Assembly: GCA_002269645.1 (NCBI GenBank)
Contig: NIVC01004653.1
Coordinates: forward strand, 1 to 39,253
Length of the DNA stretch: 39,253 nt
From: Macrostomum lignano
Taxonomy: Eukaryota
Direction of reading: 5' to 3'
Of this stretch, positions 1 to 39,253 are shown one piece after another (positions within the stretch are counted from its first letter, which is position 1; the number at the start of each line of letters is the position of its first letter). The notes under the pieces were generated by a model. It saw nothing but the letters and a program-made list of their open reading frames with translations. It was not told the DNA's origin and made no database searches. The translations under genes were made by a program, and so were the position numbers.

Positions 1-1
1 G

Positions 2-284
2 TGCGACTTCGGTTTTGCTAAACAGCTGCGGGCGGAACGGCCTCCTGATGACGCCGTGCTATACAGCCTCCTTTCGTGGCTCCTGCGAGGTGCTCAAACT
101 GCAGGGCTACTCAAAAGCCTGCGACGTCTGGAGCGCCGGGGTGCTGTTGTACACCATGCTGGCCGGCCGCACTCCGTTCGCCCACGGGCCCAACGACCCG
201 TCCGAAGAGATTCTGAGCCGAATCGAGTCCGGGACCGTTGTTCTCGATGGCGGCAACTGGGACTCGGTGTCCGCGCACGCCAAG
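2..284 (+). CDS. RPS6KA: p90 ribosomal S6 kinase (RSK), penultimate coding exon (C-terminal kinase domain, subdomains VII-X); 5' truncated by window edge and carrying small indels
   Basis: Reads [12 protein letters not shown][82 protein letters not shown]. This matches the RSK C-terminal kinase domain as recalled ([36 protein letters not shown]...). Ends at phase-0 donor AAG|GTGAGC (285). Confidence 0.93.
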
Positions 285-304
285 GTGAGCTGAGGCTTCG
301 ATTG

Positions 305-915
305 ACGGCTTTTGGTTGTTGAATAGCAATCCGATTGTTGTTTGTTGGTTGTTGAACTGCAGCAATCCAATTGTTGTTTGTTGGTTGTTGAATAGCAATC
401 TGATTGTTGTTTGTTGGTTGTTGAATTGCAGCAATCCGATTGTTGTTTGTTGGTTGTTGAATTGCAGCAATCCAATTTTTGTTTGTTGGTTGTTGAATAG
501 CAATCCAATTGTTGTTTGTTGGTTGTCGAATAGCAATCGATTGTTGTTTGTTGGTTGTTGAAACTGCAGCAATCCAATTGTTGTTTGTTGGTTGTTGAAT
601 AGCAATCTGATTGTTGTTTGTTGGTTGTTGAATTACAGCAATCTGATTGTTGTTTGTTGTTGTTGAATTACAGAAATCCAATTGTTGTTTGTTGGTTGTT
701 GAATAGCAATCCGATTGTTGTTTGTTGGTTGTTGAATTGCGACAATCCAATTTTTGTTTGTTGTTGTTGAATAGCAATCCAATTGTTTGTTTGTTGTTGA
801 ATAGCAATCCAATTGTTGTTTGTTTGTTGTTTAATAGCAATCCAATTGTTGTTTGTTGGTTGTTGAATAGCAATCCAATTGTTTTGTTGTTTGTTTAATA
901 GCAATCCGATTGCTG
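305..915. repeat. Minisatellite (~31-34 bp, GTTGTTGAATAGCAATCC(G/A)ATTGTTGTTTGTTG) in the RSK intron
   Basis: About 18 tandem copies starting ~25 nt after the donor; source of the Q/N/T-rich minus-strand ORFs. Confidence 0.95.
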
Positions 916-920
916 TTTTG

Positions 921-1060
921 TTGATTGTTGCATTAGCAATCAAAGTGTTGATGATTGTTGCATTAGCAATCAAAGTGTTGTTGATTGTTGCATTAGCAAT
1001 CAAACTGTTGTTGATTGTTGCATTAGCAATCAAACTGTTGTTGATTGTTGCATTAGCAAT
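921..1060. repeat. 30-bp tandem repeat (TTGATTGTTGCATTAGCAATCAAAGTGTTG), ~5 copies
   Basis: Units start at 921, 951, 981, 1011 and 1041; the array ends ~19 nt before the 3' splice site. Confidence 0.9.
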
Positions 1061-1079
1061 TTTCCAACCAATCCGGCAG

Positions 1080-1349
1080 GACTTGGTCCGCCGCATGCTG
1101 CTGGTGGATCCAACCCAGCGCGTCACCGCTGCGCAGGCGCTGCAGCACACTTGGGTGGCCAGCCGGGCGGTGCTGCCGCTGTACCGGCTGGCGGTGCACC
1201 AGGAGGCCGGCCAGATGCGCGGCGCCATGCGAGCAACATTCGCCGCGGTGAACAAGCCGCCGCCCTTGCCGGCCCTGCAGAGCGTGGCGGCATCGGGGCT
1301 GGCAAAGCGACGCGGCAAGCAGCTGCTGAAGGTGTCCACTGAGGTCTGA
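1080..1349 (+). CDS. RPS6KA: p90 RSK terminal coding exon
   Basis: Phase-0 acceptor CGGCAG|GAC at 1079/1080. Encodes DLVRRMLLVDPTQRVTAAQALQHTWV...GAMRATFAAVNKPPPLPALQSVAASGLAKRRGKQLLKVSTEV-stop (TGA 1347-1349). Matches the RSK ending (DLVSKMLHVDPHQR...GAMAATY...LAQRR...STxL). Confidence 0.95.
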   Translation, partial: DLVRRMLLVDPTQRVTAAQALQHTWVASRAVLPLYRLAVHQEAGQMRGAMRATFAAVNKPPPLPALQSVAASGLAKRRGKQLLKVSTEV

Positions 1350-1437
1350 CTGTCCCGCTTTGGGGGAGGTCGTGAAAATAATGTCAAATTTTTGCTCTCG
1401 TGGCTTCAACTTCCTCAGCTGGGATTTCATCTGTTTC

Positions 1438-1443
1438 AATAAA
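1438..1443 (+). other. Candidate polyadenylation signal of RSK
   Basis: First AATAAA downstream of the RSK stop codon (~90 nt after it). Confidence 0.4.
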
Positions 1444-3482
1444 ATTGTTCAAAATCAGACTAGTAAACAAAGTTCTTCGTGTGTCTACTAATAGTACAGA
1501 TTTGTTTCTTATTAAGAAACTTGAACTCAAAATAGAGAATAATACAGTACCGCCCTACTGCCAGTACCTGCTCGTAGTTAGTAGTATCGAACGCGTTTTT
1601 CTTTTCGAAAACAACAGAGACCCAAGTATTGCTGTTATCTTACCATTATTAATTGATATGCCATGCCAGCGTGTTCTATACTTTTTTACATTATAATCGA
1701 ATTGTTTTGTGAACTGTTTTTCCCAGTCTTTATTCACTTGTTAATCTTCTTTAATGCCAGTAAGCTCGCAGGTTCTGTCTGTCTCTTTTTAAAAACTTAT
1801 TTATTAACTTTAATTTGCATGCCTTTTACTATATGCCTGTGTTTCTTTTTATATATGGATAAATCTTTCGCGTACACACACACTACTTTTTACAAGAAGT
1901 ACATAGTTGCAGAAATCTTGCTGCCTATCTGATCTGATATTTTCTCCCGTTCACCTGGTTGCTGACCCCCTCTATCAGTCCCTATTTTGCAGGTGTCGGT
2001 GCTTCATGTTTGAAATATCGAATGAGAAAAATTAAAATTCTTTTCATTTACATTGTCATTATATTATTGACAGGCCATTGGATTATAGGACAATACAATA
2101 CTGAGTAAGCATTGCGCACAGGTCTATCTGGGGCGACTGTTGAGTCACGTGTGCGTCACGTGAGCTGCAGCTTTGCAGAATCGTAAAAAAAAGTCGCAAA
2201 AAGACGTCCAAGACGTCAAGTGTTAGCGCTTAACTTTCTACTAACTCAAGTAGGCTAAACAGAGTTGTTGAAAATGCGAAATGCGATTCGAATTCATTAA
2301 GTGACGCAGCTGCACTTTTTAGAACGCAACTCAGTGATTCTTAGGCAACTCGTGAACGACTTTTTGGCGACTTGTACCGTGCCTGGGTACCGTCTTCATC
2401 GGGTTAAACAAATCAAGTCTTCTATTGTTGTTTTTAACCTGGCTAGCGTGTTGTTTTATAAAATAAGTGTGCGTGCGTTTCTAAAATCATTTGTTGCCTG
2501 TGATCTCTGATATTAAACCGGATTGGAACAGCAGCGATGCGGGCATTCCGAAACCCCCAGTTTCTATTCGATCAATTTTGGCTCACTCTATCTTCATTAT
2601 CACATTTTATCTGTACAATTTAGAATTTGTTGTCCGCATATCAAACGATTTCAAACGAATTACATGGCAGTGTAATGTTGACAAAATTATTGAATCAAAT
2701 ATAACTGCTATACTATTTCTAGGAATTCGATTAGTTGCGGTTCCCGCGCTGTTAAACACTGCCCGCCTTTGAAATTGCTTATTTTACGATAATAAATCTC
2801 AAATAGCTCTACTTGCAGTAGCTAAACTTGACCTGTTTGTCTCGTAGCACAATTTGCACCAGGTTGAGGTGTAGCAATGAAGTAAAAATAAATATGCAGA
2901 GTACCAATATTGGCCAGAATTATATGAGATGGCAGTCAAAGTAATTAATAGCAGAAGGCTGTGCGCGTATTACCTTTGTAAACACGCTCTGTTCTCTCTG
3001 TAGCTGCGCATTTAACCCGCAGCTATCAACGCTAGCACGAACTTGCAGACCTGTTTTGCATCGTCTCTCTGTCTCAAGTGTACTCAAAATGTATAGATGA
3101 AAAGAAAATGCCTTTCGAAGCAGACGGCAGGGTTTATAGTTCTGAGAAAATGAAATAAAAATTCTTGTATTTTTCGTTTTGACAAAATTGGCTAAATAAT
3201 TAATGAGTACTTTTTCACAGCCAGGTAAAATATTTGACGGAAAACTCAGAATACAGAATGACTTCTTTGTTTGAAAATATTATATATTGTGACCAAGAAG
3301 TTTTTCAACTGTTGTAATATTTGACTCCCCTGACACTATGGGCACGCGAAAGTGTGGGCGGATGAAGCTGTGTGCAGCTGTGAGCATTGAAGGTACATGT
3401 ACATTCAATCGTTGTTAGAAAGTTTTTGTTTTGATTTTCTTGCAAGCAAAACCAGGCAATGTAAGCACGCAAATATGAGAGC

Positions 3483-3862
3483 CTGACACGCAATCTTAAC
3501 TCTGACACCCAATCTGGACCCTGACACCCAATCTGAACCCTGACACCCAATCTGAACCCTGACACCCAATCTGAACCCTGACACCCAATCTGAACCCTGA
3601 CACCCTATTATGACTCTGACACCCAATCTGAAGCCTGACACCCTTATGTCCCTATCTTAACTCTGACAGCCAATCTGAACCCTGACACCCTATCTTGACT
3701 CTAACACCCAATCTGGAGCCTGACATCCAATCTGGAGCCTGACACCCTATCTTGACTCTCGGAAACCCCTATCTTGACTCTCTGACACCCCTATCTTGAC
3801 TCCCTGACACCCTATCTAGACTCTCTGACACCCTATCTTGACTCGCTGACACCCTATCTTGG
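3483..3862. repeat. ~19-21 bp minisatellite (CTGACACCCAATCTGAACC / CTGACACCCTATCTTGACT)
   Basis: Visible tandem copies ~210 nt downstream of the PLXDC stop, possibly within its 3' UTR. Confidence 0.9.
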
Positions 3863-4070
3863 AATGAGCTCGATGCAGAGATCAAGAAAAGGTTGATTGA
3901 ATCAGAATTATAACGGCTCTCAATATGCTCTATGCTATGCAAACGTGGCGAGATTCTGGAATAAAAAATTGTCAACAAAAACGATAGCCGCTTGTTCAAT
4001 AGAATGTTTCTTGGTTTCAAACAGAACCGATTTAAACGAAAACTTTGACAATTTCACGCATAGCCGAAAT

Positions 4071-4418
4071 TCACGTGTTGCTGAAATTCACGTAGGCATT
4101 CTCCGAGCTCACCTTGTAGCTCTCGCTGGCGCCGCCGGTTCCGCTGGCGCCGCCTCCGCTGGCGCCGAAGAATCGCTCCCGGTAGCGGCTGGGCCGGTGC
4201 TCAATCAGCCAGGCGCCCAGGCGGCTTCCCGGATGTCGGAAGCCGTACAGCAGGACGCCGGCCACTGTGGCGACCGCAGCCAGCGCAAGGATGCCCAGGC
4301 AGACGCCGAGTGCCACCTGACCGGCGCTGCGCCTGCTGGCTGCCTCTGGCGGCTGCTTCGTGCCGGTGCGACCGAGCGGCACAATGCTGCGGTCGCCGTC
4401 ACCGCAGGTTCCGCCGGC
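4071..4418 (-). CDS. PLXDC: PLXDC coding exon 11 (TM helix and cytoplasmic tail)
   Basis: CCGCAG|AGGTCGDG...[45 protein letters not shown]...NAYVNFSNT-stop; equivalent to PLXDC2 [22 protein letters not shown]. Confidence 0.95.
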   Translation of the reverse strand, partial: AGGTCGDGDRSIVPLGRTGTKQPPEAASRRSAGQVALGVCLGILALAAVATVAGVLLYGFRHPGSRLGAWLIEHRPSRYRERFFGASGGGASGTGGASESYKVSSENAYVNFSNT

Positions 4419-7400
4419 CTGCGGTTCATGGTGTCAGTGATGAATTTATTTGTGTCAGTGATGAATTGATTTGTGTCAGTGATGAATTGATGTGTGTCAG
4501 TGATGAATTGATGTGTGTCAGTGATGAATTGATGTGTGTTGGTGACTCAGTGATGAATTGATTTGTGTCAGTGATGAATTGATGTGTGTTGGTGACTCAG
4601 TGATGAATTGATTTGTGTCAGTGATGAATTGATGTGTGTTGGTGACTCAGTGATGAATTGATTTGTGTCAGTGATGAATTGATGTGTGTTGGTGACTCAG
4701 TGATGAATTGATTTGTGTCAGTGATGAATTGATGTGTGTTGGTGACTCAGTGATGAATTGATTTGTGTCAGTGATGAATTGATGTGTGTTGGTGACTCAG
4801 TGATGAATTGATTTGTGTCAGTGATGAATTGATGTGTGTTGGTGACTCAGTGATGAATTGATTTGTGTCAGTGATGAATTGATGTGTGTTGGTGACTCAG
4901 TGATGAATTTATTTGTGTCAGTGATGAATTGATTTGTGACAGTGATGAACTGATTTGTGTCAGCGATAGATAGATTGTGTCAGTGATAGATAGATAGTGT
5001 TAGCGATAGATAGATTGTGTCAGTGATAGATAGATTGTGTCAGTGATAGATAGATAGTGTCAGCGATAGATGGATTGTGTCAGCGATAGATAGATAGATT
5101 GTGTCAGCAATAGATAGATAGATTGTATCAGCGATAGATAGATTGTGTCAGTGATAGATAGATAGATTGTGTCAGCGATAGATAGATTTTGTCAGCGATA
5201 GATAGATAGTGTCAGTGATAGATAGATTGTGTCAGTGATAGATAGATTGTGTCAGCGATAGATAGATTGTGTCAGCGATAGATAGATAGATTGTGTCAGT
5301 GATAGATAGATTGTGTCAGCGATAGATAGATTGTGTCAGTGTTAGATAGATTGTGTCAGCGATAGATAGATTGTGTCAGCGATAGATAGATAGATTGTGT
5401 CAGTGATAGATAGATTGTGTCAGCGATAGATAGATTGTGTCAGCGATAGATAGATAGATTGTGTCAGTGATAGATAGATAGTGTCAGCGATAGATTTTGT
5501 CAGCGATAGATAGATTGTGTCAGCGATAGATAGATTGTGTCAGTGATGAACTGATTTGTGTCAGCGATAGATAGATTGTGTCAGTGATAGATAGATAGTG
5601 TTAGCGATAGATAGATTGTGTCAGTGATAGATAGATTGTGTCAGTGATAGATAGATAGTGTCAGCGATAGATGGATTGTGTCAGCGATAGATAGATAGAT
5701 TGTGTCAGCGATAGATAGATTGTGTCAGTGATAGATAGATAGATTGTGTCAGCGATAGATAGATTGTGTCAGTGATAGATAGATTGTGTCAGTGATAGAT
5801 AGATTGTGTCAGCGATAGATAGATAGATTGTGTCAGCGATAGATGGATTGTGTCAGTGATGAACTGATTTGTGTCAGCGACAAATAGAATGTGTCAGCGA
5901 TAGATAGATAGTGTCAGCGATAGATGGATTGTGTCAGCGATAGATAGATAGATTGTGTCAGCGATAGATAGATAGATTGTGTCAGCGATAGATAGATAGA
6001 TTGTGTCAGCGATAGATAGATAGATAGTGTCAGCGATAGATGGATTGTGTCAGCGATAGATAGATAGATTGTGTCAGCGATAGATAGATAGATTGTGTCA
6101 GCGATAGATAGATTGTGTCAGTGATAGATAGATAGTGTCAGCGATAGATAGATTGTGTCAGCGATAGATAGATTGTGTCAGCGATAGATAGATGGATTGT
6201 GTCAGCGATAGATGGATTGTGTCAGCGATAGATAGATAGATTGTGTCAGCGATAGATAGATAGATTGCGTCAGCGATAGATGGATTGTGTCAGACAGAAA
6301 CAAATCACAAAAACAGCAGCCCAATATCAATATTAGCTTTGGCTAAAGTGGCATGCAGAGCTGACGGGCGGCAAGGCAAACACATTCCGGCTGGTGAGAA
6401 ACTGATGGATTTAACAATCGAGCACTCTGTATGATTTGCAGTTGCAACAACTGCAAGGCAATAAAATGAAGGCTGTTAAGAAACGATAAAAAGTTGATAA
6501 AAATGCTACTTAAAAGTGAAAGCAGTTCTGTGAAAATGAAACGCTTAAATAAGTGAAAGAAAGTGAATTATTGATTTGTGTTTTATTGTTGCCGTACACA
6601 GTCGTGGTCCACGACGACCACATCGACAGTGGTGGCCTCCGTGGCCTGGGTGCTGCGTTCGCGAGTAGTAGTAGTAGCAGTAGTAGCAGCGGTAGTAGTA
6701 GTTTCAACCCTACGAGTTGTGATGTCCTTCCAGCAGAGCCTTGTGAACTGAGATTACACGCGTTTGTGTTGCCCAGTCAGAACTCTATTAGCTACTTATT
6801 ACTGAGGAACTTCTCTGATGCTGGCGCGATAAAAAGTTTTGGTTTGCAATAGCAAATTCTACAGATTGTATCAATTGTAAGTTGGTCAGCTTGATTTACA
6901 TGAGGTAGAAGGGAAAAGTTTTAAAAATTAGATATGGGAGTGGGATACGGGAAGTGAGATATGGGAATTGAGATACGGGAAGTGAGATATGGGAAGTGAG
7001 ATACGGGAAGTGAGATATGGGAATTGAGATACGGGAAGTGAGATATGGGAAGTGAGATACGGGAAGTGAGATATGGGAATTGAGATACGGGAAGTGAGAT
7101 ATGGGAAGTGAGATACGGGAAGTGAGATATGGGAAGTGAGATATGAGAAGTGAGATACGGGAAGTGAGATATGGGAAGTGAGATACGGGAAGTGAGATAC
7201 GGGAAGTGAGATATGGGAAGTGAGATACGGGAAGTGAGATATGAGAAGTGAGATACGGGAAGTGAGATATGAGAAGTGAGATACGGGAAGTGAGATATGA
7301 GAAGTGAGATACGGGAAGTGAGATATGAGAAGTGAGATACAGGAAGTGAGATATGAGAAGTGAGATACGGGAAGTGAGATACGGGAAGTGAGATATGAGA

Positions 7401-10400
7401 AGTGAGATATGGCAAGTGAGATATGGGAAGTGCGATACGGGAAGCGAGATATGAGAAGTGAGATACGGGAAGTGAGATACGGGAAGTGAGATATGAGAAG
7501 TGAGATATGGGAAGTGAGAGATGGGAAGTGAGATACGGGAAGTGAGATATGGGAAGTGCGATACGGGAAGCGAGATATGAGAAGTGAGAGATGGGAAGTG
7601 AGATACGGGAAGTGAGATATGGGAAGTGCGATACGGGAAGCGAGATACGGGAAGTGAGATTTGGGATGTGAGATACGGGAAGTGAGATATGAGAAGTGAG
7701 ATATGGGAAGTGAGATATGGGAAGTGAGAGATGGGAAGTGCGATACGGGAAGCGAGATACGGGAAGTGAGATATGGGATGTGAGATACGGGAAGTGAGAT
7801 ATGAGAAGTGAGATACGGGAAGTGAGATATGAGAAGTGAGATATGGGAAGTGAGATACGGGAAGTGAGATACGGGAAGTGAGATATGGGAAGTGAGATAC
7901 GGGAAGTGAGATATGGGAAGTGAGATATGGGAAGTGAGATATGGGAAGTGAGATATGGGAAGTGAGATATTAGAAGTGAGAGATGGTAAGTTTAAAAAGC
8001 CAACAGAGCCACTATGTAAATTAAAACACTCACCAAAACTGTCAATCTTTTGACCCAAATAAAAACAATAAACAGACTGCAAAACCAGCATAACCCAAAC
8101 TCACCGAATAGTGGCACTCGGAGTCGTGCCAGTCCTGTAGCCGACGGTCGACCCCGGAGCTGCAGCGGCCCAGATCGTAGCACCAGCTGCAGTTGAAGGC
8201 GGGGACTCGCGACCGGTCAGTGCAGTTGGAGCAGCTGGTCTGCTGGTTGCAGGCTGGGAATTGTGGGAGTGGAGAAGCTATTTGTTATATGATTGCTTTC
8301 TTGGGATAAATTTGTGTACAGCTAACCACAGCTCAAATTTAGTCTCAATGTGATCTTAATGTCACCCCAATGTGATCTTAATGTCACCCCAATGTGATTT
8401 TAATGTCACCCCAATGTGATCTTAATGTCAGTCCCTATGTGATCTTAATGTCAGTCTGAATGTGATCTTAATGTCAGTCTCAATGTGATCTTAATGTCAC
8501 CCCAATGTGATCTTAATGTCAGTCCCTATGTGATCTTAATGTCAGTCTGAATGTGATCTTAATGCCCGTCTCAATGTCATCTTAATGTCACCCTAATGTG
8601 ATCTTAATGTCAGTCCCTATGTGATCTTAATTCCAGTCTCAATGTCATCTTAATGTCACCCCAATGTCATCTTAATGTCAGTCTGAATGTGATCTTAATG
8701 CCCGTCTCAATGTCATCTTAATGTCAGTCTGAATGTGATCTTAATGTCAGTCTAAATTTGATCTTAATGTTAGTCTGAATGTGATCTTAATATCAGTCTG
8801 AATGTGATCTTAATGTCAGTCTGAATGTGATCTTAATGTTAGTCTGAATGTGATCTTAATGTTAGTCTGAATGTGATCTTAATGTCAGTCTGAATGTGAT
8901 CTTAATGTTAGTCTGAATGTGATCTTAATGTCAGTCTGAATGTGATCTTAATGTTAGTCTGAATGTGATCTTAATATCAGTCTGAATGTGATCTTAATGT
9001 TAGTCTGAATGTGATCTTAATGTCAGTCTGAATGTGATCTTAATGTCAGTCTGAATGTGATCTTAATGTCAGTCTCAATGTGATCTTAATGTCACCCCAA
9101 TGTGATCTTAATGTCAGTCCCTATGTGATCTTAATGTCAGTCTGAATGTGATCTTAATGTCAGTCTGAATGTGATCTTAATTTAGTCTTAACCCAAGATA
9201 CCATTGAGTAAACCTAATTAAAGTCACCTCATCGTCACCTAGTCATGGTTACGAACTCGCACTAAAATAACAACACAAGTGCAGCGCCACTTACTCGGCT
9301 GGTGCACCAGATGGATTATGCCGTCTGTGACAATTTGATCCCGTGGCACTCGCAGCTCGTGGTATCTCACAATCTTGCGCAACACGGTGCCTGAGGAAAC
9401 AACTAATAAATTTAGAATGATGAATTATTTGACTGGTTAGTGCGTAAATTAGTGAAGATTTATAGATAGATTGACACGTATCTGGCAAACAAGATAATAA
9501 ATTACAAGTCTAATAGATTAAAAGCAAAGTAGATAGTGGTGCAGTCAATCAGTTAGTTAAATAATGTTATTTATTACATGGTAAAGCGAAGGCTAAATTA
9601 AGTTAATTAGAATATACAGAGCAGTTATTAATTTTATATTATACACGCAGAGAAATAGCTTGTACAGGTTTCAGAAATAGTTGCTCAGCTCAAGACAGTA
9701 AGATAATAAGTTGATTAAGGTACAAGGAGCTAGTTTAAACAGGTAACACACCGAATAGCCTATCGAACCTTCAGTAACAGGTTGTCTGAATACCCCATCA
9801 AACCTTCAGTAACAGGTTGTCTGAATACCCCATCAAACCTTCAGTAACAAGTTGGCTGAATACCCCATCAAACCTTCAGTAACAAGTTGTCTGAATACCG
9901 AACCAAACCTTCAGTAAGGGTAGCCTGAATACCCCATCAAACCTTCAGTAACAAGTTGTCTGAATACCCCATCAAACCTTCAGTAACAAGTTGTCTGAAT
10001 ACCGAACCAAACCTTCAGTAAGGGTAGCCTGAATACCCCATCAAACCTTCAGTAAAAAGTTGTCTGAATACCCCATCAAACCGTCAGTAACAAGTTGTCT
10101 GAATACCCCATCAAACCTTCAGTAACAAGTTGTCTGAATACCCCATCAAACCTTCAGTAACAAGTTGTCTGAATACCGAACCAAACCTTCAGTAAGGGTA
10201 GCCTGAATACCCCATCAAACCTTCAGTAACAAGTTGTCTGAATACCCCATCAAACCTTCAGTAACAAGTTGTCTGAATACCGAACCAAACCTTCAGTAAG
10301 GGTAGCCTGAATACCCCATCAAACCTTCAGTAACAAGTTGTCTGAATACCTCATCAAACCTTCAGTAACAAGTTGTCTGAATACCCCATCAAACCTTCAG

Positions 10401-13400
10401 TAACAAGTTGTCTGAATACCCCATCAAACCTTCAGTAACAAGTTGTCTGAATACCCCATCAAACCGTCAGTAACAAGTTGTCTGAATACCCCATCAAACC
10501 TTCAGTAACAAGTTGTCTGAATACCCCATCAAACCTTCAGTAACAAGTTGTCTGAATACCCCACCAAACCTTCAGTAAGGGTAGCCTGAATACCCCATCA
10601 AACCTTCAGTAACAAGTTGTCTGAATAACCCATCAAACCTTCAGTAAGGGTAGCCTGAATACCCCATCAAACCTTCAGTAACAAGTTGTCTGAATACCCC
10701 ATCAAACCGTCAGTAACAAGTTGTCTGAATACCCCATCAAACCTTCAGTAACAAGTTGTCTGAATACCCCACCAAACCTTCAGTAAGGGTAGCCTGAATA
10801 CCCCATCAAACCTTCAGCAAACTACAATTCTTTATTGAATTGTCAAATTTTAATAAGAGTACGGAACCTGGCAACTAGGATTGCATTGAGCAAGGTCAAA
10901 ATACAGGCCCTAGCAATGGTTTTTCTTACCTATCCCAGGAGCTTTCACTTCATAGTAAAAGGCATCTGACAGTCCAATTTTCAGCATAGACGAGGCTGAC
11001 CTCAAGGCTTCCATGGTGATTGGGATCTGAATTAGTCAGTAGGAATCGATTACTATTATTAATCAATTTTAAGGCTAAACAAACCAGCACAACTATCAAG
11101 TCCGATGGCTCACCTTAATGTAGTCGAAGACGATAGATCCGTTTGAGAATATGGCGCATTGAAAGGAAAAGGTGCCCACTGTAACAGAGTTCAGAATTTT
11201 GCGCTAGGTGAGTATTATATAAATAGATTTAAGTACAATGTTTAAATGGATTCTGTGGTCTAATTTGACAAACTATACACAGAAAGTATCTTGTAAAGCG
11301 TGAACAGACAAGATTGAAGGAGTGTCAGTGACCTGAAGTGAGAACAGACAAGATTGAAGAGTGTCAGTGACCTGAAGTGAGAACAGACAAGATTGAAGAG
11401 TGTCAGTGACCTGAAGTGAGAACAGACAAGATTGAGTGTCAGTAACCTGAAGTGAGAACAGACAAGATTCAGTGTCAGTGACCTGAAGTGAGAACAGACA
11501 AGATTGAGTGTCAGTGACCTGAAGTGAGAAAAGACAAGATTGAAGGAGTGTCAGTGACCTGAAGTGAGAACAGACAAGATTGAAGAGTGTCAGTGACCTG
11601 AAGTGAGAACAGACAAGATTGGGCGTCAGTGACCTGAAGTGAGAACAGACAAGATTGGGCGTCAGTGACCTGAAGTGAGAACAGACAAGATTGGGTGTCT
11701 ATATGCAAAGCACAAGATCAAGAGACCATTTCAGCCCCTCATTACAACAGCAGTCAGAGAGAACTTACAAGAATAGTTTGAGCTCACAAACAGATTCTCC
11801 CAGCGCACCCAGAAGGCGTCCTCAGCTTCGACATACTTGATAGCGGACACCGACTTCCTGGTCTCGAAGTCGGCCATCATTGGCGCAATGTATTGCGAGA
11901 AAGTCAAGTAAGGATGCGTCAGATCGTTTACGTAGATGAACCCTGCGTGTTGGGGATTGGGCGTGCAACTTTTGATTATTTTTGTTTGATTTATTTCTAT
12001 TTTCAGACAAAAAAGCGCACAAAGCTTGATTAAATAATAATAATAGCTGATTACACCTGCCCTGACGGCCAGATGAGCAACCGACAGCTCAGCCGCAGCT
12101 ATTGCGCGGCGCATCTGAAGGCTGCGTACGGCTGTTCAGTCCAAGGACTGGGGGGTCGCCACACACACCCTCAATTACCCCAGCTAATGCTGGCACCCAT
12201 TTTACAGCTGGGTGAACTGAAGCAATGCAGATCGTTAAGTGTTTTGCTCAAGGACACAAACTGTTCCGAGTGGGATCGGGAATCGAACCCCCGACCTTCA
12301 AGTCGTGAGTCCGACGCTCACATTAAACAGGGCTGATTAAACAGGTATCAGCAGGTTGATAGATTAAATAAATAAATAGCACAGCCCAGCGACTCAGTGG
12401 CAATAAAATCAGGCACTAACAATGCGAGGACTACACATACGTATCCGACTGTATATCTATCGCATGAATTATTGCTCAACCCTGAGCTAAAACCAATTGG
12501 AAAGAGTCGGAATGTCAGGACAGGTGGGTGCACTGTTCAGAAAAAAACATTTATGGCAAAACCTGGGACCGCGAAGGGGAGGAAGAGCTGTTACAACAGA
12601 ATGGGGAGCTGCGTACTCCACGCATGTATTCCCAAGCCAGCCAGCCATGCGCAGAGCTGCATCAGTGCAGCTCCCAACAAGCGAGACAATAGTACAGCCT
12701 TTTCCTTACAGAGGCTGCTACGTTTTTAAGTCCTACGGGGAAAAGCAAACACAATGCGTTGTCATGGCAACCAGTGCCACGCCAGCCTCACCGCTAGTGG
12801 TAAGCACAATCGACTTGACTGAATGGCCGTAGAAGTCGAACGAAAAAACCAGTGGAATTGTCTGAAATACGAGTATTAGCGGCGGGTTTATAGGGTGGCC
12901 GGGTCACTCGGTGCATAGTAGAACCTATTTACCGCACAACTGATTTCCCAACGCAAGACAAAGCTCGAGGTCGAAAAGACCCAAGACTTACCAATGCCAG
13001 ATTTTTTCCATTGTTCAATTTAATATTGGAGCGAATCGAATAAGCTGAGAAGATTCGATCAAACTCGCTGGAATAGTACGTGCTCATGGGGTGACTCTTT
13101 GCTATAATCATATTGTAGTACACATGGTTATCCTGCAATTGTGTTTTTAGGATAATCTGTTGTACGACTTGCATTCGTGATAATAGCTCGTATAGTAGTC
13201 ATAACTATTTAAACTTAACTTTGCCGTCACGCTGTCCATGCATGCTAAAGTGTGTCTGTCGCCCCAAGGTCATTTAATTCTAGCTAACTTTTCAGTCACG
13301 CTGTCCATGCGTGCTAAAGTGAGGCTGCAGCCTTCAAGGTCATTTAATTCTAGCTAACTTTTCAGTCACGCTGTCCATGCGTGCTAAAGTGAGGCTGCAG

Positions 13401-15612
13401 CCTTCAAGATCATTTAATTCTAGCTAACTTTGTAGTCACGCTGTCCATGCGTGCTAAAGTGAGGCTGCAGCCTTCAAGATCATTTAATTCTAGCTAACTT
13501 TTCAGTCACGCTGTCCATGCGTGCTAAAGTGAGGCTGCAGCCTTCAAGGTCATTTAATTCTAGCTAACTTTTCAGTCACGCTGTCCATGCGTGCTAAAGT
13601 GAGGCTGCAGCCTTCAAGGTCATTTAATTCTAGCTAACTTTTCAGTCACGCTGTCCATGCGTGCTAAAGTGAGGCTGCAGCCTTCAAGGTCATTTAATTC
13701 TAGCTAACTTTTCAGTCACGCTGTCCATGCGTGCTAAAGTGAGGCTGCAGCCTTCAAGGTCATTTAATTCTAGCTAACTTTTCAGTCACGCTGTCCATGC
13801 GTGCTAAAGTGAGGCTGCAGCCTTCAAGATCATTTAATTCTAGCTAACTTTGTAGTCACGCTGTCCATGCGTGCTAAAGTGAGGCTGCAGCCTTCAAAGT
13901 CATTTAATTCTAGTTAACTTTTCAGTCACGCTGTCCATGCGTGCTAAAGTGAGGCTGCAGCCTTCAAGATCATTTAATTCTAGCTAATTTTGTAGTCACG
14001 CTGTCCATGCATGCTAAAGTGTGTCTGTCGCCCAAGGTCATTTAATTCTAGTTAACTTTTCAGTCACGCTGTCCATTCGTGCTAAAGTGAGGCTGCAGCC
14101 TTCAAGATCATTTAATTCTAGCTAACTTTGTAGTCACGCTGTCCATGTATGTTAAACTGTGACTGTAGCCCCAATGTCATTTAATTCTAGTTACCTTTTC
14201 AGTCACGCTGTCCATGCACGCTACATTGCGACTGTAGCCCCAAGGTCATTTAATTTCTAGTTAACTTTTCAGTAACGCTGTCCATGCACGCTACATTGCG
14301 ACTGTAGCCCCAAGGTCATTTAATTCTATTTAACTCTAGTTCATGCATATTCGGGGTAGCGCCCTCCAAGGTTATTTAACAGTAGTTTGTTTGGCTATTG
14401 CAAACACAGTCGAGCTGCATGTTTTGGACTTTTGATGGCATGACTGTTAAAAAAATTTTATGGCTTAATTACGAGCATCGGTTGCTTGGAACAACTACAA
14501 ATGACAATAATAGATAGCAAAGTTACCTCGGACAAGTCGGGCTCCCCGGAGTCGGATGTGTCTCGTCGAACAATACCATGCTCAAGGGTTGGTCGGTCCA
14601 ACAGGCGGATAGTCGAAGTTACCGGCTTGTTAGCTGACTCGAATTCGAACACTTCGCCTTCTTGAGTTTTACGTGGAATAGGCGGAATAGAGAGTGAAAG
14701 CGTGTAGATGCAAAACTGATGCTAGAAATCCGTTAAATGAAGTTAGCCTTCCAACTAATGAGATCTCCACTCATTGAATTATTAGTTTCCATCTCTGACT
14801 TTGAACTCCCCACCTTCCAACTTTGAGTTAAGCACTTCAGACTTCAAGTTCTCTAATTCAGAATATGTGGAGGAATTCCATATCTCTAAATTTCAGCTTC
14901 CACTGCTAAAATTGAAGTCTTTGTGACTCCCATAGATATTTTGAACTTCTCTAAAACTAAGGATAATGACAGGAGTTTCTAAATTAAATACTCAGGTAAC
15001 AATTATTATATGCTAAATATTTTAAAATTCCTATAATCTTGAATTAAAAAATAAAAGTTCAAATCTAAAATTATTAAAGATATAAGCAGATAAGTGAAAT
15101 TTTACATGCATTTGTTTTTCATCAAAATATTAAAAGAAGAGAGAAATTCTGTTTATATTTGTTGTGGTATTTGTATTTAAAACACTGGATTTAAAGTTTG
15201 TGGTATGCTTAAAATAAAAAAAAAATTTCTAAGATAAAAGCATTTTTAGGCTTATTTTGTGTTAATGTTTATGTTTAACAAGTCTAAAAGCAGAATTCAC
15301 TCTGAGACAAAAGCAACTTCTTCTTAATAGAAACTGATTCCTTTTAAAAAATGAGTACAAAAATCAGTGTACTGTAAGTTTTGTTATGAATTAGAGCATT
15401 TGGAATACTATAGGCGCGATGCATCATGCCTAAAAATAGCTAAATCGAACTGATCAGATAAGGTCAAGGAGGCTGAGAGATTTTAAAATTAAATTTGGAC
15501 GCTTACCATCTTTAATAACTTGAGTGGGGTTAATCTCAGACAGCCCAACTGCAGAATGTAAAAGGACAAGGACAAAAGTCCCTATTGTCCATAAAATTGT
15601 ACTTATTGTCAT
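4071..15612 (-). CDS. PLXDC: Plexin domain-containing protein (PLXDC1/2, TEM7-like), 11 coding exons, 1503 nt = 500 aa + stop
   Basis: Exons join in phase with GT-AG sites: 15612-15507, 14633-14527, 13132-12992, 12861-12792, 11942-11769, 11178-11114, 11026-10930, 9390-9295, 8253-8105, 6747-6598, 4418-4071. Domain order is signal peptide, NIDO-like region ([37 protein letters not shown]), PSI domain, Thr-rich stalk, TM helix and the HPxS...IEHRPSRY tail, as in vertebrate PLXDC2 as recalled. Confidence 0.92.
4430..6293. repeat. Compound minisatellite in PLXDC intron 10: 21-bp GTGATGAATTGATTTGTGTCA (with a 50-bp higher-order unit) grading into TGTGTCAG(C/T)(GATA)n units
   Basis: Directly visible; the switch between unit types occurs near 4940-4960. 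Confidence 0.95.
6598..6747 (-). CDS. PLXDC: PLXDC coding exon 10 (Thr-rich stalk)
   Basis: TCTCAG|[50 protein letters not shown]|GTACGG; 150 nt, phase 0-0. Confidence 0.85.
6930..7986. repeat. 14-bp minisatellite GGGAAGTGAGATA(C/T) in PLXDC intron 9
   Basis: About 75 copies; source of the SHFPYLT-type ORFs. Confidence 0.95.
8105..8253 (-). CDS. PLXDC: PLXDC coding exon 9 (PSI domain)
   Basis: TCCCAG|(T)[49 protein letters not shown]|GTGAGT; PSI cysteine pattern matching FNCSWC..LQRCSSGFDRHRQDW..SGC. Confidence 0.96.
8340..9185. repeat. 23-bp minisatellite AATGTGATCTTAATGTCAGTCTG in PLXDC intron 8
   Basis: About 36 copies with variants (CACCCC, TAGTCTG, CAGTCCCT). Confidence 0.95.
9295..9390 (-). 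CDS. PLXDC: PLXDC coding exon 8
   Basis: CCTCAG|(G)[31 protein letters not shown]|GTAAGT; equivalent to RRTIYEYHRV...LPT. Confidence 0.92.
9768..10818. repeat. 34/35-bp minisatellite AAACCTTCAGTAACAAGTTGTCTGAATACCCCATC in PLXDC intron 7
   Basis: About 30 head-to-tail copies in two main variants; no spacers. Confidence 0.95.
10930..11026 (-). CDS. PLXDC: PLXDC coding exon 7
   Basis: ATTCAG|[32 protein letters not shown]|GTAAGA; equivalent to IP...VKVGLSDAF. Confidence 0.93.
11114..11178 (-). CDS. PLXDC: PLXDC coding exon 6
   Basis: TTACAG|(L)[21 protein letters not shown]|GTGAGC; equivalent to LGSFTFQATL..DGRIIFGYK. Confidence 0.93.
11305..11698. repeat. ~36-40 bp minisatellite GAACAGACAAGATTGAAGAGTGTCAGTGACCTGAAGTGA in PLXDC intron 5
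   Basis: About 10 copies. Confidence 0.93.
11769..11942 (-). CDS. PLXDC: PLXDC coding exon 5
   Basis: ACGCAG|(G)[57 protein letters not shown]|GTAAGT; equivalent to GFIY...TQYIAPLMANF...VQW. Confidence 0.95.
12035..12333 (-). mobile_element. tRNA-derived SINE with CORE (MIR-like) domain, in PLXDC intron 4
   Basis: On the minus strand: a tRNA-like head with B-box GGTTCGATTCC (12279-12289) and a degenerate A-box; then TGTGTCCTTGAGCAAAACACTTAACGATCTGCATTGCTTCAGTTCACCCAGCTGTAAAATGGG (12196-12258), resembling the MIR core as recalled; a (TAT)n tail at ~12033-12044; flanking direct repeat TGATTAAA at 12027-12034 and 12334-12341. Confidence 0.8.
12758..12771. promoter_or_regulatory. RFX X-box-like motif GTTGTCATGGCAAC
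   Basis: One mismatch from the palindrome GTTGCCATGGCAAC; intronic, ~20 nt from the PLXDC exon 4 donor. Confidence 0.35.
12792..12861 (-). CDS. PLXDC: PLXDC coding exon 4
   Basis: TTTCAG|[23 protein letters not shown]|GTGAGG; equivalent to LSFDFPFYGH. Confidence 0.92.
12992..13132 (-). CDS. PLXDC: PLXDC coding exon 3
   Basis: TTGCAG|[12 protein letters not shown]...GKNLAL|GTAAGT; equivalent to PLXDC2 DTDHNYY. Confidence 0.88.
13225..14335. repeat. 70-bp tandem repeat (CATTTAATTCTAGCTAACTTTTCAGTCACGCTGTCCATGCGTGCTAAAGTGAGGCTGCAGCCTTCAAGGT) in PLXDC intron 2
   Basis: Period 70 (13271, 13341, 13411...), about 16 copies, with diverged terminal units. Confidence 0.95.
14527..14633 (-). CDS. PLXDC: PLXDC coding exon 2
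   Basis: (A)[35 protein letters not shown]; donor GAG|GTAACT. The acceptor is uncertain: phase-1 CAG at 14634-14636 is used here, and an in-phase AAG giving a start at 14660 is also possible. Confidence 0.65.
15507..15612 (-). CDS. PLXDC: PLXDC coding exon 1 (signal peptide)
   Basis: ATG at 15612; [35 protein letters not shown]; phase-1 donor G|GTAAGC. Confidence 0.75.
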
Positions 15613-17737
15613 TGATAATACATTTACCAGTAAAAATAATCAAAGAAATTGATATTTAGCACAATCCTTGTTCAAGGCTATTTTCCTTGATCGTTTTAAA
15701 GTTATTTTACTTTACTTTTAGACGTTTAAAGTTTGAGACGTTACGGCCGCTCGCTCGTTGATCATCTTAAACAATCAGTGTAAGATTTAAAACGATGCAA
15801 ATTAATGTTTCGTGGTTTTTACTTGTTTAAACAAAGCAAAATAACCAAAATAATTGGTTTTACTACCAATTTCAACAAAATACACTTTGAAAGGTAATTT
15901 TTTTTACTTTTAGCAATTATTTTAACATTAAATTACCCAGTCCTTGAAATTAACGAAAAACACTAGTTATAGCATGAAATTAACAAGGAATTAAATTATG
16001 CCCCTGGAACACTTTCCAAAAGCTTTTTACTTTTAATACTTCGTTTTTTTGTTAAAATATTTTTCCCAATTCTGTCATTATCCTGACTCCACTTACTCAG
16101 CTGGCTTTTTCAACTTCTTTCGAATTCGATTTCGGTTTCTTTCGAATTTTTTTCGCTATTGCTTTTATTTATATAACTTGTTATTGTTATTATTTCCTTC
16201 TCAAAAATTTTTTTTCTTGCTACACGTTTGCTTTTGCATATTATAATTTGAATTGAATTGAACGGCCGCTTTTCTGTTTTGTTCAGAAATTCATCATCGG
16301 GGACATTTGTCCCAATTGGTGTTATAATTCGTCGTTTTCGCTTTGAGTGAATGTATATTAAAAAATCAATTTAATTGGATCTTTTAATATCGAATATTTT
16401 TGTAGCTCTGTGCGAGCGCTTCATACGTTTTTGTTTTAATTTCTGTCACGTGATTCTCATCAAAAGATTTAATTTCCGTTGCTACAGACATAAATGAACA
16501 TTTATGCGAGGACATGTACTCCTCGTATTGGAATACCTGTGCAACAGTGTCTAAATATCATCAGAACTATATTTTAATTGACTTCCATTCCAAAAGATAA
16601 AAATCCTATCCAGTGCCTTTTACTCGCGATCTCGATGGCTAATTAATCTATCATACATGTAACTGCGTTATTACATATTTTACTGCGCTTTAATTAGAGA
16701 TTCTCAAGCGCTTTACAGTGTATACCTGAATAGTCAGCAGGCATATTTAAGGATATAAATCTTATCGCTTCATGCACCTGCCCTGAAACCCCCATCCAGC
16801 TTCACACACTGCTGATTCCCCTGAAAATCCACCTTTTCTTTCCCGATCGTCACGGCCTCATTTCGCGGGAGCACTTGAATCGAGGGCCTAGAATATGGTC
16901 CTCATATTTGCCGGGTGAAAAATGTGGGATAGAAGGAATAAATTCGTACCATATTTCTGAGCATTTCTAACTTAAGAGCCCTTCTGCAGAAACCTCGCTT
17001 TGACGAGCACACAGCGTATGCAACAGACTGGAGGTGGGGGGAGGGGCGACCCTGATGGCACCGGCTGCAGGAAATGAGGCCAGAGGGGGGAGTCGAGAAT
17101 GCCTCTGCTACAGCATTCTCCATCAGGCCAAATGTAGCCATATCCATGCAGCTCTCAGTCCCTTCTCTCCCTTCTCCCCTCTCTCTAGTTTTTCTCATTC
17201 CACGTGGGCCCCGTGGTCTGCTTTGCCAGCTGCTTTATCGCTTAAAAAAGAGATGGAGGAGAAACAGGGAAGAGAGAGAGAGCTAGGCTTGCGCGCGCGC
17301 AGTTCTCCCTGAAGACTTATCTTAGCGGCCAGCCATGCCACCTCTGTTTACAAATGGGCTCCCTCCTAAGCCGTCTCTCTCTCTCTCTCTCTCTCTCTTC
17401 TATCTTTCCGTTCCCCTCCCAGTCTCCGCCCTCAGACAGCCAGGCGGCTCTGGTCTCTGGGGGGGACCGGATGGGAATGGGAACAGCAAGCTAGCGAGGC
17501 AAGTAGGGAAAGATCCCTTTTTCATCCCCGGTCTATTCGTCTTATCTTTCGGCTGTTTCCCGTCTCGCCTGAAACCGCGCTTCTCTCCCACCCTGCTAAA
17601 CCGGGAAAGCACGCAGGCTGTTGCAAATCTTGCACAGATCTCAGACTCCTTTTTAAGTGTTAGCCCTTAATACCTTTTTTGCGCCGCTATGCGCATAGTT
17701 TTGCATTGGTACAAGCTTAATTATGGGATTTATCAGG

Positions 17738-18292
17738 TGTCATTTTTGGCGCCAATTGTGGCTTATCATCATTTTTTGGCGCCAAAGTGGCTTATTATCA
17801 TTTTTGGTGACAATGCGGCTTATCATCATTTTTGGCGCCGATGTGGCTTATCATCATTTTGGCACCAATTGAGCTTATCATCATTTTTGGCGCCGATCGA
17901 GCTTATCATCATTTTTGGCGCCAATTGAGCTTACCATCATTTTTGGCACCAATGTTGCTTATCATCATTTTTGGCGCCGATCGAGCTTATCATCATTTTT
18001 GGCGCCGATGTGGCTTATCATCATTTTGGCGCCAATTGAGCTTATCATCATTTTTGGCGCCGATGTGGCTTATCATCATTTTGGCGCCAATTGAGCTTAT
18101 CATCATTTTTGGCGCCGATGTGGCTTATCATCATTTCGGCGCCGATCGAGCTTATCATCATTTTTGGCGCCGATGTGGCTTATCATCATTTTGGCGCCAA
18201 TTGAGCTTATCATCATTTTTGGCGCCGATCGAGCTTATCATCATTTTTGGCACCGATCGAGCTCATCATCATTTTCGGCGCCGATCGAGCTC
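17738..18292. repeat. 27-28 bp minisatellite GCTTATCATCATTTTTGGCGCC + (GATCGA/AATTGA/GATGTG)
   Basis: About 20 copies. Confidence 0.93.
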
Positions 18293-18785
18293 AGCTCCAC
18301 TGCACCCAATGCCAAGAAGCCAAAAAGCCGCCTCTTGACGAGAGCGGAGTCCGGCTGGCAGAGCAGAAAAGATTTGGCAAGGAAAGGGCTGCGGCTAAAA
18401 CTGGGACTCTCTCCGGAAATCAATTTTGTAGGCGCCTTAAAAATCCGAGGGGGTGGCTTTAGAGGATGGGTGGGTGGTTTCTGACTGTGCCGACGACTTG
18501 ACTCGACACTAAGCGAAGCCATTAGTAGCATGGGGGCACTCAATCCTGCTTCCTTTCTAGCAATATGCGACTCAGAAATTGTATTGATCCCCCGACTCGC
18601 ATCTGCTCCCTGCTTTTCAACCGTGCTCAAAATTGTCACCAAAAGGAGAGCTGCTAATTTTGTAAGTCCTTGTTCCTCTCTCCGCTAAGGAATATTCCTT
18701 CTGTCACTGACTACCTGCTCAATTTCGGCTTAGACTAATATCCACTCCACTCCTCTCCGCTCAATTTGTTTCCTCTGGTCTCTTC

Positions 18786-19001
18786 TCACTCTCCCAGTGT
18801 CACTCTCCCAGTGTCACTCTCCCAGTGTCACTCTCCCAGTGTCACTCTCCCAGTGTCACTCTCCCAGTGTCACTCTCCCAGTGTCACTCTCCCAGTGTCA
18901 CTCTCCCAGTGTCACTCTTCCAGTGTCACTCTCCCAGTGTCACTCTTCCAGTGTCACTCTCCCAGTGTCACTCTCCCAGTGTCACTCTCCCAGTGTCACT
19001 C
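18786..19001. repeat. 14-bp minisatellite CACTCTCCCAGTGT
   Basis: About 15 near-perfect copies. Confidence 0.95.
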
Positions 19002-19409
19002 CCTCTCTCTTTCGTCTCACTCTGAACTGAAATAGTGTAACAGCAGTATTCAGGTGCGCAGAATGTATAGAAGTATTTTTATTGTCATTTCCGTTACACA
19101 TAACCCAGCAGTCAAATGAATTTTCTATGCCCCCCCTCCAGAAACCGGCGCCACCTGTCAGGATGACTCACCGATCCTGCAGCCCGAGGCCAGGGAGGGG
19201 GACACACGCAGGTCCCGCTCTGTCCCTTCATCCGTTTGCCAGTTCATTCAGTAGCTACAATGCAGTTATTCTTTTGCCATTTTCCTGCTGAAAGATGTAC
19301 GTCGTATGTTTCAAAAAAGCAACAGAGTCAAAAAGAGACCACAGGGCTGAATCAGAGCATGAACTCACGCTTGTACTCGCTGATGGAGCCAGTTGGGAAT
19401 TACTCCAAA

Positions 19410-19960
19410 ATATTCAGGACCTCAGTCTACAGATATTCCCAGATATTTAGGACCTCAGTCTACAGATATTCCCAGATATTAAGGACCTCAGGCCACAGAC
19501 ATTCCCAGATATTCAGGACCTCAGTCGAGAGACACTCCCAGATATTCAGGACCTCAGGCCACAGACACTCCTAGATATTCATGACGTCAGGCCACAGACA
19601 CCCAGATATTCAGGACCTCACTCCACAGGCACTCCCAGATATTCAGGACCTCAGTTGAAAGACACCTCAAATATTCAGGACCTCAGGCCACAGACACCTC
19701 AGATATTCAGGACCTCAGTTTAAAGACACCTCAGATATTCAGGACCTCAGTCTACAGACGCTCCCAGATATTCAGGACCTCAGGCCACAGACACTCCCAG
19801 ATATTCAGGACCTCACTCCATAGGCACTCCCAGATATTCAGGACCTCAGTTTAAAGACACCTCACATATAGTCAGGACCTCAGTCCACAGACACCTTAAA
19901 TATTCAGGACCTCAGGAGGCCACAGACACTCCCAGATATTCAGGGCCTCAGGCCACAGAC
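19410..19960. repeat. 32-33 bp minisatellite AGATATTCAGGACCTCAGGCCACAGACACTCCC (block 1)
   Basis: About 17 copies. Confidence 0.93.
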
Positions 19961-20519
19961 CTACAGCATCCCCGTCTAAAACCAATCACCTCCTGTCTCC
20001 AGCCAATGCCAAGGTGCAGGCTGAAGGCTTGACATTTTCGAATCCCACAGCGCAAGCTGCACTGCAATACACCAGGCTTGCTTCATTCCTTCTCTCTCCT
20101 ATCTCCATGTTCCAACCCCCCCCCCCTACCTGAATTTGGTTCGAATTTTCCTCGGGATTAAAGCTGATGGCTAAGGGGTTTACAGGAAATCAGATTATGA
20201 ACAGTTGGGCCCGGCTATTTGGGATGGGGGACGGGTTGGGGGATTATTTTTTGACATTTGATTCCCCTGCCTGATCCACCGAGCCTCGTCATGGGCGGTG
20301 ACACTGACTTCCGCTTGGGGCTTCTTGGCGAGATGGGGGTGGGGCAGCCCTCGCGAGTCAGCAAGCTGTAATAGCCGCTGTGACTCGTTGTAGGATGACG
20401 CTCGCGTCTGCAGAGCGAACTGCTAAATTATTGCGCTTACATTGAGTTGATGGGCCACTGCTCAGGGATGCACTCTGGTGTTCAGGGCCTCGATCCCACA
20501 CATTGAAAGCTGATATTCA

Positions 20520-20684
20520 CCACCTCAGTTCATAGACAACTCAGATATTCAGGACCTCAGTTCAAAGACACCACAGTTTCAGGACCTCAGTTCATAGACA
20601 CCTCAGATATTCAGGACCTCAGTTCAAAGACACCACAGATATTCAGGACCTCAGTTCAAAGACACCTCACCTCAAAGACACCTC
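20520..20684. repeat. Same 32-bp family (block 2; AGATATTCAGGACCTCAGTTCAAAGACACC)
   Basis: About 5 copies, same orientation as block 1. Confidence 0.85.
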
Positions 20685-20685
20685 T

Positions 20686-21156
20686 CCCTCTGTCTCACTC
20701 TCCCTGTGTCTCACTCTCCCCCTCTGTCTCACTCTCCCTCTGTTTCACCCTCCCTCTGTCTCACTCTCCCTGTTTCTCCCTCTCCCTGTATTTCACTCTC
20801 CCTGTTTCTCACTCTCCCTGCATTTCACTCTCCCTGTGTCTCACTCTCCCTCTGTCTCACCCTCCCTCTGTCTTACTCTACCTGTATCTCACTCTCCCTG
20901 TGTCTCACTCTCCCTCTGTCTCACTCTCCCTGTGTCCCCCTCTCCTAATATCTCACTCTCCCTGTGTCCCCCTCTTCTAATATCTTACTCTCCCTCTGTT
21001 TCCCCCTCCCTCTGTCTCACTCTCCCTGTGTCTCACTCTTCCTCTGTCTCACTCTCCCTGTGTCTCACTCTCCCTGTGTCTCACTCTCCCTGTGTCTCAC
21101 TCTCCCTGTGTCTCACTCTCCCTGTGTCTCACTCTCCCTGTGTCTCACTCTCCCCG
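20686..21156. repeat. 16-bp minisatellite TGTGTCTCACTCTCCC
   Basis: About 29 copies; reverse complement of the array at 24052-27199. Confidence 0.93.

Positions 21157-21161
<5 letters not shown>

Positions 21162-21234
<73 letters not shown>
21162..21234. repeat. (CT)n microsatellite
   Basis: About 36 perfect dinucleotides. Confidence 0.97.
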
Positions 21235-21238
<4 letters not shown>

Positions 21239-22082
21239 CATCTTCTCCCAGCGACTCCTTGCGAGACTTCAGATTCTATTCCAATCAATAAATTTGTTTG
21301 TTTTCAAATTCGTTCGGAAACTCCCCAGCCGGACCCATCGAATCAAGCAGCTGCCCGTCTGTCAGGACTGCTCAGGGGGCCCCGGCCTTCGCAGCTGCAC
21401 CGGTGGCTAATCAAATTAAGGAAAGTCACTTGACTGACCCTTGTCTCCTCTTTTTCTTTCGGCTTTCCCTTTCTCCTGATGAGTTAATCACATTTTCTCC
21501 GGACAGCGAGAATCCTATCTTCATCAAGCAGGCGATCCCAGCTTCCTGCCTCAGAGTTAGCAGTGCTAAGAAGTAGCCGGTCGCGGGTTCGTTTCAGTTC
21601 ACACAAACAGCAAGGATTTCACACAAACCTGAGTCATTCGCTACTATAGTAATATAATACTTTTACTGCTGCACAATGATCTTAATTGTCTGCATTTTGA
21701 ACATTCATAAAAAGAGGTGAAAAGCGGTTATGCGGTTTCTCAGAGGAGTTCGCGTCATAAATCAATCCAGCTACTCCCACCTGTCCTCGGGGCCATCCGG
21801 TGCAATAAAAATATTGTTTTACTAGAAGCGCATTGTACTTTCAGACATTTTACAAGGCGATTGCTGGAACTTCTCTCGCCGGCAGCTGACAGATTCGGTT
21901 CGACTCTGTCGATTCGCGCGCGGAATTCCGAAGCCGGAAGCCGCAGAATCGATTTTAGCCGGCTTCCCGCGCCCGGCTTTGGCAGCTGGAGAGCTGGTTG
22001 GGGGATCAGTGGCATTCCTGGGGAACTTCGATGACGGGGCCTGGCATGGGGCCAATGCATCGGCACACAGGCGCTGGCGCTA

Positions 22083-22750
<668 letters not shown>

Positions 22751-22761
22751 AAGAAACAAAC

Positions 22762-22921
22762 AGAAACAGCTGAAAAGACACAGCGGAAAAGACACAGCTG
22801 AAAAGACACAGCTGAAAAGACACAGCTGAAAAGACACAGCTGAAAAGACACAGCGGAAAAGACACAGCTGAAAAGACACAGCGGAAAAGACACAGCGGAA
22901 AAGACACAGCGGAAAAGACAC
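22762..22921. repeat. 14-bp minisatellite GAAAAGACACAGC(T/G)
   Basis: About 11 copies abutting the CAGA tract. Confidence 0.93.
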
Positions 22922-24051
22922 ATTCCAATCCAAGCTCAGAAAATTGATGGGGAAATCCGAAGAGGTGAGGAAGCGGCCGCAGTTTCAGCAGTTCCGTCAC
23001 GCCACCCGGCCTTCATTAGCAGGCAGCGGCTCCGGTACTCTCGGGTTGCACTCTGCTCAGGAAAATACGGTGGTGACAGAAGCTGGGGGGTGGTAAACGG
23101 GGGCGAATGCGGACTCAAATTGAAGCCTAAATCTGTACAGAGAAGTCAGCTTCAATCACGCTAACAGATTTATATTATCTTGTCTAATCGGAAATTCGAG
23201 GCATTTGAATCCTATTTGTGTCTCTTGTTTCGAGTCCTGCTCCCCGAGACTCATGATGAATTTCCGTGAAATTTCTGAGGCCAAGATATTAAATCATTGA
23301 AAAGCCCAGACAGTCTGCTCAAATACAAAAATCGAACGCAACCACCATCAACCCCCCCCCGCGCCCGTCATCAGGCTGTCAGCGAATTCAGCTTGCTCAA
23401 AGTTGCGATTCCTGCATGCAGTTTGTGTTCACGGCCGCCTGTCTCTTTCCTTGGCTCTCCTGTATTGATTTTCGCATAAGCAGGGGCCAGAGCGGGAGCA
23501 GAGTGACTGAGCGAGAGAGACAGGCACACAGTGAAGCTGGATATCGGCGAATGTCTGCCCTGTTTATTTCGGCTGGGGGCATTCTGGGACGAATATGCGA
23601 CTAGCTGTCGGACCGACAGGAAGCTGCGGGACCGGCAGAAACCCGCCATCAACCCAACTGCTGTGCGCGGCCGGTGCAGGGCGGGGGCTGAAGCCCCCCC
23701 CCTGTCAGTGACCCCCCGTTGGGGAGAGGAGCGCCGTCTGGCTTCATCTAGCTATAGCTCTCTTCTCCCCGATCCCCCAGAGCGGCAGAGTTTATTTGCC
23801 CAGTGTCAGCTTCCCAGCTTGCCTCATCCTTTCTTGCCCTGCGTGACATGGGGAAGGTGGATCTGCTGCGAGAGCCTCGTCCTGGGGAGGGGGAGGGCGT
23901 TTACCAAAAATCTACGAAAATGGGAAAAGGGGAGAGTTTTACAAGCCAAGGCGGGATTCCGGAGGGCGGCGAAATGGGGATTTTGATGCGGTGAACTAGC
24001 TGAGGTGATGATGCCGAGTCAGTCTCAGTTTGATCACAATGAAACAGCTGT

Positions 24052-27000
24052 GGGGAGAGTGACACACAGGGAGAGTGACACACAGGGAGAGTGAGATACT
24101 GGGAGAGTGAGACAGAGGGAGAGTGAGACATAGGGAGAGTGAGACACAGGGAGAGTGAGACACAGGGAGAGTGAGACACAGGGAGAGTGAGACACAGGGA
24201 GAGTGAGACACAGGGAGAGTGAGACACAGGGAGAGTGAGACACAGGGTGAGTGAGACACAGGGAGAGTGAGATACTGGGAGAGTGAGACACAGGGAGAGT
24301 GAGATACTGGAGAGTGACACACAGGGAGATTGACACACTGGGAGAGTGAGATACTGGGGGAGTGAGACACAGGGAGAGTGAGACACAGGGAGAGTGAGAT
24401 ACTGGGAGAGTGAGACAGAGGGAGAGTGAGACATAGGGAGAGTGAGACACAGGGAGAGTGAGACACAGGGAGAGTGAGACACAGGGAGAGTGAGACACAG
24501 GGAGAGTGAGACACAGGGAGAGTGAGACACAGGGAGAGTGAGACACAGGGTGAGTGAGACACAGGGAGAGTGAGATACTGGAGAGTGAGACACAGGGAGA
24601 GTGAGATACTGGAGAGTGACACACAGGGAGATTGACACACTGGGAGAGTGAGATACTGGGGGAGTGAGACACAGGGAGAGTGAGACACAGGGAGAGTGAG
24701 ATACTGGGAGAGTGAGACACAGGGAGAGTGAGATACTGGAGAGTGACACACAGGGAGATTGACACACTGGGAGAGTGAGATACTGGGGGAGTGAGACACA
24801 GGGAGAGTGAGACACAGGGAGAGTGAGACACAGGGAGAGTGAAATACAGGGAGAGTGAGACACAGGGAGAGTGAGATACTGGAGAGTGACACACAGGGAG
24901 AGTGACACACAGGGAGAGTGACACACTGGGAGAGTGAGATACTGGGAGAGTGAGACACAGGGAGAGTGAGACACAGGGAGAGTGAGACACAGGGAGAGTG
25001 AGACACAGGGAGAGTGACACACAGGGAGAGTGAGACACAGGGAGAGTAAGGCACAGGGAGAGTGAGACACAGGGAGAGTGAGACACAGGGAGAGTGAGAC
25101 ACAGGGAGAGTAAGATACTGGGAGAGTAAGGCACAGAGAGAGTAAGTCACAGGGAGAGTGAGACACAGGGAGAGTGAGACACAGGGAGAGTGAGACACAG
25201 GGAGAGTGAGACACAGGGAGAGTGAGACACAGGGAGAGTGAGACACAGGGAGAGTGAGACACAGGGAGAGTGAGACACAGGGAGAGTAAGGCACAGGGAG
25301 AGTGAGACACAGGGAGAGTGAGACACAGGGAGAGTGAGACACAGGGAGAGTGAGACACAGGGAGAGTGAGGCACAGGGAGAGTGAGACACAGGGAGAGTG
25401 AGACACAGGGAGAGTGAGACACAGGGAGAGTGAGACACAGGGAGAGTGAGACACAGGGAGAGTGAGACACAGGGAGAGTGAGACACAGGGAGAGTAAGAT
25501 ACTGGGAGAGTAAGGCACAGGGAGAGTAAGGCACAGGGAGAGTGAGACACAGGGAGAGTGAGACACAGGGAGAGTGAGACACAGGGAGAGTGAGACACAG
25601 GGAGAGTGAGACACATGGAGAGTGAGACACAGGGAGAGTGACACACAGGGAGAGTGACACACAGGGAGAGTGACACACAGGGAGAGTGAGACACAGGGAG
25701 AGTGAAACACAGGGAGAGTGAGATACTGGGAGAGTGAGACACAGGGAGAGTGACACACAGGGAGAGTGAGACACAGGGAGAGTGAGACACAGGGAGAGTG
25801 AGACACAGGGAGAGTGAGATACAGGGAGATTGAGACACAGGGAGAGTGAGACACAGGGAGAGTGAGACACAGGGAGAGTGAGACACAGGGAGAATGAGAT
25901 ACTGGGAGAGTGAGACACAGGGAGAATGAGACACAGGGAGAGTGAGACACAGGGAGAGTGAGACACAGGGAGAGTGAGACACAGGGAGAGTGAGACACAG
26001 GGAGAGTGAGACACAGGGAGAGTGAGATACTGGGAGAGTGAGACACAGGGAGAGTGAGACACAGGGAGAGTGAGATACTGGGAGAGTAAGACACAGGGAG
26101 AGTGAGATACTGGGAGAGTGAGACACAGGGAGAGTGAGACACAGGGAGAGTGACACACAGGGAGAGTGAGACACAGGGAGAGTGACACACAGGGAGAGTG
26201 AGACACAGGGAGAGTGAGATACAGGGAGATTGAGACACAGGGAGAGTGAGACACAGGGAGAGTGAGACACAGGGAGAGTGAGACACAGGGAGAGTGAGAT
26301 ACTGGGAGAGTGAGACACAGGGAGATTGAGACACAGGGAGAGTGAGACACAGGGAGAGTGAGACACAGGGAGAGTGAGACACAGGGAGAGTGAGACACAG
26401 GGAGAGTGAGACACAGGGAGAGTGAGATACTGGGAGAGTGAGACACAGGGAGAGTGAGACACAGGGAGAGTGAGACACAGGGAGAGTGAGACACAGGGAG
26501 AGTGAGACACAGGGAGAGTAAGATACTGGGAGAGTAAGGCACAGGGAGAGTGAGACACAGGGAGAGTGAGACACAGGGAGAGTGAGACACAGGGAGAGTG
26601 AGACACAGGGAGAGTGAGATACTGGGAGAGTGAGACACAGGGAGATTGAGACACAGGGAGAGTGAGACACAGGGAGAGTGAGACACAGGGAGAGTGAGAC
26701 ACAGGGAGAGTGAGACACAGGGAGAGTGAGACACAGGGAGAGTGAGACACAGGGAGAGTGAGACACAGGGAGAGTGACACACAGGGAGAGTGAGACACAG
26801 GGAGAGTGACACACAGGGAGAGTGAGACACAGGGAGAGTGAGATACAGGGAGATTGAGACACAGGGAGAGTGAGACACAGGGAGAGTGAGACACAGGGAG
26901 AGTGAGACACAGGGAGAGTGAGATACTGGGAGAGTGAGACACAGGGAGATTGAGACACAGGGAGAGTGAGACACAGGGAGAGTGAGACACAGGGAGAGTG

Positions 27001-27199
27001 AGACACAGGGAGAGTGAGACACAGGGAGAGTGAGACACAGGGAGAGTGAGATACTGGGAGAGTGAGACACAGGGAGAGTGAGACACAGGGAGAGTGAGAC
27101 ACAGGGAGAGTGAGACACAGGGAGAGTGAGACACAGGGAGAGTAAGATACTGGGAGAGTAAGGCACAGGGAGAGTGAGACACAGGGAGAGTGAGACACA
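24052..27199. repeat. 16-bp minisatellite GGGAGAGTGAGACACA, ~3.1 kb
   Basis: About 195 copies; explains the 683-1111 aa VSHSPCVSLSLCLTLP ORFs. Confidence 0.97.
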
Positions 27200-27599
27200 A
27201 TGAGAGTTACTCGTAGAAAAGATTCTGGATAGGAATGACAGGTATTTCACCATCCCATGAGTCAAGCGGAAAGTCATGTCTCCTTTAAGGCGAATCGAGC
27301 GAAAACAGAGTACCAAGAAAAGCATCGTCACTCTCCTACAGTGTGGATCTAGCCAATTAAATAAACAAGTGTTAGCTTCTTAGTAAAGCTCCCTAGCATT
27401 GGCAGAACAGTTTATTTCAAAACGGCTATCCACAACCAGTTATCAACAGTTGCTTATCGCGACTTTTCGACACCCTGCGCCGGTTAACATCAAAGCTGTC
27501 GGAGAGGGGGATTTCGAATAGTTGGGTGGGAGAAAGAGGAAAATAGTTAGGAGACAAGAGCAATGTAGATAGAGGCAGAGAAAGAGAGGGAGATGAGAG

Positions 27600-28420
27600 G
27601 AAAAGGGGCATAGGGACAGAGAAGAAGGGATGAAGAGAAGTGGAGACGGAGAAGATGGAGAGGAGGACGAAGAGGGTGACAGAGAGGGAGAAAGAGGGAG
27701 AGGAAGAGAGAGGGGGGAGACGGAGAGGGAGAGAGAGAGGAAGAAGGAGACGGAAAGAGAGAGGGAGAGGGAGAGAGAGGGGGAGACGGAAAGGGAGAGA
27801 GAGAGGGATAGAGAGGGGGAGACGGAGAGGGGGAGAGAGAGATGGAGAGGGAGACGGAGAGGGAGAGAGAGAGGGAGAGGGAGACGGAGAGGGAGACGGA
27901 CAAAGAGAGGGAGGCGGAGACGGAGACGGAGAGTGAGACGGACAATGAGAGTGAGACGGACAAAGAGAGGGAGACGGACAAAGAGAGTGAGACGGAGAGG
28001 GAGACGGAGAGTGAGACGGACAAAGAGAGTGAGACGGACAAAGAGAGTGAAACGGACAAAGAGAGTGAGACGGACAAAGAGAGGGAGACGGAGAGGGAGA
28101 CGGAGAGGGAGACGGAGAGGGAGACGGACAAAGAAAGGGAGACGGAGAGGGAGACGGAGAGGGAGACGGAGAGGGAGACGGAGAGGGAGACGGACAAAGA
28201 GAGGGAGACGGAGAGGGAGACGGACAAAGAGAGGGAGACGGAGAGGGAGACGGAGAGGGAGACGGACAAAGAGAGGGAGACGGAGAGGGAGACGGACAAA
28301 GAGAGGGAGACGGAGAGTGAGACGGACAAAGAGAGGGAGACAAAGAGGGAGACGGACAAAGAGAGGGAGACGGAGAGGGAGACGGAGAGTGAGACGGACA
28401 AAGAGAGGGAGACGGAGAGG
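27600..28420. repeat. GA-rich low-complexity tract grading into 12/18-bp repeats (GACGGAGAGGGA / GACGGACAAAGAGAGGGA)
   Basis: Directly visible; source of the ETERE and Arg-rich ORFs. Confidence 0.9.
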
Positions 28421-29029
28421 TAGAGCGGCACTACACAAAGTTATTTCAGGGTGCGAAATTCAGGCCTTATACAATAAACACACAACATACCACAGTGCGG
28501 CCGTCAATGCGCCGTTAGGCAGGCTGTAAAAGCGATAAAGTATGTCGCTAAGCGAGCTGAAAAACTGCGCAGAAGACTGCGATCGCGAGAGCATGCCCAG
28601 AACAGCGGCACTATGATAAATTTACTGTTCGGAATTGGCATCATTCGCAGAGAAAACCCTAGTGTATAGAGAAAGAGCTTATAGCTTTCCTCTGCTTTTG
28701 CGAATAGAATAGGAAAGCTGCGAGTCACTGAGGCAGACGGCTTTTTCTTCTGTTGCTTTTTCCTAAATAAGCCACCAGATTGTCCCATGGGAATAATCTG
28801 GAATTGAAAAGATTGCTTGTTACTTCTTTGTGCATGCCTTTTATGGGCCAGACAGGTAGGAAATGTGCTAGTTGAATAACTGATTGTCTGTCAAATTGAT
28901 TGAGATTGGTGAAGATGAAAATGAAGTTTTATAGAGTAAATGTTATAGAGTAAGTTATATAGTTATAAACTATATATAGTTTTACTCGTATATAGTTACC
29001 TTCAGAGACAAGATAAGAGTCGATAGAGA

Positions 29030-29230
29030 CTCAGAGAGTAGATGCAGAGTGAGAGTAGATGGAGACTGAGAGGGTAGATGGAGACTGAGAGAGTAGATGG
29101 AGACTGAGAGAATAGATGGAGACTGAGAGAGTAGATGGAGACTGAGAGAATAGATGGAGACTGAGAGGGTAGATGGAGAATGGTAGTGTACATGGAGACT
29201 GAGGGAATAGATGGAGGCGGAGGCTGGAGA
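29030..29230. repeat. 20-bp minisatellite GGAGACTGAGAGAGTAGATG-like
   Basis: About 9 copies. Confidence 0.88.
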
Positions 29231-30639
29231 GACTGTGAGTTAGAGTTAACCACACGGGAAAGCAGGGTAAGAAATGATTGAGAATAGTTGCTAGCGGGGG
29301 ATTCGTGCTTGAGCTCAGCAAAGGTCGCCCCCCATCAAAGGATTTTTCTCTTGTGCCCCCGCTTTTATGTCGATGCAAATTATGAAGAGCCGGGCGGGTC
29401 GGTCTGGGTTTGAGGGGGCGACCGCATCTTCGCTCCCCTTGGGGATCTCTAGAATTGCTTTTTTGGTCAAGATTTTCGGATCTCGCATCCCAATTCACCA
29501 GCTTGCGCCCAGCATTATGGGATCCCCGCATACCCATACAGCAATCCCGCTGAGCTGATTGATGCGAGTCGTCGGCTGAGCTAAGGTGGACGGACGCACA
29601 GTAAAGGAAAGTAATGAGTTTCGCAGTTGCTGACTCCAGAGTTCTAGAACTAAACATCTGGTTTGTGATTGACAGCCAGGAGGGCCAACCCCCAAGGCTC
29701 AGAGAGTGTACATGCCTGACGATTAGAAAGTCAGGGTCGATGTACACCCTCTGTGCGCGTGAGTATGAGTGATTGCCTGCGTACAGTATTGCCGCACTTG
29801 TGTGTCCTCAGGAGTCAGCTCTGGTTTTGGGACGGTTGTCCCTCCTGCCGATATTATAATTGTTTTTGATCATCCAGTCTCCACTACCAGATATTCTACT
29901 TTAGAACTGCATGGCTTTGGGCATCGAACCAGAGGCCGAAACAAACAAGGCATCACCACCAGCCCCTGAGTATTAACAATGCCCTCCGGTTCCGGAGGGG
30001 GGGCGGTCGGTCCAATTAACTCTGTTTTAGTTGAAACATTTTCATTCAAGTTACTATGCCAGCAGTACGGTTGATCCGCCTGTTTACGGCCATTCAAAAT
30101 GCTAATGAGGCCCGCGAAGTGTTGGCCTGTTTAAGGTCCTCTTGGGGTGTTGAAAAAATTGTTTTGAACTTTTCTCCGGTTAACAAGCGACCCCCGTTTA
30201 ACTCCAGCATCCCCGAGGCAGAAATTTCCTGAGTGGAAAAGGAGAGAGAGGAAGGGGGCAAACAAGGCAGACAGGCAGAGAGCTGCTTTGCCTGTCACGT
30301 GACGGAGCGGAGGGGGTTCAATGTGAGTGGCGTCGCAGTGTCCCTGTCATCTCGGCAAACAATGCAGCAGCCGTAGCCACAGATGGAAACGGCTTGGCAA
30401 GTCGCCTTTGAACCATGAATTCCTTTTTAAGCTTGCCTATTGCCGTGAAGCCTCGCTCAGGGGACTCGCCCTGTTCTAATCCGTATTTGAAAGCCACTTG
30501 TGCCTTATTTGCCTTGTTTCCCTATGAGGACCCTGGATGCTTGGAAGTGCAAACAATTGAAAGGTGAATATGCGAGTGTGTGTGTGTGGGTGAGTGTGTG
30601 TGAATGATTTTGTCGACGAATCGCTTGTGAATTAATGTG

Positions 30640-31530
30640 AATGATTTATGAAGGACTGTGAATGGTTTGTAGAGGATTGTGAATGGATTGTGGATGATTT
30701 TGAATGGTTTGTGGAGGATTGTGAATGGTTTGTGGAGGATTGTGAATGGTTTATGGAGGATTGTGAATGGTTTTTGGAGGATTGTGAATGGTTTGTGGAG
30801 GATTTTGAATGGTTTGTGGAGGATTGTGAATAGTTTGTGGAGGATTGTGAGTGATTTGTGGAGGATTGTGAATGGTTTGTGGAGGATTGTGAATGGTTTA
30901 TGGAGGATTGTGAATGGTTTATTGAGGAATGTGAGTGGTTTGTGGAGGATTGTGAATAGTTTGTGGATGATTTTGAATGGCTTTTGGAGGACTGTGAATG
31001 GTTTGTGGTGGATTGTGAATAGTTTGTGGGGGATTGTGAATGGTTTGTGGAGGATTGTGAATGGTTTGTGGTGGATTGTGAATAGTTTTTGGAGGAATGT
31101 GAATGGTTTATGGAGGAATGTGAATGGTTTGTGGAGGATTGTGAATGGTTTGTGGAGGATTGTGAATGGTTTGTGGAGGATTGTGAATGGTTTGTGGAGG
31201 ATTGTGAATGGTTTATCGAGGAATGTGAATGGTTTGTGGAGGATTGTGAATGGTTTGTGGAGAATTGTGAATGGTTTGTGGAGGATTGTGAATGGTTTGT
31301 GGAGGAATGTGAATGGTTTGTGGAGGATTGTGAATGGTTTGTGGAGGATTGTGAATGGTTTGTGGAGGATTGTGAATGGTTTGTGGAGGATTGTGAATGG
31401 TTTGTGGAGGATTGTGAATGGTTTGTGGAGGATTGTGAATGGTTTGTGGAGGATTGTGAATGGTTTGTGGAGGATTGTGAATGGTTTGTGGAGGATTGTG
31501 AATGGTTTGTGGATGATTTTGAATAGTTTT
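30640..31530. repeat. 21-bp minisatellite TGTGAATGGTTTGTGGAGGAT
   Basis: About 42 copies; source of the EDCEWFV and LWRIVNG ORFs. Confidence 0.96.
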
Positions 31531-32474
31531 TTAGTGATTTTTTATCATTTAAATCTTACAGCAAATTTTAAGTCAGTTGAGAAGCTCGCAGACAGCTCTA
31601 AGTGAACAGAGACTGTGCAGCAAAACAAAAGACCCTTGCAGAAATTTTTTCAGGGCGAGATTGGAATGCGTGAATCTTTGGTGGCCGCAAATGTTTGCTC
31701 TTCGTGACCCGACCGGCTGAAGGGTCCCGGATGTGTCCCAGCAAATGTGAGGGCATCCCGGTGCAGGTCCCTGCAGAGCGGGGAAGACGACAGCTGAAAG
31801 CCATTCTCCGAGTCAACAATGCCTCGTATCTGGGTAGAACTTTTCTGCTTCAACAAAACAATCTTTTAACAACGCTTGAGCTCTCAGGCAAGCGAGCTCT
31901 GGAATCAGGCAGCTTCCCAGAAGCCTCGCTGCTACACCCCCCGCTGCCCAGCTTCCCAAACTGGGAGTCTATAGGTGAGCAGTGTGTGTGTGTGTGTAAG
32001 TGTGTGGAAAGTTCTCACTCTCAGTGCTAAATTGCTAGATAGACTAAAAGCGGGAACAATGGCCTCAGCAATGCTGAGTGACGCGTGTTACCCCAGCCTG
32101 GCCCTGTGTGTTATTTCCCACTTTCCCATTTCAGATAATGGGGAGCCTTGCCACCCAGCCTCACTCCTCATCAACTGTCAGGGTCTGGCCGGGACTCCGC
32201 ATCCACCCTCCCCCCTCTCTCTCTTCCCTCTCTTTCATTCTTACTTGCGAAAAATTTTCTTCTGCTTTTTGCGGGTGCCATTGGCAACAAATTCTTCTCA
32301 CCCCATCGATTTTCGCATCGCCTTGAACTGTATGAGGTTGAGCAGAATCTGTCTGGCCCAGCCTTGCCAGAGGGAGCGGGGGAATTCCGCTTTCTTATTA
32401 TTAAGGCTCCCCATCCTTGGCCGTTGTTTTGTTGCGACTGGACCCTGCGAAGGTTCCAAAATTTCTGTAGATAC

Positions 32475-32929
32475 CGAAGGTCCCGGAGGTCCCGAAGGTC
32501 CCGAAATTCCCGAAGTTCTCGAAGGTCTCGAAGGTCCCGAAGGTCCCGAAGGTCCCGAAGGTCCCGAAGGTCCCGAAGGTCCCGAAGGTCCCGAAGGTCC
32601 CGAAGGTCCCGAAGGTCCCGAAGGTCCCAAAGGTCCCGAAGGTCCCAAAGGTCCCGAAGGTCCCGAAGGTCCCGAAGGTCCCGAAGGTCCGAAGGTCCGA
32701 AGGTCCCGAAGGTCCCGAAGGTCCCGAAGGTCCCGAAGGTCCCGAAGGTCCCGAAGGTCCCGAAGGTCCCGAAGGTCCCGAAGGTCCCGAAGGTCCCGAA
32801 GGTCCCGAAGGTCCCGAAGGTCCCGAAGGTCCCGAAGGTCCCGAAGGTCCCGAAGGTCCCGAAGGTCCCGAAGGTCCCGAAGGTCCCGAAGGTCCCGAAG
32901 GTCCCGAAGGTCCCGAAGGTCCCGAAGGT
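32475..32929. repeat. 9-bp minisatellite GAAGGTCCC
   Basis: About 50 copies, nearly invariant, with two 8-bp units near 32690-32700. Confidence 0.96.
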
Positions 32930-33381
32930 TTAGTCTGGCATTTCAACCACAGAACAGCATTCTGTGTAAGTTCTGTGATTTCAACTGCCAACATATCTAT
33001 TCAACCAGCAAAGCAGCTGTCCCGGAAGCCACAGTCACACGGTAACCAAGCGTAAACCGCACTATATGTCTATATTATCGACTTGAATCTCCCTTAATTT
33101 GATTCATGAATTTGTTCACCAAACCAGAAACTTTCGGCCCCAATATTATCTCACACACCTTGGCCGCCGCGCAGCTGGGCAAATGCAATATAGACACGGC
33201 TGTAGTTCAGCATTCAAGACACAAACTACATATGGGATTAAATCCCCTTACCCTCCCTCAGTCACGGTCTGTTAATCTTCCTTACTTCTCTCCCCTCCTA
33301 CCTTCCTTTTTCCTTCCCCTTACCTTCCTGTCCTGGCACTTGGTTTCTGCCCCTTCTCCTCTCTCTCTCTACACACACATT

Positions 33382-33398
33382 GGTTGCCCTCGGCAACC
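33382..33398. promoter_or_regulatory. Palindromic RFX X-box GGTTGCC-CTC-GGCAACC
   Basis: Fits the X-box consensus GTNRCC(N0-3)RGYAAC with perfect arms; ~340 nt upstream of mir-87. Confidence 0.45.
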
Positions 33399-33602
33399 GA
33401 ACGACAGTGGAGAGGCGTCAGGTCAGCCCTGGCCCAGTCGCGGGGCTGCATGGCTTAGAAGGATTGGAATCCCCCTCTCATCCCTCCAGGCCAGTGGGGA
33501 GCAGCTCAGCGGCTTACAGTCAGGCAGATAAATTGCGGCAACCATGGCTGGCCCCCCAATCATTTTACCCACTCCCCGGCCCAGCTGAATTTCAACTTTC
33601 AG

Positions 33603-33666
33603 TTTGCCTCACGAGTTTTAGAAGCTTCCGTAAGCAGCGGCAGCAGCAGCGGCTACGGCAAAACTG
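33603..33666 (+). other. Candidate small exon of the mir-87 host transcript
   Basis: Consensus donor CTG|GTAAGT at 33667-33672; in-frame acceptors TTTCAG (33602) or TTTTAG (33621); reads (FASRVL)EASVSSGSSSGYGKT. Confidence 0.35.
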
Positions 33667-33722
33667 GTAAGTTCCTGTCCGGCCTAAAGTCCCAAATTTT
33701 AATCCCAAGCCTGAAACTCGAA

Positions 33723-33843
33723 CTCCTGACCACAAGCCGCCTGAACTTTTGTCTCAAACCGCAGAAGCAAAGAGAAATTGCTTTTATTTGCTAAAAGAAA
33801 GCGATGATTCGGTGAGCAAAATTTCAGGTTGCAAGCAGTCAGA
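33723..33843 (+). ncRNA. mir-87: microRNA mir-87 family precursor
   Basis: 3p arm GUGAGCAAAAUUUCAGGUUGC (33812-33832; seed UGAGCAA; compare recalled miR-87 GUGAGCAAAGUUUCAGGUGUG and UUGAGCAAAAUUUCAGGUGUG). 5p arm CGCCUGAACUUUUGUCUCAAACC (33738-33760; compare recalled star CGCCUGAUACUUUCGUCUCAACC). The arms pair with 2-nt 3' overhangs; basal stem CUGAC 33726-33730 with GUCAG 33838-33842. Confidence 0.88.
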
Positions 33844-34050
33844 GCAAGCCAAGGTTGTATTAACCCCCGATCTGCATGCTTTTTTCTCTTTATGATCTCA
33901 CGCTGTTTAATTAACACTATGGGAGCTTGCTCTCAATACGTATTTTTCATGGCCAGGCAGGACTTTTCCAACTTCTTTCCTCACATCCTTCCATCACTAC
34001 TCTTATTTGTACTCTCTTGGTTCAATACTTGTTTTTCCCTCTCACATCAT

Positions 34051-34670
34051 TCTCTCATCTCGCCCTCTCATCTCACCCTCTCATCTCGCCCTCTAATCTC
34101 ACCCTCTCATCTCGCCCTCTCATCTCACCCTCTCATCTCACCCTCTCATCTCGCCCTCTCATCTCACCCTCTAATCTCGTTCTCTTATCTCGCCCTCTCA
34201 TCTCACCCTCTTATCTCACCCTCTCATCTCACCCTCTCATCTAGTTCTCTTATCTCGCCTCTCATCTCACCCTCTCATCTCACCCTCTCATCTCACCCTC
34301 TCATCTCACCCTCTCATCTAGTTCTCTTATCTCGCCCTCTCATCTCACCCTCTCATCTCGCCCTCTCATCTCACCCTCTCATCTCACCCTCTCATCTCGC
34401 TCTCTCTCATCTCACCCTCTCACTTCACCCTCTCATCTCGCCCTCTCATCTCGCCCTCTAATCTCGCCCTCTCATCTCACCCTCTCATCTCACCCTCTCA
34501 TCTCGCTCTCTCTCATCTCACCCTCTCACTTCACCCTCTCATCTCGCCCTCTCATCTCGCCCTCTAATCTCGCCCTCTCATCTCGCCCTCTAATCTCGCC
34601 CTCTCATCTCACCCTCTCATCTCATCCTCTCATCTCACTCTTTCATCACACCCTCTCATCTCACTCTTTT
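34051..34670. repeat. 13-bp minisatellite CTCTCATCTC(A/G)CC
   Basis: About 45 copies. Confidence 0.93.
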
Positions 34671-35399
34671 TTATATTATTCTTTCATCTCGTGCTCCCTC
34701 ATCTCACTGTCTCACCTCAGCTTCTTATCTCAGTTTCTCATACTACCCTCTCTTCTCACCATCTACTTTCCATCTCACCATGCTCTTGTTTTCTCTCTCC
34801 GCTCTCACCTATTATCCTTTGTCTTTGCCACCTTTCACTCAACAAAGTGACAGTAAACTCAACGCGTGCGAAAACTCGCCCAGATCCTCTGGAGCCAAGA
34901 AGGCTTGAAGCGGTCTGCAAGCCTCAGTAAATATTCCATCTGCATTGCTATCCCCCATCCTCTCTAGCCTTTCTATTTCTCAACTGGCTTCCCAGCCAGC
35001 CAGCCAGCCAGTTCCCACGCTGAATCCGCCCCCGGCAACCAACAGATGCTGGAGGCTTCATCTATTTGTTTCTCATTTCTGCGGTTAACAGCGGCAGCAG
35101 GGCCCGCATCCTCTGCAGCCTCCCTCCCTTACCCATCCACTTTCCCCATCTGAGAGGCGAACGGCGCACCTTCAGCGCGAGTCATCTGTGCCTTTCGTCC
35201 TAACCGGTGTTGCAACCTGGGGTGGCATTCCGCTTTATTGACTCTCTGGCAGCCCTGCCCAGAGTGCTTAGCGTCTCTTCCCTGCCCTCTGCTTCTTTTG
35301 TCACCACATGGAACAGGAACTCCTGACCGAATCAGCTCTTCCCGAATCCTCTTCTTTTTAGTCAGGCCAACATCCACATCAATACCAACTCGCAACCTC

Positions 35400-35930
35400 C
35401 ACCTCCTCTCTCCCCACTCTTCTCTTTTCTCTCCTCTCTCCTCTCATCTATCTCTCCTCTTTTCTCTCCTCTCTCCTCTCACCCCGTTTTCTCTCCTCTC
35501 TTTTCTCTCCTCTCTCCTCTCTCCCCCGTTTTCTCTCCTCTCTTTTATCTCCTCTCTCCTCTCTCCCCTGTTTTCTCTCCTCTCACCCCGTTTTCTCTCC
35601 TCTCTTTTCTCTCCTCTCTCCTCTCTCCCCCGTTTTCTCTCCTCTCTTTTATCTCCTCTCTCCTCTCACCCCCGTTTTCTCTCCTATCTTTTCTCTCCCC
35701 TCTCCTCCCTCCCCTGTTTTCTCTCCTCTCTCCCCTGTTTTCTCTCCTCTCTTCTCTCTCCTCTCTCCTCTCTCCCTTATGCTCTCTCCTCTCCCCCTCT
35801 TTTTCTCTCCCCTCTCCTCTCATCTATCTCTCGTCTTTTCTCTCTTATCTCCTCTCTTTTCTCTCTTATCTCCTCTCTTTTCTCTCGTCTCTCTTCTCTC
35901 CTCTTTCCTCTCTCTTCTAGTCTTTTTCAT
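35400..35930. repeat. CT-rich low-complexity / degenerate tandem repeat
   Basis: Pyrimidine-only runs with a recurrent CCCCGTTTTCTCTCCTCTC motif. Confidence 0.88.
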
Positions 35931-36457
35931 GTCTCATATGTAAATTCTCTCATCTCTTCTCCTAAATGTATCTTTCCTATTTCAACTTTCCCATCTTATT
36001 TCTCATTTCTCTCTCATGCGCACATTGTTAGTCTCTATTCAATCTTTATTTTCCTAAAAAAATTGTTAGTTTCCAAATGATTCTAATCAATAAGCCGAAA
36101 ACCATTGACTAGATCAAGTTTTCGGTGTGTATGAGCAATCCCTACTAAATAAAGATTAAAAACATGCAACTACATGTTAATTGAGCCATGTCAACAATGG
36201 ACTGCTACAAGCGTACACACTTACTCAAAGTCGTTATTGACGAATTAATCAACTGAATGATAGCATTAAAAATATTTGATTGAGCTGGATTAGCTACTGC
36301 AAGTAGCATGGTAGGTTGCAAGGGGAACAAGGGCGAAATGTACGAGTATTTGTTAGTTTCAGCAGATTTTTATTGCTTATCTTGGCAGAAACGGCTATTA
36401 AGGCCATCAAATAAGTATATCGGAACAATTAAGCTGAGATGAAGCTTGAAATTGAGT

Positions 36458-38792
36458 CTTGGCACCTCAGCAATTCCCTCTTGATCATTGGCACCTCAGC
36501 ATTCCCCCCATTGATCACTGGCACCTCAGCATTCCCCCATTGATCATTGGCACCTCAGCATTCCCCCATTGATCATTGGCACCTCAGCATTCCCCATGTA
36601 TTATTGGCACCTCAGCATTCCCCCATTGATCATTGGCACCTCAGCATTCCCCATTGATCATTGGCACCTCAGCATTCCCTCATTGATCATTGGCACCTCA
36701 GCATTCCCCCATGTATCATTGGCACCTCAGCATTCCCCATGTATCATTGGCACCTCAGCATTCCCCATGTATCATTGGCACCTCAGCATTCCCCCCCATT
36801 GATCATTGGCACCTCTGAATTCCCCCATGTATCATTGGCACCTCAGCATTCCCCATTGATCATTGGCACCTCAGAATTCCCTCTTGATCATTGGCACCTC
36901 AGCATTCCCTCTTGATCATTGGCACCTCAGCATTCCCCCATCCATGTATCATTGGCACCTCAGAATTCCCTCTTGATCATTGGCACCTCAGCATTCCCCA
37001 TTGATCACTGGCACCTCAGCATTCCCCATTGATCATTGGCACCTCAGTATTCCCTCTTGATCATTGGCACCTCAGCATTCCCCATTGATAATTGGCACCT
37101 CAGCATTCCCCATTGATCATTGGCACCTCAGCATTCCCTCTTGATCATTGGCACCTCAGCATTCCCCATTGATAATTGGCACCTCAGAATTCCCTCTTGA
37201 TCATTGGCACCTCAGCATTCCCTCTTGATCATTGGCACCTCAGCATTCCCCCCATGTATCATTGGCACCTCAGCATTCCCCCATGTATCATTGGCACTTC
37301 AGCATTCCCCCATGTATCATTGGCACCTCAGCATTCCCCCCATTGATCATTAGCACCTCAGTATTCCCCCATTGATCATTGGCACCTCTGAATTCCCCCA
37401 TGTATCATTGGCACCTCAGCATTCCCCATTGATCATTGGCACCTCAGCATTCCCCCATGTATTATTGGCACCTCAGCATTCCCCCCATGTATCATTGGCA
37501 CCTCAGCATTCCCCCATGTATCATTGGCACCTCAGCATTCCCCCATGTGTCATTGGCACCTCAGCATTCCCCCCATTGATCATTGGCACCTCAGTATTCC
37601 CCCATTGATCATTGGCACCTCTGAATTCCCCCATGTATCATTGGCACCTCAGCATTCCCCATTGATCATTGGCACCTCAGAATTCCCTCTTGATCATTGG
37701 CACCTCAGCATTCCCTCTTGATCATTGGCACCTCAGCATTCCCCCATCCATGTATCATTGGCACCTCAGAATTCCCTCTTGATCATTGGCACCTCAGCAT
37801 TCCCCATTGATCACTGGCACCTCAGCATTCCCCATTGATCATTGGCACCTCAGTATTCCCTCTTGATCATTGGCACCTCAGCATTCCCCATTGATAATTG
37901 GCACCTCAGAATTCCCTCTTGATCATTGGCACCTCAGCATTCCCTCTTGATCATTGGCACCTCAGCATTCCCCCCATGTATCATTGGCACCTCAGATTCC
38001 CCTTGATCATTGGCACCTCAGCATTCCCCATTGATCATGGCACCTCAGCATTCCCCATTGATCATTGGCACCTCAGTATTCCCTTGATCATTGGCACCTC
38101 AGCATTCCCCATTGATATTGGCACCTCAGCATTCCTCTTGATCATTGGCACCTCAGCATTCCTCTTGATCATTGGCACCTCAGCATTCCCCCCATGTATC
38201 ATTGGCACCTCAGCATTCCCCATGTATCATTGGCACCTCAGCATTCCCCCATGTATCATTGGCACCTCAGCATTCCCCCCATTATCATTGGCACCTCATT
38301 CCCCCATGTATCATTGGCACCTCAGCATTCCCCATTGATCATTGGCACCTCAGCATTCCCCATGTATTATTGGCACCTCAGCATTCCCCCATGTATCATT
38401 GGCACCTCAGATTCCCCATTGATCATTGGCACCTCAGCATTCCCCATGTATCATTGGCACCTCAGCATTCCCCCATTGATCATGGCACCTCAGATTCCCC
38501 TTGATCATTGGCACCTCAGCATTCCCCATTAATCATGGCACCTCAGATTCCCCCATTGATCATGGCACCTCAGCATTCCCCATTGATCACTGGCACCTCA
38601 GCATTCCCCATTGATCATTGGCACCTCAGCATTCCCCTTGATCATGGCACCTCAGCATTCCCATTGATCATGGCACCTCAGCATTCCCTTGATCATTGGC
38701 ACCTCAGCATTCCCCATTGATCACTGGCACCTCAGCATTCCCATTGATCATTGGCACCTCAGCATTCCCCCATTGATCACTGGCACCTCAGT
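36458..38792. repeat. ~27-30 bp minisatellite ATTGGCACCTCAGCATTCCCC(ATTGATC/ATGTATC/TCTTGATC), ~2.3 kb
   Basis: About 80 copies; variable C-run; block duplications (the CTCTGAATTC variant recurs near 36815, 37386 and 37620). Confidence 0.96.
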
Positions 38793-39253
38793 ATTTCTTC
38801 TTGAGTGCGTCTGAGAAGCCGAAGCAGTTATAGCTGTGTTATAATATCTAAACCAGCATGCAAAATCACGTGCAGTTTTGTAAGAAATTACGTGACTGAA
38901 AATGCATTCAAACATCAATTTCTGTAAGCAACACTATCGCAGACAAACTCGCCACTCTAATGACATTTGTATGCGCAAGCAAAGAATGTTGATTGCTACG
39001 CTTCATTTAGCAAGAGTTGAGTAGAGATCACAGCGCAGCTAGATTGGTGTAAAAATAGGCGTGCCATGGAGTGGCTTGCAGTAGCTTTCAAGCCAGACAA
39101 TGGCTGTCTTCATAAACTAGTTGAGCAGGTCTCACTCAATGCAATCTAGCAGTGCGGCTCTAGTGGCTTGCGCCAGCCTCTCACTTCTATTAAGCCATCT
39201 ATTTGGAAAGATGCTCTAAAAGCTTCATGCTGTTGAGAGGCTGCCGAGTAGCA

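What the first reader, a model, noticed from the sequence alone, without database searches (positions are those of the whole stretch)
33723..33843. Hidden mir-87 family microRNA gene
It is not visible in the ORF track. Both mature and star arms match the mir-87 family as recalled, they pair with the expected bulges and 2-nt overhangs, and there is a basal stem. The mature 3' end (…CAGGUUGC) differs from the usual …CAGGUGUG, so it may be a lineage-specific paralogue. mir-87 is a protostome family, which also places the organism. It is often found in tandem pairs, but I found no second copy in this window.
Basis: partly seen in the sequence, partly recalled or inferred. Interest (0 to 1): 0.75.

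Follow-up and report, generated by a model that had tools for sequence, protein, structure and literature searches.

The report
Divergent long-loop mir-87 microRNA hairpin
The flagged 120 bases really do form a hairpin whose two arms both match the well-known invertebrate microRNA family mir-87, so this is an ordinary conserved microRNA gene with an unusually long loop and a slightly altered tail, not a new kind of element.

Summary
Window 33723-33844 (+) folds into one hairpin, and 33736-33761 pairs with 33810-33832 in every context folded. The 3' arm carries GUGAGCAAAAUUUCAGGU, with the miR-87 seed UGAGCAA at 33813-33819.

Rfam mir-87 (RF00726) is the best of 4227 families over the whole window: 36.8 bits, E 1.8e-4. 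That is below the gathering score of 49.

I built a covariance model from 27 independent mir-87 hairpins taken from metagenome contigs, without the window. It scores the locus at 45.4 bits, the antisense strand at 19.4, and nothing else in the window above 14. Unrelated hairpins holding the same 18-mer score 33.4 or less.

A profile of the family's 5' (star) arms alone finds 33738-33761 as its best hit (18.1 bits). The plain complement of the 3' arm scores 11.1. The window also shares the family's bulges and central mismatch.

What differs: A at mature position 10, a 3' end of UUGC re-paired by changes on the 5' arm, a 95-nt precursor with a 48-nt structured loop, a weak basal stem, and no tandem partner.

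Long mir-87 hairpins are documented in flatworms. Expression is untested and the organism is unidentified.

Verdict: a new member of a known family, of low interest.

The parts
33723..33844 (+). The whole pri-miRNA hairpin: basal stem, miRNA duplex and apical domain.
   Evidence: MFE structure. Covariance-model matches at 33731-33838 (Rfam) and 33731-33839 (R2).
33723..33737 (+). 5' side of the basal stem. It is weak: 10 bp interrupted by two 2x2 internal loops and a bulge.
   Evidence: Pair table. In the R2 alignment, 5 of the 8 lowest model pairs are non-canonical.
33738..33761 (+). Predicted 5p (star) arm, CGCCUGAACUUUUGUCUCAAACCG. It has bulged U33752 and A33756-A33757 and two C.U mismatches (33738, 33746).
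   Evidence: Best hit in the window of a 5'-arm profile built from 27 other mir-87 hairpins: 18.1 bits, E 9.6e-5. The complement of the 3' arm scores 11.1 bits. It shares the 14-mer TTTTGTCTCAAACC with L037.
33762..33809 (+). 48-nt apical domain that folds into two small stem-loops (about 33763-33785 and 33788-33804).
   Evidence: It is treated as a 38-nt (Rfam) or 48-nt (R2) insertion relative to the family models. It is unique in the window.
33812..33832 (+). Predicted mature 3p miRNA, GUGAGCAAAAUUUCAGGUUGC. The seed UGAGCAA lies at 33813-33819.
   Evidence: Exact 18-mer match. 3'-arm profile hit at 33811-33829, E 6.7e-4. The seed is as listed for miR-87-3p in PMC4326209. Published matures: gugagcaaaguuucagguguau (PMC7328434) and GUGAGCAAAGUUUCAGGUGU (PMC6895134).
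33833..33844 (+). 3' side of the basal stem.
   Evidence: Pair table.

Best explanation
Window 33723-33844 (+) is a gene for a microRNA of the mir-87 family.

Inferred mechanism: the transcript folds into a hairpin. Drosha/Pasha would cut near 33738/33832 and release a 95-nt precursor. Dicer would cut near 33761/33812. The 3' arm, GUGAGCAAAAUUUCAGGUUGC, would load into Argonaute and repress mRNAs complementary to the seed UGAGCAA.

Shown here: homology of both arms, the fold and the strand. Inferred: the cut sites, the choice of arm and expression itself.

This copy is a divergent, apparently solitary member. It has A at position 10, a re-paired 3' end and a long structured apical domain.
For: **Family models.**
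- Rfam RF00726 is the top hit of 4227 families over the whole window: 36.8 bits, E 1.8e-4. The only other hit has E 0.4.
- Model R2 was built from 27 mir-87 hairpins of metagenome contigs and not trained on the window. It scores 33731-33839 (+) at 45.4 bits, the antisense strand at 19.4, and the next best site in the window at 14.
- Hairpins that merely contain the same 18-mer score 33.4 or less: L029, L019, L006.
- Untrained long-loop homologues L022, L053 and L091 score 44.

**The star arm carries family features beyond complementarity.**
- A profile of the 5' arms alone has its best window hit at 33738-33761, E 9.6e-5. That is 7 bits above the reverse complement of the 3' arm.
- The U bulge and the AA bulge sit where they do in L002, L037 and L015.
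- The central C.U mismatch falls in a column where 10 of 27 family members are also unpaired.

**The changes preserve structure (alignment, my reading).**
- Position 10 A pairs with U33747. The family has C-G or U-G there.
- At the altered 3' end, G33736-C33832 and C33737-G33831 replace the consensus C-G and G-U pairs.

**The stem is stable.** All 21 pairs are in the MFE in 136- to 750-nt contexts, with pair probability 0.94 up to 450 nt.

**Long hairpins are compatible with abundant expression in this family.** Echinococcus mir-87 is 94 nt (PMC4326209). Gyrodactylus miR-87 has a long hairpin and more than 300,000 reads (PMC3840308).

**Rfam's threshold is strict for this family.** 5 of 19 bona fide metagenome copies also fall below the gathering score, at 33.6-48.7 bits.
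Against: - There are no expression data and no orthologous locus, so processing is unproven.
- The Rfam score is below the gathering threshold (36.8 against 49).
- R2 scores the window below every training member (49.6-80 bits). The antisense strand of one strong member reaches 41 bits.
- Fold stability is only moderate (z -2.39), and the antisense strand folds better (-46.9 kcal/mol, z -3.47).
- The basal stem is interrupted.
- I saw no CNNC 16-18 nt downstream of the 3' cut and no UG at -14. This is my own reading, and the importance of these motifs in this unknown lineage is uncertain.
- The exact mature sequence appears in no searchable paper.
- An RSK exon 33 kb away carries frame-breaking indels. 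Either the assembly has indel errors or this region harbours decaying copies.
Confidence: 0.75

Rival explanations
1. A relic or non-processed copy. The hairpin descends from a mir-87 gene, but it has acquired a 48-nt loop insertion, a changed 3' end and a degraded basal stem, and the Microprocessor no longer cuts it efficiently.
For: - It scores below the Rfam gathering threshold and below all training members of R2.
- The basal stem is interrupted: 5 of the 8 lowest model pairs are non-canonical.
- The z-score is modest.
- It is solitary, whereas the family is usually a tandem pair.
- It lies in DNA that is about 50% minisatellite.
- An RSK exon in the same window has frame-breaking indels.
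Against: - Seventeen of the first 18 mature nucleotides and the whole seed are intact.
- The star arm keeps the family-specific bulges.
- The changes at position 10 and at the 3' end keep pairing.
- All 20 upper-stem model pairs but one family-typical mismatch are canonical.
- Precursors of 94 nt or more are abundantly expressed in flatworm mir-87.
- Hairpins with 110-160-nt apical domains keep conserved arms in L022 and L091.
Confidence: 0.18
2. The functional strand is the minus strand: an antisense miRNA from the same hairpin.
For: The minus strand folds more stably (-46.9 kcal/mol, z -3.47, 0 of 200 shuffles as good). It still resembles the family weakly, at 20 bits in Rfam and 19.4 bits in R2.
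Against: The sense strand scores 17-26 bits higher in both models. The conserved seed UGAGCAA and the family bulge pattern exist only on the + strand. Antisense strands of undoubted mir-87 hairpins reach 29-41 bits simply through hairpin symmetry.
Confidence: 0.03
3. A chance hairpin or repeat-derived inverted repeat that happens to contain the miR-87 18-mer, like the plant MITE-like hairpins L029, L006 and L086.
For: Such decoys exist. 47 distinct hairpin-forming stretches hold the 18-mer, and I set 9 of them aside as non-family when choosing the training set. L029 reaches 31-33 bits.
Against: - The window scores 12 bits above the best decoy in R2.
- Its 5' arm is not the simple complement of the 3' arm but matches the family's star arm.
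- The locus is single-copy in the window and is not part of any repeat family.
Confidence: 0.02

Closest known systems
mir-87 microRNA precursor family (Rfam RF00726; miR-87-3p, seed UGAGCAA, classed as of protostome origin in PMC4326209)
   Same: - The mature product is on the 3' arm.
- Nucleotides 1-9 and 11-18 are identical to published miR-87.
- The star arm is GCCUGAA..UUUUGUCUCAAACC, with the same U and AA bulges and a central mismatch.
- The match covers the full length of the model (1-79 of 79).
   Different: - A instead of G at position 10. The Rfam consensus is lower-case there, so the position varies in the seed alignment. From memory, Drosophila miR-87 also has A.
- The 3' end is UUGC instead of GUGU/GUAU/GCGU.
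- The apical domain is 48 nt, against 13-42 nt in the 27 comparison hairpins.
- The score is below the gathering threshold.
- There is no tandem partner within 33 kb upstream or 5.4 kb downstream.
Long-hairpin mir-87 of flatworms (Echinococcus canadensis mir-87, 94 nt, PMC4326209; Gyrodactylus salaris miR-87, PMC3840308)
   Same: The precursor is unusually long: 95 nt from cut to cut here, 94 nt in Echinococcus. Those long hairpins are abundantly expressed, so the length does not argue against function.
   Different: Echinococcus miR-87-3p is GUGAGCAAAGUUUCAGGUGU, with G10 and the canonical end. Whether the window comes from a flatworm is unknown.
mir-87-like hairpins with very long apical domains in metagenome contigs L022, L053 and L091
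   Same: The arms are family-like and separated by a long, structured insertion. R2 scores are similar (44 bits against 45.4).
   Different: Their apical domains are 110-160 nt and GC-rich (0.57-0.62). Their mature sequence is canonical (G10...GGUGUAU). No sequence similarity to the window exists outside the arms.
Tandem mir-87 pairs (mir-87a/b) of most protostomes (PMC3763532). Eight metagenome loci hold two exact 18-mer matches (L011, L015, L030, L039, L050, L061, L069, L077; also L066, which duplicates the L030 hairpins); L037 is a ninth pair whose second copy has a variant mature.
   Same: The second copies of such pairs are also divergent and often fall below the Rfam threshold (33.6-48.7 bits), as the window copy does.
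   Different: Pair spacing is 176-945 nt, or 2.2 kb in L037. No partner is detectable here. PMC3763532 reports that Drosophila also keeps a single copy.

Membership tests
mir-87 (Rfam RF00726) | Score at or above the curated Rfam gathering threshold (49 bits). | tested here: not met
   36.8 bits, with no hit at gathering level. The E-value is still significant: 1.8e-4 for the whole window against all 4227 families. Five of 19 undoubted copies from metagenomes also fall below 49.
mir-87 (Rfam RF00726) | Mature 3p sequence with seed UGAGCAA and extended identity to GUGAGCAAAGUUUCAGGUGU. | tested here: met
   The seed is exact at 33813-33819. Seventeen of the first 18 nucleotides are identical, with G10A the exception. 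Nucleotides 19-21 differ.
mir-87 (Rfam RF00726) | The 5' (star) arm is homologous to the family's, not merely complementary to the 3' arm. | tested here: met
   The arm-only nhmmer profile gives 18.1 bits, E 9.6e-5, at 33738-33761. The perfect complement scores 11.1 bits. The U bulge, AA bulge and central mismatch are shared.
mir-87 (Rfam RF00726) | A single hairpin with the mature sequence in a duplex of about 22 bp, 2-nt 3' overhangs and a basal stem of about 11 bp. | tested here: inconclusive
   The duplex and the overhang geometry fit if the cuts are at the family positions. The basal stem has 10 bp, but two internal loops and a bulge interrupt it. The loop is 48 nt.
mir-87 (Rfam RF00726) | Expression: small-RNA reads from both arms with homogeneous 5' ends (the MirGeneDB criterion). 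| not testable with these tools
   No small-RNA data are available and the organism is unidentified.
mir-87 (Rfam RF00726) | The locus is conserved in related species, with arms conserved more than the loop. | not testable with these tools
   No orthologous locus could be retrieved. ORFs next to the hairpin are not on record, and no metagenome locus resembles the flanks.
mir-87 (Rfam RF00726) | The host is a protostome animal. | tested here: inconclusive
   The RSK exon's best named hit is a Schistosoma mattheei fragment at 65% identity. The search index is sparse, and the last exon found nothing. The long hairpin resembles flatworm mir-87. Neither point is decisive.
Tandem mir-87a/b cluster | A second mir-87 hairpin within about 0.2-2 kb on the same strand. 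| tested here: not met
   R2 run with filters off over the whole window: the next best hit is 14 bits, E 0.04, on the other strand. Rfam finds no second hit at E 1 or below.

The most novel reading that the evidence does not exclude
The source organism might not be a protostome. I could not establish its identity. This locus would then put mir-87 outside the clade to which the family is assigned and move its origin deeper.

A milder version: the 48-nt structured apical domain and the re-paired 3' end mark a lineage-specific, separately regulated mir-87 paralogue.
Probability: 0.04. Interest if true: 0.55.

Novelty: new member of a known kind. Interest (0 to 1): 0.2.

Why it matters
It matters little beyond annotation. 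It adds one conserved miRNA gene to an otherwise gene-poor, minisatellite-filled stretch and gives a phylogenetic hint (protostome, possibly flatworm-like) about the source genome.

It is a useful example of a real family member that the curated Rfam threshold and default hairpin-length settings would miss because of a long apical domain. The flatworm miRNA literature has already noted that problem.

Tried and rejected
**Searches that found nothing or too little**
- Rfam at gathering thresholds: no hit. The permissive search was needed to see the locus.
- Literature search for the exact mature sequence (18- and 19-mers, as RNA and as DNA): 0 papers.
- Retrieving the source or an orthologous locus through ORFs beside the hairpin (33106-33531 +, 33699-33917 -): not on record.
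- Identifying the organism from the RSK exons. The penultimate exon gave only fragmentary hits of 67% identity or less (contigs are uninformative). The last exon gave no hit.
- Pfam on 10 ORFs from non-repeat parts: only a PSI domain at 8045-8284 (-). Nothing was found for the ORF over the hairpin.

**Models and repeat checks**
- The first covariance model (R1) used the RNAalifold consensus and kept only 12 pairs, so I discarded it in favour of R2 with a hand-set 28-pair structure. That structure is 80.6% paired, against 31-49% for slid controls.
- The repeat finder does not report the hairpin as an inverted repeat, because the bulges break its ungapped extension.
- Repeat or MITE origin is rejected: the locus is unique in the window.

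**Alternative readings considered**
- A tRNA is ruled out: none is found in the window.
- Protein-coding: the only test was Pfam on the stop-to-stop ORF 33459-33791, which covers the 5' arm and part of the loop but not the mature arm; it found nothing. The other ORFs over the hairpin were not scanned.
- Mirtron: a GTAAGT lies at 33668 upstream, but the hairpin has its own basal stem and is not flush with any splice site. This is my reading.

Full report
**1. The observation**

The window is eukaryotic DNA. About half of it is minisatellite arrays. It has no tRNA and no Rfam hit at gathering thresholds.

RNAfold of 33715-33850 on the + strand gives one long hairpin at -38.3 kcal/mol, z -2.39, with 5 of 200 shuffles folding as well.

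The pair table joins 33736-33761 to 33810-33832. The features of that stem are:
- C.U mismatches at 33738/33830 and 33746/33822;
- a bulged U33752 and a bulged A33756-A33757;
- a 48-nt apical domain (33762-33809) that forms two small stem-loops.

All 21 stem pairs stay in the MFE structure when 250, 450 or 750 nt are folded. Mean pair probability is 0.94 up to 450 nt.

Both ends of the duplex then have 2-nt 3' overhangs. The precursor would be 95 nt long.

The basal stem is real but poor. It has ten pairs broken by two 2x2 internal loops and a bulge.

**2. Is it mir-87?**

*Rfam.* A permissive Rfam search of the whole window, both strands, all 4227 families, puts RF00726 (mir-87) first at 33731-33838 (+). 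The score is 36.8 bits, E 1.8e-4, over the full model length. The only other hit has E 0.4 and lies in a satellite. The antisense strand scores 20 bits. The gathering score is 49, so by Rfam's curated rule this is not a member.

*Calibrating that score.* I scanned the metagenome collection for GTGAGCAAARTTTCAGGT and obtained 94 loci.
- About 40 distinct ones are clear mir-87 hairpins. Among the listed loci, eight hold two exact 18-mer matches 176-945 nt apart, and L037 has a second copy 2.2 kb away with a variant mature, found only by Rfam.
- Nineteen of them score 33.6-65.6 bits with Rfam. Five fall below 49; three are the lower-scoring copy of an exact-match pair and a fourth is the L037 copy that holds the 18-mer.
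- A plant MITE-like hairpin that merely contains the 18-mer (L029) scores 31.2.

*An independent model.* I built covariance model R2 from 27 of these hairpins, without the window. Its hand-set 28-pair structure is 80.6% paired, against 31-49% when the partners are slid.
- With filters off, R2 gives 45.4 bits at 33731-33839 (+), 19.4 bits for the antisense strand, and at most 14 bits anywhere else in the window.
- Decoy hairpins with the same 18-mer score 33.4 or less.
- Training members score 49.6-80.
- Three untrained long-loop homologues (L022, L053, L091) score 44.
- The antisense strand of one strong member reaches 41.

The window therefore sits at the low edge of the real family and clearly above unrelated hairpins. 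Its 26-bit sense/antisense gap fixes the strand.

*The star arm.* This is the most telling test. An nhmmer profile of the 5' arms of the 27 hairpins has its best hit in all 78.5 kb of both strands at 33738-33761 (+), at 18.1 bits, E 9.6e-5. The reverse complement of the window's own 3' arm is what a generic hairpin would carry, and it scores only 11.1 bits. The 3'-arm profile hits 33811-33829 with E 6.7e-4.

The extra 7 bits come from features that pairing alone does not require:
- the bulged U in UUUUG-U-CUC and the AA bulge before ACC, at the same places as in L002, L015 and L037;
- a 14-mer, TTTTGTCTCAAACC, identical to L037;
- the central C.U mismatch, which falls in a column where 10 of 27 members are also unpaired.

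*Published sequences.* Published miR-87-3p sequences are gugagcaaaguuucagguguau for Biomphalaria (bgl-miR-87b), which one search shows matching cte-miR-87b with 0 mismatches (PMC7328434), and GUGAGCAAAGUUUCAGGUGU for Echinococcus (PMC6895134). The seed UGAGCAA is listed under Protostomia in PMC4326209.

**3. What is different**

- **Position 10 is A, not G.** Among the hairpins I treat as bona fide mir-87 copies, all have G there, although the search pattern allowed A. The Rfam consensus is lower-case at that position. From memory only, Drosophila miR-87 has A.
- **Nucleotides 19-21 are UGC.** Rfam models this as a one-base gap; R2 models it as substitutions.
- **Pairing is kept in both cases.** A33821 pairs with U33747, where the family has C-G or U-G. 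G33736-C33832 and C33737-G33831 replace the consensus C-G and G-U pairs. That pattern is expected of a hairpin still under structural constraint, not of a sequencing slip.
- **The apical domain is 48 nt.** The comparison set has 13-42 nt. This is not disqualifying:
  - L077 and L030 carry loops of 31-42 nt;
  - L022 and L091 carry 110-160-nt structured apical domains between conserved arms;
  - the literature reports 'particularly long hairpins' for abundantly expressed mir-87 in Echinococcus (94 nt; PMC4326209) and in Gyrodactylus (more than 300,000 reads; PMC3840308).
- **No tandem partner.** PMC3763532 says the family is a two-copy cluster in most animals and a single copy in Drosophila.

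**4. Surroundings**

The hairpin is single-copy within the window and belongs to no repeat family. It sits between a 9-bp satellite (32474-32929) and a 13-bp satellite (34037-34664). One of the ORFs that cross the hairpin (33459-33791) was scanned and has no Pfam match.

A GTAAGT at 33668 after a Ser/Gly-rich ORF could be a splice donor, which would make the miRNA intronic. I could not test this.

The only recognisable genes are far away:
- the 3' end of an RSK-like kinase on the + strand (1-290 and 1060-1349);
- a PSI-domain ORF on the - strand (8045-8284).

The RSK penultimate exon has a frame change and two small insertions that destroy the APE motif, when compared with four homologues. Either the assembly has indel errors or that copy is decaying. 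This is a caution for reading single-base details of the hairpin.

**5. The organism**

It remains unidentified. The RSK exon's best hits are 65-67% identical fragments, including one from Schistosoma mattheei, but the index returned only short fragments. The last exon found nothing.

The 'protostome' placement therefore rests on the family's published distribution. The flatworm-like hairpin length is only a hint.

**6. Verdict**

Homology to mir-87 is well supported; I put it at about 0.93. Whether it is a live, processed gene is likely but unproven. The overall confidence of 0.75 covers both.

The main rival is a poorly processed relic copy (0.18). An antisense miRNA and a chance or repeat-derived hairpin are unlikely.

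This is a new member of one of the best-known protostome miRNA families, with a long apical domain already known from flatworm members. Interest is low, at 0.2.

Noticed in passing
window 1-290 and 1060-1349 (+): This is the 3' end of an RSK/p90 ribosomal S6 kinase-like gene. [12 protein letters not shown] is in frame 2 (2-37). [11 protein letters not shown]...AHAK is in frame 3 (36-287), followed by a GTGAGC donor. An intact last exon ends ...KQLLKVSTEV* near 1347.

The penultimate exon has a frame change at about 37 and +1 and +2 insertions at about 75 and 86. These turn the invariant NFVAPEVLK into [10 protein letters not shown] when compared with four homologues. It is either a pseudogene copy or assembly indels.
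   Followed up: partly
window 8045-8284 (-) and 4074-4433 (-): An ORF with a Pfam PSI (plexin repeat) domain (E 6.4e-5, just above the cutoff). A downstream ORF on the same strand has a hydrophobic, transmembrane-like stretch. Together they may be exons of a small PSI-domain membrane protein.
   Followed up: partly
whole window, e.g. 24053-27207, 36459-38795, 4431-6293, 9753-10817: About 19.5 kb of the 39.3 kb is minisatellite arrays in 27 blocks, with units of 9-104 nt and up to 197 copies. Strand composition skews are strong (GC skew up to +0.58 and down to -0.69).
   Followed up: no
L022 1534-1750, L053 62-278, L091 1238-1404: Metagenome contigs carry mir-87-like hairpins whose conserved arms are separated by 110-160 nt of GC-rich, highly structured apical sequence (z -6.5 for L022). 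This is an extreme form of the long-loop trait seen in the window.
   Followed up: partly
L029 516-795, L006, L086: Moss-associated metagenome contigs hold the same 18-mer, GTGAGCAAAATTTCAGGT, inside long near-perfect inverted repeats. L029 weakly matches the plant families MIR7533 and MIR7504; L006 returned no Rfam hit and L086 was not scanned, and I group them with L029 only by sequence resemblance. They served as decoys.
   Followed up: partly
L005 539-825 (+): A metagenome contig picked up only because it contains the 21-mer GTGAGCAAAATTTCAGGTTGC by chance. It matches Rfam 5_ureB_sRNA above the gathering score (69.6 bits against 40).
   Followed up: no
window 33633-33673 (+): A Ser/Gly-rich ORF ends at ...AAAACTG|GTAAGT, a consensus-like 5' splice site 55 nt upstream of the hairpin base. 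The miRNA might therefore be intronic. No homologue was found for the putative exon.
   Followed up: no
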